Below, one piece after another: positions 1 to 64,000 of a DNA stretch of 64,000 nucleotides. How positions within the stretch are numbered: the first letter of the stretch is position 1; each line of letters opens with the position of its first letter. The notes under the pieces were generated by a model. That model was not told the origin of the DNA. It saw only the letters and a list, made by a program, of their open reading frames with translations, and made no database searches. Position numbers and translations under genes: made by a program. The stretch spans positions 186,001 through 250,000 of IMG/VR virus record IMGVR_UViG_3300033997_000243. The stretch is one strand, 5' to 3'.

Positions 1-230
1 CCGCTATCTATCTTCTGACTTTCTTGAGTTCTTTTCGGTAATAACAATCGATAGTTTTTGTTATCACACAATTGAATAGATGCAAGTTCAAATATATTAC
101 TGTAGCTAAATTTACCTTCGCTAACATTCATACTGTATACCAGTACGGAAATTTTTTGAGAGCAAACATCTACAATAATCTTTGGATAGTCATCTTCCTT
201 GTATGGGTTCTTATCGTACTCAAAGTGCAT
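1..230 (-). CDS. hypothetical protein, runs off the window edge (MHFEYDKNPY...)
   Basis: ATG at 230 with a GAGGG SD; frame open to the window start. Confidence 0.5.
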   Translation of the reverse strand, partial: MHFEYDKNPYKEDDYPKIIVDVCSQKISVLVYSMNVSEGKFSYSNIFELASIQLCDNKNYRLLLPKRTQESQKIDS

Positions 231-270
231 TAACTTTCCCTCTGAATATAACCTAAGCTTTTACACTCGC

Positions 271-732
271 TTACTGTTGGTTCGTACCTTCAACACCGCG
301 CTGTTTGCGATCTTGTGTTCGTGCATCCAACCAATGCAATGCACTTACAATATGTTGCAGCGCTTGTTCATTGGAATTACAAGCGAACGGGCCAGCTTGA
401 AAACCACGAAGTCGGTGAGCGCATATTACCAAAAGATCTTCCATTTGAATTCCATTGACACCATGTTCGTTGATTGGGCCATTTTGGAAATTAATGGCGG
501 CAAGACAAATACTTTGTTCACCGTTAAAAGCGCTTACACTGTAAACATGATTTGCATTACCGTGAGTTGGTAAATCGTCAGCAGTTACAATTGTGTACTC
601 TGTTTTACGAATAGCTAAAACAGCTTGCTTTTGTTCGGCATCGTAATCTTCCATTGCCTGTGTAATCTTTTCAGCAGTAACTTCACCATCTACTGCAATG
701 AAAATAGTTCCTTTTGTTGGATCATCACTCAT
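271..732 (-). CDS. tad1: Tad1-family anti-Thoeris (gcADPR / cyclic nucleotide sponge) protein
   Basis: GNANHVY, INFQNG and DLLVICAHRLRGFQAGPF..N..AL.H...AL.W...R..DR..RGVEGTN match the Tad1 consensus recalled from Clostridium phage Tad1. Confidence 0.8.
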   Translation of the reverse strand: MSDDPTKGTIFIAVDGEVTAEKITQAMEDYDAEQKQAVLAIRKTEYTIVTADDLPTHGNANHVYSVSAFNGEQSICLAAINFQNGPINEHGVNGIQMEDLLVICAHRLRGFQAGPFACNSNEQALQHIVSALHWLDARTQDRKQRGVEGTNQQ

Positions 733-1166
733 TCACTGACCTCGACTTCTTGCAATTGCTCTAAGGGTTCAAAAGTTGATTTGACTCCCATAAGCTTGCG
801 TACTTGATCCATTGCCATTTCACCACGAACAGGTGTAACGCTTAAATACAAATAGTTGTATTCAGTGTGATCTGGATCTTCTGGATTTACATACTGAAGA
901 AGTTCACCAGCTTTCCATTGATAATGATACATGCCAACGACTTTTGTTTCTTCCACTGGATTGCTACTGTTTGAAATAGCATTTACTACACGTTCAAACA
1001 GGTCGGCTGAATAACTGGCCTTTGGGTTGTTCAACCACAAACACTTTTTGTCGAAGTCAACATAAGCCGTGAAATCCGGTAAACTGTGGAGACAGTGAAC
1101 TTCTACAGTCCATCCAGCAGATTCTAAAGTTTCTTTGTGTTGCTCAATAATGCCTGAGTATGACAT
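729..1166 (-). CDS. hypothetical protein
   Basis: ORF with GAAGGA SD; overlaps the downstream start. Confidence 0.6.
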   Translation of the reverse strand: MSYSGIIEQHKETLESAGWTVEVHCLHSLPDFTAYVDFDKKCLWLNNPKASYSADLFERVVNAISNSSNPVEETKVVGMYHYQWKAGELLQYVNPEDPDHTEYNYLYLSVTPVRGEMAMDQVRKLMGVKSTFEPLEQLQEVEVSE

Positions 1167-1199
1167 TTGATTTTCCTTCTAATTGGTGGGTTAAAGTTA

Positions 1200-1991
1200 T
1201 TAAATTTTACAGGCTCCGCCTTCGCAATCTTCCATATCTTCATCTTGTGTTTGAATTTCGATTAAAACATCTGGTATTTCCAGAGAATCAAAATCAACTA
1301 AGGCAAAGTCATCGTCTTTACCTGCTTCAGCACTTAAAGGCAATGTTAATACAAGAACTGGTTGATTCATGTTCACATAAATGCCGAATTGTGCATTTAA
1401 GCATGAGTGAGTTTCACCATGATCGCTGACACTGTAACTACCTTCACGGGTAAATGTTCCTAAAGGAGTATCAGCTGGAAAAATGAAGATTTTGTTTCTC
1501 AGATTTTGCATGTGTTTGGGAAATAAGCCGTCTGTTACTAAAGACACTTCAATATCTTTAATTTTCAAATCAGCTATTTCACCATTCTGCACTAACAAAT
1601 GTTGGTTTTTCGGTTGAAAATGGTTAAACCAAGATTCTTGTTCACTGATAGATGAAAATCCAAGTTCACCAGCCAGCATAATAAATTCTACGCTGTCCTC
1701 AAAATCATCTACTGATTTAATAGCTTCGTAAATAGCATCAGGGGTGAATTGTTTTTCAAGATTAAATTGGTGACTCGCACCATCCAATGTCCAAGACATT
1801 ACTCGATTTTCAAATCCAACCCCAATTTGCTTGTCAGCTTCTGCCTCAAGATGTTCATTCGACATAACTATAGAATCACTTCTCGTTGTAATAAAGCCGT
1901 TCAGCTTAACTCGCTTAAAGAATCGGCGCAACAAATTTGCAGGTTGATCCAAGTTATTCAATACGTTAGTTAAAACAGTAGTTTTGTCCAT
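1200..1991 (-). CDS. hypothetical protein, possibly a degenerate major-capsid-like paralogue, with an NrdA-like C-terminal CEGGACKI tail
   Basis: GAGGTG SD; acidic tail ending DCEGGACKI; weak capsid-like motifs. Confidence 0.5.
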   Translation of the reverse strand: MDKTTVLTNVLNNLDQPANLLRRFFKRVKLNGFITTRSDSIVMSNEHLEAEADKQIGVGFENRVMSWTLDGASHQFNLEKQFTPDAIYEAIKSVDDFEDSVEFIMLAGELGFSSISEQESWFNHFQPKNQHLLVQNGEIADLKIKDIEVSLVTDGLFPKHMQNLRNKIFIFPADTPLGTFTREGSYSVSDHGETHSCLNAQFGIYVNMNQPVLVLTLPLSAEAGKDDDFALVDFDSLEIPDVLIEIQTQDEDMEDCEGGACKI

Positions 1992-2003
1992 TTCGCACCT
2001 CAG

Positions 2004-2360
2004 TTACAGAAAATTTCTGGAATTATTTAAAGGGAATTCTGTTTCTTCTTCGAGATTTTTAGCCGAAGTTATTCGTAGACCACTCATAGGTGAACGTCCA
2101 TTGGCATTCATATAGCGAGTATCTACATGATAATAAACTCTGTTTTCTGATACACGGTCTAAGGCTAAGAATATGGCAAGCACTGACACTAATTCAGGAT
2201 CTTGAGCAAGTTTTTCGTTAATACCGTTAAGTAATTCATCCAGCTTGTCTTTATTAAGTGGAAGGTTCGCATCAAAAACTTCTTGTAATTTTGAGTCAAA
2301 CTCGTATTGAAGATCTCTGTAATCTTCCAGAAAAGCAAACACTTGTTGATGGTTAGACAT
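2004..2360 (-). CDS. hypothetical protein
   Basis: ORF in a packed operon, AGGA SD. Confidence 0.6.
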   Translation of the reverse strand: MSNHQQVFAFLEDYRDLQYEFDSKLQEVFDANLPLNKDKLDELLNGINEKLAQDPELVSVLAIFLALDRVSENRVYYHVDTRYMNANGRSPMSGLRITSAKNLEEETEFPLNNSRNFL

Positions 2361-2368
2361 TTTTCTTC

Positions 2369-2719
2369 CTAAGATTCCTTTAATAAATCTTGTTGTCCTG
2401 AAATACCCTTTAGTAACTGTTCAGTTATCAAAGCGTTCGGTCTAGATCGAGCGTACATAAGTTCGACCAGATAATCATGCAGCGATTTCTCTGGTAAGCC
2501 GTGTTGATCATTTTCACTATCCCAAATAACCTTTCTATTAAAGGATATATAAAATGTCGATTCCACGTACTCAAGTGATAGTAGAGAATATGATTTCCAA
2601 TGATCTTTTGTTTGACCTGATTTTGCAAAACCATCAACTAATTGTTCTATATTGTTATTTATTCTGTCAATGACAGATACAAGTTCTTGCATAAGATTGA
2701 TTGCAGTTTGATTCATCAT
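2369..2719 (-). CDS. hypothetical protein
   Basis: ORF in a packed operon, AAGGA SD. Confidence 0.6.
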   Translation of the reverse strand: MMNQTAINLMQELVSVIDRINNNIEQLVDGFAKSGQTKDHWKSYSLLSLEYVESTFYISFNRKVIWDSENDQHGLPEKSLHDYLVELMYARSRPNALITEQLLKGISGQQDLLKES

Positions 2720-2728
2720 AATATTCCT

Positions 2729-3139
2729 TTAATAGATAAATAAGGGAAGCCAAATATCTGTGAACACTTTTTTAAAATGAGAAGAATGTTTTTCAGCGAA
2801 ACCTTCAAGGAATTCTTGTCGCTGTGCGATAGTTCCATCTGTAGGATCTGCAAATATAGAAACCAAATTACGAGGAAAAGGCTTACCGACCAATTGAGTA
2901 TGTTTTCGATCTAAGTAAGCGTAAATTTGCTTGTTTAGATTTCTACGTTGTTTTCTACGTTGATAAGTAGTCGGAAGTATTTCTTTTTCTTTTGGAAAAC
3001 GCACTAAACAGATATGAAGAGTTTCTGGATGTTTTGCCAAAATTTCTGGATCGACAAGACCTGCGTAGTAGAATACAGATTGTCCTTGCGCCGGAAAATG
3101 CACTTCGAGTGTTCTATCGTTAAGTTTTTTAAATTCCAT
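2729..3139 (-). CDS. hypothetical protein
   Basis: ORF in a packed operon, GGAG SD. Confidence 0.6.
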   Translation of the reverse strand: MEFKKLNDRTLEVHFPAQGQSVFYYAGLVDPEILAKHPETLHICLVRFPKEKEILPTTYQRRKQRRNLNKQIYAYLDRKHTQLVGKPFPRNLVSIFADPTDGTIAQRQEFLEGFAEKHSSHFKKVFTDIWLPLFIY

Positions 3140-3142
3140 TAA

Positions 3143-3493
3143 TTACTCCAGAGTAGAATTGATTTTTCTGTCGAGTGCTTCACGACTTATACCAACAGTA
3201 ATCAACATGTTCAAAACAGTTTCTGCGTGTGGCGCACTACAAACAGATTGCTCAAGATACTGTAATTCTTTTCGCATCTTTTCAATCAAACTTGTTGTGT
3301 ACTTAATGCTGACCATGTTTGCTTCAAAGTTGTTAGGTTTGTACGCTTGTAGCTGACTGACTGGTGGAGGAGTTTTACCTGCACGTATATAACGCTTTGA
3401 CCAAGATTCATATTCTTCAAGCAGCAGTCCAAAAGCTGTTGCCATGTGTTCTTCAGTAAACTGAACGTGTTTTTGTTTTGGATCTGCCGCCAT
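3143..3493 (-). CDS. hypothetical protein (start MAADP)
   Basis: GAGGA SD precedes the ATG at 3493. Confidence 0.6.
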   Translation of the reverse strand: MAADPKQKHVQFTEEHMATAFGLLLEEYESWSKRYIRAGKTPPPVSQLQAYKPNNFEANMVSIKYTTSLIEKMRKELQYLEQSVCSAPHAETVLNMLITVGISREALDRKINSTLE

Positions 3494-3504
3494 CTTATTT
3501 CCTC

Positions 3505-3603
3505 TTAAGACCAATCATCACCTTGACTTTCACGTTTATGTGTTTCGTCATCAGAATATTTTTTGTTGTCAGGATCTGGATATTCTTCATTCCGTTGGCA
3601 CAT
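3505..3603 (-). CDS. small acidic peptide, 32 aa (MCQRNEEYPDPD...)
   Basis: fills the gap between neighbours; GAGG SD; below the ORF-track cutoff. Confidence 0.3.
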   Translation of the reverse strand: MCQRNEEYPDPDNKKYSDDETHKRESQGDDWS

Positions 3604-4081
3604 TACGTTTTTCCTCGAAATCTGATGCCTTTCGTAAAATAATATCCCGCAGTTGAGAATTCAGTAGATAAAGATCTACATATTCTTGCGTATCTTTAAG
3701 ACGTTCACCTCGATTAGATCTCCAATCTTTCATTGGGCCACGATCAACAATTCCGATAAAGTTATCAACCGTATTGTGCATTCTTTCTATGGCCGCATGA
3801 GATACTGGAATTGGCTTACCTATAAAATCAGTTAAGGCTTTTCTTACTTCCAACGCAATAACTTCTTGTGAATTCTCAAACATTTCAAGAAGTTGTTCAC
3901 GAGTTTGTGGAGAAAGAATATTGACGTTAAGGTTTAATGCTTTACTTTCAGCAGACTTTACGGCTTGATCGCAAATTGTTTGTGTTTCTTGCAACAAGCT
4001 ATTGCCATACATCATAGGGTTCAAAGCAATTGACTTTAAATTCTTTTGAATGATCTCTAAAGCAGTTAAAATGTTTTCCAT
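3587..4081 (-). CDS. hypothetical phage protein
   Basis: ORF in the operon; DW...GERLKDT.EY motif. Confidence 0.6.
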   Translation of the reverse strand: MENILTALEIIQKNLKSIALNPMMYGNSLLQETQTICDQAVKSAESKALNLNVNILSPQTREQLLEMFENSQEVIALEVRKALTDFIGKPIPVSHAAIERMHNTVDNFIGIVDRGPMKDWRSNRGERLKDTQEYVDLYLLNSQLRDIILRKASDFEEKRNVPTE

Positions 4082-4082
4082 G

Positions 4083-5030
4083 CTACACCTTAAAATAATC
4101 TTCGGTAAAGATACGTTTATCCATCGGTAATCTTAATTCACCAATCAACTGACCTAGCAAAGAACTATTAACGATTAGCAAGTTTGGCTGGATATTAGGA
4201 TCTTGCTCAACTGTATAACGCTGTGCGTAATAAGCTTTCAGCATTACAATTCGTTGCAATAAATAAGGAATTTTGAAAGTGCTAAGTTGTTTAGGGCTAA
4301 AAGTGAAACGGCCATTGCACTTATTTATTAAATCTTGTGTAATGGTTGGAGGATCTATGCTGTCCTCAAATACCGAATCTGGAAAGAAAGCGGTTTCAGG
4401 GTCGAACATAGTAGAATCTTCTGATTGTTGACCATCTTCAAAATCGTTAACAAACTTTACACCAAGATTATTGGATTTTAGTGAGGGAGCAAATCGAGTC
4501 CCAAACTTAAAATTTTGATTTATGTAGTTGTGTATGCGGAATTCCAAATACTCCTTGTACAACCGCTCGTCCATAACAACCTTTACTTTTGGATGATCCA
4601 ACTTTTTTAAGGTTTCAAACAAGGAAAGTAAATACGCATGGCGGCCATGAACGAAACTTTCACTCACGAATATAAATGTTTGTGAGTTTTTTTCGGTAAG
4701 CAGTTGAATTTTACCTACTGCCTCCGTTTTAAATTCTTCAATCAGTTCATTGCTGTGACTAAAGGGAACTTCAACTTCCAAAAAATTCTTTGAACCTTCA
4801 GTTCCAAATAAATGAGTAAGGTCGTAGGAATGATCATATTGAATAGATGACTCTGAATCAACTTTCATAAGAACAGCAGCAACACTCATTAAGTCACCGT
4901 ACTTACTAAGTGCTTCAACGGAATTTGGTGTAAATGCTTCGGATGCGGCTGAAGCATTATTCACTAAACGATCTAAATAAGCATCACGCATAAAGCGCAA
5001 TTCAGGTAAAGACATTGGAATAATATTCAT
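4083..5030 (-). CDS. hypothetical protein
   Basis: 315-aa ORF in a packed operon. Confidence 0.65.
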   Translation of the reverse strand: MNIIPMSLPELRFMRDAYLDRLVNNASAASEAFTPNSVEALSKYGDLMSVAAVLMKVDSESSIQYDHSYDLTHLFGTEGSKNFLEVEVPFSHSNELIEEFKTEAVGKIQLLTEKNSQTFIFVSESFVHGRHAYLLSLFETLKKLDHPKVKVVMDERLYKEYLEFRIHNYINQNFKFGTRFAPSLKSNNLGVKFVNDFEDGQQSEDSTMFDPETAFFPDSVFEDSIDPPTITQDLINKCNGRFTFSPKQLSTFKIPYLLQRIVMLKAYYAQRYTVEQDPNIQPNLLIVNSSLLGQLIGELRLPMDKRIFTEDYFKV

Positions 5031-5032
5031 TG

Positions 5033-5473
5033 TTAGTTCTCCATTTGTATTTCGATGAATTCTGCTTGCATTCCAAGATTGGCAAGTATAATACTAACCT
5101 GTGTAATGTTTTCACTGGAAATAAATAAGTCACACAACTGGCCAGCTTGATCAGAAGTTTTTATAATGGCTTCCAATTGCTTAATAGCTAACTCAGGTTC
5201 TTGAAAGATTTCAGGATGTACAATAACAAAATCGAAGGGCTTAACATCTTCAGAGTGCAATCCAAGTGGAAGAAAACTGTCTACCATATACTGACTTCCA
5301 ATTTTAATCAGTGCGTTAGCAGCATCGAACAAGTTTGTGTATAGTAAACAATTAGTCCAATTTCTTCCCATAGCCATTGCAATTTGATTTGCCTCTAAGC
5401 CAGCAAACCAAGACATTTGACTTACGGCCAGTGGAAAGAAAGATTCTGGTGTAGTGGAGTGACGTATGATCAT
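5033..5473 (-). CDS. hypothetical protein
   Basis: ORF with ATGA overlap to the upstream gene. Confidence 0.6.
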   Translation of the reverse strand: MIIRHSTTPESFFPLAVSQMSWFAGLEANQIAMAMGRNWTNCLLYTNLFDAANALIKIGSQYMVDSFLPLGLHSEDVKPFDFVIVHPEIFQEPELAIKQLEAIIKTSDQAGQLCDLFISSENITQVSIILANLGMQAEFIEIQMEN

Positions 5474-6255
5474 TTAGATCTCTTTCCCTTATTTTTAGGT
5501 TCAATGTAGGTAACAAAATATTTTGAATTGTCACCAGTATAAAGCAGTGGTACGTTCAACCAATCACAAATGATTTTGCCGAGCTCTTGACCAGTAAGAG
5601 CAATTTCGCAGCCACTGTACATTTTGTTAGCAGCTTTTATGTCTGATCCAGTTGTTATTTTAAACGGAAGATCTTTTTGTGATAATACACGAGTAGGGCG
5701 TTCGCTGTATGGAGTTAGACGAATATCCATTAACTTGGCAATATCATGCAAACACAAATCTAGCATATCGCGCACAACCAACTTTCCAACAAAGAAAGAA
5801 CGGCCCCAATGGAATTCATCCATTAAAGTTTTGTAAAGCAAGTAGCGTTCATCTTTTTGATTCTTTACAAAATCAGGTGGGATAACCACTACTTGTCCAC
5901 GGCCTTTTGAAAAAGTTTCTTTGTAGTCTTGGTTTGTGTATACTGAGCTGGTTTGCAGCATTCCACCTTCAGTCATAATTTGCTGATGAATTATTTTACA
6001 TTCACGACTTGGATATAAAAAAGATTCCACAGAATGAAATTCGGCAATAAAACGAAGAAATACAACTTTCTTACCATTCTTATCGAAGTTGTGGCCGTAA
6101 GCTTTTCCAACTTTACCCCAACGATCTGATTTTGTTGTTATCACACAAATTGTATCGACCGGATTACCAGTCATTAATATGTTGTCGGTTAATTTGTTTT
6201 GCGTGGCAGCCTTGATAAATTCTTTGTATTCAGCTTTTTTAGATAGACTGATCAA
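5470..6255 (-). CDS. hypothetical protein
   Basis: TTG start with a strong GGAGGT SD. Confidence 0.6.
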   Translation of the reverse strand: MISLSKKAEYKEFIKAATQNKLTDNILMTGNPVDTICVITTKSDRWGKVGKAYGHNFDKNGKKVVFLRFIAEFHSVESFLYPSRECKIIHQQIMTEGGMLQTSSVYTNQDYKETFSKGRGQVVVIPPDFVKNQKDERYLLYKTLMDEFHWGRSFFVGKLVVRDMLDLCLHDIAKLMDIRLTPYSERPTRVLSQKDLPFKITTGSDIKAANKMYSGCEIALTGQELGKIICDWLNVPLLYTGDNSKYFVTYIEPKNKGKRSK

Positions 6256-6272
6256 AAACTACCTCCAATTGG

Positions 6273-6294
6273 AAAAGGTGGGACAAAGCCCACC
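6273..6294 (-). terminator. intrinsic terminator after thyA
   Basis: GGTGGG/CCCACC stem followed by a U-tract on the minus strand. Confidence 0.6.
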
Positions 6295-6301
6295 ACAAAT
6301 C

Positions 6302-7561
6302 TTAAATTGCTACATCAGCTGGAATATGACCGCAGTGTTGATAACCTACTACGCGATAGTTTTGTTTACCAAGACCACGCAGATCAGTTTTTTGTTGAGG
6401 GCCAACACCAAAAGTAATTAACAGCGGCAGCGATTTAGAGTTTTCCAGATTGCTACCTTGTGTTTTGAATGCTTCGATATGGTTTTTGTATATGTGAGTA
6501 TCACCAACAAAAATATCCAGTTTACGAGGAATCATTCCGGTGACGGCAGCAACATAGCCATTTAGCATTGCATAGCTTGCTATATTAAATGGAGCGCCCA
6601 AAAATAAATCTTGACTGCGCTGGTACATGGCTAAACTTAATTCGCGTTTAGTCTCAACAAGACCGCTCATTGAAGCCAGAATTTTTAGCAAACTTACTTC
6701 GGACATTTCATACAATTCATTTTCAGTATATTCTACTGGAAAACCGTTGATTGTTGTTTGACCGTCAATTGTGTAAACATTATGAATTGCACGTTCTCCC
6801 ATAATGTTTTCGCCAGCATCGGCAGAACCAAATTGGAAAATTGTGTGACAGGCAGGTAATGCTTGCTTACCAATTTCAACCTGATCTTTTGGTGGCAATC
6901 CATCAACAGGAATTACGTTTGGATTCCAAGCATCCACAATAATACGACGACAATCTGGATAGTTCTTTAAACGATAGATCGCGTTTTTGATCTGATCAAA
7001 TTTGCGAATGAAATAATGCGAACGTACTTGAGTAGCAGGGTTATCAAAATACTCGTAAGAATAAGTTGATTGGCCTTGCAAGCGTGAATCGTTTTGATCG
7101 CAAACATCATCTGACAATGAACGTAAGTAATCAAACTTTGTTTCAAAGTAAGGATCTGTTGAGACAACACGATGAATTTCTTCACGACCTCGCCACTGCT
7201 CACCGTATACTGGGCCAAGATCGCCATTAGCATTTGCCCAACCATCCCAAATGTGAACATCTTCATCCAAAAGTTCTTGGATGTTTGTTTTGCCATCTAA
7301 AAACCAATGTAACTCTTTTGCGGTTCCCCTTAAAAACAATTGTTTGGTTGTAGGCATTGGAAAGCCGCTAAACAGATCTAAAGCTAAATGTTCACCAAAA
7401 GTTTTAATGGTGTCTTGCTGAGTTCTGTTAGATGAAGATGTGCCGTTGTTCAGAATTTTTTCGGCAAGAGCTAAAAAGTCAAAGTCAAATTGGTTTGCAG
7501 GAACTGCGTCACCAAATAATGCGTAACCTTGTTTTAATTTTCCAGGTGGAGATTTAGTCAT
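6302..7561 (-). CDS. thyA: thymidylate synthase with two insertions
   Basis: TTK, GDLGPVYGEQWR, RRIIVDAWNP, LPACH (catalytic Cys), YQRSQD.FLG.PFNIASY and GDTHIY motifs. Confidence 0.95.
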   Translation of the reverse strand: MTKSPPGKLKQGYALFGDAVPANQFDFDFLALAEKILNNGTSSSNRTQQDTIKTFGEHLALDLFSGFPMPTTKQLFLRGTAKELHWFLDGKTNIQELLDEDVHIWDGWANANGDLGPVYGEQWRGREEIHRVVSTDPYFETKFDYLRSLSDDVCDQNDSRLQGQSTYSYEYFDNPATQVRSHYFIRKFDQIKNAIYRLKNYPDCRRIIVDAWNPNVIPVDGLPPKDQVEIGKQALPACHTIFQFGSADAGENIMGERAIHNVYTIDGQTTINGFPVEYTENELYEMSEVSLLKILASMSGLVETKRELSLAMYQRSQDLFLGAPFNIASYAMLNGYVAAVTGMIPRKLDIFVGDTHIYKNHIEAFKTQGSNLENSKSLPLLITFGVGPQQKTDLRGLGKQNYRVVGYQHCGHIPADVAI

Positions 7562-7571
7562 CGAAATTTCC

Positions 7572-7988
7572 TTAGTTGTTTTGAAGAATAAGATTGCGAA
7601 TTACGTCATCGCTTTTTAAAATGTTTTGGCGAACTGATTCCATGCAACCTGTAACCGTTGTTTCGAGTGCTTGCAAACTTTGTTTTATTGAAAGCGAATC
7701 AAATATGAGGACATTGATTTCTCTTTCAAGATCGTCCAGAATATCATCAGGATTAGTAGAGGATTCTAAAGCATGTTGGACAATCTGAATTATTTTTGAC
7801 TGAAGTTCAGTGTTGCAGTCTGCTTCCTGCATTATGGATTCTGGAAGTGGAACCATAACACAAGAATCTATTTTGGTAATTGTGTCTGTAAAATAATACT
7901 GAACAAATGGGCCTTCTGACAATACAGCAATTTCTAAATTGTCCTGTAATAAAGAAATGGACACAAGATAAGGTGTTAGTTTAACCAT
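7572..7988 (-). CDS. hypothetical protein
   Basis: AGGAG SD; upstream CTGTAAAT motif. Confidence 0.65.
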   Translation of the reverse strand: MVKLTPYLVSISLLQDNLEIAVLSEGPFVQYYFTDTITKIDSCVMVPLPESIMQEADCNTELQSKIIQIVQHALESSTNPDDILDDLEREINVLIFDSLSIKQSLQALETTVTGCMESVRQNILKSDDVIRNLILQNN

Positions 7989-8025
7989 TAGTTTTCTCCT
8001 GTATTAACCTTGGATTTACAGTATG
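7986..8025. repeat. 40-bp direct repeat, copy 1 (RBS plus putative promoter)
   Basis: cattagttttctcct-N10-tggatttacagtatg, repeated 460 bp downstream. Confidence 0.9.
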
Positions 8026-8028
8026 TTA

Positions 8029-8448
8029 TTAGGCAGGTACTTCAACATTTGCCCAAAATACAACAGTTCTTCTTACCGTATCTCCCTTCAATACCTTGTG
8101 TTTTGTATTAGGTGGCATCATTATAACGTAAGGTAGTTCACTACTTTGCATAAATAACAATGATCCGCCTTCCCGCCACAATCTTTTATCTTGCGTTAGT
8201 TCAATAATAAAAGTGTGTGCGTTTGGAAAGGCACTATCAATATGTTCACTAATATGATCATCAGGTGCATATTCATTGTATCGTGCGTGAATAATATCAG
8301 CACCTACAAGAGACTGCAACCGCTTATAAATTGGGTTGTCAGGCTTTATGTGATGATGTGAAAAAGATGCACTAAGTTTCTCACTGTTTTCTGTGTAACG
8401 ACACAACTTTTTGTTAGGTAATTCTTTTAACCAATCAGGCACTATCAT
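8029..8448 (-). CDS. 2OG-Fe(II) oxygenase superfamily protein
   Basis: Y..Y...HID (HxD), distal H and RRTVVFW motifs. Confidence 0.75.
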   Translation of the reverse strand: MIVPDWLKELPNKKLCRYTENSEKLSASFSHHHIKPDNPIYKRLQSLVGADIIHARYNEYAPDDHISEHIDSAFPNAHTFIIELTQDKRLWREGGSLLFMQSSELPYVIMMPPNTKHKVLKGDTVRRTVVFWANVEVPA

Positions 8449-8485
8449 TAGTTTTCTCCTTAATTACCTATGGATTTACAGTATG
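8446..8485. repeat. 40-bp direct repeat, copy 2
   Basis: identical 15-nt outer blocks shared with 7986..8025. Confidence 0.9.
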
Positions 8486-8518
8486 CGTATAACAAGAAAT
8501 GTTGAAGTGTACAGACAT

Positions 8519-8544
8519 AAAAAAAGCTGACCGAAGCCAGCTTT
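8519..8544 (-). terminator. intrinsic terminator closing the leader-family operon
   Basis: GCTGGC-TTCG-GTCAGC hairpin followed by 7 U on the minus strand. Confidence 0.8.
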
Positions 8545-8554
8545 AAATATTGGA

Positions 8555-8962
8555 TCATTGAAACTTAACGGTCTTACCCAAATCTTTTGTATTTACTGAA
8601 TACACGGAAGTGGATGGTGGACGTTTGAATTTAATTTCTTTTTGATCCACTGAAACAATTTGTACGGTAGCCACAGGTTTCCATGCTGGTTTTGCTTTGT
8701 CTGTGCCGATTTGTGCAAGTCTCTGCATTACATAAGTATTTCCAACTTTAGGTAACTTAGGTTTTGGCTTGCCTGTGACAGAAACTTTGTATTTATCGGC
8801 TTCTTTTATATCAGCCGCTAATTCTTTTTCAGCTTCTTTCAACTTGAGTTTGGCGTCAGATACTTTATCCTTAGACTTGGCAACTTTTGCCAAAAGTTGA
8901 GCATACTTTTTATCGTCCTTTAATTTGGATGGAACCGAACTTGTTGACACTAATACCTTCAT
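8555..8962 (-). CDS. leader-family protein (MKVLVSTSS), basic coiled coil plus small beta-barrel
   Basis: start reassigned to 8962 by the AAGGA SD and the shared leader. Confidence 0.75.
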   Translation of the reverse strand: MKVLVSTSSVPSKLKDDKKYAQLLAKVAKSKDKVSDAKLKLKEAEKELAADIKEADKYKVSVTGKPKPKLPKVGNTYVMQRLAQIGTDKAKPAWKPVATVQIVSVDQKEIKFKRPPSTSVYSVNTKDLGKTVKFQ

Positions 8963-8972
8963 TTTTATTTCC

Positions 8973-9470
8973 TTATTTCGATTTCTTAACATCTTTTAAA
9001 ATATAGGCAGCTAATTCAGCATACCCACCAGAATTTTTACCAGCACGATCTACTGGTTTGCGTAATTCAGTTAGTTTGTCAATTTGCTTTTCAACAGCAG
9101 ACAATTCTTTACGTAATTGTTTTTGTTTTTCCTTTAATGCTTTAAGTTTAGCATCATTCAGAATTTTGTCTGTGGTTTCAATATTCTTTTCCTCAGAACT
9201 TTGCTTTGAAGGTTTTACATAACTATCAAATATAAACTTAGATCCAATTTCAAGTATTGGTATAACTTTGGTCACACTGGAATTACCAAAAGCATTCTTT
9301 ACCGTAATTTTTCCAGCACGTATGCTTTTAACTCGCACAGCTTTTTCGTGTTTAATCCACTGTCCTACAGTGCGGCCTCTTACCGCAAACTCTTGCTTTT
9401 CTCTCAGCCAATAAACTTTTCCAACTTCAGGCATACTACGCTTAGCGCTTGTTGAGACTAGAATTTTCAT
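8973..9470 (-). CDS. leader-family protein (MKILVSTSA), small beta-barrel plus coiled coil
   Basis: shared leader; AAGGA SD. Confidence 0.75.
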   Translation of the reverse strand: MKILVSTSAKRSMPEVGKVYWLREKQEFAVRGRTVGQWIKHEKAVRVKSIRAGKITVKNAFGNSSVTKVIPILEIGSKFIFDSYVKPSKQSSEEKNIETTDKILNDAKLKALKEKQKQLRKELSAVEKQIDKLTELRKPVDRAGKNSGGYAELAAYILKDVKKSK

Positions 9471-10051
9471 TTTGATTCCTTGAGTTTTTTAAACATTGCC
9501 TGAATCTGTTTTTGCTTTGGAGCAAGTTCATCATGTAGACGATTAAACTCTTCTTCAGACTTTGCTTTAAGAATTTTATAATGATACTTGTGAATTTCGA
9601 TCAATCTCATTATAACTTCTTTTTCACGCTCTACAGCATTTGGGCCATTTAGAGCTTGTGTGATTTCTCTAAGTGCTTGCTGTGCGAGATTAATCCAACG
9701 TGTTTTATCAACGTCAGGCTCCCAAGTATAAACAGCTTCCATATATTCATCGGAAATTTTTTGACCAGCTGTTCTTGGTTTGTCAGTAGTGGCCTTTGGT
9801 TTTCTTTTATTTGGATCAAATGGAATAACAGAAGATTTACTTGAATAGCCACCTATCTGTTTGAATTCTTTTTCCTTTGATGCCCAAACTTTAATATCAG
9901 CTTCACTCATTCGTCTGGCTAAAAAATCGTCCATTGCACTATCTGCCAGCTTAGCCACTTGTCTATCTTCAGATAGTGTTTCGCGTTCAATAGCTTTATA
10001 CGCCAATTGTCTGATTGTAGGTCTAGCACTAACGCTGACTAAAATCTTCAT
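9467..10051 (-). CDS. leader-family protein (MKILVSVSA), helical
   Basis: shared leader; TGATG coupling to the upstream stop. Confidence 0.75.
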   Translation of the reverse strand: MKILVSVSARPTIRQLAYKAIERETLSEDRQVAKLADSAMDDFLARRMSEADIKVWASKEKEFKQIGGYSSKSSVIPFDPNKRKPKATTDKPRTAGQKISDEYMEAVYTWEPDVDKTRWINLAQQALREITQALNGPNAVEREKEVIMRLIEIHKYHYKILKAKSEEEFNRLHDELAPKQKQIQAMFKKLKESK

Positions 10052-10650
10052 CACACATCCTTTAATAAGTCTGCCGAAATGAACTGTCCTTTTTCGAGAA
10101 CAGTTTTGGGAACTATTTTAATACTGGAGTCTAAATATTTAGCAATCTTTTTTGTTGCATATATTGCCTCAAGTTTTCCTTTTCCTTTCCCTATTATTTC
10201 TTTTTCCTTCCACACCCAAGGTTCATCACGCCAGTCGAAAATTTTTGACACACTAGGATCTTTGTTCTTGCTGAGTGAATTCAGATGATCGATCAGAGAA
10301 TCTATATCGAATGCTCCAGCTTCGACATCAACTTTATAAAGTACACCAAAATCTTGCATCGATTTTGATCCGTTTATCTTTATCTTGGCGAATTCCTCAG
10401 CAACCTCACGATCAATAGAAAAACTAGAATCACCAAATACTGCGGTTCTTTTTAAAGTTTCAAATGATTTGGCCGGAAGTTTCATTCCTCTATAAGCTGT
10501 TTGTTTCATTTTAGTTATAAACATTGGAAACGCGGCTTTCATTTTGGGAACTAGATCTTTGTCATTTGTATGAATCCAATCAGACAATAACTCAATCTTT
10601 TCTTTGTTTAAGGATAAGGACTCTGAACTTAAATTTACTAAAATCTTCAT
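10051..10650 (-). CDS. ADP-ribosyltransferase (R-S-E clade) with MKILVNLSS leader
   Basis: AYRG, SSFS..REVAEEFA, GVLYKV and EKEII motifs; start at 10650 by GAGGA SD and ATGA overlap. Confidence 0.7.
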   Translation of the reverse strand: MKILVNLSSESLSLNKEKIELLSDWIHTNDKDLVPKMKAAFPMFITKMKQTAYRGMKLPAKSFETLKRTAVFGDSSFSIDREVAEEFAKIKINGSKSMQDFGVLYKVDVEAGAFDIDSLIDHLNSLSKNKDPSVSKIFDWRDEPWVWKEKEIIGKGKGKLEAIYATKKIAKYLDSSIKIVPKTVLEKGQFISADLLKDV

Positions 10651-10925
10651 TTCATTTCCTCGAAAACGACATTCCAATCTTGTTCAAGTTGATGACGATC
10701 TGGATCAGTATCATAATAAGCGGCAATCGCATAAACTAATTCGCCAATATCACCGGTCAACGTAAATGTTTTATCGACAATTGCCATTGCTTTTGGCATT
10801 CTGGAAATTTTTACCTTTCTACCAACTGCTTTTATTTCGTCTGAAATTTGTTGAGTCGATGAATTCTTTTTAGCCTTAACATGAGCAACAAAAGTACGAG
10901 CAGACAAACTAACTAAGATTTTCAT
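10647..10925 (-). CDS. leader-family protein (MKILVSLSA)
   Basis: start at 10925 with GGAG SD; shared leader. Confidence 0.7.
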   Translation of the reverse strand: MKILVSLSARTFVAHVKAKKNSSTQQISDEIKAVGRKVKISRMPKAMAIVDKTFTLTGDIGELVYAIAAYYDTDPDRHQLEQDWNVVFEEMK

Positions 10926-11238
10926 TAGATTCTCCAGAATAGTTTCCAAGACTTGAGTAACTATAATAAAGTGTTACACAAGTTGGACTGCCTGTACTAA
11001 TGTGACCATCATTTAATTGTGCGCCAAACTTTTCATTAAATTGCCTTGGAATATCAACACACATTAGTTGAGGCACCAACTCTTTCTGAATTTCACGATC
11101 AGTAACCAGCAGTGAAAGATAAATGGCTCCGCGTAAATCTTGTTTTGGTGGGTCAATAGCTACTTTTAAAAATGAAGCACCTACTTTACTAAGTGCTGGA
11201 ATGCTTGCAAATGCCTCAACTAATTTTTCTGTACTCAT
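10909..11238 (-). CDS. hypothetical protein (no leader)
   Basis: AAGGTG SD. Confidence 0.6.
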   Translation of the reverse strand: MSTEKLVEAFASIPALSKVGASFLKVAIDPPKQDLRGAIYLSLLVTDREIQKELVPQLMCVDIPRQFNEKFGAQLNDGHISTGSPTCVTLYYSYSSLGNYSGESNENLS

Positions 11239-11247
11239 ATCACACCT

Positions 11248-11736
11248 TTAATAACTATCAACAGCGGAATAGTCTATGTTATTCAAATCAAGTACGTGAG
11301 TAATGCCTTTAGCTACAGATAGATCGACTGGATCAATTGGATCATTAATTCGTATTGCTGCATTTATCAGATCATATGCAGACCTGAATTTATACTCATT
11401 GCTTACGGTTATAGTTAAATCTTGTAAAATTTCTTTAGCTTTATTAAATGCCGCAGCAGAAACTTCTTGACGGATTGTTTTAATTCTAGGAAACGACTCT
11501 CCTGTATGGAAATTTTTAATTGCTTCAGTTAATTCAGAGAATTGTTCAGGGAGAATTGTATGCAATCGTTTACCCAAAGAATTGCAAACTTTTTCAGTCA
11601 AATAGATAATGTTTCTTAACTCTGGAGTTGGCCCTTTGACTTTCTTAATAAGAGAACTTAATTGTTTATTGAATTTGGTAATCTGTTCACCTGTTGTTAA
11701 GTGCTTAGGTGCGCTTAAACTTACTAAGATCTTCAT
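11248..11736 (-). CDS. leader-family protein (MKILVSLSA), paralogue of 11781..12254
   Basis: shared leader; AFNKAKEIL and DPVDLS..KGITHVL match the neighbour. Confidence 0.75.
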   Translation of the reverse strand: MKILVSLSAPKHLTTGEQITKFNKQLSSLIKKVKGPTPELRNIIYLTEKVCNSLGKRLHTILPEQFSELTEAIKNFHTGESFPRIKTIRQEVSAAAFNKAKEILQDLTITVSNEYKFRSAYDLINAAIRINDPIDPVDLSVAKGITHVLDLNNIDYSAVDSY

Positions 11737-11752
11737 TTTTCTTTCCTTAACG

Positions 11753-11777
11753 AAAATATGGGCCGAAGCCCTATTTT
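11753..11777 (-). terminator. C(UUCG)G hairpin between genes (leaky terminator or stabiliser)
   Basis: GGGC-TTCG-GCCC followed by ATATTTT. Confidence 0.55.
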
Positions 11778-11780
11778 ATA

Positions 11781-12254
11781 CTACACCTTTATTCCGGCCA
11801 TTTTCAGTGCATCAGTAACGCCTTTATATTTTGAAAGGTCACTTACTGGATCTACGTTATCTAAAAGCCTTTTACAGGCGATTGCTAAATTTTTAGCGGT
11901 TTCCCAAGTTTCAGCTTCTGATCCAGTAAGCTTTGTTTGTGCAACAATTTCTTTCAATTTTTTGAAAGCTGTTTGACCTAACTTCAAAAACTTCGGATCT
12001 ACATTGCTGTAATCAGGAGTTATATTTGAGGCACTTGTATCACGAACTTGATCTGTAATTTCCACCATCAAATCGTAAGATTTTTTCAGGGAAGGGTGGC
12101 CACGAAATCCATTACACAACATTGTGCAATTGTTTAATATTGCCCAATGATCAGAATCAAAATGCTTAAACTTTTTGAAATACTTTTTAACAGCGGCATC
12201 TGTCGTAGCCAAAGTAACTTCAGATTTTGCACTTAAGCTTACTAAAATTTTCAT
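11781..12254 (-). CDS. leader-family protein (MKILVSLSA), paralogue of 11248..11736
   Basis: shared leader; AFKKLKEIV and DPVSDLSKYKGVTDAL. Confidence 0.75.
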   Translation of the reverse strand: MKILVSLSAKSEVTLATTDAAVKKYFKKFKHFDSDHWAILNNCTMLCNGFRGHPSLKKSYDLMVEITDQVRDTSASNITPDYSNVDPKFLKLGQTAFKKLKEIVAQTKLTGSEAETWETAKNLAIACKRLLDNVDPVSDLSKYKGVTDALKMAGIKV

Positions 12255-12273
12255 TTATTTTCCTTAATGAAAT

Positions 12274-12289
12274 AGGGGCCGAAGCCCCT
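12274..12289 (-). terminator. C(UUCG)G hairpin between genes
   Basis: AGGGGC-TTCG-GCCCCT. Confidence 0.6.
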
Positions 12290-12293
12290 TGTA

Positions 12294-13328
12294 TTAATTG
12301 TTACCCAAGAAATCTGCTGTAGTAATATGGCTTACTTCAACAACATTGCTTGTTTGTTTATTTGTTGCAACAAGTTTAGCAACGAATGTACCTTCAACCG
12401 CAGCAGTCGGCTGAACGGGTGGCGTAAGTACAGGTTTGAACCAAGCCAAACTTGTACTGTTCTGCACACAACGGAATTGTGGATCGCTTCCACTGTCAAC
12501 AACGTCAGGAACTGCCGCACCAATATCAGTTGTAAGACGCAGAATATATTTCGCACCATCCCACAACAAACGCCAGATCAGCGGATTGGTTTCAGTACCA
12601 TCTGCACTACGATACATAATCAAATCGACATCGTAAAGTTCTGTAATGTTTGTGATAGTTTCGTGTTTACTACCAACACTCCAAGTTACATTCCACTGCT
12701 CGTTATTATTAGCTAACGTCAGAACAGAAGTATTCTCAGACATTACACGACCTTGATCCCATTGACTACGACGATAACTTGTTAACGCCAATTCAATCAA
12801 ATCGTTTTTAGCAATTGAGTATTTCGTACCTGGAATTCCAGTTCCAACATAAAGCGTTGGAGTACCACCAGCTTTAAGGAAACGGCTATCAATTGGTGCA
12901 ATCAAACCGTAAACAGTTTCACCTTCTGGAATAATTGGTTCGGGAGTAACGGGCACAACGATTACACCAGCTTCCTCGATCACTTGTTGAATTTCTTCTT
13001 CATAGTATTCGTTTAAGAAATTTTGAACAGCAGAATTTAATACTGTTGTTTGGCCAGCCGAAGTTGTATTAAACTTCTCTGAAATATCTAACCAATTTTC
13101 AACAATGTTGTTGCGTAATGCTTCAATATCCTCTGGAATTACAGGAGGAAAGCTTTTAGCATCAGTCAAGGCAACTTGTACGGCTCGTCCACCAACTTGT
13201 TGTCCAACAAACATAACTGGATTAAGTAACGGCACTACTTTAATATCGGACGCAGTAATCTTTTTAAGTTTGGCCAATTGATCAAAGCCAGAAATGATTA
13301 CTGTTGCGTATTGAAAACTAACTTTCAT
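12294..13328 (-). CDS. hypothetical protein, probable virion structural protein
   Basis: 344 aa; beta-rich C-terminal domain after a PVTPEP linker; GGAG SD. Confidence 0.5.
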   Translation of the reverse strand: MKVSFQYATVIISGFDQLAKLKKITASDIKVVPLLNPVMFVGQQVGGRAVQVALTDAKSFPPVIPEDIEALRNNIVENWLDISEKFNTTSAGQTTVLNSAVQNFLNEYYEEEIQQVIEEAGVIVVPVTPEPIIPEGETVYGLIAPIDSRFLKAGGTPTLYVGTGIPGTKYSIAKNDLIELALTSYRRSQWDQGRVMSENTSVLTLANNNEQWNVTWSVGSKHETITNITELYDVDLIMYRSADGTETNPLIWRLLWDGAKYILRLTTDIGAAVPDVVDSGSDPQFRCVQNSTSLAWFKPVLTPPVQPTAAVEGTFVAKLVATNKQTSNVVEVSHITTADFLGNN

Positions 13329-13362
13329 TGTTCCGCTCCATTTGTGTAGGTTCCAACTTAAA

Positions 13363-13869
13363 TTATGTAGATAGGGCCGAAATTAGATTCTGCACAAACT
13401 TTTCATAATCAACTTGACCTGTTTTGGTAGCGCTTGCTGTCCTTGCTAATAAATCTGCTTTGTCATTTCCTTCTATTCCGCTGTGACCTTTTACCTTTGT
13501 CATTATTAATCGACCAGACTTATAAAGCTCGTATAATGGTTTGATCAATTCTAAATTTTTGTAGGTTCCGCCTTCAGGTTTTCTCCAATTGTTTTTGGCC
13601 CAACCTTTTGCCCACACAGTAACGCAATTGATTGCATATTGACTATCTGTTAATACTTCAATAACGCAAGTTTTATCCTTAGACAATTTGAAAGGATATA
13701 AACACGCAAGCAACTCCATCTGATTATTTGTAGCATGTCTAAAGCCTTTTGAATATTCTTTTGTTAGTGTTTTACCAGATTTTTCTTTTATCAAAAATAA
13801 TCCAATTCCAGAAGGTCCGGGATTGTTGATGGATGAACCATCAGTATAAGCCAGTATTTTAGACATCAC
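13363..13869 (-). CDS. rnhA: ribonuclease HI
   Basis: YTDGS..NPG, TNNQMEL, TDSQY, KVKGHSG..GN..AD.LA motifs. Confidence 0.95.
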   Translation of the reverse strand: MMSKILAYTDGSSINNPGPSGIGLFLIKEKSGKTLTKEYSKGFRHATNNQMELLACLYPFKLSKDKTCVIEVLTDSQYAINCVTVWAKGWAKNNWRKPEGGTYKNLELIKPLYELYKSGRLIMTKVKGHSGIEGNDKADLLARTASATKTGQVDYEKFVQNLISALST

Positions 13870-13885
13870 ATATTTTCCGTTGTCG

Positions 13886-13911
13886 CTAATTTATAATCAT
13901 ATATTTACAGT
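13886..13911. promoter_or_regulatory. divergent control region: plus-strand TAATTTATA and minus-strand ACTGTAAAT candidate promoters
   Basis: both motifs recur upstream of other genes on their respective strands. Confidence 0.45.
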
Positions 13912-13924
13912 TTCGAGGTGAACT

Positions 13925-14215
13925 ATGGGACTTCCAGTAATAGTAAAGGGAAATAACAGCACAGGCCATCCACCTGGTTTTCCACCAACTCCAGCCGTTC
14001 AAGCAAGTACAAAAGTATTTGCTGCAAAACAACCTATTGTGCGTCAAGGTGACAAATATAAAATACATTGCTTTAACGGCAGTTGTCATGTGCCTACAGT
14101 GGTAAAAGCAAGTACAAAAGTTTTCATTCAAGGAAAAGGTTGTACACGATTGGGCGATAAACTTAGCTGCGGTGATACAGCAAGTGGTGGAATTTCAAAT
14201 GTGAGGGCAGGTTAA
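13925..14215 (+). CDS. PAAR-repeat spike tip protein (T4 gp5.4-like)
   Basis: GH..FPP, three PAAR-like repeats (STKVF..K.PIVRQGD), H/C metal ligands, RLGD.LSCG. Confidence 0.9.
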   Translation: MGLPVIVKGNNSTGHPPGFPPTPAVQASTKVFAAKQPIVRQGDKYKIHCFNGSCHVPTVVKASTKVFIQGKGCTRLGDKLSCGDTASGGISNVRAG

Positions 14216-14649
14216 TGTTCTTTCCTTCAGTTAAATTGGTTAATACGTCTGTAGAGCAAGCTGTGTTTTCTTTTAGATACAGTGACGCTAACCTTGATTT
14301 CGATTCTCAGCCTGATGAATTCATCTATGATATAGATGCAGTCATTCAGGCTTTTCTGCTTTTATTGGCCACTTCAAAAAGAGAACGCTGGTGGCGGCCA
14401 GAATATGGAACATACGATCTTGAAAGATTATTGTTTGAGCCTTTCGATATTGTTACTGCCGACAGAATTGCAGAATCTATTAGGTCTACGAATGAACTAA
14501 GAACAAATGGAAATACTCGCATAGAAATAAGTGGTGTTTCTGTTCAACCTGTTTACGATTCGCAATCTTATTATACAACATTGAGAATAAGTGTGCCTTC
14601 ATTGAATGCAGAAAAGTCTGTAAGTTTTACACTAAGACGGCCAACTTGA
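14215..14649 (+). CDS. baseplate wedge / sheath initiator, gp25-like
   Basis: LL.T...ER.WRPEYG....LLFEP motif. Confidence 0.9.
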   Translation: MFFPSVKLVNTSVEQAVFSFRYSDANLDFDSQPDEFIYDIDAVIQAFLLLLATSKRERWWRPEYGTYDLERLLFEPFDIVTADRIAESIRSTNELRTNGNTRIEISGVSVQPVYDSQSYYTTLRISVPSLNAEKSVSFTLRRPT

Positions 14650-14663
14650 TATAGGGGAATTTT

Positions 14664-16127
14664 ATGGTACGTGCAACAAATTTAAGTAAAGCCGTTGGGT
14701 TCCAACAACACGTAAATGCCATACTAGAAGATTTCAAAAAAGAATATGTGTGGGCCGATAAAGAAAAAAGTAGTTTAGCAATTTTCCTTGTAGATGCTTT
14801 GGCTGGTATAAGTGAAGTTGGACAAACCCACACAATGTTTGCGCTGCGTGAAGCATTTTTAAGAAAGGCCCGAAGAAATAGTAGCATTCTTGCTAACGTA
14901 AAGTTCTTGGGCGTAGAGTTATCAAGAAAAAGTGGATCAGCTACTTTAGCAAACTTACGCAATAACAGTGATACTTCTATACCAGTCGGAGCTTTCACAC
15001 AATTCTCTATTGGTGGCAGAAATTTCTACAACAGTCAAGGTTTCGTACTTGACGCAAAATCAAATAAAAGCGTTGTGCTGAAACAAGGCACGGTGGCAGA
15101 GAAGAATTTCAATTTAGCCAATTACGATCTTACATTTCCCGAAATATATTTAGGTGTTCCAAACTTCATTGTTTCATCAGAAGATCTTCAGGTTCGTGTA
15201 ATAGAATCGAATGGTGTAAGTACGTTGTGGACAAAACATACTGACACACTCTACGAAATGCGCCCTACCTCCAACAGTTATATTGAAAGCACAACTGAAA
15301 ATGGTGATGTTAGTTTTCTGTTTGGTAATGGTACTTATGGACGTAAACTTCCGCCAGATGCAACATTAAATGTTCGTTACATTATTAATGAAGGTGCTGT
15401 TGGTAATATCGGAAGTCCAGGTTCTCGCGTTACCGTAAATACAATTGGTGCTATAAGCGGTGTAACTGAAGAAGCAGCTGTTGGTGGATCTGATCAAATT
15501 GATTCAAATTTTTATAAATTGTATGGATCAAGTTTGTTTGAATCTCGTGGAACATTAATTCGTCAAGCGCATTGGGATGCACTGCAAAGTAGTTATCCTG
15601 ATATAGCGGATTTAGTTGTTCAGGGACAAAGAGAATTGGCTCCAGACGATCCAAGCTGGATGACTACAGTACGTCTTTGTGTGCTGCCAAAAAATAGTAG
15701 CAGTTGGGGCGGTTCAAACCCTAACCCTCAATCTGCTCAGTGGTCGCGCTTTTTAAGTTATGTGCAAGCTCGTTGTGGCAAACTTACTTTGGTGCCACAC
15801 AATCCAGAAAAAATTCTGATAGATGTATTGGTTGATGTTTATATATTTGACGACCAAGATGCCAGTTTAATGGAAGCTACTTTAACAGAAGTAGTTAAAA
15901 AGTTTTTCAGTCGTCGTACTGGAATACTTGGCCGCAAATTTGTTCCAAGCAGCGATTTAGGTGACAGCATCAAATATGAAGCTGATGGATCTAAACGCGA
16001 AGGAATAGATTATATTACTATTCTTCAACCAGACAGACCAATAACACCTGATTCTAAAGTTGCGTATGTTACACCACGTTCAATTAAAGTGCGTGTTAAA
16101 TATACTCAACGTAAACGGGATGCGTAA
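14664..16127 (+). CDS. baseplate wedge protein (gp6 / baseplate J-like)
   Basis: EAFL..ARR.SSI, FG.G.YG..LP, Y....G..GN and GGSD motifs; synteny. Confidence 0.85.
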   Translation: MVRATNLSKAVGFQQHVNAILEDFKKEYVWADKEKSSLAIFLVDALAGISEVGQTHTMFALREAFLRKARRNSSILANVKFLGVELSRKSGSATLANLRNNSDTSIPVGAFTQFSIGGRNFYNSQGFVLDAKSNKSVVLKQGTVAEKNFNLANYDLTFPEIYLGVPNFIVSSEDLQVRVIESNGVSTLWTKHTDTLYEMRPTSNSYIESTTENGDVSFLFGNGTYGRKLPPDATLNVRYIINEGAVGNIGSPGSRVTVNTIGAISGVTEEAAVGGSDQIDSNFYKLYGSSLFESRGTLIRQAHWDALQSSYPDIADLVVQGQRELAPDDPSWMTTVRLCVLPKNSSSWGGSNPNPQSAQWSRFLSYVQARCGKLTLVPHNPEKILIDVLVDVYIFDDQDASLMEATLTEVVKKFFSRRTGILGRKFVPSSDLGDSIKYEADGSKREGIDYITILQPDRPITPDSKVAYVTPRSIKVRVKYTQRKRDA

Positions 16128-19100
16128 TGAAAAGATTAAATGACTTAATGGTAGGTATTCTGAAAGAAAATCCTTTAATGGAAAGTTCACACAGAATAAT
16201 CGATGAATATTTTGTTCGTAATGTAACAAAATTTACTGAACAATTAGAAAGCATACGTACCATAACTCAAGAGACTCCGCAAGAAATTGTGGATGACAGC
16301 ATTCGTCAAATTGGTTTTGATATTCCAAGTTGGATAATGAGAACAAACGGTGAAAATATTCGCCGTTGTTTTTATCACTTGACTCAAGTTTATCAAATTA
16401 ATGGAACTCCTAATTACCCTAAATTTTTAGAGTTCCTTTTAGATCGTGGAATGCGTGTTGTAAATTTATATACGCAAGACTACGTTGAATTTTTCCCACA
16501 ACCGCTAGGTCGTTTAGTTAGTGAAGGTGGTTCTTGGTTTTTAACCACTCACGTAGATCTTGCGGTAATGGCAAATGGAATTCTTGGTCACTATCCTCTG
16601 GAATTGAATGAGCAAGATATTGCTTGGATCAAAACCAACTTAAACTATGAAGCGGCTGAACAGTGGCAAAAAGATGACATCGACTTTGATATTGATCGAA
16701 TGGTGTCTGCTGGAACAGTGTATGGTGTTAATGATGCACTGTATGCTTACATGGTGTTGGATAAGCGAATCATTGATTTGTTTTATCAGTTTGCTCCAAT
16801 AGAAGAAGTGGTACGTGGTATTTACATGACCATTACTGCTCAAGCTAACTTGTACATAACTGGAAGTTTGATTGAAGAACAAATTGATTTCATAGAACTA
16901 AATGGCCCATATCCAACGCAATCAGTTCTTGAATTAAATAGCATGTTAAGTGCAGGACAAGAATATCCTGTATATGGCCGAGTTGTCTGGTCTAATGGAA
17001 TGCAAACTCCAGAAACAGCGGTTATCACTTGGGCAGACCACGGCTATACAATAACCGAAGAAAACAAAATAATATTCGATGAAGTTGAAGCACAATTACG
17101 CAAGGATGTAATCGTCGAATACAAAATTTTAGGTGTTGTTGAAACAACAAGAATAACTTTGTACCAAGGTGATGTCGAATTAGTTCCTTCATCTCTTGTT
17201 ATAAAGGGGCCGAATGTTGTTGCCGAAAATAACACTGTTGCTTTTAACATCATTGGGGATTTTCGTGGGCCGCAAGGTGATGCGAAATTCCGTGAGATCT
17301 ATGATGTAGAAAACGTAAAATTGACTACAAATAGTTCAGATGTAATCATCGAAGGTTTTGATCTTACTGTTAAAAGAATCTTTGAAGATAAAAACATAGT
17401 TGTTCAAGCAGAGTATGAAACAAGTGAAGGTACAAAACTTTATCAGACATTTCCGCTGGTACTTCGTGCTCTACCTAAGCCAATTATTCCAATAGGTGTT
17501 GAATTTGCATTTACTCAAGTTATTTATAACTCTGAAGGTATTATTGTAAACGAAACTCCTCACATTGGCGATTTATTGCAAAACAATTATTACCGTATCA
17601 AAACTACTTTGATCTATAGCGACAATAGTTTAGTTCCAACCGACATGGAAGTAAATTGTTCTAGCTTAGCTATTGTTGTTGAAGCAGACAGAACATTTTT
17701 TGCAAGCGTTGTGAATAGTGACTATGAAAACATTTTTAGTGTTAAGTACACTGAAGGTGAGGAAGTAGTGACGGCTTCTGTCAGCAAGCTTGTTGTTTTT
17801 CCAAAAATAGTTTTGAATAGTTTGGAAATTGTTGGGCCAGATGTTTTGATGGAAGGCAAAACAGAAAACTATTCTGTTCTTGCTCACTGGAGTAATGGCC
17901 AAGTAAGTTCGGTTCCAGAAGCTCAATTGGTAAGTCGTGAAGCATTATTAGGTTCCGAATTTTTATATCCAGTGACTATTGATCGCGGCAGTGTAACTGC
18001 TCCAGTATTAGGAATGACAGCACGATCTCAGTTAACGGCCAGCGTTCAGCGTTATACAGATGGGCATTGGGTTGAAGTTACAAAACTTCTTACTATTAAG
18101 AATAATGATCGTATTGCATCTTCAATAGCAACCATCATGGCAGATCAGGTAACGGAAGGAAACAGAATAGCAATAAACTTCTATGTTACATGGACAGACG
18201 ACAAAGTAACACAAGTTATGCCAACTGCCGTGCGTTTAATAAAACAGGAGAATGGTGTTATTCACAGTGAGGCAGTGCGTGTAGATCCAGATGTTGATAC
18301 AGAAATTGTAGAAACTGGATTTGGCCCACTTCGCATTAAAATGCACCCAACTCAAACTTTTATTGAAACTGAAACTGGATTAGAATGCAGATCTTTAATG
18401 ATCGAGTATGAAGAAAGCGATACGAGTCTTAATGGTTTGTTTAGCATGGAATTCGATTATGATGATCCGTATTCTGCAAATTTAATTTCGGCAAATCGTT
18501 TATTTACAACCGCAGAAAAATTCGTAGGAAGTGAAAGTGTTACTATTCACGTACCTGACGAAATGGCTGAAGGTTCACGACACTTTGCTAAGGCCGTAGT
18601 TCGTTTTGAAAATGGTCTGGATAAAGAAGTTGAAGCCAATTGGAGTGTAGAAGATATTGAAGGTGAGACAGATGATGTTGGTGCTGATGTAAGCGTTAAC
18701 ACATATACCTTACAAAAAATAGTTTATAGCTTAATTGCTTTAGATGAAACAACGCTAATGGATATGTCATTGTCTAACCAAGATTTGACTGCGTTCCAAA
18801 TACGCAATCTTATAAATGGAGATTCAATATTTGCTGAAATGTCAAATCAACCGATTCCAGGACAAACTTGGCCACAAAAACTTTTAATTTTGTTCGCTCA
18901 ATATCCTGAACCTCTTGCCCGTTGTTTAATTCAAACTCGTTTTATAGCCGAAGATGAATTATTTGTATTACGTTGCGGTTTCTTTGCAAAACAAGATGCA
19001 CGTACAATCAAAATCATTAACCGTCCGGTTGAGCCAGATACTCCAATTTTAAGTTGGTACATAACTGGCCCAGTCGAAATAGAAGCGAATCTTTACAACT

Positions 19101-20782
19101 TTTATTCTTACGGTTTAAGTGTTCAATATGCTGATAATGGTGTTGAGTATTTAGTAAGTAATGATTGGGAAGTTGAATTGTATTCCGATGAAACTTTTGA
19201 CCAACGGCGTGAATTGATTCGCACCATTGTATTGCGTGACGGTGACGGAATACTTCCAATGGATAACGATGGAAGTGGCCGTAAAAAAGATGTTGATGAA
19301 CTAACTGCGGAAGAACTGTTAGAGGTTTTACCAACAAGCAGCGTTGTTGACATCGATCAAAATGGTTACTTGTATCCACGTTTAAATGAAAATGCGCGTA
19401 TTGTAGTTACAGCCGTTTATAATGATGGACAACAGCAATTCAGAGAAAATCTTCCAGTTTACATTCGCAAACAAAATACTAGATTGCAGAAAATAGAGGT
19501 AGCTTTAGTTGGGCCAACTGGATCAATAACATTTGACTTTAAAGACAAATTGTTAGATGAACCAAACGCTTGGTCAAACTTGAGTTTGGATGGAGTTGTT
19601 TATTATCAATTCCGTGCTTATTTAACGCGATTTGGAGATCCTGCTCAATACGAATTGGTTGAAAATCTTTTCTGGAAAGCTGAACCTGTAGGCAGTGGCG
19701 TAAGCTTTGACGAGCAAAGCGGCCGACTTTATATTCTTCAACAAACTAACGACAGTGATGTAACAATTGTTGCTTCTTATGAAGAAGAATTTAGAGAAAG
19801 CGAAACAAGTTCAACAGTATTTTTGGAGAGTATAAAGTCATATTCTCTTGTAAAAATAACTGCGACCAAAGCGCTAGATGTTATTGATATTCTTGGTAGT
19901 ACGTTTACAACAAGTGATACAACTTTTTATCCATCTTACCAAGTTTCTCGCCGTGACGGATCTTTGGCAAGTGTTGATGTTGTTTCCTTATCAATAGTTG
20001 AAGCACCTTTAGATATTTCCATAAGTATTGACGGTAAGGGAATAGTAATTCCAAAACGATCAACGGATATAATCATTAAGATTCGTGCTACAGCTGTTGA
20101 AGGTTTACGTACAATCTACAAGGATTTTACGGTAACTATTTTGGCAAGCTTTGTTCCGTTAGAACTACACATAAACAGTAATCCAGCTGGTATTCGTGAT
20201 AATGGAGAATTTTACCTAAAAGCATTTTTAGAAATGCGTGATGGATCTACTTATGATGCAACAACAGATTCTTACTGGCTGTTGGAAACAAAATTGGCAG
20301 GTCTTGAATTAGGTAATAGAACTGGCTTATTGAAAGTTCCTTATGTTGATAAAGACACTGAAATAACCTTTAAAGTTGTGTACACTAGAAACGAGATCGT
20401 GTTTGAAAAAACTCACACAATGATCATTCAATCTAGTTATCCAATTTACTGGGAAGATCCAGTGGCTGCAATCAACGCAACTTATTTCCAGAATGTCATT
20501 GGAAGTGACGAATTCAAAAGATTATTAAGTACAACAGGCGGAAGATTCACTTCATATCCAGCTGCTGCTGAGTATCTTTACTTTGCACATCCGAAAAGTT
20601 TTGGTTTAGCTACGTTCGCCATTATTCCAAGTACAACTGGAGCAATCAATTGGGGCAACATGCAGACACCTGTAGAAGTAACGCGCACCTATATTAATGG
20701 TGTGACTGAACCTTGGTTGATTTATCGTACAGTCAATCGCGGTTTTACTTTAGGTGAATTCAGTGTGGTATATGGGCAGTAA
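16127..20782 (+). CDS. large baseplate wedge protein (gp7-like N-terminus) with tandem Ig-like repeats
   Basis: follows the gp6-like gene; repeated L.I.GP..V.E strands; 1551 aa. Confidence 0.7.
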   Translation: MKRLNDLMVGILKENPLMESSHRIIDEYFVRNVTKFTEQLESIRTITQETPQEIVDDSIRQIGFDIPSWIMRTNGENIRRCFYHLTQVYQINGTPNYPKFLEFLLDRGMRVVNLYTQDYVEFFPQPLGRLVSEGGSWFLTTHVDLAVMANGILGHYPLELNEQDIAWIKTNLNYEAAEQWQKDDIDFDIDRMVSAGTVYGVNDALYAYMVLDKRIIDLFYQFAPIEEVVRGIYMTITAQANLYITGSLIEEQIDFIELNGPYPTQSVLELNSMLSAGQEYPVYGRVVWSNGMQTPETAVITWADHGYTITEENKIIFDEVEAQLRKDVIVEYKILGVVETTRITLYQGDVELVPSSLVIKGPNVVAENNTVAFNIIGDFRGPQGDAKFREIYDVENVKLTTNSSDVIIEGFDLTVKRIFEDKNIVVQAEYETSEGTKLYQTFPLVLRALPKPIIPIGVEFAFTQVIYNSEGIIVNETPHIGDLLQNNYYRIKTTLIYSDNSLVPTDMEVNCSSLAIVVEADRTFFASVVNSDYENIFSVKYTEGEEVVTASVSKLVVFPKIVLNSLEIVGPDVLMEGKTENYSVLAHWSNGQVSSVPEAQLVSREALLGSEFLYPVTIDRGSVTAPVLGMTARSQLTASVQRYTDGHWVEVTKLLTIKNNDRIASSIATIMADQVTEGNRIAINFYVTWTDDKVTQVMPTAVRLIKQENGVIHSEAVRVDPDVDTEIVETGFGPLRIKMHPTQTFIETETGLECRSLMIEYEESDTSLNGLFSMEFDYDDPYSANLISANRLFTTAEKFVGSESVTIHVPDEMAEGSRHFAKAVVRFENGLDKEVEANWSVEDIEGETDDVGADVSVNTYTLQKIVYSLIALDETTLMDMSLSNQDLTAFQIRNLINGDSIFAEMSNQPIPGQTWPQKLLILFAQYPEPLARCLIQTRFIAEDELFVLRCGFFAKQDARTIKIINRPVEPDTPILSWYITGPVEIEANLYNFYSYGLSVQYADNGVEYLVSNDWEVELYSDETFDQRRELIRTIVLRDGDGILPMDNDGSGRKKDVDELTAEELLEVLPTSSVVDIDQNGYLYPRLNENARIVVTAVYNDGQQQFRENLPVYIRKQNTRLQKIEVALVGPTGSITFDFKDKLLDEPNAWSNLSLDGVVYYQFRAYLTRFGDPAQYELVENLFWKAEPVGSGVSFDEQSGRLYILQQTNDSDVTIVASYEEEFRESETSSTVFLESIKSYSLVKITATKALDVIDILGSTFTTSDTTFYPSYQVSRRDGSLASVDVVSLSIVEAPLDISISIDGKGIVIPKRSTDIIIKIRATAVEGLRTIYKDFTVTILASFVPLELHINSNPAGIRDNGEFYLKAFLEMRDGSTYDATTDSYWLLETKLAGLELGNRTGLLKVPYVDKDTEITFKVVYTRNEIVFEKTHTMIIQSSYPIYWEDPVAAINATYFQNVIGSDEFKRLLSTTGGRFTSYPAAAEYLYFAHPKSFGLATFAIIPSTTGAINWGNMQTPVEVTRTYINGVTEPWLIYRTVNRGFTLGEFSVVYGQ

Positions 20783-20794
20783 TACTGCCCTTTT
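20774..20794 (+). terminator. intrinsic terminator
   Basis: GGGCAGT-AAT-ACTGCCC followed by TTTT. Confidence 0.7.
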
Positions 20795-20834
20795 ACATAA
20801 TTTATAAGCATGTGGTTTTACGGGAAATATAAAA

Positions 20835-23189
20835 ATGATTCCAGATCGTTTGATTTTAACACCAGAAGGCGAAGCAGCACTGTTATCCGCAAGTGAGGGT
20901 GGCGTGTTTATTCGCCCTTCTTCGTTTGTTGTAGGAAATTTTTCAGGAACTGAGCCTGAAACAGTTTCAAGCGTTGTACTAGGTGATGTTATTTATTCTG
21001 GCCAACTTTTCTATGTAGAAGTGTTGAATGGCAATACTGCACGTTTCACAATAGAATTACCTGTACTTCCAAACACTGTTAGCATTACAGAAGCCATTGT
21101 TTATTTGGATGATAATGTTCCGCTTGGCCGTGTACGTACAACAGTTCCATATGAAAAAGCTGCGGGGCGCAAAATGCGTTTAAGCTTTATGCTGCATTTG
21201 GATCAAGATCTTGCAAGTGTAATCGATGTTACTTTAAGTACATTCGGATCAGTTCCTGCTTGTGTTGGTGTTGATTTTCTTCCACCAGCTGGAACAGCAA
21301 TAACAAATGCTGTTTTAGTTTTAGATCTGCAAAGCAATGCTGATGGTGAATATTCTCCTGAATTAGCATATCGCTATGGTGCAGGTGGAAATGTTTGGGG
21401 CTTTAGCGGCTATTCAAGATTACACAGCGGAAACGTAACTCCGGTTGATGGCGCAAACTTTTCTGCGGATAGTGTTGTAGAAGATTTTGAATTAGAAAAC
21501 GATGACGAAGTTATTTGTAGCATTAGTGCTGGTAAAGGTGCTGGCGAAACTCGTCGTTTCAAAATTGTAGCTGGAGCATTTGCAGCAACTAATATTGGAT
21601 TTTCTGATATTGATTCTGGAAGTGTCATTCACATCTGGAAACAAATTGTAGGTGCTGGAAGTTCTGGTAGTGGTTTACCAGATCGTAATGGTGTTGGGCC
21701 AGATTGGGTTTTAGCTGCTGGTGAACAAAATGCACAACCTCGCTGGATTCCTCAAAGCGTAGGTAAATCAAGAACTCGTGGTAATATTTATAATCCTCCG
21801 GGAAAATTAAAGATTACACAAATTACCTTGACTCCAACACAAGCGCAAAGAACATTTTTGCTTTACAACGAAGATCCTTTAACAACTGCTGATCCAGAAA
21901 GTTGGATTCATCGTTATAGCTATAGAAAAAATAACAACTATAGCATGATAAGTTTGTCTGGTGCTAATCAACAACGTACCGCATATACATTGGCAAACAA
22001 CAGACTTGAGTTCACTGAAGATGTCCCAGTCGAAGTTACAATCGACGCTCGTTTATTTGAGTTAGAGCCAAGTACAGGATCTCGAATTGATATTCGTAGT
22101 CGTGAACATACTGGTGATGGAATTACACGCGAATTCGATTTACCAGCTATTCCAGAAGATCCAACAAAAGTATTAACTTTCTTTGAACGTACTTTAACTA
22201 ATCCAGCATCATACACAATTGATCTGGTTCGAGGTAAAATTGTTTTCCTTGAAGCAATTGGTATTGGATTACGCTTTGAAGTAAATGTGATAATTCACGA
22301 AGCAGTTGAAAACTTCGCTACGCTAATGCACTCACATTTGGTTACTGTTAGAGATCGTGCTAATGTTTTCGTTCTTCCATTTACACCAAGCAGCAAAGAA
22401 AATGTATTCATTAACGTGAGCGGTTTACACGTTTATAAATCAGAATACGTTTTGGTTGGAAACAAAGTTGTTATGAACAACGATGTTGATCTTGATGTTC
22501 CAATAGAATTCATGATCTTTGAAAACGTAAGATCTGAAGGCACTCCTGATACTGCTTTACGTGGAATGGTTGTTGATGCCATGCTAAGTGGTAACTCAAT
22601 TGAAATGGTACGAAGCGGTGCTGACAGTTTACGCATAGAATTGCCTGAAATAAAATTGTTGAGTGGCAAGAACTGCAAAATCGCCGGACAATTTCCAGAG
22701 TTTGAAGTAAGTTTTGATGCTGGCTCTGAAGTCGGTGGCGGTTACACAGCAATATCGCTTAGTGAATCTGGTGACTCAATTGGTGAGCTGACGTTAACAC
22801 ATCGAATCGATGTTAAAAAAGATTTGTTGGTTAATATCAATGCACATTTTGAAGCGCAGTTGGGTCCTGGTTTTAAATCAAGTTCTGGTACAGAAGAAAT
22901 GCAATTTGCATTAGGTTTCAAAACTTTATCAACAAAAGAACCTGAATTTGGCAGAAACTTAAAGGGTACAGGAACAGCCGGTTTTGCGGTAAGTGCTCCA
23001 GATTCAACCGGAAAAATGGCAATGGCGAATGGTTCAGTAGGTGATGCCGTTACTTTAATTGCTGCGAATAATCCACAAGGTTACGTGGAGATAATTGCAA
23101 AAGTTAAAATAATAGGTGCGGAACTTAGTTCGTATGAATCAAAAATTCGTATATCATTGAATGGTATTGTTGTGCCTATTATTAATTAA
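20835..23189 (+). CDS. baseplate-anchored tail fibre / fibre base protein
   Basis: N-terminal LT..G..AL typical of fibre anchors; GDG.TREFDLP-type repeats. Confidence 0.65.
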   Translation: MIPDRLILTPEGEAALLSASEGGVFIRPSSFVVGNFSGTEPETVSSVVLGDVIYSGQLFYVEVLNGNTARFTIELPVLPNTVSITEAIVYLDDNVPLGRVRTTVPYEKAAGRKMRLSFMLHLDQDLASVIDVTLSTFGSVPACVGVDFLPPAGTAITNAVLVLDLQSNADGEYSPELAYRYGAGGNVWGFSGYSRLHSGNVTPVDGANFSADSVVEDFELENDDEVICSISAGKGAGETRRFKIVAGAFAATNIGFSDIDSGSVIHIWKQIVGAGSSGSGLPDRNGVGPDWVLAAGEQNAQPRWIPQSVGKSRTRGNIYNPPGKLKITQITLTPTQAQRTFLLYNEDPLTTADPESWIHRYSYRKNNNYSMISLSGANQQRTAYTLANNRLEFTEDVPVEVTIDARLFELEPSTGSRIDIRSREHTGDGITREFDLPAIPEDPTKVLTFFERTLTNPASYTIDLVRGKIVFLEAIGIGLRFEVNVIIHEAVENFATLMHSHLVTVRDRANVFVLPFTPSSKENVFINVSGLHVYKSEYVLVGNKVVMNNDVDLDVPIEFMIFENVRSEGTPDTALRGMVVDAMLSGNSIEMVRSGADSLRIELPEIKLLSGKNCKIAGQFPEFEVSFDAGSEVGGGYTAISLSESGDSIGELTLTHRIDVKKDLLVNINAHFEAQLGPGFKSSSGTEEMQFALGFKTLSTKEPEFGRNLKGTGTAGFAVSAPDSTGKMAMANGSVGDAVTLIAANNPQGYVEIIAKVKIIGAELSSYESKIRISLNGIVVPIIN

Positions 23190-23201
23190 GGTCGGTGCGG
23201 T

Positions 23202-24725
23202 ATGGATGATATTACAATTCGTATTGAAGCATTTGAAAACAGATCTGATCTTGATGGAGCAAGAGCAAAAACTTCAGAATTCGGATCAGATGTTGCTTTC
23301 GTACAAGTAGAAGAACCAGATCCGCTTAATATAAAATTTGCGTACAATGCCCAATCAGGTGTTTTATCTTTAATCCGTGGGCCTGATGATATTATTCAGG
23401 CCACTGGTTTTCTTACGCAAAAAAGTTTGGGAACTGGAAGAAGAGGAAAGAAAGGAAAAAGAGGCAAAGACGGTCGTGATGGGAAAACTGGTTACGATGG
23501 TCGTGATGGAAAATCTGGATGTCCTGGAATTCAAGGTGTAAAAGGAAAGAAAGGACTTCCAGGTCGTGATGCTGATGATGGCCCAATTGGGCCAATAGGT
23601 AAAGCTGGTTGTGGTGGTGCTGAAGGTGAAGAAGGTGAAAGAGGAAATAAAGGAATAATCGGCAATGAAGGATCTCAAGGTTTAATGGGATCTAGTTGCA
23701 AGCAAGGGCCGGATGGCCCTGACGGTGAAAAACCTTTGGAAACAGTTTTATTTTCTGACGTTCCACCAGTAGATAATCTGCTTGCTTTTATTTGGGCAAA
23801 ACCTGTCAACAGAGATCAAGTAGATCCAACAGATCCATTGCCGCCAATAGATACTCCGTCACCTTTAAATGGAAGAGTAGATAGTTTATCAATGAATGTT
23901 CCTCCGGTCGGTGCTGGTTGGTATCAAGCAATTCTTTATTTTAAAGTGAATTCTTTAAGTGGTGGAGTTGGGCCTTTTAACTATAAATGGTCTGGTGATT
24001 TTTCGACAAACGCAAATCTTTCAGTAGTTGATACTGGAATGACATCTGCAAACTTGAATTTGAAGTGTAGAATTTATATTGCTGGAACAGAAACCAGAAA
24101 AATTACTGGTGGAATTCGTTGTACAGTAACAGACGTAGGTAACGGCAACAATCCACTACTGTTAGATGCCACTTACACATTCAACATTGTTGCGACGGCT
24201 TCTGGAGGCGGTGACAGTGGAGGCGGTGGTGGAGGCTGTATCGTTTTTGGTCAACGTGTTAATTTAGTAAATGGTGAGCAAATTCAAGTTCAATCTATTT
24301 TACACGGTGACAGTTTAATCGGCGCAAGCATAGAAAGTTTGCCGGACAGCTCTAATGGAAACTCTAAATTTTTAGATTGGTTCACTTCTGATCTTAAATC
24401 GAAAAATACAACTGTCACGGCTATGTCTGTTAAACACGGAACTTACCATAGTTACTACAAAATAAATAATGTTTTGAAAATAACTTTGGAAGAGAACATG
24501 CTTTGCTTGCGCGGAGGCTATTGGTCTTTTAGACGAGTTAAAGATCTTCGTGTTGGAGACTATTTATATCATCGAACAGAAGGTGCTAAAGAAATTCTCA
24601 GCATTGAACAAATAAGTGAACAAGTTAAGACAGTATCTTTAGATGTTGAGACATCAGACACTTACTATGTTGAAGATTATTTAGTTCACAATCTGGATGT
24701 CGGTGGGCCTGTGATTAAGAAATAG
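23202..24725 (+). CDS. collagen-like tail fibre protein with a C-terminal Hint domain
   Basis: about 33 Gly-X-Y triplets, a beta domain, poly-Gly linker, then CIVFG...LVHN. Confidence 0.8.
   Translation: MDDITIRIEAFENRSDLDGARAKTSEFGSDVAFVQVEEPDPLNIKFAYNAQSGVLSLIRGPDDIIQATGFLTQKSLGTGRRGKKGKRGKDGRDGKTGYDGRDGKSGCPGIQGVKGKKGLPGRDADDGPIGPIGKAGCGGAEGEEGERGNKGIIGNEGSQGLMGSSCKQGPDGPDGEKPLETVLFSDVPPVDNLLAFIWAKPVNRDQVDPTDPLPPIDTPSPLNGRVDSLSMNVPPVGAGWYQAILYFKVNSLSGGVGPFNYKWSGDFSTNANLSVVDTGMTSANLNLKCRIYIAGTETRKITGGIRCTVTDVGNGNNPLLLDATYTFNIVATASGGGDSGGGGGGCIVFGQRVNLVNGEQIQVQSILHGDSLIGASIESLPDSSNGNSKFLDWFTSDLKSKNTTVTAMSVKHGTYHSYYKINNVLKITLEENMLCLRGGYWSFRRVKDLRVGDYLYHRTEGAKEILSIEQISEQVKTVSLDVETSDTYYVEDYLVHNLDVGGPVIKK
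24237..24692 (+). other. Hint (intein-like) domain 1
   Basis: block A C-I-V-F-G; block F/G VSLDVE...YYV..YLVHN; residue after HN is Leu; block B His replaced (TLEE). Confidence 0.85.
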
Positions 24726-24736
24726 GTAGGTATTTT

Positions 24737-25381
24737 ATGTTGACGAAAGTTCCAACTAAATTAATTTCAGCGCCTCAAGGAACAAACGGTCAAAGTCTTG
24801 TTGTTCAGGATAAAAGAATAACAGCTCAATCTACTGCAACTCAAACAGTTTCACCTATAGAAGATTGGTTTTATGATGCAAGCGTTGGTGTTCTCACAAT
24901 TCGTTTGTTGAATGGAACAACTCAAACTTTAGGTGGATTTCCAATATTATCTGATATTCCTGAAGGCCCACAAGGAGCACAAGGAGAACCAGGAATTGAT
25001 GGAAAAGATGGTCGTGATGGTCGTGATGGTCGTGATGGCGAAGCTGGTTGTGTAGGTGCAGCTGGTGAAAAAGGTGATGACGGTGATGATGGCCGTGACG
25101 GATTAGAAGGGCCAGTTGGCCCACCAGGTATTCAAGGATGTGAAGGCCCAAGAGGAAAACGTGGGCCAAAAGGTGAAGATGGAGATCAAGGCCCACCTGG
25201 AAAACAAGGTCTTCCAGGAATTGAAGGGCCACCTGGAAAAATGGGAAAACAAGGGCCACCTGGAAGAATAAATATTATTGTAAGTGAAACTGATCCAGGT
25301 CCAAGTTTAGGTAATGGTGGAATTTGGGTTAATCCTTTAATTGGTCAGATAGATGATGATACTGATCAATTTTTTACGTAA
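24737..25381 (+). CDS. collagen-like fibre protein
   Basis: about 33 Gly-X-Y triplets; (GGTCGTGAT)3 DNA repeat; C-terminal DPG...G.IWV. Confidence 0.85.
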   Translation: MLTKVPTKLISAPQGTNGQSLVVQDKRITAQSTATQTVSPIEDWFYDASVGVLTIRLLNGTTQTLGGFPILSDIPEGPQGAQGEPGIDGKDGRDGRDGRDGEAGCVGAAGEKGDDGDDGRDGLEGPVGPPGIQGCEGPRGKRGPKGEDGDQGPPGKQGLPGIEGPPGKMGKQGPPGRINIIVSETDPGPSLGNGGIWVNPLIGQIDDDTDQFFT

Positions 25382-25393
25382 GGAATTTTTAGC

Positions 25394-25888
25394 ATGAGTG
25401 GTTTAACAAAATTAAACTTATCTATGGTAAGTCCACCACTTCAAAATGGCGGAGTTATTGCGTCAGGCCAAAGTCTCACTGTAGATCCAAAAACAATAGA
25501 TCTTTCTGAATTTAGTGGCTACTATGATCGTACACAAGGAATACTAACTTTAAATATTCCTACGATTGGAAAAATTAATATTGGAAATTTTCCAACATCT
25601 GCGGATATTGGTACAGGACGCACAGGGCCAAGTGGTCGGGATGGTGTAGCAGGTGTTGATGGTTTAATCGGTGAAACTGGTCAAAAAGGTTTGCAAGGTT
25701 GTCGTGGGCCAGAAGGCCCACAAGGTCGTCAAGGTGAACGTGGGCCGCGAGGTCTAACTGGGCCGCAAGGTGAACAAGGTATTCAAGGTATTCAAGGCAA
25801 TGACGGTCGTGATGGACGAGTTTTAATTTTTGTTCAAAGTGAAGATCCCGGAAGCGTTGGGGCTGGTGCGCTCTGGGTACGGCCCTAG
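25394..25888 (+). CDS. collagen-like fibre protein
   Basis: about 22 Gly-X-Y triplets; paralogous N- and C-terminal caps. Confidence 0.85.
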   Translation: MSGLTKLNLSMVSPPLQNGGVIASGQSLTVDPKTIDLSEFSGYYDRTQGILTLNIPTIGKINIGNFPTSADIGTGRTGPSGRDGVAGVDGLIGETGQKGLQGCRGPEGPQGRQGERGPRGLTGPQGEQGIQGIQGNDGRDGRVLIFVQSEDPGSVGAGALWVRP

Positions 25889-25945
25889 TAGGTTTGGTTC
25901 TCTCTGGATTATTTAGATCCGAATTTAATTTAAGGAAAATTTAAG

Positions 25946-26410
25946 ATGAAACAACGCAAATTATTTCTACAATCTAGATCGTCTGAATCAGTTGAAAATT
26001 TCATTCAGACAGTAAATTCTCTGGCTCTTAATATGCGTAAAGAACTAAAGAAATTATTTCCAAAATTTATTACGGATGTTCGGGTAAGAAATGACGAGTT
26101 AGGTCGATACATTCTGATTGATTTTATAAATGTAGATCCAAGCGAAGCAACAACTCGTAATAAAGAGGAAGCCAGCGCTAGATTCAGATTTATAGTAAGC
26201 TTTGCTGATTTTATGAATAATCCAAATTCAGTTAAAGGTTTTGAAGTAGAGCCTTTAATGGGTGTGAAAATTAAACATACCAAACATGGATTAGATTATA
26301 AACATATCTCAGATAAAGATATGGGTCGAACACTAGACTTACTGTTAAGCTGGTTTAAATCTCAACGCAACGCCCTGAACAAACTGACACCGAAAGATAA
26401 GGATTTATGA
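25946..26410 (+). CDS. hypothetical protein, paralogue of 26407..26889
   Basis: LFPKF, IDFIN and WFKSQ..AL..L shared with the neighbour. Confidence 0.7.
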   Translation: MKQRKLFLQSRSSESVENFIQTVNSLALNMRKELKKLFPKFITDVRVRNDELGRYILIDFINVDPSEATTRNKEEASARFRFIVSFADFMNNPNSVKGFEVEPLMGVKIKHTKHGLDYKHISDKDMGRTLDLLLSWFKSQRNALNKLTPKDKDL

Positions 26411-26889
26411 TGAAACTTTTCTCGCTATGTATGGATTCACAAACACTGACAAGTTTATCCTTGGATGCAGCTGAAGCCAAATTGAATGCTGAAAATGCTT
26501 TGGAAGAATTCAAGAGCAAAATGAAAATTCTTTTTCCAAATTTTATGCTCAGCGCTAAAATCAAAAACATAATGTCTGGTGAATCACTTGTAATTGATTT
26601 CGCAAATATCTCTGACAAAGATCAGGCTCCACATGGAATTCTTCACAATGTTAGCGGCTTCTTCACAATCATAATGGATGTGAATTACAGCGGTAAAATG
26701 TCGAAACCTATAGAAACATTTCAGATGGAAATGATTCGTGGTGGTGTAAGTCGTAGAGTTCAAAGTTACGGTGTTAAACAATTCAGAAAAATTTCTGGTA
26801 ATTCACCTAGCGAATGTTTATCAAAATTGTTTAAATGGTTTGAGAAAAACGCTGAAGCATTACGCAGTTTGCCTGTTAGCGTTTATTAA
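26407..26889 (+). CDS. hypothetical protein, paralogue of 25946..26410
   Basis: LFPNF, IDFAN and WFEKN..AL..L. Confidence 0.7.
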   Translation: MMKLFSLCMDSQTLTSLSLDAAEAKLNAENALEEFKSKMKILFPNFMLSAKIKNIMSGESLVIDFANISDKDQAPHGILHNVSGFFTIIMDVNYSGKMSKPIETFQMEMIRGGVSRRVQSYGVKQFRKISGNSPSECLSKLFKWFEKNAEALRSLPVSVY

Positions 26890-26909
26890 GTTGTTTAGGG
26901 GAAATAAAA

Positions 26910-29900
26910 ATGGCTCGATTACGCATAAGATCAATTTATAACAACAAATGGCTTGATGTTTGTAATCATCCAGTGTCTTTTAGATCTCCAGACAACAGAT
27001 CTTGGATTCCATTTGACATTAAGCGTATGAGTGTGCGTGACGGTGGCAATTTAAACTGGTTAGAAATTGATTGTAAACCCGATCCACTTTTTGATGAACC
27101 GTGTGCGTTCAAACAAATTGGTAGTGTCAATTGTCCAACTGGAATTGACACTATGGAGTTGGGAAGTGGTGATGGAACTGGAAGTGATGGATTACCTTTT
27201 GATCTTATAACAGGTTATCCAGCGGGTTATGATATGCCAGATGCTGGTGACACAGGTTTTATGTTAGAACGTGCGATAGGAAGTCCTCGCGGTTTTGCAC
27301 TTAAAAGACCTGCATTAAACTATGCTCTTGAATATTACGATCCAGAAGGTGTTACAAGTAATCTAGGTCGTGGCAATTATGCGAACCCAAACTATTTGTG
27401 GGCAACTACTTTTAGTGGTGGCGCTCAAATCACTGAAACAATTTATGATCTTGGTCAAGTTGCTGGATGGTACGAAGTAATATTTGCTTCATACGACGAT
27501 GTAGGTATTAGTGTTGACGTTTATTATTTAGGTCAACGTATCGCAACAACGTGTGGTCGTATTAAAGATCGTTACAAAATTGAATTCTTTTTTGATGCAC
27601 TTGCTGGCGAAGGTGAAAGTCGTGTAATGATACGTGTTCGCGGTCAAGAAAGTACACGTTGGACATACATGGTAACTGGGCCAAAACAAATGCTCAGTGT
27701 TTATGGTTTAGATTTAGAAGATCCACTGCATCAGGTTTTAATCAGAACAGATGAATACAGTGGAACTCCTTTATTTCCTGCACCGTGCCACGCAACAGTT
27801 TTTCCTCGTGACTACAAAACAAATGATGGCAAATGGTTTTACGAATTTCACCACTATGTAGGTGAAAATGCAGATCCAAACGAACTTGCCTTAATGGTTA
27901 TTGATTACACAAGTTGGATGAACCTTGATAAATTTGAAGTTTATCACGGAGGCTTGCGTATCGGTAGCACAATGGATCCAAAAAGTTTGTTGGGAATGAT
28001 TCAATTTTTGTGGGAACCAAATCGTTTTAGTATTCCCGTTCCAGATTTAATGATTCGTGTGAGTGCTGATGTTCGTCAATACGGCGAAGATATTATGAGT
28101 TGGTACTACACATTATTCTGTCAAAACACTCCTGGATACAGAGAAAATCCTTGGGACTGTGAAACTCCTGTTGCTGGTTTAAGTAGCATGGGTCACGGTA
28201 GCACCGAAGATAACTATGACATGGATAACGGTGTTGAGAACGGAGTAGTCAGTATTAAAGCAACAGGTTACGGAGATTTTACTTATACTGTAACCGTCTT
28301 TGACATTGACGGAAAATTAGTTGCGTATACTGAAGGTAAGAGAACTACATTTACTCAATTTTTTATAAAGGCGGCTGAACATGGTGATACTCGTAAACGC
28401 ATTGCTGTACGTATTGATGCACCAATCGGAAGTTCTTGGACTTACTTTGTAGGATGTCCAGTAGAATTACTTGATATTGAATTAGATGATAAAACAATTC
28501 CAGTTTGTAATGATGAATTTGAGATCACTGTTAATGATGTGCAGTGTGTAAAAAGTGATTTTGCTACATTTACAGTTACTTCGAGCTTACCGGTTCCAAA
28601 TGATGTTCATGTAAGTGTTTCGACGCAAGACGGAACTGCGAAAAGTTCTGGCGGTGCAGGATCTGATTATGCTGGATTACCAGACATTTATGGTATTTTT
28701 CAGGATAATGATTCACCCACAGAAACCTCAAACTTCGATAGTAAGACACTGCGTTTTGGTGTACAGAATTGGCCGAATGCTAGTGTTGTATTTGATAATG
28801 GTTGGGGAAATTTGGCAAACCCTGAGCATAAAAATGCTGCGTCTACAAATGATCCTTCTCATATAATGGGAAGAAACACCAACTACTGGCAAAACTTGGA
28901 AACAAGTTCATTCGCTAATCTTTCGCCTGATGCAAAATTAGTTGTGAATGCTTGGAAACATCGTTTAGGAAATTTGAATGGCAAAAGTTGGATTATCTTA
29001 ACGGATAGTGCAGATCCTGCTGGTGATTTTTCTGAAATATGTTCCAACTTTATTCAAAGCATGATAAACATTTATGGCATGAATGTTCATGTTGTGCGTG
29101 ATGATTATACAACTCAAAATTTTACACCATATGATATTATTACGATTGCGAATAGTAGACGTTGGGGTGAAGTTGGTCAATTCAGTGCGGCTGGTGTGCA
29201 TTATATGGCGCGGGTACTTCAAGGATATAAAAGTCCTGTTGGTATTGCCATTGCAGATCAAGTTAAACAAAATCGAGTGCTTCATTGTTATTTTAGAGCG
29301 ACAAACCAACGTCTTGCCCAAAACATTTTAATTCGTGATGTAATGAATTGTTTTGTTGGTGTAAAGTTTTACTGGAACGAGCAGCTGACAAAAAATCCGA
29401 CTAATGCTGATGTTACGCTTGGTCGTCATCTTGCTCAATATCCTGATACTCCATTGTTGACAGGTATTTCTGAAGCAAAAGCTGATTCAGATTTTACTGT
29501 ATTGGATGTTCTTTATATTCCAGCACCGACAACAGTTGATCCTGATTACGTTGCGAAATCTGAAATAGTTACTATACCAACTGGGGCAACTTCAGCTCAA
29601 GTTAAGGTAACAACTTTAGATCCAAAAGCAAGCCCTATTGGGAAAAATTTCTATTTGAACTTAACTGGAACTGACAGCGGAACAATTGTAGATGCTCAAG
29701 GTATTGCAACTTTTGCTAACTCCAATACTTCACCACAACCAGTAGGTGATTTGAACTTCTCACCCTCTTATTTTACTTCACACAGTAAAAATACTTGGGA
29801 TAACTCCGGTGTTAGAGTTTATGGAAGTGCGGTTGCGTTTGCAATAGATTATTCCGGCTTTCCTACCCAAACAAATCCAGGTGGCGTAGAACAGCCTGGA

Positions 29901-30269
29901 AAAATTGCTGTTGTTGAAGCAAATGGTGGTATGGGTACGCAAGCTCAACTTAATAAATACTATACTGCTGGTGATTATCCGTATGATCCTGCACTTACTT
30001 ATGTTTATAAGTGGGAATACTCAGTTAAATTTAATGATGGAAATAGAAAGCTTACTGTTCCGTCGATAGCAACTACTTACGATGTAATGAACAGAATAAC
30101 ATCGTTTGCTGTGAATCAATCGAACGAAGAACATAGCGGATCAGGTTACTCGCTTGTTGTAGAGGCAATATTATGGATCAAAGCAAGTAATGGTGTTGAA
30201 ATGAAAAGTAACTTGGTTACAATCAATATTGTTAGTGATCCAATTTTTGCAGGTGGAAACATTCCGTAA
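26910..30269 (+). CDS. multidomain virion/fibre protein: three beta-sandwich repeats plus a split Calx-beta domain
   Basis: repeated ...V(Y/F).G..IA.T...IRV...W.Y...P modules; T.DGTAKS ... DY...V.IP.G. Confidence 0.7.
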   Translation: MARLRIRSIYNNKWLDVCNHPVSFRSPDNRSWIPFDIKRMSVRDGGNLNWLEIDCKPDPLFDEPCAFKQIGSVNCPTGIDTMELGSGDGTGSDGLPFDLITGYPAGYDMPDAGDTGFMLERAIGSPRGFALKRPALNYALEYYDPEGVTSNLGRGNYANPNYLWATTFSGGAQITETIYDLGQVAGWYEVIFASYDDVGISVDVYYLGQRIATTCGRIKDRYKIEFFFDALAGEGESRVMIRVRGQESTRWTYMVTGPKQMLSVYGLDLEDPLHQVLIRTDEYSGTPLFPAPCHATVFPRDYKTNDGKWFYEFHHYVGENADPNELALMVIDYTSWMNLDKFEVYHGGLRIGSTMDPKSLLGMIQFLWEPNRFSIPVPDLMIRVSADVRQYGEDIMSWYYTLFCQNTPGYRENPWDCETPVAGLSSMGHGSTEDNYDMDNGVENGVVSIKATGYGDFTYTVTVFDIDGKLVAYTEGKRTTFTQFFIKAAEHGDTRKRIAVRIDAPIGSSWTYFVGCPVELLDIELDDKTIPVCNDEFEITVNDVQCVKSDFATFTVTSSLPVPNDVHVSVSTQDGTAKSSGGAGSDYAGLPDIYGIFQDNDSPTETSNFDSKTLRFGVQNWPNASVVFDNGWGNLANPEHKNAASTNDPSHIMGRNTNYWQNLETSSFANLSPDAKLVVNAWKHRLGNLNGKSWIILTDSADPAGDFSEICSNFIQSMINIYGMNVHVVRDDYTTQNFTPYDIITIANSRRWGEVGQFSAAGVHYMARVLQGYKSPVGIAIADQVKQNRVLHCYFRATNQRLAQNILIRDVMNCFVGVKFYWNEQLTKNPTNADVTLGRHLAQYPDTPLLTGISEAKADSDFTVLDVLYIPAPTTVDPDYVAKSEIVTIPTGATSAQVKVTTLDPKASPIGKNFYLNLTGTDSGTIVDAQGIATFANSNTSPQPVGDLNFSPSYFTSHSKNTWDNSGVRVYGSAVAFAIDYSGFPTQTNPGGVEQPGKIAVVEANGGMGTQAQLNKYYTAGDYPYDPALTYVYKWEYSVKFNDGNRKLTVPSIATTYDVMNRITSFAVNQSNEEHSGSGYSLVVEAILWIKASNGVEMKSNLVTINIVSDPIFAGGNIP

Positions 30270-30272
30270 TCA

Positions 30273-30292
30273 AAAGGGGCTTCGGCCCCTTT
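30273..30292 (+). terminator. C(UUCG)G hairpin, possibly bidirectional terminator
   Basis: AAAGGGGC-TTCG-GCCCCTTT. Confidence 0.65.
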
Positions 30293-30311
30293 CACCAAGA
30301 AGAAGAATTTT

Positions 30312-33300
30312 ATGGCAGGAACTCCATTCACAACTATTTACGAAAATTTAGGATCTAATGCGACAACTGTTCCTGGAATTTCGTGGAAGTTTGACCATGA
30401 ATACATTATCTACACGATTGAAAGAAACGCAGATGATGAAGTAGGTGTTGTTTATATAAATACACATGCGGCTTCTCTTCGAGCTATTGATCGTGGATTT
30501 TTAGCTGTAACGGTTGACGCATGGATTGTTCTTGATCGTCAAACAATGCAGATTAAAAGCGAATCACGTAAAGGTGATGCTTGTCCAATTTTAAAAGTTT
30601 TAGAGCGCCCGATTACAGTTGGCGTATCGGACTTTACTTCAGAAAATTGGGAAGTTTATTATTCAGGCCCTGGAGTTGTACAATTAAATATTGACTGGCC
30701 TGATGATTATGAATACGTTATCTTTGTTCACGCAACAGAGCCTCCTGGTCGCTATCCAGATCTTAAGTGGTCTATATGCGCTCACTTCTTTTGTCCGGCA
30801 GCAATGAATGCGAGTGATATAAATGGCGGTGGTTATTTAAAACCGATTGAAGGTGCGTCAGGTGTAATGATGTATCGTGGTCGGTTTTCTAGTCCAACTG
30901 GCAGACATATTCGTAGATTCGACAAAGGTGATGGTTTAATAGCGTATATACTTCGCAGAAAATTTAGAACTGATACCAAAGCAACAACTGAATTTAATAG
31001 TTGGAAGCAACACACGTTTGCACTTCCTAATGGCATACAAGCTGGTGGAAATTGGCGTGATGCTAAACCTTATGCTTGGCCTGATGATACTGAAATAATG
31101 GTAGTGTCACAAGATCCTAAAGGTAGCACAGAAATGGCTACTTCTTATTATTTCACAGATTCAAACATTCAGAATACAACTCAAATAAATTGGCGTGAAC
31201 GCGGTTTATTGTATGATGCGGGTTATGATCATTATATAGAGTTGTTGAAACCTATTTGGCAAAACCGTGGAACCAAACATATCCGTTCAAGTGATGGAAG
31301 AATTTTTGCAGCGTGGGAAAAACTACCCACGTTAGATGTTCCACCGCCAGAACCTCCACCGCCAGTTGATCCTGTAATTGATTGTCGCGCTTGCGTACCA
31401 GCTGGATCTTTGTGGGAGCAAACTGCAAGTATTGAAGTTCGTTTTGTTAAGCCTGATGATTGGCAATTACGCAATTATCGCTATGATTGGCACGGTGACA
31501 TCGGCAACGGTTCTGTGGAATTAATTGGAACCGAAGCTAATGGAAGAATTGCAAAAATTCGTTTTGTAAAAATGTTAGAACCTACCGATGATGGAATAAT
31601 GTTTCCTATCAATGTGGCGGTTACAGTTTATGATATGGATTATGCTTCGGCTGGAGTACAAGATAGTGATACAGCAATCATCGAATTTGAATTACCTTGT
31701 ATTGTAGTGGCGAATCAGCCGGATATAAGTATAGAGGATATTACTGTACTTGAGCAAGACATCAATCATGTCGTACAGGTTACAGTTTCTTTGTCTGAAC
31801 CAGCAACTGCGGAAGCACTAACAGTAGATTGGCAAACTCGTGATGGTACTGCGAAAAGCGATCTGAGTGTTAAAACACTTGCTAGGGATGATTTAGGTAA
31901 TCCATTTATAACCGTTATAGAAAGTTTAGATAGTAAAGTCAGGACTTATATAGATGGTTGTTTTCCAAAATGGTATGCTGCAAGTTTTTACGACAGATTG
32001 AATACACCTAAATTTCAAACAACATTTTTATTCACGCAAAACATAATTAACTGGTTATCCAGAAATAAAGTTGGAGGTCAAGTTTTATTATTAGGTGATA
32101 AGACGAACGATCCTTACAATGTTAAACTATCTAACGCAAATGATTTTTTCCCTGTATTCGATGCCGCAGCAACAGCCACAGGAAGAACTTTAGTTGTTGA
32201 ATATGTCTATGATATAGTTCCATCTAAAGCATATTTCGATTCCTTCGATTGCATTATTTATATAGGCAGTCACTATACAGGCGATCAAGTTAATTCACCT
32301 GAATTTATTACTGCACTTGTAGAAAGTCATTTAGGTGGAATCGGAGCAGCATTTATATCTGATCATGGTGTTGATGATATTAATGGGGCTGGTTTTTTCA
32401 AAGGCGTTAATGAAGTTTTGATCAATGCTTTTGGTATAGGACTAAAGGGCAATATAGATCGCGGATCTATGGTACTTACTGTGGAAAACGCAAAAGCTAC
32501 TTTAGGTGATCATCCATTGTGGGCCGGATTAAGCGGCCAAATAGATGCAGGATCTTCAGAAGCGTATGTTGATGCAATAGATAGTGAACCGGATTATATA
32601 AGTGGTCGAGGAACTTTAGTCTTTGCTGTCGGTGAGCAACACAAAATAATCGAGGTTACAATTGTTGGTGATACTACAATTGAGAATGACGAATATTTTG
32701 AAATAATGATCTCGAATAATAGTCGAGGTCAGATAGTAAAAAATGTTGGTCGTGTTACACTTCAAGATGATGATGCTCAACCTTGCGGTGTCACAACAGG
32801 ATCTGGTGGTACTGGTGTCACAGAAACAGTTCATAATATGGGATCTGAATCAGGCCAAGTAACAGTTGGTTTTGATATGTTCGGTGTTCCAGATATGATG
32901 GAAATTTTTTACGATGGAGTACGCGTAGCCGCAACAAGCAGAGATTTAAGTAATCCATACCCAAGTGGAACTGGACGCTATTACAATCTTCCAAATGGAA
33001 ATAAAGATCTTCCAACTGAAGTAAGTGGTGCTGGTACTCTATCATTTTATTATGAAGGGCCACCAAACAAACCTTCAACAATCATGATTCGTATGACTGG
33101 GCCAGACGGAACTGCATGGAATTACAATTTAGATTGTCCGATTCCTGTTGAGGAGCCGCCACCGCCAGCAGTAACAATTGCTGGAATAAGATTTAGAAAT
33201 TTAGATCCAGCACCTGGAGCAGGAGCAATTGCAATAGGTTATATTGATTTTATAAAATCGGATAGCACTATTTACGATTTTGGTAATGTACTGCAAGATA

Positions 33301-34226
33301 ACTATGTAAATTGTACTTTTGAGCATGGATATACAGAAGGACAACCTGTGCAATATCAAAATAGTTATAAGCCGCGTCAAGCAATTAATGGCTATCAAGA
33401 AGGATCTCAATGCAGTCACCGCGATTACTATGGCCCATTCACAAATGATGCGTACTTATTAATTCGTTTATCTCAAATGACGGATATAATAGGTTTCAAC
33501 ATGATGGATTGGCATTATTGTAATGACAATGGCGCTCCAGTGTTTCGCGCTCCAGCACTTCCATACAGCATAGATCTTTTAGATCAAAATGATAATGTGA
33601 TTTGCACACAAACAGTAACAAGTTATGTTAGTCCGGCGGCAGATACAGTTGGTTACGTTCCAATACAATTCCCTTGCGATCCTGTAATTGGTGGAACAAG
33701 TGTAGGTGGCGGAAGTGCAGATTGTTTTGCATACGGAACTTTGATAACTATGTCTGACGGTTTTGAAAAAGAAATCGAAGATATTGTTATTGGAGAAACA
33801 GTTAAAACTTTTTCCATAGAAGGATTAACTGATGCAAATGCTGAAAATCCTGTGGACTATTTAACTTGGTCAACTTACGATCTGCAAATAAAAGAATCTA
33901 CTGCCGCAGTAACATCAGTTTCTTATCACGAAACTAATCTACATCATAAGATTTGGATAGAAGGCAAAATAGATCCTATAAGGGTCACTGCGGAACATCC
34001 ATTCTTAGTTAAGTTTTCTGATAGAAATGATTGGGTATTTGATTACGCTCGTTATCTTAAAGCAGGTGATACTGTTTTAGATTCAAGTGGTCGGCAAATA
34101 AAAGTTCTATCGAATCAATTGATATACGGAAATATTAAAACTGTCCGTCTGGATGTTGAAACGCTAGATACTTATTTTGCTGGTGGAATTCTTGTACACA
34201 ACAAAGATACTACAATACAACAGTAG
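30312..34226 (+). CDS. multidomain fibre/adhesin protein with a split Calx-beta domain and a C-terminal Hint domain
   Basis: Pro linkers; ISIEDITVLE..DGTAKS / DY..G.L.FA.GE..K.I.V.I.GD...E.DE.F; ends CFAYG...LVHN. Confidence 0.8.
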   Translation: MAGTPFTTIYENLGSNATTVPGISWKFDHEYIIYTIERNADDEVGVVYINTHAASLRAIDRGFLAVTVDAWIVLDRQTMQIKSESRKGDACPILKVLERPITVGVSDFTSENWEVYYSGPGVVQLNIDWPDDYEYVIFVHATEPPGRYPDLKWSICAHFFCPAAMNASDINGGGYLKPIEGASGVMMYRGRFSSPTGRHIRRFDKGDGLIAYILRRKFRTDTKATTEFNSWKQHTFALPNGIQAGGNWRDAKPYAWPDDTEIMVVSQDPKGSTEMATSYYFTDSNIQNTTQINWRERGLLYDAGYDHYIELLKPIWQNRGTKHIRSSDGRIFAAWEKLPTLDVPPPEPPPPVDPVIDCRACVPAGSLWEQTASIEVRFVKPDDWQLRNYRYDWHGDIGNGSVELIGTEANGRIAKIRFVKMLEPTDDGIMFPINVAVTVYDMDYASAGVQDSDTAIIEFELPCIVVANQPDISIEDITVLEQDINHVVQVTVSLSEPATAEALTVDWQTRDGTAKSDLSVKTLARDDLGNPFITVIESLDSKVRTYIDGCFPKWYAASFYDRLNTPKFQTTFLFTQNIINWLSRNKVGGQVLLLGDKTNDPYNVKLSNANDFFPVFDAAATATGRTLVVEYVYDIVPSKAYFDSFDCIIYIGSHYTGDQVNSPEFITALVESHLGGIGAAFISDHGVDDINGAGFFKGVNEVLINAFGIGLKGNIDRGSMVLTVENAKATLGDHPLWAGLSGQIDAGSSEAYVDAIDSEPDYISGRGTLVFAVGEQHKIIEVTIVGDTTIENDEYFEIMISNNSRGQIVKNVGRVTLQDDDAQPCGVTTGSGGTGVTETVHNMGSESGQVTVGFDMFGVPDMMEIFYDGVRVAATSRDLSNPYPSGTGRYYNLPNGNKDLPTEVSGAGTLSFYYEGPPNKPSTIMIRMTGPDGTAWNYNLDCPIPVEEPPPPAVTIAGIRFRNLDPAPGAGAIAIGYIDFIKSDSTIYDFGNVLQDNYVNCTFEHGYTEGQPVQYQNSYKPRQAINGYQEGSQCSHRDYYGPFTNDAYLLIRLSQMTDIIGFNMMDWHYCNDNGAPVFRAPALPYSIDLLDQNDNVICTQTVTSYVSPAADTVGYVPIQFPCDPVIGGTSVGGGSADCFAYGTLITMSDGFEKEIEDIVIGETVKTFSIEGLTDANAENPVDYLTWSTYDLQIKESTAAVTSVSYHETNLHHKIWIEGKIDPIRVTAEHPFLVKFSDRNDWVFDYARYLKAGDTVLDSSGRQIKVLSNQLIYGNIKTVRLDVETLDTYFAGGILVHNKDTTIQQ
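33723..34202 (+). other. Hint (intein-like) domain 2
   Basis: block A CFAYGT.I.M.DG..K.IEDI..G; block B TAEHPF; block G LVHN; residue after HN is Lys. Confidence 0.9.
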
Positions 34227-34323
34227 TGTTTTTAAAATGGCAAAACCTGCTAATTTAAAGTTATAGACAAAACTTCTTCTGTTTCATTGTATTCAGAAGA
34301 AGTTTGTGTACTGGGAGTTTAAA

Positions 34324-34545
34324 ATGCCAAAGGCAGTTGTTTTGAGAGTCAGGGACGTTAAAAACGTCCTTGATCCTTTTCATATAAAGAATTTTCATTT
34401 AGGTGGCTGGCGTGTTCGTCATGAAAACAAATGGATCAGAATGGTTCCAGAAAATACTCTGATTAAAAATCCAGATCATGATCCGGCTGTACACGCACCA
34501 GATGATACTGAATTTCCGTTATATACACAGGTGGTATCAGAATGA
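34324..34545 (+). CDS. small virion-associated protein (start MPKAV)
   Basis: GGGAG SD; R..N.W pattern like the N-terminus of 26910. Confidence 0.55.
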   Translation: MPKAVVLRVRDVKNVLDPFHIKNFHLGGWRVRHENKWIRMVPENTLIKNPDHDPAVHAPDDTEFPLYTQVVSE

Positions 34546-35315
34546 TAACTAGACTACCTTTAGCAATGATCAACGCTGGATCAACAAGTTTAGCAGGACA
34601 AAATGTTACAGTTGTTCAGCCGGGAGTATTAGCTGCACAAGATCCGTCTGCAACTGTTCAACCTGCTGTTATACAAGGAACGTATGACGCGGATAGTGGA
34701 ACAGTTACAATAGTCAATGCTGATAATTCGATAGTTTTAATTTCTGGTTTTCCAACAATAAGAAGTTTACCAACTGGACAACGTGGGCCAGAAGGTAAAC
34801 AAGGTATTTCTGGAGTAGCAGGAAGAAATGGTCGTGATGGTCGTCCTGGAGAACAAGGTTGTCCTGGAGTAAAAGGTGATCGTGGCTTGCGAGGCCCAAT
34901 TGGGCCAGAAGGCCCACGAGGGCCGCAAGGAGAAATCGGCCCCAAAGGTGACAAAGGTGACAAAGGTGACAAAGGTGATGCAGGTATTGATGGCCTTGAA
35001 CCAGAATATGTAAAGACAAGTCGTGGAGCATCTATTTATTTACAAAGAAGCGGTGGAACAATTCAAAGTGGATTTTTTGAAAATGCTCTACAAGACAGAA
35101 CAATAACTTTACTGTTTCCGAGAAATTTAATAAACGGTGTTGTAAGTATTGTATTGTTCTTTAAGAATCCAAGTAGCTACCAAGCTCTGAATTATGAAAT
35201 AGGTGAATATTTCTACGATGATTTAGAAATTGGTGGTGTAACAATAACTCTTAAAGGAACTCCACCTGCACAGCTTGAGCCTTGGCAGTTCTGGTGGTTT
35301 GTAATGGGCGATTAA
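34542..35315 (+). CDS. collagen-like fibre protein with a C-terminal globular domain
   Basis: about 25 Gly-X-Y triplets; (AAAGGTGAC)3 repeat; shared N-cap. Confidence 0.85.
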   Translation: MITRLPLAMINAGSTSLAGQNVTVVQPGVLAAQDPSATVQPAVIQGTYDADSGTVTIVNADNSIVLISGFPTIRSLPTGQRGPEGKQGISGVAGRNGRDGRPGEQGCPGVKGDRGLRGPIGPEGPRGPQGEIGPKGDKGDKGDKGDAGIDGLEPEYVKTSRGASIYLQRSGGTIQSGFFENALQDRTITLLFPRNLINGVVSIVLFFKNPSSYQALNYEIGEYFYDDLEIGGVTITLKGTPPAQLEPWQFWWFVMGD

Positions 35316-35317
35316 TC

Positions 35318-35821
35318 ATGCAACAATCTAAGTACCTTAGTTACGATCCAACTGTTGAAACTGGCCCGAATATTCGCGGTCAATATTCAACAAAAGAACT
35401 GGCTGGAAAAAATCATATTCTTGTCACAGCTCTTGAAGTAGAGCAATTTAGAAAAAACCCAAATGGATTCAGAGTTACACTTGGTAAGTTGGAAAAGATT
35501 AATCAGCCAAACATTTCAACTGTCCAAAGAATGCAGACAGAAAAAGAAATAACAAAAACAACAATCACAAGTCCTTTAGAAATAGAGCACGGTGATGCAA
35601 AATTTGTATATATTCCAGATATGACTTTGCAACTAAATACAGCACTCGGTTTGCATTTATGTATTCACGATAAAAATAAAACGGTAAGTTTGCCTTGTAA
35701 AGTTGTGGAATCAGATACTTGGATATTTCGAGATCACACATATGAAGATCTAGTGCGACTGGCTACTGCTATCAATGATCGCCGTGAATCCATCAGTTCA
35801 GGTGCTTACGAAACTTTGTAA
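35318..35821 (+). CDS. putative tail fibre assembly/accessory protein
   Basis: start MQQSK just after the fibre gene; position typical of fibre chaperones. Confidence 0.45.
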   Translation: MQQSKYLSYDPTVETGPNIRGQYSTKELAGKNHILVTALEVEQFRKNPNGFRVTLGKLEKINQPNISTVQRMQTEKEITKTTITSPLEIEHGDAKFVYIPDMTLQLNTALGLHLCIHDKNKTVSLPCKVVESDTWIFRDHTYEDLVRLATAINDRRESISSGAYETL

Positions 35822-35833
35822 TAGGGTAGATCA

Positions 35834-36748
35834 ATGGACACACTATTAATAGGGCTAGTTAGTGAGTGTTTGAGTAAAGCTGTAGCTTTGGGACTGACGG
35901 CATCCAATAAAATAGTTTTAGCTGTAGGATCTACACAAAACGAAACAGCTTTAATTTATGTCAGTGCTGTTGAACCCACTGGGCCAGAACTTCCACTAAA
36001 TTTTATGTGGATAGTTTCAGATTCTAACAGTGCAGATTATCAGAAGATTCTGAGAAGAACTTCAAAGACTGCAAACTTTCCTTACCAAAATACTTACGAA
36101 TATCCAACGGTATATGCAAACGTAATAAATACATTTCCTGTATATGATGCTGTTGACGGTTTTATTCGCCCTGCATTAGAAAATCATAGATATTCTGTAG
36201 GAAATGCTCATGCTGCTACTCCAACTCAAATTGGAGCAGTTAATATAAATGGCGATACAATGCTTGGCAGTTTAAAAGCCAGAGCAAATTGGAGATCTGT
36301 TCCATTACAACCAGAAGAATTTATTCCTCTGCAAAAAATGACAGATAGCCTTAATAGTCAGACTCAAGGCTTTTACACTATTCTAATGCAGTTATTTAAT
36401 AGAATAGGTGCAGTAGAAACAACTAACGCTCAGTTAGCTCAAAGAATTACAGCTTTAGAGACAACTGGTGGTGGCCAAATAGATCCAAATCTTGTTCCAC
36501 GTACTTATGTACATGAACAAGCAGAAGCAGAACCTACTTGGATTATAAATCACAATCTAGGTACTCAATTCTTAATTGTACAACATTGGGTTCATATTAA
36601 TACACCTGATGGGATAAAATTGGAATTGGCTGGAGCGGAACAAGTTGTTATAGTAAATGACAATTTTGTTTTAATTGATCATACGATACCAGCAACAGGA
36701 ATAGTTGTGTTGTTGGAAGCAGGGTTAGAAGTAGTTCCAGAGGAATAA
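35834..36748 (+). CDS. virion structural protein with H.Q...W.I.HNLG domain
   Basis: GN.H..TP.QIGA..GD.M.G.L fibre motifs, coiled coil, HNLG domain. Confidence 0.65.
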   Translation: MDTLLIGLVSECLSKAVALGLTASNKIVLAVGSTQNETALIYVSAVEPTGPELPLNFMWIVSDSNSADYQKILRRTSKTANFPYQNTYEYPTVYANVINTFPVYDAVDGFIRPALENHRYSVGNAHAATPTQIGAVNINGDTMLGSLKARANWRSVPLQPEEFIPLQKMTDSLNSQTQGFYTILMQLFNRIGAVETTNAQLAQRITALETTGGGQIDPNLVPRTYVHEQAEAEPTWIINHNLGTQFLIVQHWVHINTPDGIKLELAGAEQVVIVNDNFVLIDHTIPATGIVVLLEAGLEVVPEE

Positions 36749-36752
36749 GATC

Positions 36753-37691
36753 ATGCGTTATTTGATAGGTGCATTATTTTTAGCGTTTCAGACTTTTGCC
36801 AACCCTTTGTTGTCTACTGAAAAACCTATCATTTATTACGTAACTCAAAATCCAATCAGCACACATTATGGAGATCCGATAGCCAGTTATTTAGCGTCCA
36901 GATTCAATAGCCATCAAGTTCTTGCATATTATATGCAAATGGATGTTGGAGGTTCAAGATCTAATGAAAAGTATTTACTGGATATTGTAGTTCGTGATGT
37001 GCAAAATGTTAAACCAGCTTATGTGTTTGTGTACAATTCTGGAATAGCTGCTGATTTGAAGCGAGAGCTAGGAAATAAATTTATTGTAGCTGATTTTTCT
37101 ATAGTATCTTCCAGCACAGATATTGTTATTGAGAATCCTATAGCTAAATTGCTACACGTTTTATCTGAATTCGATTATGAATACGGCAGGGTTCATATCT
37201 TAACAGATCAAACAAATCAAAGTGGGCGCAATGCTAGACTTTACAAAACTCTGTTACTAAATCAAGGCATAAAGGAAAATTTGGTTGAGATTCATAAATT
37301 TGAGAATGTCAAACAACTGGAATTGAAGCTAAGATCTTTAAATGCAGAGCCGCACGGAATTATTATAAATGCGATGTATGTTCTAAAGGATCAGGAACTA
37401 AGTAAGTTTAGTTATGCGGTCGATCTAAAAAACATTGTTGTACGCATTAACCGAAAACACATTGATGTAAATGGTTATCTAAGCCCTGAAGAAAACGAAG
37501 CGCTAATATTTTCAATTGACACAAAAACGGCTGGTGATTATTTTGCAAATAGTGTTTTAGGAACCAAAACTAAACTCAGTGGTACTGTTAAATTTAGAGT
37601 CACATTAAATGCAAAGCGCATGAATGAACTTGGCTTTAAAGATAACTATCTTCGCGGCCTTCATAATGTGGATGCACTAACAAATGACTAA
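36753..37691 (+). CDS. secreted periplasmic-binding-protein-like (ABC_sub_bind-like) protein
   Basis: signal peptide MRYLIGALFLAFQTFA; alternating alpha/beta pattern; C-terminal LNAKRMNELG like the family IN.K.A..LG motif. Confidence 0.55.
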   Translation: MRYLIGALFLAFQTFANPLLSTEKPIIYYVTQNPISTHYGDPIASYLASRFNSHQVLAYYMQMDVGGSRSNEKYLLDIVVRDVQNVKPAYVFVYNSGIAADLKRELGNKFIVADFSIVSSSTDIVIENPIAKLLHVLSEFDYEYGRVHILTDQTNQSGRNARLYKTLLLNQGIKENLVEIHKFENVKQLELKLRSLNAEPHGIIINAMYVLKDQELSKFSYAVDLKNIVVRINRKHIDVNGYLSPEENEALIFSIDTKTAGDYFANSVLGTKTKLSGTVKFRVTLNAKRMNELGFKDNYLRGLHNVDALTND

Positions 37692-37977
37692 CTTTAGCCA
37701 AAAACAAGTTAAGTGGATTTTCCTTATATTGCTTTTATTTGTTCTCGGTGTTGTGTTCGGTGATTTTTATTTAAACCGAGAAGATGACAAACAAAAAGCA
37801 ATACGAGAAGAATTCGTACTTTGTGTCAGCGCTGTATGCTTAAATAAAAAAGTTGGGCAACAGTGTGTAGAAATGGCTCCTGTTATTGCTCGTGTTGTTG
37901 TGGCTGAAGATTCTGTTGAACGTGATGCTAAAAGGTTAATCATTGAGACTGGTAATGAATGCTCAGTACACAACTAG
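37684..37977 (+). CDS. small single-TM protein with a 4-Cys soluble domain (antiholin-like topology)
   Basis: N-terminal hydrophobic helix; four Cys. Confidence 0.55.
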   Translation: MTNFSQKQVKWIFLILLLFVLGVVFGDFYLNREDDKQKAIREEFVLCVSAVCLNKKVGQQCVEMAPVIARVVVAEDSVERDAKRLIIETGNECSVHN

Positions 37978-37992
37978 ATAAAGGGTTGACGG

Positions 37993-38526
37993 ATGGGCGG
38001 CTTTTTTGAGTATTTATCAAGTTCAGCCCCAAGCACAGTGATACTTGCAGTATTACTTGTTGCCTGTGGTTGGTATTTGTATAGCCACGGCTTACCTGCT
38101 ATTCAAAACCAAAAGACGTTCGAGGAAGAACGGGAAAAGTGGCAGAAAGAAAAAGATGAATTAAATGAGGTTATTAAAAACCACGTAACGCAAGATTCGA
38201 CAGAACAACTTCTGTTAGATCTAATAAAAACATGCCAAGCAACTCACGAAATGGTATCTAGCTTAGTAGTAGAAACTGATAAAGAGTTTGTTGAATTGGC
38301 AGGTAAACTGGATAAACTTATCGGTACATTGAAAGAAGTTTCGGCAAGCAGTGATAGCACATTATTGCGAAGGGTAGAAGGACTAGATGCCGAACTCAGG
38401 CTTATAACCCAACAAGTCAGTGCAGTAAGTTACCGATTAGCAACAATAACTGGTTTGTTGATCGGAAATCAACAGAGGTCTGCGCTATCTGATTTAATGG
38501 GGAACGACGTAAAGGATCTCAAATGA
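37993..38526 (+). CDS. single-TM coiled-coil membrane protein
   Basis: TM segment VILAVLLVACGWYLY followed by heptads. Confidence 0.6.
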   Translation: MGGFFEYLSSSAPSTVILAVLLVACGWYLYSHGLPAIQNQKTFEEEREKWQKEKDELNEVIKNHVTQDSTEQLLLDLIKTCQATHEMVSSLVVETDKEFVELAGKLDKLIGTLKEVSASSDSTLLRRVEGLDAELRLITQQVSAVSYRLATITGLLIGNQQRSALSDLMGNDVKDLK

Positions 38527-39254
38527 AAGATCTTGCATTTAAAGCCATTGTCAGTTTAGCAAATAGCCATGTTGAACAAAAGAAACATCATTTGATTACA
38601 ATGTTTTTAAACAGTCAAAGATATAAATTTTCGGAAACAAGTTTGTTTGTACTTGAGTCTGAAATAGATTTACTCAGTGAAACAATTCGTTGCATGGAAA
38701 ACGAATTTCTAAATAATTTAGACATAGAGGCTGCGAGAGTAAATATCATCAATGATCTGCAAAGAGCAATGACATATCAAATTGCAAGCTTAAAATCTAG
38801 GTCTGAGTTAGATCCAAAATTGCGTCTTGTGTACTTGAACATAAAGCAAAAGTACATAAGGGTCGTGGCGGAACGTGTCAATTCTTTGATACAGTCTAGC
38901 CGAGAAGCAAGCTACACAGAAACCGCAAACTTTTTGTGTAGCGTTTTAAACCATGTTGGTTTTATTTTAAGTGAAATCGACTATCTGGTTTTTTGTAAAT
39001 CTCAAGAAAATTTTGATCCTTTTATCACACTTGATTATTTAGATCTCATATTCACAAGAGATATAGATAAAACATTTGTTGTAGAAAGATTGAAATTCTA
39101 TAAGGACAATGGACTTTTGAGAGACAAATTTCTTTGTGTGAAATCGTATTTAAACGCTGAGCGGTTGGAAAGTGATCAAACGCTCAACGATACTTACGAG
39201 TTGACACTAGAGGAAATAAAGAAGTGCGGGTTTGAAATTGTTTGTATTCTTTAA
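38523..39254 (+). CDS. hypothetical helical protein
   Basis: ATGA-coupled ORF. Confidence 0.6.
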   Translation: MKDLAFKAIVSLANSHVEQKKHHLITMFLNSQRYKFSETSLFVLESEIDLLSETIRCMENEFLNNLDIEAARVNIINDLQRAMTYQIASLKSRSELDPKLRLVYLNIKQKYIRVVAERVNSLIQSSREASYTETANFLCSVLNHVGFILSEIDYLVFCKSQENFDPFITLDYLDLIFTRDIDKTFVVERLKFYKDNGLLRDKFLCVKSYLNAERLESDQTLNDTYELTLEEIKKCGFEIVCIL

Positions 39255-39277
39255 TCACATTACCGAGGTAAGTTTTC

Positions 39278-40972
39278 ATGTCTAAACAATATGGTTCTTT
39301 AACTTTTATGGGCCAAGGCCAAATCAAAAATTTCACACCTGAGAAACTGGTAGCTGATCCAGCTGGCGCAGGTTTGTGGGAAGGTCGTGTATGGACAAAC
39401 ACAACTGACAATGTTATTCGCTTTTATTTAGATGGCGAAGTAAAACAATTTGCCGAAGGTGGTTCACTGGACGATTATTTACGTCGTGACGGTTCACTGG
39501 CAATGTTAGGTGCTTTGCTGTTAGACAGCGATGATCAAAGTGCTGCTACTGATTTAACTGCAATCAGTAAAGGTCACTTAGATACTCAATTAGCTACCAA
39601 ACAAAACACTATCACTGGTGCTGCCACTTCAATCACTACCGCTGATTTAACTGCTGAGCGTGTTGCTGTTTCTGATGCTTCAGGTAAAGTTGCAGTTTCT
39701 ACTGTAACAACTACTGAATTAGGTTATGTTGGTGGCGTTACTGGCCCAATCCAAACTCAATTGGATGGAAAACAAGCTGATTTAGGCTTCACTCCAGTAA
39801 ACCGTGCTGGCGACAGCATGACTGGTCAGTTAGCAATGAACGACAATCGCATTAGTGGTGTTGGTGCGCCGTTGAATGCAACTGATGTCGCTCGTAAAAT
39901 CGATTTAGAAACTGCCATTGCAAATCTGAACTGGCAAGATGATGTGTTAGCAATTCAAGTTGATAACACATTAGTTCCACAGACTGTTGAAGGTGCTCGC
40001 TATATCGTTACTGATGTTGCGAATCTGAATGCAGGTTTCGGAACTATCGCTGGTGTTGGTGACAACGACATCGTTGAATATATGGATGGATCTTTCGTAG
40101 TTGCCTACGATATTTCTACAGCTGGTGCAAATGCCGCTGGTACTTTTGCTACCAACTTAGATGATGGTTCATTCTATCGTTACAACGGCGCTTGGGCACG
40201 TTTTGAAGGTGTCGATTCAATCGTTGCGGGTATCGGTTTAGTTCGTAGCGGAAATACTTTCAACGTAAACATGGGTGCTGGTATTTCTCAGTTACCTACT
40301 GATGAAGTTGGTATTGATGTTCGCGCTAACAGCGGTTTATTCTTAACTGTTGATGGTTCAACTGCTTCTACTGATACTTCTGCTGCTTTAGCTGTTTTAT
40401 TACAGTCTGCTGGTGGTTTAAGTTTCGGTGTCGATGGTGGCGTACAAATCGCTTCGCAAGGCGTTACTGCTGCAATGTTAGGTGCAGTTGTTGGTAACGG
40501 TTTAGCTGGTGGTAACGGTGTTGCGATTTCTGTTACTGCTGGTGATGGTATCACTGTTGATGGTTCTGGTGTAAGTGTTGACGAAACTTTCTTAGATGGT
40601 CTGTATGCACGTTTAGATGGTGCGGATTTCACTGGTGCTGTTACAGTTCAAGCTCCGACTGTTGATGCAAACCCTGCTCGTAAACTGGATCTGGATAACT
40701 TAGATACAGAATTAAGTGGCGCAATCAACGATGTGAACACGCGCATTTCTGCTGGTTACTTCGTTTATGATGGTACTGCAACAGCTGCTTCTACCCACAC
40801 TGTAACACACGGTATGGGCCAGAAATATGTCGGTGTAACTGTTGTAGATGAATTCGACAACGTAGTTGGTGTTGACGAAATTACTTTCGTTGATGCAAAC
40901 AGCTTTACTGTTGACGTAATTCCTGCAAGTAAAATCCGTGTTATCGCTGTCGGTGCTGCACCTTTAATTTAA
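39278..40972 (+). CDS. abundant fibre/whisker-like structural protein
   Basis: GD.MTG.L and G.GL repeats; strong GGT/GCT/TTA codon bias; C-terminal HGMG domain. Confidence 0.7.
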   Translation: MSKQYGSLTFMGQGQIKNFTPEKLVADPAGAGLWEGRVWTNTTDNVIRFYLDGEVKQFAEGGSLDDYLRRDGSLAMLGALLLDSDDQSAATDLTAISKGHLDTQLATKQNTITGAATSITTADLTAERVAVSDASGKVAVSTVTTTELGYVGGVTGPIQTQLDGKQADLGFTPVNRAGDSMTGQLAMNDNRISGVGAPLNATDVARKIDLETAIANLNWQDDVLAIQVDNTLVPQTVEGARYIVTDVANLNAGFGTIAGVGDNDIVEYMDGSFVVAYDISTAGANAAGTFATNLDDGSFYRYNGAWARFEGVDSIVAGIGLVRSGNTFNVNMGAGISQLPTDEVGIDVRANSGLFLTVDGSTASTDTSAALAVLLQSAGGLSFGVDGGVQIASQGVTAAMLGAVVGNGLAGGNGVAISVTAGDGITVDGSGVSVDETFLDGLYARLDGADFTGAVTVQAPTVDANPARKLDLDNLDTELSGAINDVNTRISAGYFVYDGTATAASTHTVTHGMGQKYVGVTVVDEFDNVVGVDEITFVDANSFTVDVIPASKIRVIAVGAAPLI

Positions 40973-40989
40973 TTTTTACGGCTAATAAC

Positions 40990-41022
40990 AATTGGGGCGG
41001 CATTTGACTGCCCCAATTTTTT
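40990..41022 (+). terminator. intrinsic terminator
   Basis: AATTGGGGCGG...CTGCCCCAATT followed by TTTT. Confidence 0.75.
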
Positions 41023-41047
41023 ATCATTTTCTTTAATGAGGAAACCT

Positions 41048-41656
41048 ATGAAAGTCTTAGGTAGAACAAACTTCATGGGAAACGCCGTAAAAAATTTGGC
41101 CTTTAGTGCTGACGACGATGGTGTCGAATTTGCAGGTGAAGGTCGAATAGTGCGTGTCCAAGGTCGTCTGCTTATGGGTGTAACTATTGTTGATGGTCAA
41201 ACAACTTCTTTAGGTTGGGTGCAACTTCTGCAAGAGAAAAATACTTATACGCACGAACAACAAACTCCATCGACAGTTTGGACAGTGCAACACAATATGA
41301 ACAGTACACGTTTAATTGTGCAGCCTTGGCCGGATGGTGAAGTTGCTACAGCGCAAGAAATTATTACATTAGATGCTGACACAGTTCAGATTACATTTAA
41401 CGTAGCAGTTTCTGGTGTTGCAACAATTATGGTTGGTAACATTGATGGTTTAGCTAAACCAGATATTCGTTATGAGCAACCGTTCACCAGTCAAACAACT
41501 GTTACGGTAAATCACAACTTAGGTTATGATCCAGCAATTCGCGTTCTGAACGCTTACGGAATGGAAATTTTGAATTACGAATTATCCAGTCCTTCAGTGA
41601 ATCAAAGTGTGCTGACGTTTACAACTTCTTCAACTGGAACAGTTTACTGTTTATAA
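41048..41656 (+). CDS. virion protein with two HNxG domains
   Basis: THEQ.TPS..W...HNM and VNHNLG; start by GAGGA SD. Confidence 0.7.
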   Translation: MKVLGRTNFMGNAVKNLAFSADDDGVEFAGEGRIVRVQGRLLMGVTIVDGQTTSLGWVQLLQEKNTYTHEQQTPSTVWTVQHNMNSTRLIVQPWPDGEVATAQEIITLDADTVQITFNVAVSGVATIMVGNIDGLAKPDIRYEQPFTSQTTVTVNHNLGYDPAIRVLNAYGMEILNYELSSPSVNQSVLTFTTSSTGTVYCL

Positions 41657-41666
41657 GGAGTAAGTT

Positions 41667-41897
41667 ATGGCATCAGTTCGTTTGGTAGGTCAAGGTGGCT
41701 ATACTCACACGCAACAAACTCCAAGTACAATGTGGTTGGTTGAGCACAATTTAGGTCGTGTTCCATTGTTGGAAGTGTTTGTAAATCACCAAGGCATTCT
41801 GCAAAAAATTCAGCCAAAATCTATAGAGCAACAATCTGGTAATATTACCAAGATTCATTTCTCTGTTCCGATGACTGGCAATGTTCGCGCATTGTAG
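41667..41897 (+). CDS. stand-alone HNLG-domain virion protein
   Basis: YTHTQQTPSTMWLVEHNLG. Confidence 0.7.
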   Translation: MASVRLVGQGGYTHTQQTPSTMWLVEHNLGRVPLLEVFVNHQGILQKIQPKSIEQQSGNITKIHFSVPMTGNVRAL

Positions 41898-41907
41898 GAG
41901 AAATTAA

Positions 41908-42456
41908 ATGTTATTAGATGGCGCTTCTTTGCTTGATGGAAGTACGCTGGAAATTTCACCTGTTGAAGAAGGTGCAAGTTTTCCAGCGTCACCAACTGAC
42001 GGCAAACGCTTTAAGAAAACTGGAACAGGTGCAGGCAATTATGTGTACTCCGCATTTTTGTCAACTTGGATTCTGGTAACAAACGTAGCCTTTAACAGCT
42101 ATGATATTAGTTCGAGCATTTTTGATCGTCCACGTAGCAGTGATGTTGTGGTCAGACATTTAGCAGCAAGAACTTTTTATCTAAAGGCTGGATTGGCTGG
42201 ATGTTCTGCAAGAGCAAACGTAGCTGCAACAGCACAAACAGTATTTACTATTAATGCTGTTCGTAGTGGCGTAACAACTCAAATAGGAACCTTAACTTTT
42301 GCAGCTGGTGCAACTGTTGGTGTTTATGCGAGTTTAGCTGGTGCAAACTCTATTATCTTTGGTGTAGGTGATGAATTAACGATTGTAGCTCCGGCCACTC
42401 GTGATACAACACTGTCAACAATTGCTATTACAATGGCAGGACTTTTATTCGTCTGA
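41908..42456 (+). CDS. virion fibre-associated protein
   Basis: FP.SP.DG motif; beta-sandwich ending GD.L.I.AP...D.TL. Confidence 0.6.
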   Translation: MLLDGASLLDGSTLEISPVEEGASFPASPTDGKRFKKTGTGAGNYVYSAFLSTWILVTNVAFNSYDISSSIFDRPRSSDVVVRHLAARTFYLKAGLAGCSARANVAATAQTVFTINAVRSGVTTQIGTLTFAAGATVGVYASLAGANSIIFGVGDELTIVAPATRDTTLSTIAITMAGLLFV

Positions 42457-42463
42457 GGTTAGT

Positions 42464-43384
42464 ATGGATCTTATACAGTGGGAAAAGTCAGCACTTACAA
42501 ATTTGACGGGTAACACAAATGGAAATACTGATTGGCTATTTGGCTACCTAAATACAGCGCAGACGGACTTGCTGCTAGAAGATCCTGTCTCGCTTTCTTC
42601 TTTTGAATTCATGTCACAAAATTGTATTGCAAGTAGATTAATTAGCTTGCGTAATATATATCCAGCGGTAAATCCTTACGCTGATTTAATTTTTGCAGAT
42701 AGCGGAAGATTATTTCACCACAGAGGTACGCTGGATATTTCAGGTTCAAACTTAAGACGCGCAATACCAACTCGTATTTATTTTGAAGGTGTAACTGATT
42801 CGCAATGGAATGCTACACTTACCCCGTTTTATACCCCAACACTTCTGGCCGGAATTTCTCGATTACAGCGAGTTAGTATTCCGATCACTGCTTTTGTTAT
42901 CTACGAATTTCAGAACCCAACAACTATAAAGAATATTGCTTACGCTCACTTTGCAGGAAGTGCGGCAAACTCAAGACCTTTAGGTCTTTCAGTTCAATAC
43001 AAAGTTGGCGATCAATGGTTTTCTGCTGATACCATTACTTTAACAGATGCCAACACGAACATAGTAAATAAAGTCTTTGATATTCCTGAATGTACTGCAA
43101 TTAAAATAGGCACTATAAATTCAGGAAGTAAAATAGGTTGGCAATTTAGTTATCTGACATTTGAGACAGATTCCGATTATATATTGGAGGAGACAGTTGA
43201 ATCTTTAATTGTCTGCCCTATGCCTATAGCTGGACACACTTCACCTGCAACTTGGGAACCGAGCAGCGTAAGAATATTTTCTTATGATTTAAGTGAAATC
43301 AAATTGAATACACTTCAAACAAATCGTTTCATTGAAATGAATTTGATTGCGGGTCGTATGGAAGCAAGGGCCACATTAACATGA
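42464..43384 (+). CDS. array member, long type (discoidin-like insert)
   Basis: start MDLIQ by GAGG SD; YEF..P..I...L.VQY..G..W pattern. Confidence 0.55.
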   Translation: MDLIQWEKSALTNLTGNTNGNTDWLFGYLNTAQTDLLLEDPVSLSSFEFMSQNCIASRLISLRNIYPAVNPYADLIFADSGRLFHHRGTLDISGSNLRRAIPTRIYFEGVTDSQWNATLTPFYTPTLLAGISRLQRVSIPITAFVIYEFQNPTTIKNIAYAHFAGSAANSRPLGLSVQYKVGDQWFSADTITLTDANTNIVNKVFDIPECTAIKIGTINSGSKIGWQFSYLTFETDSDYILEETVESLIVCPMPIAGHTSPATWEPSSVRIFSYDLSEIKLNTLQTNRFIEMNLIAGRMEARATLT

Positions 43385-43887
43385 AAATGAATAAAGCCGC
43401 TGCTAGTTTATTGTACCAAAGAAATTTGGGCACTACTGCTTTAAGGTATCACATAATTTTTGTTCGTGGTAATACACACACGACGACAGAGTTAGATACA
43501 CTGTTCAATGCAACAAACGGAATCTTTACCAATATAGCAACCTTGATAACTCAGATAGGTTCGCGTGGCGGTGCTGTGTTAGCACAAGCAGAATTAATAA
43601 CAACGCAAAATCCAGCAATGAAAGCAAACTTTCCTAGCTTATTAGATTTTGATTGGAGTAAAGTAGCGCCAACTGTTATGGTTTCAGGTCAACCTGATTG
43701 GTTTTTGATTTATCCAAGAACAACAAACGTAGCTTACAATGCTAATGGTGCGTCAAACTTTTTAATACGTGGCAGCATAACAGATTTTTCAGGTGACGGT
43801 GATTTGCGTGTTGGAAATCGCAACATGACAGTTGGTGAAATTTATGAAATGACAAACTGCAAAATAAGGCAGGTAGGTCATGAATAA
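43381..43887 (+). CDS. array member, short scaffold type
   Basis: MKMNKA start; G.PDWF; GSI.D..G.GDL. Confidence 0.6.
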   Translation: MKMNKAAASLLYQRNLGTTALRYHIIFVRGNTHTTTELDTLFNATNGIFTNIATLITQIGSRGGAVLAQAELITTQNPAMKANFPSLLDFDWSKVAPTVMVSGQPDWFLIYPRTTNVAYNANGASNFLIRGSITDFSGDGDLRVGNRNMTVGEIYEMTNCKIRQVGHE

Positions 43888-44272
43888 TTTAATCAAAGAC
43901 GTCAATTATTTTGACAAAAATTTCGATCAGAATAAATTTGTGTTTTTTCCAAAACAAGTCACTTGGGATCTATCTTTAAACGGCACTAATGTAATTCAAG
44001 GTAACAACCCTCAAGTTGATTATGTGCCGACGCCAGAAATAGTAAATTTAATTCATCCTGTTATAAATGCTGGATTAATTTACTCGGCTGGATTGCCAAG
44101 TATTTCTATTTTTGTACAACCTCAGTTCATTGATATGCCTTTTGTGGCTACGCAGCTTAACTCGAATGTTGTATTTCAAACGTATACAGCCATCATAAAT
44201 TTTGAAGCAACTACATTGCCAACTTTAAATGTAATGAATGCTGCTTTCTTTACACTTCAGATAGGGGTATGA
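43880..44272 (+). CDS. array member, type C (paralogue of 48316)
   Basis: YF...FD...FP..VT.D. Confidence 0.5.
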   Translation: MNNLIKDVNYFDKNFDQNKFVFFPKQVTWDLSLNGTNVIQGNNPQVDYVPTPEIVNLIHPVINAGLIYSAGLPSISIFVQPQFIDMPFVATQLNSNVVFQTYTAIINFEATTLPTLNVMNAAFFTLQIGV

Positions 44273-44273
44273 A

Positions 44274-45266
44274 ATGAAAACTTTTGGAATGAATCCAACT
44301 TTAGTTGAATCATTTAAGAACATTATGCCAACAAGGAATCTTGCGTATTTCTTTGATGGCACAATGCCAGCGGATTTTAATTCATTAGGTTTTCCGCAAA
44401 CAGCAGCAGGTTTAATTGAAAACTGTAAGAACGCTTGTGTCATTACAAGCTACTTCACAGACAACCGCAACGTGAATTTTGTGAATGCAGGATCATTAAT
44501 AAAGTCTGGCGATTTGGTTGCTGTATATCGCGGTGAAGTTGTGTCAGTTAAAGACGGAGCAAGTAATCCAACAGCTTTTGATGATCATTTGATTTATTAT
44601 CCAAGAAAAATCACCTGCAAAAATGACTACAGAGATCACAACACTTTTATGTCTGTCATGTATAAAATGCAAGGTGATTATGGTTTTGACGGATTAGATA
44701 CTTTCATTGCGCGTACAACAGAAAATGATGAAACTATCGAATTTGAATACGATACACCAAGAGCAGTAAACTGTTTTGGTATCAAGCAAAGCACAACAGC
44801 CGCGCAAGTAATGTATCAATTTCACATTGAATATTGGAATGGATCTGCTTGGACATTGATTGATACAAGTCCAATAAATCAAATTGGCTATTGGATAGTT
44901 AAATTTGCTGAGATAACGGCTACTCGTTTCAGAATCCGTAAAGTAAGTACAACTGGGACAGCCGCGAATATAGATTTAGCTTTCGCTTATTTTGGTAAGT
45001 TTGGATTCAGTGCCGGTGACATTCGTAAAAACGTAGCTGTTCCACAATACGCCATTATTGTTCCAGAGCATATTAGTGCGGCTACCTACACAAACTTGTT
45101 ATCAAAACAAAACGACACTTATGGAAACCGTAATCAAAATACTGAACATCTTATAATGTGCAGTGCAGGTCTGCCAAGCCAAAGCGTTTACATGAAAATG
45201 AACGCACCTACAACAGACGAATACAACAAATACAACTACTATTTAGTAGTTGGGCAGATTATATAA
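44274..45266 (+). CDS. array member, long type with F5/8 type C (discoidin)-like domain
   Basis: FDGTMP; IEFEYDTP..VN...IEYWNGSAW...ITATRFRI. Confidence 0.65.
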   Translation: MKTFGMNPTLVESFKNIMPTRNLAYFFDGTMPADFNSLGFPQTAAGLIENCKNACVITSYFTDNRNVNFVNAGSLIKSGDLVAVYRGEVVSVKDGASNPTAFDDHLIYYPRKITCKNDYRDHNTFMSVMYKMQGDYGFDGLDTFIARTTENDETIEFEYDTPRAVNCFGIKQSTTAAQVMYQFHIEYWNGSAWTLIDTSPINQIGYWIVKFAEITATRFRIRKVSTTGTAANIDLAFAYFGKFGFSAGDIRKNVAVPQYAIIVPEHISAATYTNLLSKQNDTYGNRNQNTEHLIMCSAGLPSQSVYMKMNAPTTDEYNKYNYYLVVGQII

Positions 45267-45275
45267 GGCGGCCTT

Positions 45276-46409
45276 ATGTTGAATGCAGGATTAAACGATA
45301 CTGTATTTAGATCTATCGAGAACAATATTACAATTGAAGGGTTGTCCATATCAAACACGGTTTATCTATTCAGTGGAGATCCTCCAATAGATATAAGTGA
45401 TATGATGCTTACATTGACTGGGAATTTGGATGTAGATACTTCTTATTTAGTTAATAGGGCTGACGCTATATTAGATCTTGATTTTTCGGTAACACGAGAT
45501 TCTACATCTATAAAATTTAATATAGCAAATGGATTTTTTGGAAATTATTTTGAAAAATTTTTAGCATATAAAGGTAAGCCTGACTTAAATGTTTATGATA
45601 CTGGATTAGCGGCTTACAGAAATCTTGGAGACTGTATAGTATATTACGCAAACAGTATAGCTTCAAACTATTCAGTAAGTTCAGGACTGCCTTCAGTAAC
45701 CATACCCACAAGACAGTCTCCTAATGTGAGAAATGATACTCATATAGAAAATTCTGCATTCTCAGGCAAATATCTAAGAGGCAGATATAACATTAGCAGT
45801 TGGTATTTCTATATGGGCCGCAGAGCCAATAATAAAAATGCCAGTGGTCAAGACTTGCCAACTAATAACCATCGTGGTCATGGTATGGTCATATTCGATT
45901 CTCCCATTGAGGCTGATTTTATTATGTTCAGCCTTGTGCATGATGGAACGACTATATATAATACCAACTTATCTAGTCTCAGTCTTATACTTGAAGATAA
46001 TACTTTTGTTGAACTTCCAGTATTTGGCGTCAGTCCGTCAGGAATCATATATTTAGTTCCATTTGCGAAAAGAACTATAAAGGGCGTGAGAATGGCAAAT
46101 GCCTACCAGCCTATAAATACTTCTACTCAAACTTTCTGTAACTACTATTGTCCGATTTTTACTGTAGGTCTTTCTGAATACCAGACAACAGATTTGGCAA
46201 ATCCAACAAGAGATATTATAACTCATGCACTTGTAGTGCCGACCTTAAATCCTGTAAGACAATCTCAAGCTACAAAGAGTCAACCTTTGATGTTGCTTAG
46301 TGTGGGAAATGAGGAAAGTTCAGCAGAACTTAAAGTTCAAGCACCTGATAGTATGTACATATCTTCTAGCAGTGTTGTAGATAAAACACTAATGGAATTG
46401 CCAAAATAA
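45276..46409 (+). CDS. array member, long type (close paralogue of 51719)
   Basis: MLNAGLND, LFSG.PP, R.LGDC, H...FD.P..ADF. Confidence 0.65.
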   Translation: MLNAGLNDTVFRSIENNITIEGLSISNTVYLFSGDPPIDISDMMLTLTGNLDVDTSYLVNRADAILDLDFSVTRDSTSIKFNIANGFFGNYFEKFLAYKGKPDLNVYDTGLAAYRNLGDCIVYYANSIASNYSVSSGLPSVTIPTRQSPNVRNDTHIENSAFSGKYLRGRYNISSWYFYMGRRANNKNASGQDLPTNNHRGHGMVIFDSPIEADFIMFSLVHDGTTIYNTNLSSLSLILEDNTFVELPVFGVSPSGIIYLVPFAKRTIKGVRMANAYQPINTSTQTFCNYYCPIFTVGLSEYQTTDLANPTRDIITHALVVPTLNPVRQSQATKSQPLMLLSVGNEESSAELKVQAPDSMYISSSSVVDKTLMELPK

Positions 46410-46492
46410 ACTGGGTTTAAAGTTTTGAATAAATAAGTTATTATCATCCAAGTAGATAAGATCTTAATAATCAAACAATTTTGGAAATAAAC

Positions 46493-47059
46493 ATGAAAAT
46501 TAATAAAGCTTTTGCTGATCAGATGCTACTTATCTATGGGCAGAATTATGCAGCCACAACTTTGACTCAAACTTCAGGAGTTATATTTAGTTTGTGGAGT
46601 GGGGCAGAACTTTCTCAGACTGAAATGAATGTCATTCGTGACACATTCACAGACGCAAATGGAATTATTGCAGGTAATTGGCCAGCTACTTTAATGGGGC
46701 CAAATGGAAGAGTTGAATTGGCACGTTTATACGTACCAACTTTCTCGCAAAGATCGGATAATAGCGAACCTAATGCTCTAAGAAAAAAATTTGAACTATC
46801 AAAAATAACAAGTTTAATGACTATTCTTGCGGCGGGTAACGCAGGATCATTTACATTATCCATAACAGGATCTAGTTGGACTGGATGGACATCTGCCGCA
46901 GCAAACTCTAGCCGTGTTATATATAATGGTTCAGTAGGAAATTTAGAAAGTAATGCTGATATTAAGTTTCCTACAACTTCAATAGCTTTGGATAGTAAAA
47001 TTAAACCTACCGACATAAATTTCCAATTTAATTTCCCAAGTTTAGAAATGATTTGGTAA
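46493..47059 (+). CDS. array member, short scaffold type
   Basis: start MKINKA; SLWSG; GSVG...S.ADI. Confidence 0.6.
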   Translation: MKINKAFADQMLLIYGQNYAATTLTQTSGVIFSLWSGAELSQTEMNVIRDTFTDANGIIAGNWPATLMGPNGRVELARLYVPTFSQRSDNSEPNALRKKFELSKITSLMTILAAGNAGSFTLSITGSSWTGWTSAAANSSRVIYNGSVGNLESNADIKFPTTSIALDSKIKPTDINFQFNFPSLEMIW

Positions 47060-47074
47060 TAGAGGCGACACACA

Positions 47075-47602
47075 ATGAAAATGAATACTGGTGCTTTATT
47101 AGCAAGTACATATGCTTTGCACAGAAACGATCTTGCAAATACTACGGCTGTTTCAGTTAGTTTGTTTACTGGTGGCCCATTAACTCAAGCCGAAGAAGAT
47201 TATATAAACAGTGCTACTGTTACAGCAGCTTCAACAGGTTTGATTAGTCACAGTTTAGCCAGAACAAATTTAATTTCAACACGTACTGAACTTGGTCAAC
47301 TGTTTTTACCTACTTTCACTCAGAAGAAAATAGGTGGGAATGTACATGAACGCATTTGGATGTTCACACAACGCACAGAAGAAATGACTGGATTAGCTAA
47401 TGGAGATCCAACACTTGCAATGATTTCACTTCATGGTGGTGCAGCTGTTTATACAGCTGGAAACATTTGCAGAATGTTAATGTTGTGTTCAGTAGGTAAC
47501 GTAGGTTCAGGTGCTGAATTTGAACACAATGGCCCAATAGTAACTGGACAGCGTTACAAAATAAACGACTTCAAGTTTACCATTCAAAACTTGTTAGGTT
47601 AA
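47075..47602 (+). CDS. array member, short scaffold type
   Basis: SLFTGG; ELG.L.LPTF.Q shared with 46493; SVG..GSGAE. Confidence 0.6.
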   Translation: MKMNTGALLASTYALHRNDLANTTAVSVSLFTGGPLTQAEEDYINSATVTAASTGLISHSLARTNLISTRTELGQLFLPTFTQKKIGGNVHERIWMFTQRTEEMTGLANGDPTLAMISLHGGAAVYTAGNICRMLMLCSVGNVGSGAEFEHNGPIVTGQRYKINDFKFTIQNLLG

Positions 47603-47606
47603 GTTT

Positions 47607-48242
47607 ATGGGAAATGTTTATACTCATAATCATGGAACGGAACCTAAAGTCGTTCAAGTATACAAGCCATTTTTCAACAATAGCTTAGCTAACGGCCCAT
47701 TACGTCAATTTATTTCCTACCCACAATCAAGCGCACCTACTGCACGAATAGGTCAGTTTGATGGATATGAGTGGGGATATAACACAGACGGATCGCAGTA
47801 CGGAATAGTGCGATTTAATGGAGTAGCAGTCCCAAATCAAGCTGAAACTTTTGCTATGTTGCAATCAAAATATTCGATTGGTGTAAATCAAAATATTAAT
47901 ACCAATCCGATATTTTATTCAGTTTACGCAAAGACTGATCTGGAAGATCCAATAGAGAGTGTTGTATGCGAATATAATGCTTCCAACCACAAAGTATTTT
48001 CATATTCAAATGGAACAAGAACTTGGTCAGCCACTATAGATGGAATAACTTATGGATGGCGCAGCTATTCTAACATAGAAGGTGCGGCTGGCTACTTGAA
48101 TGATTTTACGATTAACGGTCAAGGCTCTGCTAATATTGCAGTGCGAGATTATATTTTAAATTTATGCACTGTAGGTTCAGTTGTTCAATCTGGTGAGCCA
48201 ATAAGAAGTGCCGTCTGCGTTAAAACGTATTCGGTATCTTAA
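47607..48242 (+). CDS. hypothetical aromatic-rich protein with an internal duplication
   Basis: A.I..FDGYEWGY and ATIDGITYGW repeats. Confidence 0.55.
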   Translation: MGNVYTHNHGTEPKVVQVYKPFFNNSLANGPLRQFISYPQSSAPTARIGQFDGYEWGYNTDGSQYGIVRFNGVAVPNQAETFAMLQSKYSIGVNQNINTNPIFYSVYAKTDLEDPIESVVCEYNASNHKVFSYSNGTRTWSATIDGITYGWRSYSNIEGAAGYLNDFTINGQGSANIAVRDYILNLCTVGSVVQSGEPIRSAVCVKTYSVS

Positions 48243-48315
48243 ATAACGATAACGGATTAAAATAAAACTGGGAAAATGAAACGCAGTATGTTCTGCATTT
48301 AATAGGAGACATCTG

Positions 48316-48777
48316 ATGCCTAGTGTATATGTCGCGGCATACTATGCAAACAGATTTGATCCAGATACATTGTTTCCTGAAACGGTCACGATTGATGGCG
48401 ATCAAGTTTTTTTGTCAGACGGAAATCCTTCATTGGCACAAAGAGGTCAGTACAATATAGATCAAAGCTTTTTAAGTTTCTTGAGTCTAACTTATCTGAA
48501 CATGCCAGAAGTATTTTTCGATCAAGTAGCGACTACAGTTGAACGACCTTTAGTTCCACAAGCAAGTTCATACTTGTTAAGTAGTTCAATAAATGAATTG
48601 CAAATACCATACACTGTAGTAGAAGTTAAATCAAATTTTGGACAAGTATTTGTACAGAATTCTCTGCATACAGTTAGTGTGTTATTGCCTCAAGATCCTG
48701 ATTTAGATTTTAATGCTACTGCATTTGTGCAGTACAATCTGATGAATGAATCTACATTAACCTCAACTTTGATATAA
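48316..48777 (+). CDS. array member, type C (paralogue of 43880)
   Basis: YY.NRFD...LFP.TVT.D. Confidence 0.5.
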   Translation: MPSVYVAAYYANRFDPDTLFPETVTIDGDQVFLSDGNPSLAQRGQYNIDQSFLSFLSLTYLNMPEVFFDQVATTVERPLVPQASSYLLSSSINELQIPYTVVEVKSNFGQVFVQNSLHTVSVLLPQDPDLDFNATAFVQYNLMNESTLTSTLI

Positions 48778-48787
48778 GGGCGCAGTT

Positions 48788-49738
48788 ATGTATTTTGCAG
48801 CAGAAAATGCGAATATGGTAAGTATGCAAGCGCAAGCTGGCACACAATGGAATCTTTTTCTGATGACTGGTGATGTTCCAACTTCAGTAAATGAAGTTCA
48901 TACAGAAATCGGCTTGTCAGATATGAAAGGCATTTATGCAAATGCCATTGCAGGTTTACGTTTACTGTCTGTAAACAGCACAACATACGGAACAGAATTA
49001 GTTGCATTTGAAAACGTAGCTCAACTTTTCACACTTAAAATGCACGGTGCAAGATCTACTAATGGTCTGGCTGGCATTCAACTGTTACCACAATCTATTG
49101 ATTCAAACATTCAAGGACTGGAAAAACCAGCTGGTTTTGTGAATGGATTAGAATCTATGGCACTGGCTCCAGCAACAGCCACAACTCATATAACAACTGA
49201 TGGTTGGATTGAATATGATTTTGGTGATGCTGTTAGTGTGAACCGTGTTGTATACGGAAATTTTGTTACTACCACAAGAAATCCAAGCACAATGGCGATT
49301 GAATATTTGAACGGAAGTGCTTGGGTTGTAGCAGCCACAGGCATCGCTGTTAAAACGTACAATGCCGCTGGTATTGAATCAACTTTTGCTCCAATAAGTG
49401 CGCGTCGTTGGAGAGTTCGTTTTCTGGATAACACCGGAACTGTTGCAGCAAATACATTAGTGTATAACTATATTCGCTTCTTTGCTTCGGCAGTACCAAG
49501 TAATGTAATGTCAAAAGAAAATATTCCTGTAACCTGGGGTATTTTAGTTCCGGCAGCTCCAGTAGCTTCTATCTACGAAAGTTTGTTTGCTCAACGTGTA
49601 CCCGCATTTATTTTTACATTAGGTGGGCCAGCTGACGGTGGCGTGGGTTTATTAAACCGCAGTAGCGGAACAATCGAAGATATTTTTAGTGTTATCAGTC
49701 TTAAACTTAAAACTGCTGTAGTCACGGAGGTAGCATAA
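48788..49738 (+). CDS. array member, long type with F5/8 type C (discoidin)-like domain
   Basis: LMTG.VP; WIEYDFG..V.V...IEY.NGSAW...ISARRWRV. Confidence 0.7.
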   Translation: MYFAAENANMVSMQAQAGTQWNLFLMTGDVPTSVNEVHTEIGLSDMKGIYANAIAGLRLLSVNSTTYGTELVAFENVAQLFTLKMHGARSTNGLAGIQLLPQSIDSNIQGLEKPAGFVNGLESMALAPATATTHITTDGWIEYDFGDAVSVNRVVYGNFVTTTRNPSTMAIEYLNGSAWVVAATGIAVKTYNAAGIESTFAPISARRWRVRFLDNTGTVAANTLVYNYIRFFASAVPSNVMSKENIPVTWGILVPAAPVASIYESLFAQRVPAFIFTLGGPADGGVGLLNRSSGTIEDIFSVISLKLKTAVVTEVA

Positions 49739-50274
49739 TGTTATTAGCAACTGATGCGATGATTCCACTGTTGAATCAATCACCAATTTTAGGTGTAACA
49801 AACCGCAAAATGCTTACTCTGTATGATGGCACCATGCCAACAAAAGAAGATTTGGAAGCTGCTTTATATTCCACTACTTCAGGATCAGGTATTGCAAGTA
49901 CAACTCGCGGTTTGTATCGTCAAGATCTTATTCACAATCTTGCACTTGCAAAAGGCGGGATATTACGTGGTTACGTAAACTATCCAACAAACTTTGCACT
50001 TCAAATGCAAGGTGCAAACAAATTGCGCTTTCCATTATCCGAACGTCCAGAAGAATTGATTAAGTCTGCGATTGGTAACGTAACTTATTTTATTCTGGCA
50101 GTTGTTGCCAGTACAGTTGTTGCCCCAACAACTAACGGTGCAGTTCACTGGGTAGGTATTGGTACTGTTGGTGCGGCTGGAAGTGGGGCTGATATGATTT
50201 TGTTCGGCGGCGCAATTGATAATACACGCGCAGTTAAAATGAATGATCAAATATTCACTTTTGACGGAGTATAA
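49738..50274 (+). CDS. array member, short scaffold type
   Basis: LYDGTMPT; GTVG..GSGADM. Confidence 0.6.
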   Translation: MLLATDAMIPLLNQSPILGVTNRKMLTLYDGTMPTKEDLEAALYSTTSGSGIASTTRGLYRQDLIHNLALAKGGILRGYVNYPTNFALQMQGANKLRFPLSERPEELIKSAIGNVTYFILAVVASTVVAPTTNGAVHWVGIGTVGAAGSGADMILFGGAIDNTRAVKMNDQIFTFDGV

Positions 50275-50276
50275 CC

Positions 50277-51185
50277 ATGATATTCCATTCAGGAGTTAAC
50301 GCACCCAATAGTATTCAAGACTATTTCGGTGCTTCTGGATGGCATTCATTTTTCTTTTCGGCAGCGGATTTGGGTTTAACTCTTCCAGTTAGTTTTGAGG
50401 AATTGACGGAAGAGTTTTTAAAATTCAATCCGCACGATGTAGATGCGTTGATTAATAACTGTCGAGCAGTATCATTACTGACCTCAAGTGTTGTTAATGG
50501 AAACTTGGTATATAATCACGCATCTTCATTAATTCCTATGAGAAAAATGGGGCCAGATGTTTCCAATCCAAGATACGGCAATGATCCCCTTTATCAAGGC
50601 CGCATTTTAAATGTTTGGAGTACAGGAGACAGAACTCAATTTACTTTTGCTGAGAAATGTGCGCTACTTGGTAGACAATCAACTTATGTGACTTTTGCTC
50701 AAACAGCATTAGGTCATAAAATAGAATTAGACTGTTCCGCGCAAAAGATAAATTTTATTGACATGGATTTTGGTTCTGTTGTTCCAAACTTCAATATCAA
50801 AACCGTGGCTAATGGAGTAGAGCTTGAACACGTTGTTACTAAAGTAGCGAACAATCGTTTCATGTTCAATAACACAAGAACAGATGTAACTAAAGTTATT
50901 ATCGAGTTTACAGCCGGACAACCAGCTTTTGATCTAAAATCTATTAAGATCATGACAGATAATATTAATGGACATTCAGCAGTATCAATTAATTTTGCTC
51001 TGTTACGTCCAGTAAGTGTAACCGGCAGTTTATTACCAGTAGGTGCAGATTATCCTTTCATGGTAATATCTTCTGGTGGAACAAATGCAACAACGGAAAT
51101 GCGTTTAGACATAGGAACAAAGCAATCTGGCGAAGATGTTGTTGTAATGCACTGTCAAATTCGTCCTCAAGTAGTGGAGATTTAA
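50277..51185 (+). CDS. array member, long type
   Basis: MIFHSG.N start; beta-sandwich insert; G......E.RL end. Confidence 0.55.
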   Translation: MIFHSGVNAPNSIQDYFGASGWHSFFFSAADLGLTLPVSFEELTEEFLKFNPHDVDALINNCRAVSLLTSSVVNGNLVYNHASSLIPMRKMGPDVSNPRYGNDPLYQGRILNVWSTGDRTQFTFAEKCALLGRQSTYVTFAQTALGHKIELDCSAQKINFIDMDFGSVVPNFNIKTVANGVELEHVVTKVANNRFMFNNTRTDVTKVIIEFTAGQPAFDLKSIKIMTDNINGHSAVSINFALLRPVSVTGSLLPVGADYPFMVISSGGTNATTEMRLDIGTKQSGEDVVVMHCQIRPQVVEI

Positions 51186-51187
51186 TT

Positions 51188-51679
51188 ATGATTGGATTAT
51201 CCACTAGCATGAAAGCTTTACTTGGAGCCAAGTACGAACAAACAGCTGTAGCTAAAAAAGTAATGTGGGTTATGGGAGGCACTATGCCAACTCAAGCTCA
51301 AATTGCTGCATTAGTTCAGGCTGATGGTTCAATAAGTAGTAACGCATTAAAAGCATTAGGTACTTTAAGATTAAGTGTTACATATCCAGCCACTGTTGTT
51401 CCATTACGTACCGGAATAAACCTAGTAAGTTGGTTATTAAGTCAACGCGGTGAAACTTTCACAGTTAACTCACCTGGTGCTGCCGATTGGTTTGTTTTTA
51501 TGTATGTGCAAACTAACATCAACGAACCGAACTACACAACAGACGCCAAGATTTATCAATGTTTCATCGGTAAAGTTGGTGACATAGGTGAAACTGGAGT
51601 CGATATGGAATTATTAGGTTCAATGATTGAATCTGATAAACTATATAAAACTACAGACTTTGAAATTAAATCTATATAA
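51188..51679 (+). CDS. array member, short scaffold type
   Basis: MGGTMPT; G.ADWF; GKVGD...G.DM. Confidence 0.6.
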   Translation: MIGLSTSMKALLGAKYEQTAVAKKVMWVMGGTMPTQAQIAALVQADGSISSNALKALGTLRLSVTYPATVVPLRTGINLVSWLLSQRGETFTVNSPGAADWFVFMYVQTNINEPNYTTDAKIYQCFIGKVGDIGETGVDMELLGSMIESDKLYKTTDFEIKSI

Positions 51680-51685
51680 GTATTT

Positions 51686-51699
51686 GGGGCTTCGGCCCC
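51686..51699 (+). terminator. C(UUCG)G hairpin
   Basis: GGGGC-TTCG-GCCCC with no clear U-tract. Confidence 0.45.
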
Positions 51700-51718
51700 T
51701 CTACTTAAGGAAAAATTT

Positions 51719-52849
51719 ATGCTGACCGCAGGATTAAATGAAAACTTAGTAAGAACATTAATTAACACTGCAACAATTAATTCCATAACACATCAAAGTG
51801 TTTTGTATATGTTTAGCGGTTCAGTTCCACCAAGTCTTGAATCATTAGATTTGAATGTAGGTTCCTTGACAGAAAATCTCAAGTCGCTACTTCAAAGCGC
51901 CGATGGTGTATGTTTTCCAAATATAGCTCTGGATAAATCAGATGGTTTGAAAATAAAGGCAAATATATCAAGCGGTGATTTTGGTGGAATAAGAGAAAAG
52001 ATTGGGACAAAGAAAGGAGCTTATATTCCAGATATTTCACAACAAGTATTTGATCTTAATACTTCTGGAAATAGAGCTTTAGGTGATTGTGTCTTATATA
52101 GATTAAATAATGCTTGGGCAGATTGGCAAGCTGGAACGGGCTTGCCTGCACTCGTTATTCCTCCTGTGTTACCTCCACTGGATTCAGTAAATTCATTATT
52201 GCAGATGACTGGAATAAATTGTCAATCGGGTCAAAAAATACGTACATTTGAACAATTGGATTCTTATGGAACTTATTTAGGCCGTAGAGGATCTACAACA
52301 GCAGGTGTTACTAACGATAGCCACAGAGCACACACTGCTATAGTGTTTGATGAACCAGTTCAAGCGGATTTTCTTTTATTCAGAATGCTTTGCCAAAATA
52401 ACGTGGCTACAAGAACTTTTTCAAACGTATCTTTAATTTTGCCAAATAATTCGATAGTGGAATTGCCTACATTCACGGCAACACAAAATATAAGTTACGT
52501 ACTCAACTTTACAAAAACTTTGATAAAGGGTTTACGTTTGGCAACAACACATCAAACTTTTAGTTCAACCCAAGCCAGATTCTATGCAACTTACTTTACG
52601 GCAGGTCTTAAAGATTGGGAATTAGAATCTGACTTAAGTGATAACACGAGAAATCCTTTTACTTGGGGTATTTTAGTGCCAACACCAGATCCAACTGCTT
52701 CGGCCTTAACCGAAAGAAAATTACCTTTAGCCTTGGTTACAATAGGTGATCCAGCAAGCGGCGCTGATATAGAATTCAATGGAAGATCTGAACATTATAT
52801 CAGACCAAATTGCATTGTAAACAAACAATTGTTTGAACTTAATTTATAA
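51719..52849 (+). CDS. array member, long type (close paralogue of 45276)
   Basis: MLTAGLNE, MFSG.VPP, RALGDC, H...FDEP..ADF, IG...SGADI. Confidence 0.65.
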   Translation: MLTAGLNENLVRTLINTATINSITHQSVLYMFSGSVPPSLESLDLNVGSLTENLKSLLQSADGVCFPNIALDKSDGLKIKANISSGDFGGIREKIGTKKGAYIPDISQQVFDLNTSGNRALGDCVLYRLNNAWADWQAGTGLPALVIPPVLPPLDSVNSLLQMTGINCQSGQKIRTFEQLDSYGTYLGRRGSTTAGVTNDSHRAHTAIVFDEPVQADFLLFRMLCQNNVATRTFSNVSLILPNNSIVELPTFTATQNISYVLNFTKTLIKGLRLATTHQTFSSTQARFYATYFTAGLKDWELESDLSDNTRNPFTWGILVPTPDPTASALTERKLPLALVTIGDPASGADIEFNGRSEHYIRPNCIVNKQLFELNL

Positions 52850-52863
52850 CATAAGGAAATAAA

Positions 52864-53211
52864 ATGGAGCAAGTAACAGCAACTCAACTACTTGGCCCAC
52901 TGATGAAATATTCATGGGATTATCTTATCTTAGCCTACGCATTTACTTTGCTTGGTGTAGCAATACACTGGGTTAAAAAATGTGTGCAGGATAAACTGGA
53001 CTTTGTGAAATACTGGACTTGCAACAAGCAAAGCAGTATTTTAGTTGTCTTAACTACAACAGCTGGTTATTTTACCACGCTTATCATTGATCCGAATCCA
53101 AATTTAATGACGTTTATTGGTATTAGTTATATGGCCGATAGCATATTAAACAGGGACGGTGGCCCAAAGGTGAATCCAAATGTCAGAACTCCAGACGAAC
53201 CAAGTTATTGA
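52864..53211 (+). CDS. putative holin
   Basis: small protein with 2-3 TM helices and a charged C-tail at the head of the lysis cluster. Confidence 0.6.
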   Translation: MEQVTATQLLGPLMKYSWDYLILAYAFTLLGVAIHWVKKCVQDKLDFVKYWTCNKQSSILVVLTTTAGYFTTLIIDPNPNLMTFIGISYMADSILNRDGGPKVNPNVRTPDEPSY

Positions 53212-53542
53212 AGTTAAAGAAGTGTGGTATAAAAAGTGGGGTAAGTATATTCTTATGGGATTACTTGCTATACTTACACTGGGCGCGTATGCTTATGCAG
53301 CGCGTTCAAAAAACCCTACGGCTACAACTGATAAACTTGATGAAATCGACAGAGATATTATTGAGGATAAAATTGTTGATGCGAATGCTGTAGGAAAAGA
53401 AATAGAGGCAGAGCAATCCGATATGCAACAAATTAAGGTTGCTGGTCAAGATGCTTTTGATTCTGTTGCAGATCAAGCAGTTAATAAAACCGATGATCAA
53501 AAGATTGCGGATTTTAATGCAAGTATGAAAAAACGGAGATAG
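53180..53542 (+). CDS. putative inner-membrane spanin (i-spanin)
   Basis: basic N-terminus, one TM, helical periplasmic part. Confidence 0.55.
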   Translation: MSELQTNQVIEVKEVWYKKWGKYILMGLLAILTLGAYAYAARSKNPTATTDKLDEIDRDIIEDKIVDANAVGKEIEAEQSDMQQIKVAGQDAFDSVADQAVNKTDDQKIADFNASMKKRR

Positions 53543-53545
53543 TCA

Positions 53546-54055
53546 ATGGCTACAGAAAATTACTTGGTAAAACATTCAGAGCAAATTTCTGTAGCCAATG
53601 CCTTCTCTGCGAAATTTCACAATAGTCTGAAAATCGAAGCACATGATGGCGGCTACAAGTTTAATTTACTTGCAGATTTTAGTATGGATTTTTGTTGGGA
53701 CATAGAAAATAATTGCCCTATACTTCCAACAGATAATAAGTTACGTAAGTTCAAGATCGCGACGTTAACAGCAAGAGAAGGTTTTGAATCTGATCTTATT
53801 AGTAGTCCTCGATTCCTATGGTCGCTGTTTCCTCCATTTGGTAGTGGACTAAAGGCATCGGTTATTCATGATCTACTTTATAGAAATGATATTCCTTCTC
53901 CATCAGGGCAATTTTACACGCAGAAAGATGCGGACTTAATTTTTAAAATAGGTTTAATTGTTGAAGGCGTAACCGACAGAAAATCTTGGGCAATGTACAA
54001 TGCACTTCGTTTAGTTGGATTTCGTGCTTGGGAAGAAAACAGGGGAATGAAATGA
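53546..54055 (+). CDS. DUF1353-family protein
   Basis: GF.SDL.S.PR..W..FPP.G....A.V.HD.LY and AD..F...M..A.R..G. Confidence 0.85.
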   Translation: MATENYLVKHSEQISVANAFSAKFHNSLKIEAHDGGYKFNLLADFSMDFCWDIENNCPILPTDNKLRKFKIATLTAREGFESDLISSPRFLWSLFPPFGSGLKASVIHDLLYRNDIPSPSGQFYTQKDADLIFKIGLIVEGVTDRKSWAMYNALRLVGFRAWEENRGMK

Positions 54056-54516
54056 AATACGCTCTAATTGTTTTATCAATGTTTCTTTTTGGATGTGCTA
54101 GTGCGCCAGAGCCAAGAGAAATACAGACCAAAAAGATTGCAGAATTCGTACACAAAGAAGTAACTCCTGTGAGTATTCCAGAAGCCTTCACGCATGATGT
54201 AGGTAAGTACAAAGACGCCAACGGTAAAACATGGGCGCTTGTTGATCCAGATGATTTGGTAAAAATAGAGCAAGCGTATATCAGTGCTGAATCTAATGCA
54301 GCACTTGTGGAACAGGCCAATTTAATTTTAGAATTAACTGTCCAACGCGCAAACTTAATTCGTGAGCTTGCAGAGCTAGAGGAATACAGAGCATTGAAAA
54401 TGGAAGTTGTTTTAAAGGATGAAAGGGAAAGCAGAAGGGAAGAACAGTTGCGGAATAGTATTGAAAGCATAACACTGAAAATAATTACTGCACTTGCATT
54501 AGTCGTAGCAATATGA
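54052..54516 (+). CDS. lipoprotein, putative outer-membrane spanin
   Basis: start MKYAL at 54052; lipobox LFG-C; coiled coil; hydrophobic C-terminus. Confidence 0.6.
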   Translation: MKYALIVLSMFLFGCASAPEPREIQTKKIAEFVHKEVTPVSIPEAFTHDVGKYKDANGKTWALVDPDDLVKIEQAYISAESNAALVEQANLILELTVQRANLIRELAELEEYRALKMEVVLKDERESRREEQLRNSIESITLKIITALALVVAI

Positions 54517-54551
54517 GAAAGGGGAGCCATTACGGTTCCCTTTTCTTTTTT
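54517..54551 (+). terminator. terminator ending the late operon at the convergent junction
   Basis: GGGGAGCC...GGTTCCCT hairpin with a long U-tract. Confidence 0.75.
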
Positions 54552-54563
54552 CAACAAGTAAAT

Positions 54564-55397
54564 TTAAACTCGTGATCCAAAATCACGCATGGCTCCTGTA
54601 GGATCTGCGATGAATAACTCTCCAAGTAAAGATCCTTTTATATTTGGGTTGACTTCCCAAGTAGCGCGACGTATGAATAAATTAACGCGACATTTTAAAA
54701 AGGTATCATCATCGAAAACCGAACTTATCGAAATAAAGAGAGGTGCATTATGTGCAATGCTCGACATCTTTAAAGAATTAAGTCGGTCAATTGGATTCAT
54801 TGATTTATTTTTTACTGCTTTATATCTCCAAGCTAACTCTTCAGATATATAACCAATACATCTTCCAAGTTCAAAATAATCAGCGTTTCCTGAATTTGGA
54901 ATACCATCACACAAAACCACGGTGAATCCAGAATTCATTAGAATTCGTGCAGCTGTCTGATTTCCTGATTCAAACATTTCCACAGTAAAGGCTGCTTTAA
55001 AGGCTGTTAAAGTTTCACATATACTTCTTACATGATCTTCAACATTTGCATTCGGCACATCAATATGAAAATAATCTTTTGACTGTGTAGAATTCTGACC
55101 TAAATTAAATTCTTCTGAGAAGCTAGATATATAGCTCACTAAAGCTCTTAACAAATAAGATTTACCGGATCTTTGACCTATAAGAAGGCTAGATGTCAAA
55201 GCCTGTTCCCTGTAGTAACTAGCATCTAACTGCAAGTTACCAACATCTAAATAAGTGCAAGGTTTCGGAATGTTTATACCGTCTCTTTTTAAGAATTCAT
55301 CAGGCTTAACTTGACCGAATATCTGACTTCCAATCAAAATTAAATCAGGCCACATTCCATCATGGTATTTTGTACAAAATTGGAAAAAAGATTGCAT
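54564..55397 (-). CDS. truncated terminase-large-subunit-like ATPase domain
   Basis: Walker A GQRSGKS, degenerate Walker B (YISEELA), ISISS and TWEVNP...DP..A.RDFG; no nuclease domain. Confidence 0.6.
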   Translation of the reverse strand: MQSFFQFCTKYHDGMWPDLILIGSQIFGQVKPDEFLKRDGINIPKPCTYLDVGNLQLDASYYREQALTSSLLIGQRSGKSYLLRALVSYISSFSEEFNLGQNSTQSKDYFHIDVPNANVEDHVRSICETLTAFKAAFTVEMFESGNQTAARILMNSGFTVVLCDGIPNSGNADYFELGRCIGYISEELAWRYKAVKNKSMNPIDRLNSLKMSSIAHNAPLFISISSVFDDDTFLKCRVNLFIRRATWEVNPNIKGSLLGELFIADPTGAMRDFGSRV

Positions 55398-55406
55398 AAT
55401 TTACCC

Positions 55407-56279
55407 TCAGTCATTCAATATTTGTTTATTGAATATAAATAAGTATTCATTGTCTGATGGAACAGGGCTACCGAACTCACACTGAACAACCTTTGGAAAT
55501 GCAATTCCTTGTAAGCAAAAACCAATTGAGTCCAAGTCCAAAGCTTCCGTCAGCTCTACTATATTATTCAAATCTTTTGAGTTTGGTGCAATTCGAGTTA
55601 CCCAAAATTTAGTCTGTCTCTTATCAAGTTTAATGCCTTCAAAGATGCCAGTGATTCTTTCTATAGTGGTATAAGAATCCAAGAAAAACAGTTTTGGTTG
55701 TTTTTCGCGCCACTCTTTATATACCCTTATATCCAGCAATGTAGGATCTGCTGGAATAACTGCTGAAATAGATTTAACGCTGATTGCGAAATATTCCGAA
55801 GATGCAGTTCCCATGTGAAAAGCAAAGGAAATAGGTGCGTTAAAGAAATCACACAATTTCTTAGTAACGTGCTTTATCTTTGGTCGATTTAAAATTTCTT
55901 GATTTTGTGAATAAGAAATATGTTTGGCCAAATGTGCAGGTTTTGTATTATGCTTAGCACGAATAGCCTCAATATTATTTTCAGCGCGATTTATTTCACT
56001 TTTAAAAATTGATTCAAGTGAAACGCTATGCAAATCACACACTGATAATAATGTAATCAGTGTACCTGCTGCTTCCTGGTCTACTTCACCTTTTGGTCGG
56101 CTGTAAACGTGATCTAAAATACTATCCATTTGATCCCGCGATAATCCTATAGCCTGACACAATTCTACACATTCTTCTGCAAAACGAAAACTGCGTTCAC
56201 TCTTGTCATTTGTGTGTTCAACACCAAAACAATTAGTAAGCCAGTTTCTAACCCTGACTTTCATCTGCTGTAAATTCAT
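55407..56279 (-). CDS. MazG-like nucleotide pyrophosphohydrolase fused to an unknown domain
   Basis: RF.EE..EL.QA and V.QE..G motifs; start MNLQQ by GGAG SD. Confidence 0.7.
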   Translation of the reverse strand: MNLQQMKVRVRNWLTNCFGVEHTNDKSERSFRFAEECVELCQAIGLSRDQMDSILDHVYSRPKGEVDQEAAGTLITLLSVCDLHSVSLESIFKSEINRAENNIEAIRAKHNTKPAHLAKHISYSQNQEILNRPKIKHVTKKLCDFFNAPISFAFHMGTASSEYFAISVKSISAVIPADPTLLDIRVYKEWREKQPKLFFLDSYTTIERITGIFEGIKLDKRQTKFWVTRIAPNSKDLNNIVELTEALDLDSIGFCLQGIAFPKVVQCEFGSPVPSDNEYLFIFNKQILND

Positions 56280-56769
56280 CAACTTTCTCCTGTGTGCCAA
56301 TCACATCCGACATAAATTGTTTTGCTTTTAACACAACATGAGTGCAGCCTTGTTGCTCAACACAACTGGTTAAAAAGTTTGCCCAGTTCTTGTTCATCAT
56401 GGTTAAGAATTCTTTTGGAGATCCGCGCTTAGCGTAACGCTGCATATACTCCACTTTTAAATTCTTTTCAGGATAAACCAGAGTGAAGTCAATTCCAGCA
56501 TCTACCAAAGCTTGACGCACAGCATCATGCGAACTAACAAGCAAATAATCACATTGGTAACGAGCTTCTTCAATGTGTTTAATGTAATTTGCCGGAAAAT
56601 CATCTTTAGGGAATTTTGAACTGTCGCTATCCATAACAGTAAAGCCTAATTCCTGTTGACGATTGAAAAAGTGAGTTTTGCCAATCCCAGGAAATCCACA
56701 AATAATTTGAGCGCTTTTTTGCGGAACTGACTTAGGTTTGTTTTTGTTTAATGATACCAAAATTTTCAT
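56248..56769 (-). CDS. P-loop nucleotide-kinase-like protein with MKILVSL leader
   Basis: IICGFPGIGKT, DSDSS.F and R...RG motifs. Confidence 0.75.
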   Translation of the reverse strand: MKILVSLNKNKPKSVPQKSAQIICGFPGIGKTHFFNRQQELGFTVMDSDSSKFPKDDFPANYIKHIEEARYQCDYLLVSSHDAVRQALVDAGIDFTLVYPEKNLKVEYMQRYAKRGSPKEFLTMMNKNWANFLTSCVEQQGCTHVVLKAKQFMSDVIGTQEKVDEFTADESQG

Positions 56770-56783
56770 AATTGTTTCCTTCC

Positions 56784-56990
56784 CTAGTTTTTAACAAGAG
56801 GAATATTAATCGATAAATCTTGCACAGTGGCGTCACGATATACTTTGTGTTGATTCATATTTGAAGCCAACTCAATTTGATATACAAGTAAAACAGTGCC
56901 ATCTTCTAAAGTGTGAGGGCGCAATCGTGAATTTCCTGTAGGAAAATATTTAGTTTCTGGATGCGGTGGAACATTAGAGCTTGTTGACAT
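56784..56990 (-). CDS. small hypothetical phage protein
   Basis: AAGGA SD; packed operon. Confidence 0.6.
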   Translation of the reverse strand: MSTSSNVPPHPETKYFPTGNSRLRPHTLEDGTVLLVYQIELASNMNQHKVYRDATVQDLSINIPLVKN

Positions 56991-57003
56991 TAAATTAATT
57001 CCT

Positions 57004-57519
57004 TTAACAGACTAATTGCTGCGGTTGAGGTTTTAATTCCAAAGAGTTTAACGCATCCATTGCTGGAATGCTGTGCCAACTGTAAACTAAAGCCCTTAAC
57101 TTCACATCAGGTTGAATGCACTTGTTTTGTTTAACAAGTTTAATCACGCTTGCAATAAAGTTGTCTATCATTGCCGTTTTCGCGTTTGGATCAGATTTTA
57201 ACGCAAGCTCAGCAACAAATTTATAATTACGTGCAGCAAACGGACGTTGCATTAAAATCCAATCACGCGAAGATGAAGCAATACGTAACTGAATTATCTC
57301 ACGATCCGAATAACCATAGGCTATACATAAATCAGCGTGATATTTAGTGTAGCGCTTTACACCATCAAAAACAACTGGAATACTCACACCATATTTAGCA
57401 GCGGATTCACTAACAGACAGGCTACCACACAAGACGTCATGCACAGCATGTACACTTTTACTTATTACAGGCTTGGCCTTGATCATGTTGTAAATTGTCC
57501 AAAATTGATCTGAAGTCAT
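57004..57519 (-). CDS. HTH DNA-binding protein (TrfB/KorA-like N-terminus)
   Basis: MT..QF...A..DVL..G.S..E.A.KYGVS...V...VKR. Confidence 0.55.
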   Translation of the reverse strand: MTSDQFWTIYNMIKAKPVISKSVHAVHDVLCGSLSVSESAAKYGVSIPVVFDGVKRYTKYHADLCIAYGYSDREIIQLRIASSSRDWILMQRPFAARNYKFVAELALKSDPNAKTAMIDNFIASVIKLVKQNKCIQPDVKLRALVYSWHSIPAMDALNSLELKPQPQQLVC

Positions 57520-57534
57520 AGAGTGCCGTAACCT

Positions 57535-57663
57535 TTAATCTAGTTCTTTTGCTACATAACTGAGTGCGTTGCTTGCCACGAGTAAAGTAGATACTACAAT
57601 TGTACTTGCAATGTAAATAAGTACAGCACGAATAAAAGGATTCATCTTTTTCATATACATCAT
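57535..57663 (-). CDS. small membrane peptide, 42 aa (MMYMKKMNPFIRAVLIYIAS...)
   Basis: ATGA overlap with the upstream stop; one TM helix; not in the ORF track. Confidence 0.5.
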   Translation of the reverse strand: MMYMKKMNPFIRAVLIYIASTIVVSTLLVASNALSYVAKELD

Positions 57664-57878
57664 TTTGTTTGTTTTCCCTGATCTCCACGCCACACTAAAG
57701 CATCAGCTTGTCCAGTAAATACTTTCCAAGCTAAACTTAAACGAGTACGTAAACTTGGAAGCGATAATGGACGAGAAGCAGTCCAACAACTTGCACCCTG
57801 ACGAGTAATTTGTGTTTGCGTTTCAGAGTCCCGAATATCATCGGCTTGAAACAATTGAGGAGTTTGATACTCAAACAT
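57660..57878 (-). CDS. small conserved-type phage protein
   Basis: W..SRP...RL..AW.VFTG.ADA..W; GGAG SD before MFEYQ. Confidence 0.65.
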   Translation of the reverse strand: MFEYQTPQLFQADDIRDSETQTQITRQGASCWTASRPLSLPSLRTRLSLAWKVFTGQADALVWRGDQGKQTK

Positions 57879-57896
57879 AATAATCTCCAATAGGAA

Positions 57897-57914
57897 ACGA
57901 GGCCGAAGCCTCGT
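57897..57914 (-). terminator. C(UUCG)G hairpin terminator
   Basis: ACGAGGC-TTCG-GCCTCGT followed by TT. Confidence 0.6.
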
Positions 57915-57917
57915 ATA

Positions 57918-58724
57918 TTAAATGCTGAATGCGCTCAACCGATTCTTTTTACCAGTACGCGCAGTTTCTGTTGTGCTAATATGAACCCAACCAGTAAATG
58001 CACCCATATTTGGTTTATGGAATTCAAGAATCAACTGATCATACTGAATCTTACTATCATTTTTGATCCAGTTGAATAAAGATCCATTACTTCCACTCTT
58101 AGTAACTTCAAGATCAACAGCTTCACCTAACGGATGCTGCTTGCCAGCGTAATAGCGATCCCAAAGTTCTAAAATAATCGCATACGTGTGAGTTTTTGAA
58201 TTCAGTGCATTCCGAACTAAATCACGATGATACATAGTTGAATTAATTATGGTAACTAATTCAGCGGCTGTAGGCTCACTGTTGTTGCTGCGACGATAAG
58301 ACTTTGTAACGTATTTACTAAAGCCGTCTTTATAGGTAGCCATGTACTCAACTTCAGGGCCGCGATACCAACTGTTAGGTGTAAAGCCGCCAAACTTATT
58401 GCGGATAACTTCCAAACAAGTTTTAGCTGTGTAACGTGCATTTTCAACAATGTGAATCATGTTGGCAGGTACACGATTTTCAAGGCCATACTTAGTGGCG
58501 TTATCACTACGAATCAACTCTTTATATTTAAAGTTGTCGCTTAAAAGTTCGTCAGGATTAATATCTAAGTAACCATCACCATCTTTATCACGGTAACGAT
58601 CTAAAAGAGTTTGATGTACTTCTTCGGCACTTACCTGCTGTTCAACCAAAATAAATCCTTTTGGATTCAAGTTCACTTTGGCTTCAGTAGCGGTCATATA
58701 CGGATTTGAGTTTGTGAAAAACAT
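57918..58724 (-). CDS. peptidase M15-family protein (candidate endolysin) with an insertion
   Basis: LS.NF...EL.RS, LE.IR..FG...NSWYR, QH..GEAVD, DQLILE and WVHIS. Confidence 0.8.
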   Translation of the reverse strand: MFFTNSNPYMTATEAKVNLNPKGFILVEQQVSAEEVHQTLLDRYRDKDGDGYLDINPDELLSDNFKYKELIRSDNATKYGLENRVPANMIHIVENARYTAKTCLEVIRNKFGGFTPNSWYRGPEVEYMATYKDGFSKYVTKSYRRSNNSEPTAAELVTIINSTMYHRDLVRNALNSKTHTYAIILELWDRYYAGKQHPLGEAVDLEVTKSGSNGSLFNWIKNDSKIQYDQLILEFHKPNMGAFTGWVHISTTETARTGKKNRLSAFSI

Positions 58725-58727
58725 GAA

Positions 58728-59408
58728 TTATCCTCTCTCAATGTTATCAAAAATATCGGCAGGTTTTGCCCTACGTTTAACGCTACGTGCTTGCGCGGCA
58801 GAATTACATTTTGCCTTATCCACCAAGTAATTTTCAAGCTTAGGAAGTGTATTAAACGCCTGAAGAATTTTCTTCAGTATAATATCGTATTCCTTTTTAA
58901 TTTTCTCAGAAGGTTCTTTATTTGATTTGCCGTGAGAAACATTTTTATCTATGAATAAAATTCTTAGATAGTGATCATGCAGCTTGTATAAAACTTCTGG
59001 ATCTTCAATGTCTTTCATTAGCGACCAAGGAACATTTATTCTATTCCCGATCTCTAAAAGATCATAGTGATGTCCGTGGTATTCAATATAATCACGGCCA
59101 AGATCGCGTAACATACCTTTAATATCAGCACCATAAATTCCATAGTATGCAGCTATATAAACTGGTGAACAATCAAAAGCAGAAGCAAGTTCATCAATAG
59201 TGCATAACCGATTTCCATAACGAATACGAACATAAGGACTTGCGTACTGAGATTTTTCAGGTAATTTAATCAATTCATTTGGAATAGATTCAAGTCGTTT
59301 TTCGCACTCACAAACAACACCCATCGTTGTATTGAATTTTGAGTTTGCTGTGCGGTGAACAATGCTGTAACACTTTCCGTACTCAGCTAATAGTTGTTTT
59401 GCTTTCAT
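58728..59408 (-). CDS. DNA-binding protein resembling homing-endonuclease accessory modules
   Basis: CEC motif and two I.Y.G....L.E...... HTH-like repeats; no HNH core seen. Confidence 0.4.
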   Translation of the reverse strand: MKAKQLLAEYGKCYSIVHRTANSKFNTTMGVVCECEKRLESIPNELIKLPEKSQYASPYVRIRYGNRLCTIDELASAFDCSPVYIAAYYGIYGADIKGMLRDLGRDYIEYHGHHYDLLEIGNRINVPWSLMKDIEDPEVLYKLHDHYLRILFIDKNVSHGKSNKEPSEKIKKEYDIILKKILQAFNTLPKLENYLVDKAKCNSAAQARSVKRRAKPADIFDNIERG

Positions 59409-59409
59409 C

Positions 59410-59865
59410 TTAGTTTAGCCTGTGAGGAATAAATTCTGGAATATCAGATAACAATTCATCTAACTGCGTTTTGACAGTGGTAAGAACAGTTTTTCTTATA
59501 CCAACTACATCAGGACTTACTGTAGTCTGATCAATAACAAGAGGAATTTCAATTTGAGCAAATAATTCGCCGTCTTGTTTTTCCATTATCACAGTAGCTA
59601 CTGTCATAAACAAAGTGCAATCTTCAAGACGTTCTGCACCATAATTAAAAATATTTCCTTCATCTATAAAAGATTGAAGATACTCATTGTAACTCTGCGA
59701 CTCTTGATCTTCAGGATCTTGAATCAACTCAAGCTTACCCCAATGCTTGGATGTACTTACAGGAAACTCTGTCAACTGAACATCGACAAGCAAAAGATGG
59801 GAAGGCAGCGATTGATTTAAAATATCACGCCACCAAGTTGTACTTGAATAAGGTTGTATCTGCAA
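59410..59865 (-). CDS. hypothetical protein
   Basis: TTG start with GGAGG SD. Confidence 0.55.
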   Translation of the reverse strand: MQIQPYSSTTWWRDILNQSLPSHLLLVDVQLTEFPVSTSKHWGKLELIQDPEDQESQSYNEYLQSFIDEGNIFNYGAERLEDCTLFMTVATVIMEKQDGELFAQIEIPLVIDQTTVSPDVVGIRKTVLTTVKTQLDELLSDIPEFIPHRLN

Positions 59866-59867
59866 AA

Positions 59868-60701
59868 CTAAGCCTCCATTATGGCTTCTACTTGATTTAA
59901 AATATGAAGATAATGCAAGTCGTGATGTCTTGGGCTTGAATTACTTACAATGCGTAAATGCCCGTCAATAGACTTAATGCAAACTCTGTCGTGATTTAAT
60001 CCAAAATATTTACCGCTCAAGCTAGTGCAAATATCAAGGTCGTAAGTTCTGTATATGAAAAGAGCATATTCATTCATCCAAGATGTCAAACGCCAAATAT
60101 CCATTTCGTCAGAGGTGGATTTGTTTTCGGCTCTGCTTTCAATTAAATCAAATGAATATTTCATTTCAAGCAAAGACTGTACGTTCAACATAAGAGTCTG
60201 ATCTTTTATCAGAAAAATTTTACCTATGCCCGACACATCAAGCTGAGAATCAATTAAGCGATTTAACTTTGAACAAATTGGAAATCCAAAAGATGTTAAC
60301 GCTTTATCAGAAATAGAATCTTTATGGCCATATTTGAAATACCAAGTATCTTCTATTTTTGTAACGGTAACAAAGCTTTCTGTAAAATTGCTTCTCAATG
60401 TATTTATTAATTCACTATGCTCGATAAGTCTAGCCAGCCTGTCAGTTAAAGAATTTGAGGAAGCAGGAACCAAATAGCAAGGAATATCATATCCATGATA
60501 AAGCACGGCATTCATAACTCGTGTCATGCTTGTACTAAAGCAATCAATACGATCTTTAGTTACCTTGAAGATATAAGTACGATTGTATTTTGTTGTGAGT
60601 CTCTCTAAAGCCTCCGAATTATCTTCTAACAAAGACAAGTCTGAGGACTCTTGACTTATAAAACAACGAACAGCTTCATTAGCTGAAAATTGAGTGATCA
60701 T
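59868..60701 (-). CDS. hypothetical protein
   Basis: 277-aa ORF, AGGTG SD. Confidence 0.6.
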   Translation of the reverse strand: MITQFSANEAVRCFISQESSDLSLLEDNSEALERLTTKYNRTYIFKVTKDRIDCFSTSMTRVMNAVLYHGYDIPCYLVPASSNSLTDRLARLIEHSELINTLRSNFTESFVTVTKIEDTWYFKYGHKDSISDKALTSFGFPICSKLNRLIDSQLDVSGIGKIFLIKDQTLMLNVQSLLEMKYSFDLIESRAENKSTSDEMDIWRLTSWMNEYALFIYRTYDLDICTSLSGKYFGLNHDRVCIKSIDGHLRIVSNSSPRHHDLHYLHILNQVEAIMEA

Positions 60702-60728
60702 GATTCACCTGTTATCAGAACTAACAGG

Positions 60729-60748
60729 TTGGGAGCCTAAGCCCCCAA
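60729..60748 (-). terminator. intergenic hairpin
   Basis: TTGGGGGC-TTAG-GCTCCCAA on the minus strand. Confidence 0.4.
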
Positions 60749-60753
60749 ACTTT

Positions 60754-61428
60754 TTAGTTTTTGTTTTTGACTTTGCTGTAATACTTAGGAACTGAAGTCA
60801 AACTCAGTCTTTTGAAAAAATTATGATCTCGAACAACAGATGCAGGAAGGAAAACTGTTAAGTTGTGGCGAGTACCATCAAAAGACCGATTTAAAGCATC
60901 TTCTATTTCTTCCCAAGGTGTACCATAAGAAGAATCGTTACCGAAAAAATAAAGTCCGATGTTGGTCGGTTTATCAAAATCTTCCAACAATTGATTAAAG
61001 CCAGATTCTACAGAATCCAGATCAACGTGGTGAACTTTATTATCTGGAACTTTGTGTCCAAAAGTATTTTGCACGAATATTGTAGTAATATCGAGTTTGC
61101 GTCCGGCATTTCTCTGGTCAACTATGTTAGGTAACTCTGAAGCCGGATAGCAAGAATATTTAAAATGCTTTCCTAGTGCAGTACGTCCGGTGAATTTGCA
61201 AGCAGCTTCTGCTTTAATAAGTTCAGGTATAAACTTATGCAAAGAACCCACAAGACCTTTAGGAACATGGGACGTATTTGAGGCAACAACCAAATCAGAA
61301 AAATTATTTCTTACGCTGTGTACTATAGCGTCCAAGAAATGATCGGTTATCATATAGTTAACTGAATTTGTTTTGCAGCCCAAGCCACCTTTAACCAGCT
61401 GTTGAAGTCTTTGTTCTAATGTTGTCAT
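60754..61428 (-). CDS. divergent macro-domain protein
   Basis: VV.SN....KGL...L, LG, FVQ..FG, D.D....F..L, G.PW..I...L and LTVF match the Poa1p/TARG-like macro fold. Confidence 0.55.
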   Translation of the reverse strand: MTTLEQRLQQLVKGGLGCKTNSVNYMITDHFLDAIVHSVRNNFSDLVVASNTSHVPKGLVGSLHKFIPELIKAEAACKFTGRTALGKHFKYSCYPASELPNIVDQRNAGRKLDITTIFVQNTFGHKVPDNKVHHVDLDSVESGFNQLLEDFDKPTNIGLYFFGNDSSYGTPWEEIEDALNRSFDGTRHNLTVFLPASVVRDHNFFKRLSLTSVPKYYSKVKNKN

Positions 61429-61442
61429 AATATTTCCCCTCG

Positions 61443-62411
61443 CTAACAGTTGAATGTTTCTTTGAACTCAAACTGTTTTTCTACAGAACGAACTTTTCGT
61501 TCGACTTTTTTAGACCAAGGTTCCAACAGATAGGTCGATAATCGTGTATCTACCTTTAAGTCTTTCTTGATCTCAACTAAATCTCTGCACATAAAACAAA
61601 GATCTTGATAAAATGGATCTTTGAGTTTTTTTCCCAAAGCGCCTTTATGTTCTGCTTGGAATATAGAATCAAGATCTTCATACTGCATCAACAATTCGAT
61701 AGCTGTTTTATCTCCGACGCCTGGAATGCCTGGAATGTTATCGCTCTGATCTCCTGTCAGTGCCAAAAGATCCACAAACATTGGAGGAATAACGCCATAC
61801 TTTTCAAGACAACTTTGATATGTAATATCTTGTTCTTCACTGTTGTCTTGTTTTGGTAAACGTAACCTTGTATCAGGTTTTAATAACTGAGCGAAATCAC
61901 CGTCACGACTCCAAATATATTTACGACATTTTAGTTGGAAACACAAGCTTCCTATAATATCGTCGGCCTCACCGTGAACAGAAGTTATAGGGTGAATTCC
62001 ACGCGCAGTCAAAATATCAATAATCATTTTTAATTGTGGGCGAAGTGCAATACTTTTAGCATCGTCACCGTCAGAAAAACGATTACCTTTATAACCACTT
62101 AAATATTTTTCTGGAAATTTAGCAGCATCTTCTCCGCGTAAACGCTTTTCCATGAAATCGCGCATTATTTTCTTGCGCTTGTCCGAACCTTTTTTGTGGT
62201 CAAATACAACAGCTAAAATAACTTGACCTCGTGACGCTAATCTTCTGCGAATAAGAGCATTTAGCATAACGCAAAAAGTTTTAGCTGCTCCAGTAGGTGT
62301 TCCGTCTTTTAACGTCATTCCCTTATTTTTTAAACTGGAGTAATATGCTCGATTGAGCCAATTGTGGCCGTCAATAATATCTATAACCGGATTAGGTTTG
62401 ATTTTACTCAT
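61443..62411 (-). CDS. 5'-3' exonuclease / flap endonuclease (PolI N-terminal, T5 D15-like)
   Basis: IDG.N...RAYY, YK.NR, EADD.IG, SRDGD..QL and GD.SDNIPG.PGVG.KTA. Confidence 0.95.
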   Translation of the reverse strand: MSKIKPNPVIDIIDGHNWLNRAYYSSLKNKGMTLKDGTPTGAAKTFCVMLNALIRRRLASRGQVILAVVFDHKKGSDKRKKIMRDFMEKRLRGEDAAKFPEKYLSGYKGNRFSDGDDAKSIALRPQLKMIIDILTARGIHPITSVHGEADDIIGSLCFQLKCRKYIWSRDGDFAQLLKPDTRLRLPKQDNSEEQDITYQSCLEKYGVIPPMFVDLLALTGDQSDNIPGIPGVGDKTAIELLMQYEDLDSIFQAEHKGALGKKLKDPFYQDLCFMCRDLVEIKKDLKVDTRLSTYLLEPWSKKVERKVRSVEKQFEFKETFNC

Positions 62412-63109
62412 TTGATTATCCCATGTTCGGATAGTTGAATTCTTTCCAATTTATCCGAATCGACCATTAGATTGTATACTAATGGATTTACAGTTTGCGC
62501 TACGTAAGGAGTTTCAGTTTCTTTAGATGCTTTTAACCAACGTAAAGATTTAGCATTTACGTGAACAACTCGTTTTGGCTTAACTTGTGTAATAAGCCAC
62601 TTTTCAAAAAAGCAACCAACGCTGCGATGACACTCAGCAAATTCTTCAAGCTTTTTCGGAGCGAGTATTCCAGAAAGCGTTTTGTATTCTGAAATAATAG
62701 ATCCATTTTCTACTGTATGTATGTCCACAAACTGAAAACTTTTTCCTATAGTCCCCATATTCATAGGAACGCCAGCAAAAATAAAAGATCTTATGTCCGA
62801 TTCTGTTTTCATGTTTTCTAACAACAGACAGAGAACTTTATTCCCACCAAAGAAATGCTTTATGTTTTCAACAGTCAGGTCATAAATATTGTTTATGACA
62901 ACAAGATCTGTTATCACAGGTTTGAACGGCACATCTTCTGGATTAGCGCATAAATAAACGGAATACTTATCACGCACAAATTTTCTTTTCTTTAAAGGAT
63001 TTGGCCAGCTGCCTCTGATTATATATTGCCTTCCATGTATGTCACAGAAATCTGGCCCTTGCTTTTTAGCTGTGTTACTGCAACCACACGAATATAAAGT
63101 GCATATCAT
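62408..63109 (-). CDS. hypothetical protein with an N-terminal Zn-binding motif
   Basis: CGC...C..H; AGGAG SD. Confidence 0.6.
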   Translation of the reverse strand: MICTLYSCGCSNTAKKQGPDFCDIHGRQYIIRGSWPNPLKKRKFVRDKYSVYLCANPEDVPFKPVITDLVVINNIYDLTVENIKHFFGGNKVLCLLLENMKTESDIRSFIFAGVPMNMGTIGKSFQFVDIHTVENGSIISEYKTLSGILAPKKLEEFAECHRSVGCFFEKWLITQVKPKRVVHVNAKSLRWLKASKETETPYVAQTVNPLVYNLMVDSDKLERIQLSEHGIIK

Positions 63110-63147
63110 AAATCTCTCCTATTACTAAAGAAAGATTTACAGTTTTA

Positions 63148-63450
63148 CTAATGCCACTCGGCTCGTTGGTTAATTAATTTCTGGTCTGGATGATTTTGAA
63201 TAAAGGTAGAAAGGTTCCTGTGTAGCTTTCTGCAATTAAGGCGTCCATTTGTATAGCAATAGCAACTTAACTTATCTGGAACCATAAGCGGCATTACCTG
63301 TTGGACTTTCTTTTTAAAGGTTTCCATATAGCGCTGCGCTTCTAGTGTATCGCTTGTATCACATAAAACAACAGTAAGTTCTCCTGCCATTTGATTGCGT
63401 ACAAAATGATTAACGGTTAAAACTGAGGAATGTACAAGTTGAATATTCAT
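63148..63450 (-). CDS. hypothetical protein (start MNIQL)
   Basis: AGGA SD before the ATG at 63450. Confidence 0.55.
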   Translation of the reverse strand: MNIQLVHSSVLTVNHFVRNQMAGELTVVLCDTSDTLEAQRYMETFKKKVQQVMPLMVPDKLSCYCYTNGRLNCRKLHRNLSTFIQNHPDQKLINQRAEWH

Positions 63451-63465
63451 AATGAAATTCCTAAT

Positions 63466-63492
63466 AAAAAAGGGCGACACTGGGCCGCCCTT
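63466..63492 (-). terminator. intrinsic terminator
   Basis: AAGGGCGG...TCGCCCTT followed by a U-tract on the minus strand. Confidence 0.65.
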
Positions 63493-63506
63493 CCTTGGGT
63501 TAACTG

Positions 63507-63884
63507 TTATTCAAAGTCATCTTCTTCAGATTCAGCATCTTCAAAGGACGGTATGATTGTAATCAAAATGGTTTGACGAGTACCAAGCGCTAATAACGTA
63601 ACGCCTGAAATCATTGCAATGTTTTCAACGCCATCTTCTTCAGCTGAAGATTCGTCACCAACATACAATTCGTTTTCTTCCTGAAATTCACCAAAAGCAT
63701 CCACTAAAATTTCAGCTGTTTCGTAGTTAACGATCTCACCAAGATTTACGTATTTATCGTACTCTTGTTCAAAGCGTTTTAAGGTTTCCAGATCTTCCCC
63801 ATTGAAATTTCCAACAGGTAATATAACCAGTGCAGGGGCAGAACTCAAATCAACCTGAGAAAAATCAAACAAAGTTTCCATCAT
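63507..63884 (-). CDS. acidic hypothetical protein
   Basis: AAGGA SD; D/E-rich. Confidence 0.6.
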   Translation of the reverse strand: MMETLFDFSQVDLSSAPALVILPVGNFNGEDLETLKRFEQEYDKYVNLGEIVNYETAEILVDAFGEFQEENELYVGDESSAEEDGVENIAMISGVTLLALGTRQTILITIIPSFEDAESEEDDFE

Positions 63885-64000
63885 TACTTCCTTTACTTTT
63901 TAAGTTGAGATAAAACTGCTTGCATAAGCAGTTTGTTCGGTATGGTTGCCATCATAAAATAAAACAAGTAAGCATCTTGTTGACTAGAAGGCAACTTATA

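What the first reader, a model, noticed from the sequence alone, without database searches (positions are those of the whole stretch)
54564..55397. Stand-alone, degenerate terminase ATPase domain: possible immune decoy or packaging regulator
Seen: GQRSGKS, EELA in place of DE, ISS, and TWEVNP...DP..AMRDFG, then a stop where a TerL nuclease domain would begin. It is 277 aa and sits among non-structural genes. Known: Avs1-3 STAND receptors recognise TerL. Inference: a decoy that titrates such sensors, or a dominant-negative against competing phages.
Basis: partly seen in the sequence, partly recalled or inferred. Interest (0 to 1): 0.7.

Follow-up and report, generated by a model that had tools for sequence, protein, structure and literature searches.

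The report
Nuclease-less copy of phage terminase ATPase
A 320-kb uncultured jumbo phage has a normal DNA-packaging enzyme and also a short, fast-evolving, partly degenerate copy of that enzyme's ATPase half; close relatives lack or relocate this copy, so it is an accessory gene of unknown role, much like the uncharacterised vs.8 protein of phage T4.

Summary
Window 54564-55397 (minus strand) is an intact 277-codon gene. Its product aligns from end to end with the ATPase domain of large terminases (TerL) and stops where the nuclease domain would begin.

- **Not a split terL.** The same 319.5-kb phage genome has a full-length 983-aa terL about 13 kb away. No other nuclease domain is present.
- **Not a decaying pseudogene.** The only homologue found among 1.84 billion representative proteins is 35% identical. 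It has the same start and the same end, and it lies in the syntenic operon of a related phage.
- **Degenerate as a motor.** It keeps the P-loop lysine, the catalytic glutamate and the TWEVNP...DP..AMRDFG lid motif. It has lost:
  - the Q-motif glutamine;
  - the arginine that aligns with the P74-26 R139 trans finger;
  - the zinc-ribbon cysteines;
  - the Walker B aspartate, which is Glu here.
- **Accessory.** It is absent from three complete related jumbo phages and from two syntenic contigs. It sits in a different slot in a third relative, and near-identical wastewater strains appear to carry a mini-ORF in its place.

Its function is untested. My best guess is a non-motor TerL mimic used in virus-host or virus-virus conflict. 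The specific Avs-decoy idea has no support, because published data show that isolated TerL ATPase domains and T4 vs.8 trigger Avs2 rather than block it.

The parts
54564..55397 (-). Intact 277-codon gene (P0001): a stand-alone, nuclease-less paralogue of the TerL ATPase domain
   Evidence: ORF list. Homology to TerL. AlphaFold2 model and Foldseek matches. One full-length orthologue, P0002.
55398..55411 (-). Nine-nucleotide intergenic gap with a GAGGG Shine-Dalgarno that overlaps the TGA stop of the upstream MazG-like gene, suggesting translational coupling
   Evidence: Read from the sequence. The same junction and the same ATGCAA start are used by a different mini-ORF in relatives.
55341..55343 (-). 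L19, at the column where 32 of 36 TerLs have the Q-motif glutamine; it is Leu in both family members
   Evidence: Column statistics on alignment A4. Calling this column the adenine-binding Q motif is inferred from its position upstream of Walker A.
55218..55313 (-). Residues 29-60: a beta-hairpin remnant of the TerL zinc ribbon (CPxC...CPxC in the parent clade), with the cysteines gone
   Evidence: Own TerL sequence. Alignments A2 and A4. Model strands E30-38 and E41-46.
55158..55178 (-). Walker A / P-loop G74-Q-R-S-G-K79-S80, identical to the spliced P-loop of the phage's own TerL (AGQR|intein|SGKS)
   Evidence: (second hhalign hit, E 4.3e-6).
54837..54842 (-). Walker B position: E186-E187. 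The aspartate (36 of 36 TerLs) is replaced by Glu; the catalytic Glu is kept. The orthologue P0002 has D-E.
54864..54908 (-). Loop of residues 164-178 before the Walker B strand. No Arg sits where the parent clade has LRG, the position that aligns with the P74-26 R139 trans-arginine finger.
   Evidence: Profile-to-PDB alignment, including the R139A mutant chain. Alignment A4. The exact register in the paralogues is uncertain by 1-2 residues, but no register gives an Arg conserved in both members.
54717..54725 (-). C-motif region S225-S226-V227 (TerL consensus S-S-P; P0002 has G-S-P)
54570..54671 (-). Lid motif, residues 243-276: RRATWEVNP...DPTGAMRDFGSR. This is the most TerL-like part; T246, W247, N250 and P251 are invariant in 36 TerLs. 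The protein ends one residue later.
54520..54553 (.). Hairpin (GGGGAGCC/GGTTCCC) between the two convergent operons. A T-run follows on the plus strand and a weaker one on the minus strand. It is conserved in relatives.
   Evidence: Sequence. Fold of -12.2 kcal/mol with z-score only -1.6. Conserved in L106, L107 and L108. The terminator scan did not list it.

Best explanation
**Identity (shown).** The gene encodes a lineage-specific paralogue of the ATPase domain of this phage group's own large terminase (the PaBG/NCTB-like jumbo-phage TerL clade). It lacks four parts of TerL:
- the acidic N-terminal extension;
- the zinc-binding cysteines;
- the intein that interrupts the real terL;
- the whole RNase-H-like nuclease domain.

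Selection keeps it as an open, full-length gene. It is nevertheless dispensable and mobile within a mosaic accessory operon.

**Activity (inferred from sequence).** It keeps the P-loop lysine and arginine, the catalytic glutamate, and the lid motif at near-consensus. It has lost the Q-motif glutamine, the arginine equivalent to the P74-26 R139 trans finger, the DExxxF phenylalanine and, in this copy, the Walker B aspartate. It probably still folds as a TerL ATPase domain and may still bind nucleotide. It is unlikely to work as a ring translocase, and it cannot cut DNA.

**Mechanism I commit to (inference, about 0.4).** It acts as a TerL look-alike and does its job by binding something that normally engages the TerL ATPase domain. 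Given its accessory, fast-evolving, slot-hopping behaviour, that partner is more likely part of a conflict than part of the phage's own routine packaging. Candidates are a host factor that senses or attacks TerL, or the packaging proteins of a competing phage or satellite. The functional analogue is T4 vs.8, which arose independently.

**On the confidence figure.** I put the identity part at about 0.9 and the mechanism part at about 0.4. The single figure given is for the mechanism.
For: **Homology and fold**
- Sequence homology to TerL.
- Fold.

**Full terL elsewhere, no spare nuclease domain**
-.

**Maintained by selection**
- The single orthologue P0002 is 35% identical over residues 2-276, with the same termini.
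- It lies in a syntenic operon.
- pN 0.45 is below pS 0.71.
- A good Shine-Dalgarno precedes the start.
- GC content and codon usage are typical of the genome.
- The only SNP in 834 bp among the X3/X4 strains is synonymous.

**Degenerate catalytic set**
- Column statistics and the mapping onto P74-26 R139.
- R139 is described as the trans finger in PMC5727402.

**Accessory and mobile**
- No copy in three complete related jumbo phages.
- None in the 20-kb syntenic loci fetched from contigs L106 and L107, where the slot is empty or holds a 26-codon ORF.
- A different slot in L010.
- Wastewater strains cover both flanks but not the gene. One loose end reads a different ORF from the same ATGCAA start.
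- dN is 0.68, against 0.28-0.41 in the neighbours.

**Origin**
- On the tree it groups with the jumbo TerL clade (SH-aLRT 80). A sister position to the phage's own TerL is not rejected (AU p 0.33).

**Precedent**
- T4 vs.8 is a stand-alone TerL-ATPase-like protein that engages EcAvs2 (PMC13601566).
- Its family occurs in about 1,010 phage records.
Against: - No experiment and no interaction prediction supports any partner. The one complex prediction gave no answer.
- Only two family members are known, so site-wise selection cannot be measured, and dS is saturated.
- The structural model was built on a TerL alignment, so its TerL-like fold is partly circular.
- The finger and Q-motif assignments rest on alignments at about 20% identity.
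- R191 is conserved in both members and replaces the near-invariant Phe after Walker B. It could be a substitute finger, as in D6E R158 or phi29 R146.
- P0002 keeps D-E, so ATPase activity may survive in the family.
- Published data show TerL ATPase look-alikes trigger Avs2 and Upx, which argues against the simplest anti-sensor version.
- Gaps in Logan contigs are not proof of absence.
Confidence: 0.4

Rival explanations
1. **Packaging regulator or poison subunit.** The protein joins or caps the TerL pentamer, or binds TerS or the portal. Because it lacks a trans-arginine finger and a nuclease domain, it would slow, time or terminate the phage's own packaging, or block that of a related superinfecting phage.
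For: - It retains the lid motif, which is the most TerL-like part, and the P-loop.
- It has lost the R139-equivalent arginine.
- Isolated TerL ATPase domains can form pentamers, and D6E becomes about 60-fold more active without its nuclease domain (PMC5727402). A free ATPase domain can therefore enter such assemblies.
Against: - It is dispensable: close and distant relatives lack it.
- It is not next to terL, the portal gene or any identifiable terS.
- Only about 20% identity to its own TerL remains outside the lid motif, and about half of the conserved TerL columns are changed.
- It would also be expected to poison its own motor.
- No interaction prediction succeeded.
Confidence: 0.2
2. **Immune decoy in the strict sense.** The protein binds Avs1-3 or Upx-type TerL sensors without activating them. 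It would then soak up the sensors before the late-expressed TerL appears.
For: - It keeps what such sensors are reported to read, namely the ATPase fold, the P-loop and the catalytic Glu. It has shed what a decoy does not need.
- It is accessory and fast evolving.
- The authors of PMC13601566 raise an anti-defence role as one possibility for vs.8-like activators.
Against: - In PMC13601566 the TerL ATPase domain alone activates EcAvs2 and Upx, and vs.8 is toxic with EcAvs2. In these systems binding is the trigger.
- No silent-binding decoy for a STAND sensor came up in the papers read here.
- The host and its defence repertoire are unknown.
- There are no PADLOC or PHROG anti-defence matches.
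Confidence: 0.1
3. **ATPase recruited to another job.** Here the P-loop domain works in a DNA or nucleotide transaction unrelated to TerL partners, for example with the neighbouring MazG-like and kinase-like proteins. The TerL ancestry would be only history.
For: - The P-loop Lys and catalytic Glu are conserved in both members.
- The gene is translationally coupled to a MazG-like gene here.
- R191 is newly conserved in both members.
Against: - The neighbour is not conserved. In L010 the gene sits next to other genes, and the MazG-like gene is replaced.
- The best-conserved parts are exactly the TerL-specific lid motif and N-terminal helix, not a new surface.
Confidence: 0.15
4. **Functionless relic.** A partial terL duplication that simply has not yet been disrupted.
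For: - Many conserved TerL positions are lost.
- The gene has been lost or replaced in relatives.
- It sits on the longest branch of the tree.
Against: - Two copies at 35% identity, with saturated synonymous sites, both keep the full frame, the same start and the same last residues in a 37.6% GC genome.
- pN is below pS.
- The TerL invariants T246, W247, N250, P251, K79 and E187 are all kept.
- The Shine-Dalgarno is intact.
Confidence: 0.1
5. **Half of a split, functional terL.** The nuclease half would be encoded elsewhere, or reached by splicing or frameshifting.
For: The protein ends exactly at the domain boundary.
Against: - A complete 983-aa terL with both domains is present.
- The only nuclease-domain match in the genome is that gene.
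- Downstream of the stop lie a hairpin and a convergent gene.
Confidence: 0.01

Closest known systems
Large terminase (TerL) ATPase domain of the PaBG / NCTB / Erwinia Y3-like jumbo-phage clade, including this phage's own TerL
   Same: - Collinear homology over all 277 residues.
- Identical P-loop, GQRSGKS.
- Catalytic Glu present.
- Lid motif TWEVNP...DP..AMRDFG.
- A similar N-terminal helix (F..F...P...IG..F).
- Predicted TerL ATPase fold.
   Different: - No nuclease domain, no N-terminal acidic extension, no zinc-ribbon cysteines and no intein.
- Q-motif Gln replaced by Leu.
- No Arg at the LRG position (P74-26 R139).
- Walker B Asp replaced by Glu.
- The DExxxF Phe replaced by Arg.
- Shortened inserts.
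- A branch several times longer on the tree.
- Not next to the portal gene, and dispensable.
T4 vs.8 (phrog_1488; about 1,010 phage records)
   Same: - A short stand-alone protein with a TerL-ATPase-like fold and Walker motifs.
- Encoded away from the packaging genes, among accessory genes.
- Taxon-restricted.
- Function unknown (PMC13601566).
   Different: - No detectable sequence relationship beyond the P-loop: hhalign probability 0.35%, and no phrog_1488 hit.
- It derives from a different TerL lineage, so the origin is independent.
- vs.8 keeps Walker A and Walker B, according to the paper.
- vs.8 has been shown to be toxic with EcAvs2; nothing has been tested for this protein.
phi29 gp16 / asccphi28 gp11-type packaging ATPases
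   Same: An ASCE packaging-ATPase fold without nuclease activity. Foldseek gives a weak match to phi28 gp11 (E 3e-3).
   Different: Those proteins are the sole, essential packaging motors of their phages, and they carry a trans-arginine finger. Here a complete TerL exists, the protein is dispensable, and its TerL matches are far stronger.

Membership tests
Large terminase (TerL) | N-terminal ASCE ATPase domain with the Walker A lysine | tested here: met
   GQRSGK79S aligns with the TerL P-loop. The model's best matches are TerL ATPase structures.
Large terminase (TerL) | Walker B hhhhD-E with an invariant Asp and the catalytic Glu | tested here: inconclusive
   E187 (catalytic Glu) is present. 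The Asp column, invariant in 36 of 36 TerLs, is Glu in P0001 and Asp in P0002.
Large terminase (TerL) | Q-motif glutamine upstream of Walker A | tested here: not met
   This column is Q in 32 of 36 TerLs and Leu in both members. Naming it the Q motif is by position only.
Large terminase (TerL) | Trans-acting arginine finger (P74-26 R139 position; LRG in the parent clade) | tested here: not met
   The profile aligns LRG with P74-26 DNLRG, and the R139A chain confirms the residue. No conserved Arg occurs there in either member. A substitute such as R191 cannot be excluded.
Large terminase (TerL) | C-terminal RNase-H-like nuclease domain | tested here: not met
   The protein stops one residue after ...RDFGSR. 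Full TerLs continue for 220-311 residues. The only nuclease-domain match in the genome is the real terL.
Large terminase (TerL) | Core gene of the packaging module, universal among relatives | tested here: not met
   Absent from three complete related jumbo phages and from syntenic contigs L106 and L107. It sits in an accessory operon, 13 kb from terL.
T4 vs.8 family (phrog_1488) | Sequence membership in the family profile | tested here: not met
   PHROG scans of P0001 and P0002 give no phrog_1488 hit. hhalign of A1 against vs.8 gives probability 0.35%.
T4 vs.8 family (phrog_1488) | Activation of EcAvs2 on co-expression | not testable with these tools
   This needs a co-expression toxicity assay. 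It is reported for vs.8 in PMC13601566.
Split terL (two-gene terminase) | A separate gene that supplies the nuclease half, and no intact terL | tested here: not met

The most novel reading that the evidence does not exclude
Phages repeatedly evolve nuclease-less, catalytically blunted copies of their own terminase ATPase domain as weapons. T4 vs.8 is one case and this family is an independent second. Such a copy would either neutralise host sensors or effectors that target TerL, or poison the packaging motor of competing phages and satellites. That would make TerL mimicry a general counter-defence or exclusion strategy.
Probability: 0.2. Interest if true: 0.8.

Novelty: new variant of a known kind. 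Interest (0 to 1): 0.45.

Why it matters
TerL is the viral protein most often read by bacterial pattern-recognition receptors (Avs1-3, Upx). T4 vs.8, a stand-alone TerL-ATPase-like protein, was recently found to engage Avs2, and its role is an open question.

This gene is a second, independently derived example. It has a clear parent (the phage's own TerL), a defined set of lost and retained motifs, and presence/absence polymorphism among near-identical strains. That makes the question comparative: which features do such paralogues keep, and do they trigger, block or ignore TerL sensors?

If they prove to be counter-defence or exclusion factors, that would add a new class of phage weapon. If not, this is a tidy case of domain duplication and decay in a jumbo phage. 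Either way it warns annotators that a short "terminase" hit need not be a broken or split terL.

Tried and rejected
**Family and sequence searches that found nothing useful**
- Pfam, NCBIfam and PADLOC gave no hit for either member. PHROGs gave only a 35-residue match to a TerL family.
- The PDB sequence search with the single protein found nothing.
- tblastn against 50,697 phage records found nothing.
- The word-indexed searches of 5.8 billion proteins found only the protein itself, and then P0002 once it was added to the query.
- Viral and metagenome contig scans found only the same phage plus ordinary full-length TerLs.
- The ESM Atlas look-alikes were generic P-loop clusters below the useful score.

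**Predictions that failed**
- Single-sequence AlphaFold2 failed, with pLDDT 37. It was replaced by a run using a 39-row alignment.
- The complex prediction of the protein with the nuclease domain of its own TerL gave no answer, because the partner's fold was uncertain without an alignment. It counts neither for nor against binding.

**Analyses with limited power**
- dN/dS between the two members cannot be quantified, because synonymous sites are saturated.
- The tree cannot date the duplication. The pair sits on a very long branch, and both a basal position and a position sister to the phage's own TerL are allowed.
- The promoter scan was at background level.

**Ideas rejected**
- Gene conversion as the cause of the 45% identity of the lid motif to the phage's own TerL. 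The motif is equally close to many other TerLs.
- A split terL.
- Recent foreign origin.
- GKN in P0002's P-loop as evidence of decay. Many genuine TerLs in the wider set have GKD at that position.
Full report
**1. What is there**

The finding's coordinates match one open reading frame exactly: 54564..55397 on the minus strand, 277 codons, starting with ATG.
- It is the last gene of a minus-strand operon. Nine nucleotides separate it from the stop of the upstream gene, and a GAGGG Shine-Dalgarno lies 6 nt before the ATG.
- Downstream come a hairpin and then a convergent plus-strand operon.

**2. The genome**

The window is bases 186,001-250,000 of a 319,518-bp virus record with direct terminal repeats. 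CheckV rates it 100% complete, and its GC content is 37.6%.
- A full-length large terminase gene lies at G000:C1:254314-257265. It encodes 983 aa and matches phrog_17415 at E 5.9e-284.
- Its relatives are the TerLs of PaBG, phage NCTB and the Erwinia/Dickeya Y3-like jumbo phages, at 39-48% identity.
- This real TerL carries an intein inside its P-loop (...VVVAGQR|CVTGD...DSHN|SGKSAVV...) and a four-cysteine zinc ribbon upstream of it.
- The only nuclease-domain match in the genome is this gene.

The finding is therefore not half of a split terL.

**3. Homology to TerL**

Within the genome, the only significant relative of the 277-aa protein is the real TerL: 45% identity over the last 44 residues, BLASTP E 4e-8 pairwise and 6e-6 against all ORFs.

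A profile of the two family members was compared with 12 intein-free TerLs:
- 98.2% probability for residues 218-276;
- a second, independent hit on the P-loop (86.8%, E 4.3e-6);
- in global mode, one collinear alignment of residues 1-277 with TerL columns 76-408 of 699 (99.6%, E 1.3e-22).

In 12 other viral loci the TWEVNP...RDFG motif lies inside TerLs of 503-1005 aa, with 220-311 residues following it. The protein therefore ends at the ATPase/nuclease junction.

An AlphaFold2 model made with a 39-row alignment reached pLDDT 80.4 and pTM 0.81. The single-sequence run had failed at pLDDT 37.
- Its best 30 PDB matches are all TerL ATPase domains: P74-26, T4 gp17, D6E, Sf6 and HK97, from E 3e-7.
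- It has 131 viral matches at E of 1e-3 or better in BFVD. Every named entry among the 50 listed is a terminase or carries terminase-associated domains.
- The model leans on TerL rows, so it corroborates the homology rather than proving it.

**4. It is a gene, not a wreck**

An exhaustive HMMER pass over 1.84 billion representative proteins found exactly one homologue, P0002. It is 262 aa, 35% identical, and aligns 2-276 to 2-261.
- The two proteins begin alike (M[QI]SF..FC.K...GMWP.LILIGS.IF.Q) and end alike (RRATWE[VI]NP...DPT.AMRDFG.R. then stop).
- P0002 lies on a 5.4-kb contig whose other genes are 34-71% identical to the neighbours of our gene.
- Synonymous sites between the two phages are saturated (pS 0.59-0.96). 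Formal dN/dS is therefore meaningless, but pN (0.45) is well below pS (0.71).
- Two 260-277-codon frames have stayed open in an AT-rich genome.
- GC content and codon usage are ordinary for the genome.
- Among near-identical strains in two subsurface runs, the only difference in the 834 bp is a synonymous change in codon 22. The next kilobase has more than 30 differences.

**5. How degenerate it is**

I aligned both members with 37 TerL ATPase segments and tabulated every column conserved in at least 70% of 36 TerLs.

| Status | Positions |
|---|---|
| Kept in both members | G74, S77, G78, K79 (P-loop); Y89; E187 (catalytic Glu); T246, W247, E248, N250, P251, P266 (lid motif) |
| Lost in both members | Presumed Q-motif glutamine (Q in 32/36, Leu here); Glu before strand 1; the A..QA and SPWF motifs; Phe of DExxxF (35/36, Arg in both); zinc-ribbon cysteines |
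| Lost in one member | Walker B Asp (Glu in P0001, Asp in P0002); first C-motif Ser and the residue after the P-loop Lys (P0002); C-motif Pro (P0001) |

A profile search of the PDB aligned the parent clade's LRG motif with DNLRG of P74-26. The deposited R139A mutant chain pins that arginine as R139. [quoted passage not shown]
- Neither paralogue has an arginine conserved at that position in any plausible register.
- Other TerLs place the finger after Walker B (D6E R158, phi29 R146), and R191 is newly conserved in both paralogues. I therefore call the finger "not found" rather than "absent".

Overall the protein looks able to fold, and perhaps to hold nucleotide. It is poorly equipped for ring-coupled hydrolysis and cannot cut DNA.

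The D6E study also reports that isolated TerL ATPase domains form pentamers, and that removing the nuclease domain raises kcat about 60-fold. A free and fully active ATPase domain would be a futile ATP burner. That may explain why such paralogues are blunted; this is my inference.

**6. Origin**

On a maximum-likelihood tree the two paralogues sit on a very long branch. They share one side of a branch with the PaBG/NCTB-like jumbo clade (SH-aLRT 80). Forcing them next to the phage's own TerL is not rejected (AU p 0.33).

The identical GQRSGKS P-loop, the N-terminal helix and the remnant of the clade-specific zinc ribbon also point to a duplication of this lineage's own terL. The date is unresolved.

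**7. It is accessory and moves**

| Relative | What the slot holds |
|---|---|
| Three complete related jumbo phages (286, 263 and 258 kb) | Only their full-length TerL matches the family profile |
| L106, L107 (71-74 kb; same operon gene for gene, MazG-like gene 62% identical) | MazG-like gene runs straight into the hairpin (L106), or is followed by a 26-codon ORF, MQHDHTKQF... (L107) |
| L108 (243 kb, 98% similar) | The gene, 100% identical, in our slot |
| L010 | The orthologue in another slot of the same operon, where the others have a 162-171-aa gene |
| Wastewater runs X5-X8 | Contigs 94-97% identical cover both flanks; none covers 54515-55400, even at 80% identity |

In run X6, one contig runs from the shared ATGCAA start into a different sequence that reads MQHNHEKRL.... 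Holes in contigs prove nothing on their own, but that loose end is positive evidence for an alternative allele.

The gene's non-synonymous divergence (dN 0.68) is about twice that of its neighbours (0.28-0.41).

**8. Surroundings**
- Upstream in the operon: a MazG-like protein, a small P-loop kinase-like protein and an endolysin-like protein.
- On the converging strand: a lipoprotein with Rz-like features, a DUF1353 protein and small membrane proteins.
- None of these is a packaging gene.
- No neighbour of the TerL-like gene is the same in the two phages that carry it in different slots.

**9. Comparison with what is known**

Evans et al. 2026 (PMC13601566) report several relevant results:
- EcAvs2 and Upx are activated by the TerL ATPase domain alone.
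- T4 vs.8 is an uncharacterised stand-alone protein, homologous and structurally similar to the T4 TerL ATPase domain, and it is toxic with EcAvs2.
- The function of such proteins is open, and an anti-defence role is one possibility.

vs.8 (219 aa, phrog_1488) occurs in about 1,010 phage records. Short terminase-like proteins of 222-244 aa also appear among the BFVD matches from other jumbo phages, such as Pectobacterium CBB and Agrobacterium Atu_ph07.

Our family shows no sequence relationship to vs.8 beyond the P-loop. It is an independent instance of the same kind of protein: it works like vs.8 in architecture, but it is not a member of that family. It is also not a TerL, since it fails the nuclease-domain, Q-motif, finger and core-gene criteria.

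**10. Mechanism and verdict**

*Shown:* identity as a maintained, accessory, nuclease-less, partly degenerate paralogue of the TerL ATPase domain.

*Inferred:* it acts as a TerL look-alike by binding something that normally engages that domain. Given its population behaviour, a conflict setting is the more likely one (about 0.4).

*Rivals:*
- modulator or poison subunit of packaging, 0.2;
- an unrelated ATPase job, 0.15;
- a strict silent decoy of Avs or Upx, 0.1, which the trigger data argue against;
- a relic, 0.1;
- a split terL, refuted.

The one interaction prediction I could run gave no answer.

This is a well-founded observation with an untested interpretation. It is a new variant of a recently noticed but uncharacterised kind, of moderate interest, and directly testable by co-expression assays.

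Noticed in passing
outside the window: G000:C1:254314-257265 (locus L001:1402-4353, minus strand): The real terL carries an intein inside the Walker A motif (AGQR|CVTGD...DSHN|SGKS). Pfam Intein_splicing gives E 1.1e-7, which is below the gathering score. Many Erwinia/Dickeya relatives have TerLs of similar length, whereas NCTB, PaBG and others lack the insert.
   Followed up: partly
outside the window: locus L002:976-3207 (minus strand), G000:C1 about 305.9-308.2 kb: A 743-aa RecA/Rad51-like protein also has an intein-like insert (Pfam RecA 1.6e-18; Intein_splicing 1e-5, below cutoff). It accounts for the second weak phrog_17415 hit.
   Followed up: no
window 54515-55406, and loci L106:10846-10908, L107:10852-11010, L108:10873-11764: The slot between the MazG-like gene and the inter-operon hairpin is polymorphic among relatives. 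It is empty, holds a 26-codon ORF (MQHDHTKQF...), or holds the TerL-like gene. The mini-ORF and the TerL-like gene share the same ribosome-binding site and the same first two codons (ATGCAA).
   Followed up: yes
window 55407-56300 (minus strand): The upstream gene has a MazG-like N-terminal domain (phrog_8593 and phrog_14118). It probably starts at Met8, since it is 290 aa in a 98%-identical relative. It is far more polymorphic among close strains than the TerL-like gene: more than 30 SNPs against 1.
   Followed up: partly
window 56784-59408 (minus strand), against L010, L106, L107: The whole operon is a mosaic. Between conserved endolysin-like and kinase-like genes, relatives swap a 162-171-aa gene, a 136-aa gene and the MazG-like gene for unrelated ORFs.
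   Followed up: partly
window 53986-54516 (plus strand) and 53943-54557 (minus strand): The lipoprotein ORF probably starts at Met23, since it is 154 aa in relatives. It has an LFGC lipobox and weak Rz-like spanin matches. The 204-aa minus-strand ORF overlapping it looks like a shadow ORF.
   Followed up: no
window 54400-56400 (sequencing-run search): This phage, or near-identical strains, occurs in subsurface metagenomes (the likely source). Relatives 94-97% identical occur in wastewater libraries labelled RNA-Seq that may hold DNA. No evidence of transcription can be drawn from them.
   Followed up: partly

What the first reader, a model, noticed from the sequence alone, without database searches (positions are those of the whole stretch)
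56248..56769. Eighth leader copy, 44 kb away, grafted on a P-loop kinase (MKILVSLNK)
Seen: MKILVSL plus a basic linker precedes the kinase core (IICGFPGIGKT), and the second Ser of S-x-S is Asn. An unlinked enzyme of a recognisable family carrying the tag supports a portable signal rather than simple paralogy. It may be packaged but not cleaved.
Basis: partly seen in the sequence, partly recalled or inferred. Interest (0 to 1): 0.7.

Follow-up and report, generated by a model that had tools for sequence, protein, structure and literature searches.

The report
Head-targeting leader on a phage kinase
A small P-loop kinase of an uncultured 320-kb jumbo phage starts with the same 8-9-residue peptide (MKILVSL..) as about 20 unrelated, very basic proteins of that phage, and this peptide most likely loads them into the assembling phage head, much as the T4 capsid-targeting sequence does.

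Summary
Window 56248-56769(-) encodes a 173-aa P-loop kinase with three parts. Residues 1-9 (MKILVSLNK) are the leader, residues 10-20 are a basic linker, and residues 21-160 are a confidently folded kinase core. The leader is not part of the kinase family. More than 250 phage homologues align only from residue ~18-22, and most start 4-9 residues before the P-loop.

The window lies in a 319.5-kb jumbo phage of the PaBG/Lu11/NCTB ("Lupandier") group. Genome-wide, 13 proteins carry MKILVSLSA-type leaders and 7 or more carry a related MKIKVFVSxS type. The motif is strictly N-terminal and is encoded with different synonymous codons. Beyond residue 12 the carriers are unrelated, apart from one pair.

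The tag was not grafted on recently. Kinase orthologues in other uncultured jumbo phages carry their own genome's leader variant.

Leader genes sit directly downstream of the head-maturation protease gene in five genomes. In two genomes the kinase itself lies between the protease and major capsid genes. Leader proteins are very basic (median pI 9.5 against 6.5). The phiR1-37 homologue is annotated as a virion protein.

Best reading: a prohead-targeting leader that works like the T4 CTS, with the kinase as an encapsidated enzyme. Packaging and cleavage are inferred, not shown.

The parts
56248..56769 (-). Whole ORF of the leader-tagged P-loop kinase (173 aa plus stop)
   Evidence: phrog_4182 E 2.5e-59; AF2 mean pLDDT 84.6
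56743..56769 (-). Leader, residues 1-9 (MKILVSLNK)
   Evidence: 7 of 9 residues identical to the genome consensus MKILVSLSA. All 9 residues are identical in orthologues of 97% and 82% identity, while the linker diverges.
56710..56742 (-). Basic linker, residues 10-20 (NKPKSVPQKSA), predicted disordered and variable among orthologues
   Evidence: pLDDT below 50 for residues 1-14, block mean 60 for residues 11-20; alignment A1
56290..56709 (-). Kinase core, residues 21-160. It holds Walker A (GFPGIGKT), the invariant DSDSS motif and the R111/R115 pair.
   Evidence: alignment A1 invariant columns; Foldseek matches to AK6/Fap7, shikimate and guanylate kinases from query residue ~19
56251..56289 (-). 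Acidic C-terminal tail, residues 161-173, present only in the closest orthologues
   Evidence: pLDDT below 50 for residues 164-172
56776..56784 (-). Shine-Dalgarno-like GGGAAGGAA upstream of the ATG
11781..12254 (-). Leader gene 1 of the tandem array (MKILVSLSAK), 157 aa
11248..11736 (-). Leader gene 2 (MKILVSLSAP), 162 aa. It is the only detectable paralogue of gene 1.
   Evidence: E 1.7e-8
10647..10925 (-). Leader gene 3 (MKILVSLSAR), 92 aa
10051..10650 (-). Leader gene 4 (MKILVNLSSE), 199 aa
9467..10051 (-). Leader gene 5 (MKILVSVSAR), 194 aa
8973..9470 (-). Leader gene 6 (MKILVSTSAK), 165 aa
8555..8962 (-). Leader gene 7 (MKVLVSTSSV), 135 aa

Best explanation
The first 8-9 residues (M-K-[IV]-x-[IVL]-x-hydrophobic-S/N) form a short strand-like leader that is not part of the kinase fold. 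It is a prohead (capsid) targeting peptide shared by about 20 otherwise unrelated, lysine-rich proteins of this jumbo phage.

Proposed sequence of events:
1. The leader docks each precursor onto the assembling prohead core, next to the head-maturation protease.
2. The protein is enclosed by the shell and stays with the packaged DNA.
3. It is probably ejected into the next host.

On this reading the kinase is an encapsidated enzyme, available before any phage gene is expressed. Its substrate is unknown.

Shown here:
- the leader exists and is conserved at the protein level;
- it is separable from the kinase core;
- it is shared by unrelated proteins;
- it varies with the genome;
- leader genes are syntenic with the head protease gene;
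- the carriers are basic.

Inferred: the docking, the encapsidation and the ejection.

Open: whether the leader is cut off. The kinase leader and linker of this phage contain no Glu, whereas PaBG-type orthologues have x-[SA]-E followed by A.
For: 1. Separability. Homologues align only from residue 18-22, and residues 1-14 are unstructured in the AF2 model.

2. Peptide-level selection. Ser6 and Ser8 use both AGY and TCN codons, Leu and Val codons vary, and the upstream DNA is not conserved. 18 of 19 motif hits are N-terminal.

3. Unrelated cargo. Only 1 similar pair among 19 proteins beyond residue 12.

4. Old and co-varying.
- Kinases of G006 (MKVLLSLAK), G008 (MKVMLSLAG), G007 (MKISISSKS) and PaBG-type phages (MKINVPLSSAE, MKITFPLKSE) all carry leader-like starts.
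- For G000, G006 and G007, each kinase leader scores best against its own genome's leader profile.

5. Head context.
- The head maturation protease (phrog_18299, E 7e-88) is followed directly by leader genes in G000, G002, G007 and NCTB. In G003 looser leader-like starts flank it.
- The MCP gene (phrog_2522) follows a few kb downstream.
- In G006 and G008 the kinase gene lies between the protease and MCP genes.

6. Composition. Leader proteins have median pI 9.5 against 6.5 and Lys 13.4% against 7.1% in the rest of the genome (p about 1e-7 and 5e-9).

7. Related head proteins.
- One leader protein matches phrog_220 'minor head protein and DNA pilot' (E 4e-15).
- The kinase homologue g133 of phiR1-37 is annotated 'phage structural protein', among other virion proteins.

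8. The MCP propeptide linker reads FLSLSAE in G000, which resembles the end of the leader. It lies about where the PaBG MCP loses ~20% of its mass on maturation (PMC7412058).

9. Precedent. The T4 CTS is the only feature shared by diverse internal proteins (PMC3012670, PMC5694885).
Against: - There is no direct evidence of packaging. The phage is uncultured, so no virion proteome exists.
- The window's seven-gene array and the kinase of this genome lie outside the head module, among nucleotide-metabolism and unknown genes on the minus strand.
- The kinase is the least basic leader protein (pI 7.65).
- The leader has no conserved Glu, so it does not fit the cleavage rule of T4, phiKZ or SPN3US proteases.
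- The complex prediction of protease with kinase residues 1-30 gave no answer.
- Part of the co-variation (I to V, V to L) could follow genome G+C: 37.6% in G000, 50.6% in G006 and 34.6% in G007.
- The G002 kinase (70% identical) has no leader, so the tag can be lost.
Confidence: 0.55

Rival explanations
1. The leader is a shared address or fate signal unrelated to the capsid. It could be an N-terminal degron for timed proteolysis, or a docking strand for a phage chaperone, a membrane site or another intracellular compartment. On this reading the kinase acts in the infected cell and is merely co-regulated with the other tagged proteins.
For: - The tag is short, N-terminal, conserved at the protein level and shared by unrelated proteins, which fits any peptide signal.
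- In this genome the kinase and the seven-gene array lie among non-structural genes.
- From memory, not tested: the Met-basic-hydrophobic x3 start resembles one class of ClpX N-terminal recognition motifs.
Against: - It does not explain why leader genes sit directly after the head protease gene in five genomes.
- It does not explain why the kinase sits between the protease and MCP genes in G006 and G008.
- It does not explain the strong basic, Lys-rich bias, the phrog_220 head-protein match or the virion annotation of phiR1-37 g133.
- The hydrophobic run has only about 5 residues and there is no lipobox, so a Sec or lipoprotein signal is excluded.
Confidence: 0.17
2. The shared start is a translation-initiation cassette. 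MK plus A/T-rich codons would give efficient initiation or a favourable nascent peptide. It would be spread by recombination among highly expressed small genes and would have no role in the finished protein.
For: The leader starts ATG AAA ATT TTA, which is A/T-rich, and each copy has a good Shine-Dalgarno sequence. Two of the array genes are preceded by the same GGGCTTCGGCCC hairpin.
Against: - Codons differ freely while the amino acids stay the same, including switches between the two Ser codon families.
- The upstream DNA is not conserved.
- Conservation runs to residue 8-9, further than an initiation effect would need.
- The same peptide pattern is kept with G+C-richer codons in G006 (50.6% G+C).
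- Orthologues keep a leader of variable length that ends in S-x-S.
Confidence: 0.08
3. The kinase N-terminus resembles the leader by chance, or it is an ordinary family-specific N-terminal extension of this kinase.
For: Many homologues have some N-terminal extension of 10-25 residues of variable sequence.
Against: - 7 of 9 residues are identical to the genome consensus.
- The nine leader residues are invariant between orthologues whose linkers have diverged.
- Each kinase leader fits its own genome's profile best.
- The motif is essentially absent from internal positions genome-wide.
Confidence: 0.02

Closest known systems
Capsid targeting sequence (CTS) of phage T4 internal proteins IPI-III and Alt
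   Same: - A 10-20-residue N-terminal peptide starting MK is the only feature shared by diverse, fast-evolving, often basic proteins.
- It directs them into the prohead core (PMC3012670, PMC5694885).
- The cargo includes an enzyme.
   Different: - There is no sequence similarity.
- The T4 CTS is removed after Glu at an L/I-x-E site by gp21, and this leader has no conserved Glu.
- The phage has no detectable T4-type gp23 or gp21 Pfam match (the control genomes did not respond either).
- Packaging is not shown here.
N-terminal propeptides of ejection proteins in phiKZ-like giant phages (for example SPN3US gp53/gp54)
   Same: Divergent head proteins keep an identical short N-terminus (15 residues in gp53/gp54), interpreted as CTS-like (PMC5694885). 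These are also jumbo phages with many packaged proteins.
   Different: - Those propeptides are mostly longer than 100 residues and are cut at A/S-x-E.
- The shared N-terminus links paralogues, not unrelated proteins.
- They belong to a different phage lineage.
Yersinia phage phiR1-37 g133
   Same: It belongs to the same kinase family (50% identity over residues 21-159). It is annotated as a phage structural protein and lies among other virion protein genes.
   Different: It starts MTLIEQLLNDK and then the core, with no leader of this kind, so it must enter the virion by another route.
PaBG_00151 and the P0010/P0012 kinases (PaBG-type)
   Same: Same kinase core (55-57% identity). The N-terminus follows the same M-K-I-x-hydrophobic pattern (MKINVPLSSAE, MKITFPLKSE).
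   Different: - The leader ends in x-[SA]-E followed by A, like the cleavage sites of giant-phage proteases.
- It is followed by an acidic linker of about 140 residues rather than a short basic one.
- The gene lies among replication genes.
Encapsulin cargo-loading peptides (from general knowledge, not tested here)
   Same: A short terminal peptide is sufficient to load unrelated enzymes into an HK97-fold shell.
   Different: It is usually C-terminal, is not cleaved, occurs in bacterial nanocompartments rather than a virus, and has a different sequence.

Membership tests
P-loop NMP-kinase-like phage kinase (phrog_4182) | Significant profile match over the whole core | tested here: met
   phrog_4182 E 2.5e-59, residues 16-161. 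Pfam AAA_33 is only weak, 17.6 bits against a cut-off of 27.
P-loop NMP-kinase-like phage kinase (phrog_4182) | Walker A GxxxxGK[ST] and the family's invariant residues | tested here: met
   GFPGIGKT is present. D47, S48, D49, S50, R85, R111 and R115 are invariant in 27 sequences.
P-loop NMP-kinase-like phage kinase (phrog_4182) | Kinase fold | tested here: met
   The AF2 core has pLDDT above 90. Foldseek gives probability 1.0 but TM only ~0.5 to AK6/Fap7, shikimate, guanylate and PNKP kinases. The sub-family and substrate are not resolved.
P-loop NMP-kinase-like phage kinase (phrog_4182) | Phosphotransfer activity and substrate | not testable with these tools
   Needs an enzyme assay.
T4-type capsid targeting sequence system | Short N-terminal peptide shared by otherwise unrelated proteins | tested here: met
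T4-type capsid targeting sequence system | Tagged proteins are present in proheads or virions | not testable with these tools
   Only indirect support: head-module synteny, basic composition, phrog_220 and phiR1-37 g133.
T4-type capsid targeting sequence system | Leader ends at a prohead-protease site after Glu (L/I-x-E, or S/A/G-x-E in giant phages) | tested here: not met
   There is no Glu in residues 1-39 of this kinase, and most type-A leaders have none in the first nine residues. Some type-B and PaBG-type leaders do have S-E or A-E.
T4-type capsid targeting sequence system | gp21-family prohead protease encoded | tested here: inconclusive
   A head maturation protease is present (phrog_18299, E 7e-88; 51% identical to the PaBG 'prohead core protein protease'). 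PF03420 gave no match, no PDB relative was found and the AF2 model was too poor.
Sec or lipoprotein signal peptide | Hydrophobic core of 7-15 residues; lipobox Cys for lipoproteins | tested here: not met
   The hydrophobic run is ILV-S-L only, the leader is 8-11 residues in total, and there is no conserved Cys.

The most novel reading that the evidence does not exclude
The leader is a self-sufficient and possibly uncleaved strand 'zip code'. It would load a whole set of about 20 basic effectors and enzymes, including this kinase, into the heads of a widespread clade of uncultured jumbo phages. Its receptor would co-evolve with it genome by genome. Reading N-termini alone would then predict the complete injected protein set of these phages, and the tag could be reused to package foreign proteins.
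Probability: 0.3. Interest if true: 0.8.

Novelty: new variant of a known kind. Interest (0 to 1): 0.62.

Why it matters
Apart from T4 and a few phiKZ-like phages, we cannot tell from sequence which jumbo-phage proteins travel inside the capsid and enter the host with the DNA. A short, recognisable leader would make that protein set readable directly from metagenomic genomes of this clade.

It would also:
- flag a kinase family, also annotated as a virion protein in phiR1-37, as a candidate injected enzyme;
- give a handle for finding the receptor in the prohead;
- allow foreign proteins to be packaged.

A full-text search for the peptide found no paper containing it, and the PaBG group paper does not mention such a leader.

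Tried and rejected
- Megablast of the locus against phage records: no match.
- Pfam on the seven array proteins and several other leader proteins: nothing significant except DUF5754 on one.
- PF03420 (gp21) and PF07068 (gp23) in the own genome: no match, but the control genomes did not respond either, so this is uninformative.
- Complex prediction of the head protease with kinase residues 1-30: verdict 'no answer', not used as evidence. That row was left out and not sent anywhere else.
- AF2 of the protease from a 5-row alignment: pLDDT 37.5, unusable, so no fold search was run. Searches of solved structures with the protease found nothing meaningful.
- A collection-wide scan for the back-translated leader was not possible, because the pattern had too few specified bases.
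- The MCP N-terminus of G000 (MKTNLQVGAS) looked leader-like, but MCP orthologues do not share it, so it was rejected.
- I suspected that two leader proteins with a YRG motif (window 10051-10650 and genome 102847) are ADP-ribosyltransferases. No profile supports this, so it is left open.
- PaBG, NCTB, an Erwinia and a Dickeya jumbo phage lack the exact MKILVS and MKIxVxVS forms. NCTB and PaBG have looser versions.

Full report
**What is there.** Window 56248-56769(-) is a 173-aa ORF with an ATG start seven bases downstream of a GGGAAGGAA Shine-Dalgarno-like stretch. It reads MKILVSLNK, then NKPKSVPQKSA, then QIICGFPGIGKT and onward. No ATG other than codon 1 lies upstream of the P-loop, so the extension must be translated. 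An AlphaFold2 model built on 27 homologues gives pLDDT above 90 for residues 21-160 and below 50 for residues 1-14 and 164-172. Foldseek places the core among P-loop NMP-kinase-like folds (AK6/Fap7, shikimate, guanylate and PNKP kinases). The alignments start at query residue ~19 and at target residue 2-4, and TM is only about 0.5. The sequence family is phrog_4182, of unknown function (E 2.5e-59, residues 16-161). Walker A, an invariant DSDSS motif and conserved arginines are intact. The substrate is unknown.

**The genome.** The window is bases 186001-250000 of a 319,518-bp IMG/VR virus record with direct terminal repeats and 37.6% G+C. Its tail and baseplate proteins are most similar (32-36% identity) to phage NCTB, PaBG, and the Erwinia and Dickeya jumbo phages. 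This is the 'Lupandier group' of PMC7412058. No close cultured relative exists.

**The leader is real, N-terminal and selected as a peptide.** Seven tandem genes at window 8555-12254(-) begin MKILVS[LTV]S[AS], MKILVNLSS or MKVLVSTSS.
- Genome-wide there are 13 type-A copies including the kinase.
- There are at least 7 copies of a related type B, MKI[KRQ]VF[VI]SxS or MKVNILISES.
- Both types share the pattern M-K-[IV]-x-[IVL]-x-hydrophobic-S.
- In all six-frame ORFs of 50 aa or more, 18 of 19 motif hits directly follow a Met.
- The copies use different synonymous codons. Both Ser codon families appear at positions 6 and 8, and the upstream DNA is not conserved.
- After the first 12 residues are removed, only one pair among 19 leader proteins shows any BLASTP similarity.

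**The leader is not part of the kinase family.**
- tblastn hits in 256 phage records (PaBG, phiR1-37, T5-like Salmonella and Escherichia phages, and Aeromonas, Acinetobacter, Bacillus and Staphylococcus phages) begin at query residue 18-22.
- In 80 IMG/VR loci most homologues start 4-9 residues before the [SC][GA]FPG motif, for example MKTKVYSAFPG.
- Only the 97% and 82% orthologues share MKILVSLNK. In them the nine leader residues are invariant, while the linker has substitutions and an indel.

**The tag is old, not a recent graft.** Kinase orthologues in other uncultured jumbo phages have leader-like starts:
- MKVLLSLAK in G006 (275 kb);
- MKVMLSLAG in G008;
- MKISISSKS in G007 (287 kb);
- MKINVPLSSAE in PaBG, as annotated for PaBG_00151, and MKITFPLKSE or MKITFPLTAE in two PaBG-like metagenomic proteins. 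Each of these is followed by an acidic linker of about 140 residues.

G006 and G007 have leader systems of their own, with consensus MKVMLSLA. and MKILISLS. respectively. Each kinase leader scores best against its own genome's profile, with 7/9, 7/9 and 6/9 identities on the diagonal against 3-6/9 off it. Part of this could follow G+C content, so I treat it as supportive and not decisive. The G002 kinase (70% identical) has no leader, so the tag can be lost.

**Link to the head.**
- G000 encodes a head maturation protease at genome 61325-62119 (phrog_18299, E 7e-88). It is 51% identical to the PaBG 'prohead core protein protease'.
- Leader genes follow it at 63049, 63466, 64331, 65125, 65466, 66201 and 67630, and a looser one follows at 70964.
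- Then come a virion structural protein, the major head protein (phrog_2522, E 2e-82, genome 75253-76347) and the tail sheath.
- The same protease-then-leader-genes order is seen in G002, G007 and NCTB. In G003 looser leader-like starts flank the protease.
- In G006 and G008 the kinase gene itself lies between the protease and MCP genes.
- One leader protein (genome 65125) matches phrog_220 'minor head protein and DNA pilot' (E 4e-15).
- All 19 leader proteins have pI above 7.6. The median is 9.5 against 6.5 for the rest of the genome, and Lys content is 13.4% against 7.1% (Mann-Whitney p about 1e-7 and 5e-9). This is what proteins co-packaged with DNA would show.
- In Yersinia phage phiR1-37 the kinase homologue g133 carries the annotation 'phage structural protein' and lies among other virion protein genes.
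- The variable linker before the conserved MCP core reads FLSLSAEQK in G000, FASLSNSDK in G007 and FASMSNADK in G002. This lies about 20% into the protein, which matches the mass loss reported for the PaBG MCP on maturation. The resemblance to the end of the leader was noticed post hoc and is only a lead.

**Mechanism proposed.** The leader is a prohead-targeting peptide that works like the T4 CTS. The CTS is the only feature shared by the diverse T4 internal proteins and Alt, and it suffices to encapsidate foreign proteins (PMC3012670, PMC5694885). The kinase would be an encapsidated, probably ejected, enzyme. Whether the leader is removed is open. This kinase has no Glu before residue 40 and most type-A leaders have none. 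Many type-B and NCTB leaders have S-E-S, and PaBG-type kinases have [SA]-E-A, which resembles the sites of giant-phage proteases. Asn at position 8 also occurs in other leaders (MKILISLNS, MKVLVSLNS) and is within normal variation.

**Rivals.**
- Another kind of address or degron (0.17). It fits the peptide-level conservation but not the head synteny, the basic composition or the virion annotation.
- A translation-initiation cassette (0.08). The codon variability and the genome-specific peptide variants argue against it.
- Chance, or an ordinary family extension (0.02). Searches exclude it.

**What failed.** The complex prediction gave no answer. The protease model was too poor to search with. 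No Pfam family explains the array proteins. These results are not used as evidence.

**Verdict.** It behaves like a CTS but is not a member of the T4 system. The sequence differs, the Glu cleavage rule is not met and the protease family is unresolved. I found no earlier description of it. I rate it a new variant of a known kind, with interest about 0.6.

Noticed in passing
outside the window: G000 genome 63049-67630 and 104837 (loci L141, L143): A second leader sub-type, MKI[KRQ]VF[VI]S[EQS]S, occurs on at least 7 genes. Most lie directly downstream of the head maturation protease gene (61325-62119) and upstream of the major head protein gene (75253-76347). A type-A leader gene (65125) sits among them.
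   Followed up: yes
outside the window: G000 genome 75253-76347 (L142:5253-6347): The variable linker before the conserved major capsid protein core reads FLSLSAEQK, resembling the end of the leader. It lies about where the PaBG MCP is reported to lose ~20% of its mass. It may be the protease site.
   Followed up: partly
window 11760-11771 and 12276-12287 (-), 30277-30288 and 51687-51698 (+): An identical GGGCTTCGGCCC hairpin (UUCG loop) occurs 4 times against 0.02 expected. Two copies sit just upstream of the first two leader genes of the array, and two sit after large structural genes. They are likely terminators or RNA-stabilising hairpins.
   Followed up: partly
window 10051-10650 (-) and G000 genome 102847-103341 (L143:12847-13341): Two leader proteins contain a Y-R-G motif followed by Ser-rich and Glu-rich stretches, reminiscent of ADP-ribosyltransferases (T4 Alt is a packaged one). 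No Pfam or PHROG profile supports this.
   Followed up: partly
L173:2901-3779 (PaBG_00151) and proteins P0010, P0012: PaBG-type orthologues of the kinase carry a leader-like start ending in [SA]-E-A. This is followed by an extremely acidic linker of ~140 residues, the opposite charge to the short basic linker here.
   Followed up: partly
alignment A2 (head protease orthologues of six genomes): The protease N-termini share a Ser-rich S-S-S-F-D-I motif (ELSLSFSVG in G006) that looks like the end of the leader. It may be an autoprocessing or targeting site. The protease also has a conserved CxxC...CxH cluster.
   Followed up: no
outside the window: G000 genome 318727-318936 (L111:1727-1936), with orthologues in G002, G007, NCTB and G006: A 69-aa leader protein with a KKKGGKKKTGRSLML stretch is conserved across five genomes, while its leader changes form and length (MKVLVSVS, MKVTLHLDKLVSES, MKIDLNKGVESQS).
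   Followed up: partly
window 56248-56300: The kinase 3' end overlaps the longest version (TTG start) of the downstream ORF 55407-56300 by 53 bases. The true start of that gene, whose N-terminal domain matches phrog_8593 and phrog_14118, is probably further in.
   Followed up: no
L186 (G008 46822-47829): In G008 the kinase reading frame runs on in frame from an upstream 178-codon ORF, with no stop between them. In G006 the two are separate genes overlapping by 4 bases. This could be a fusion, a sequencing frameshift or an internal start.
   Followed up: no
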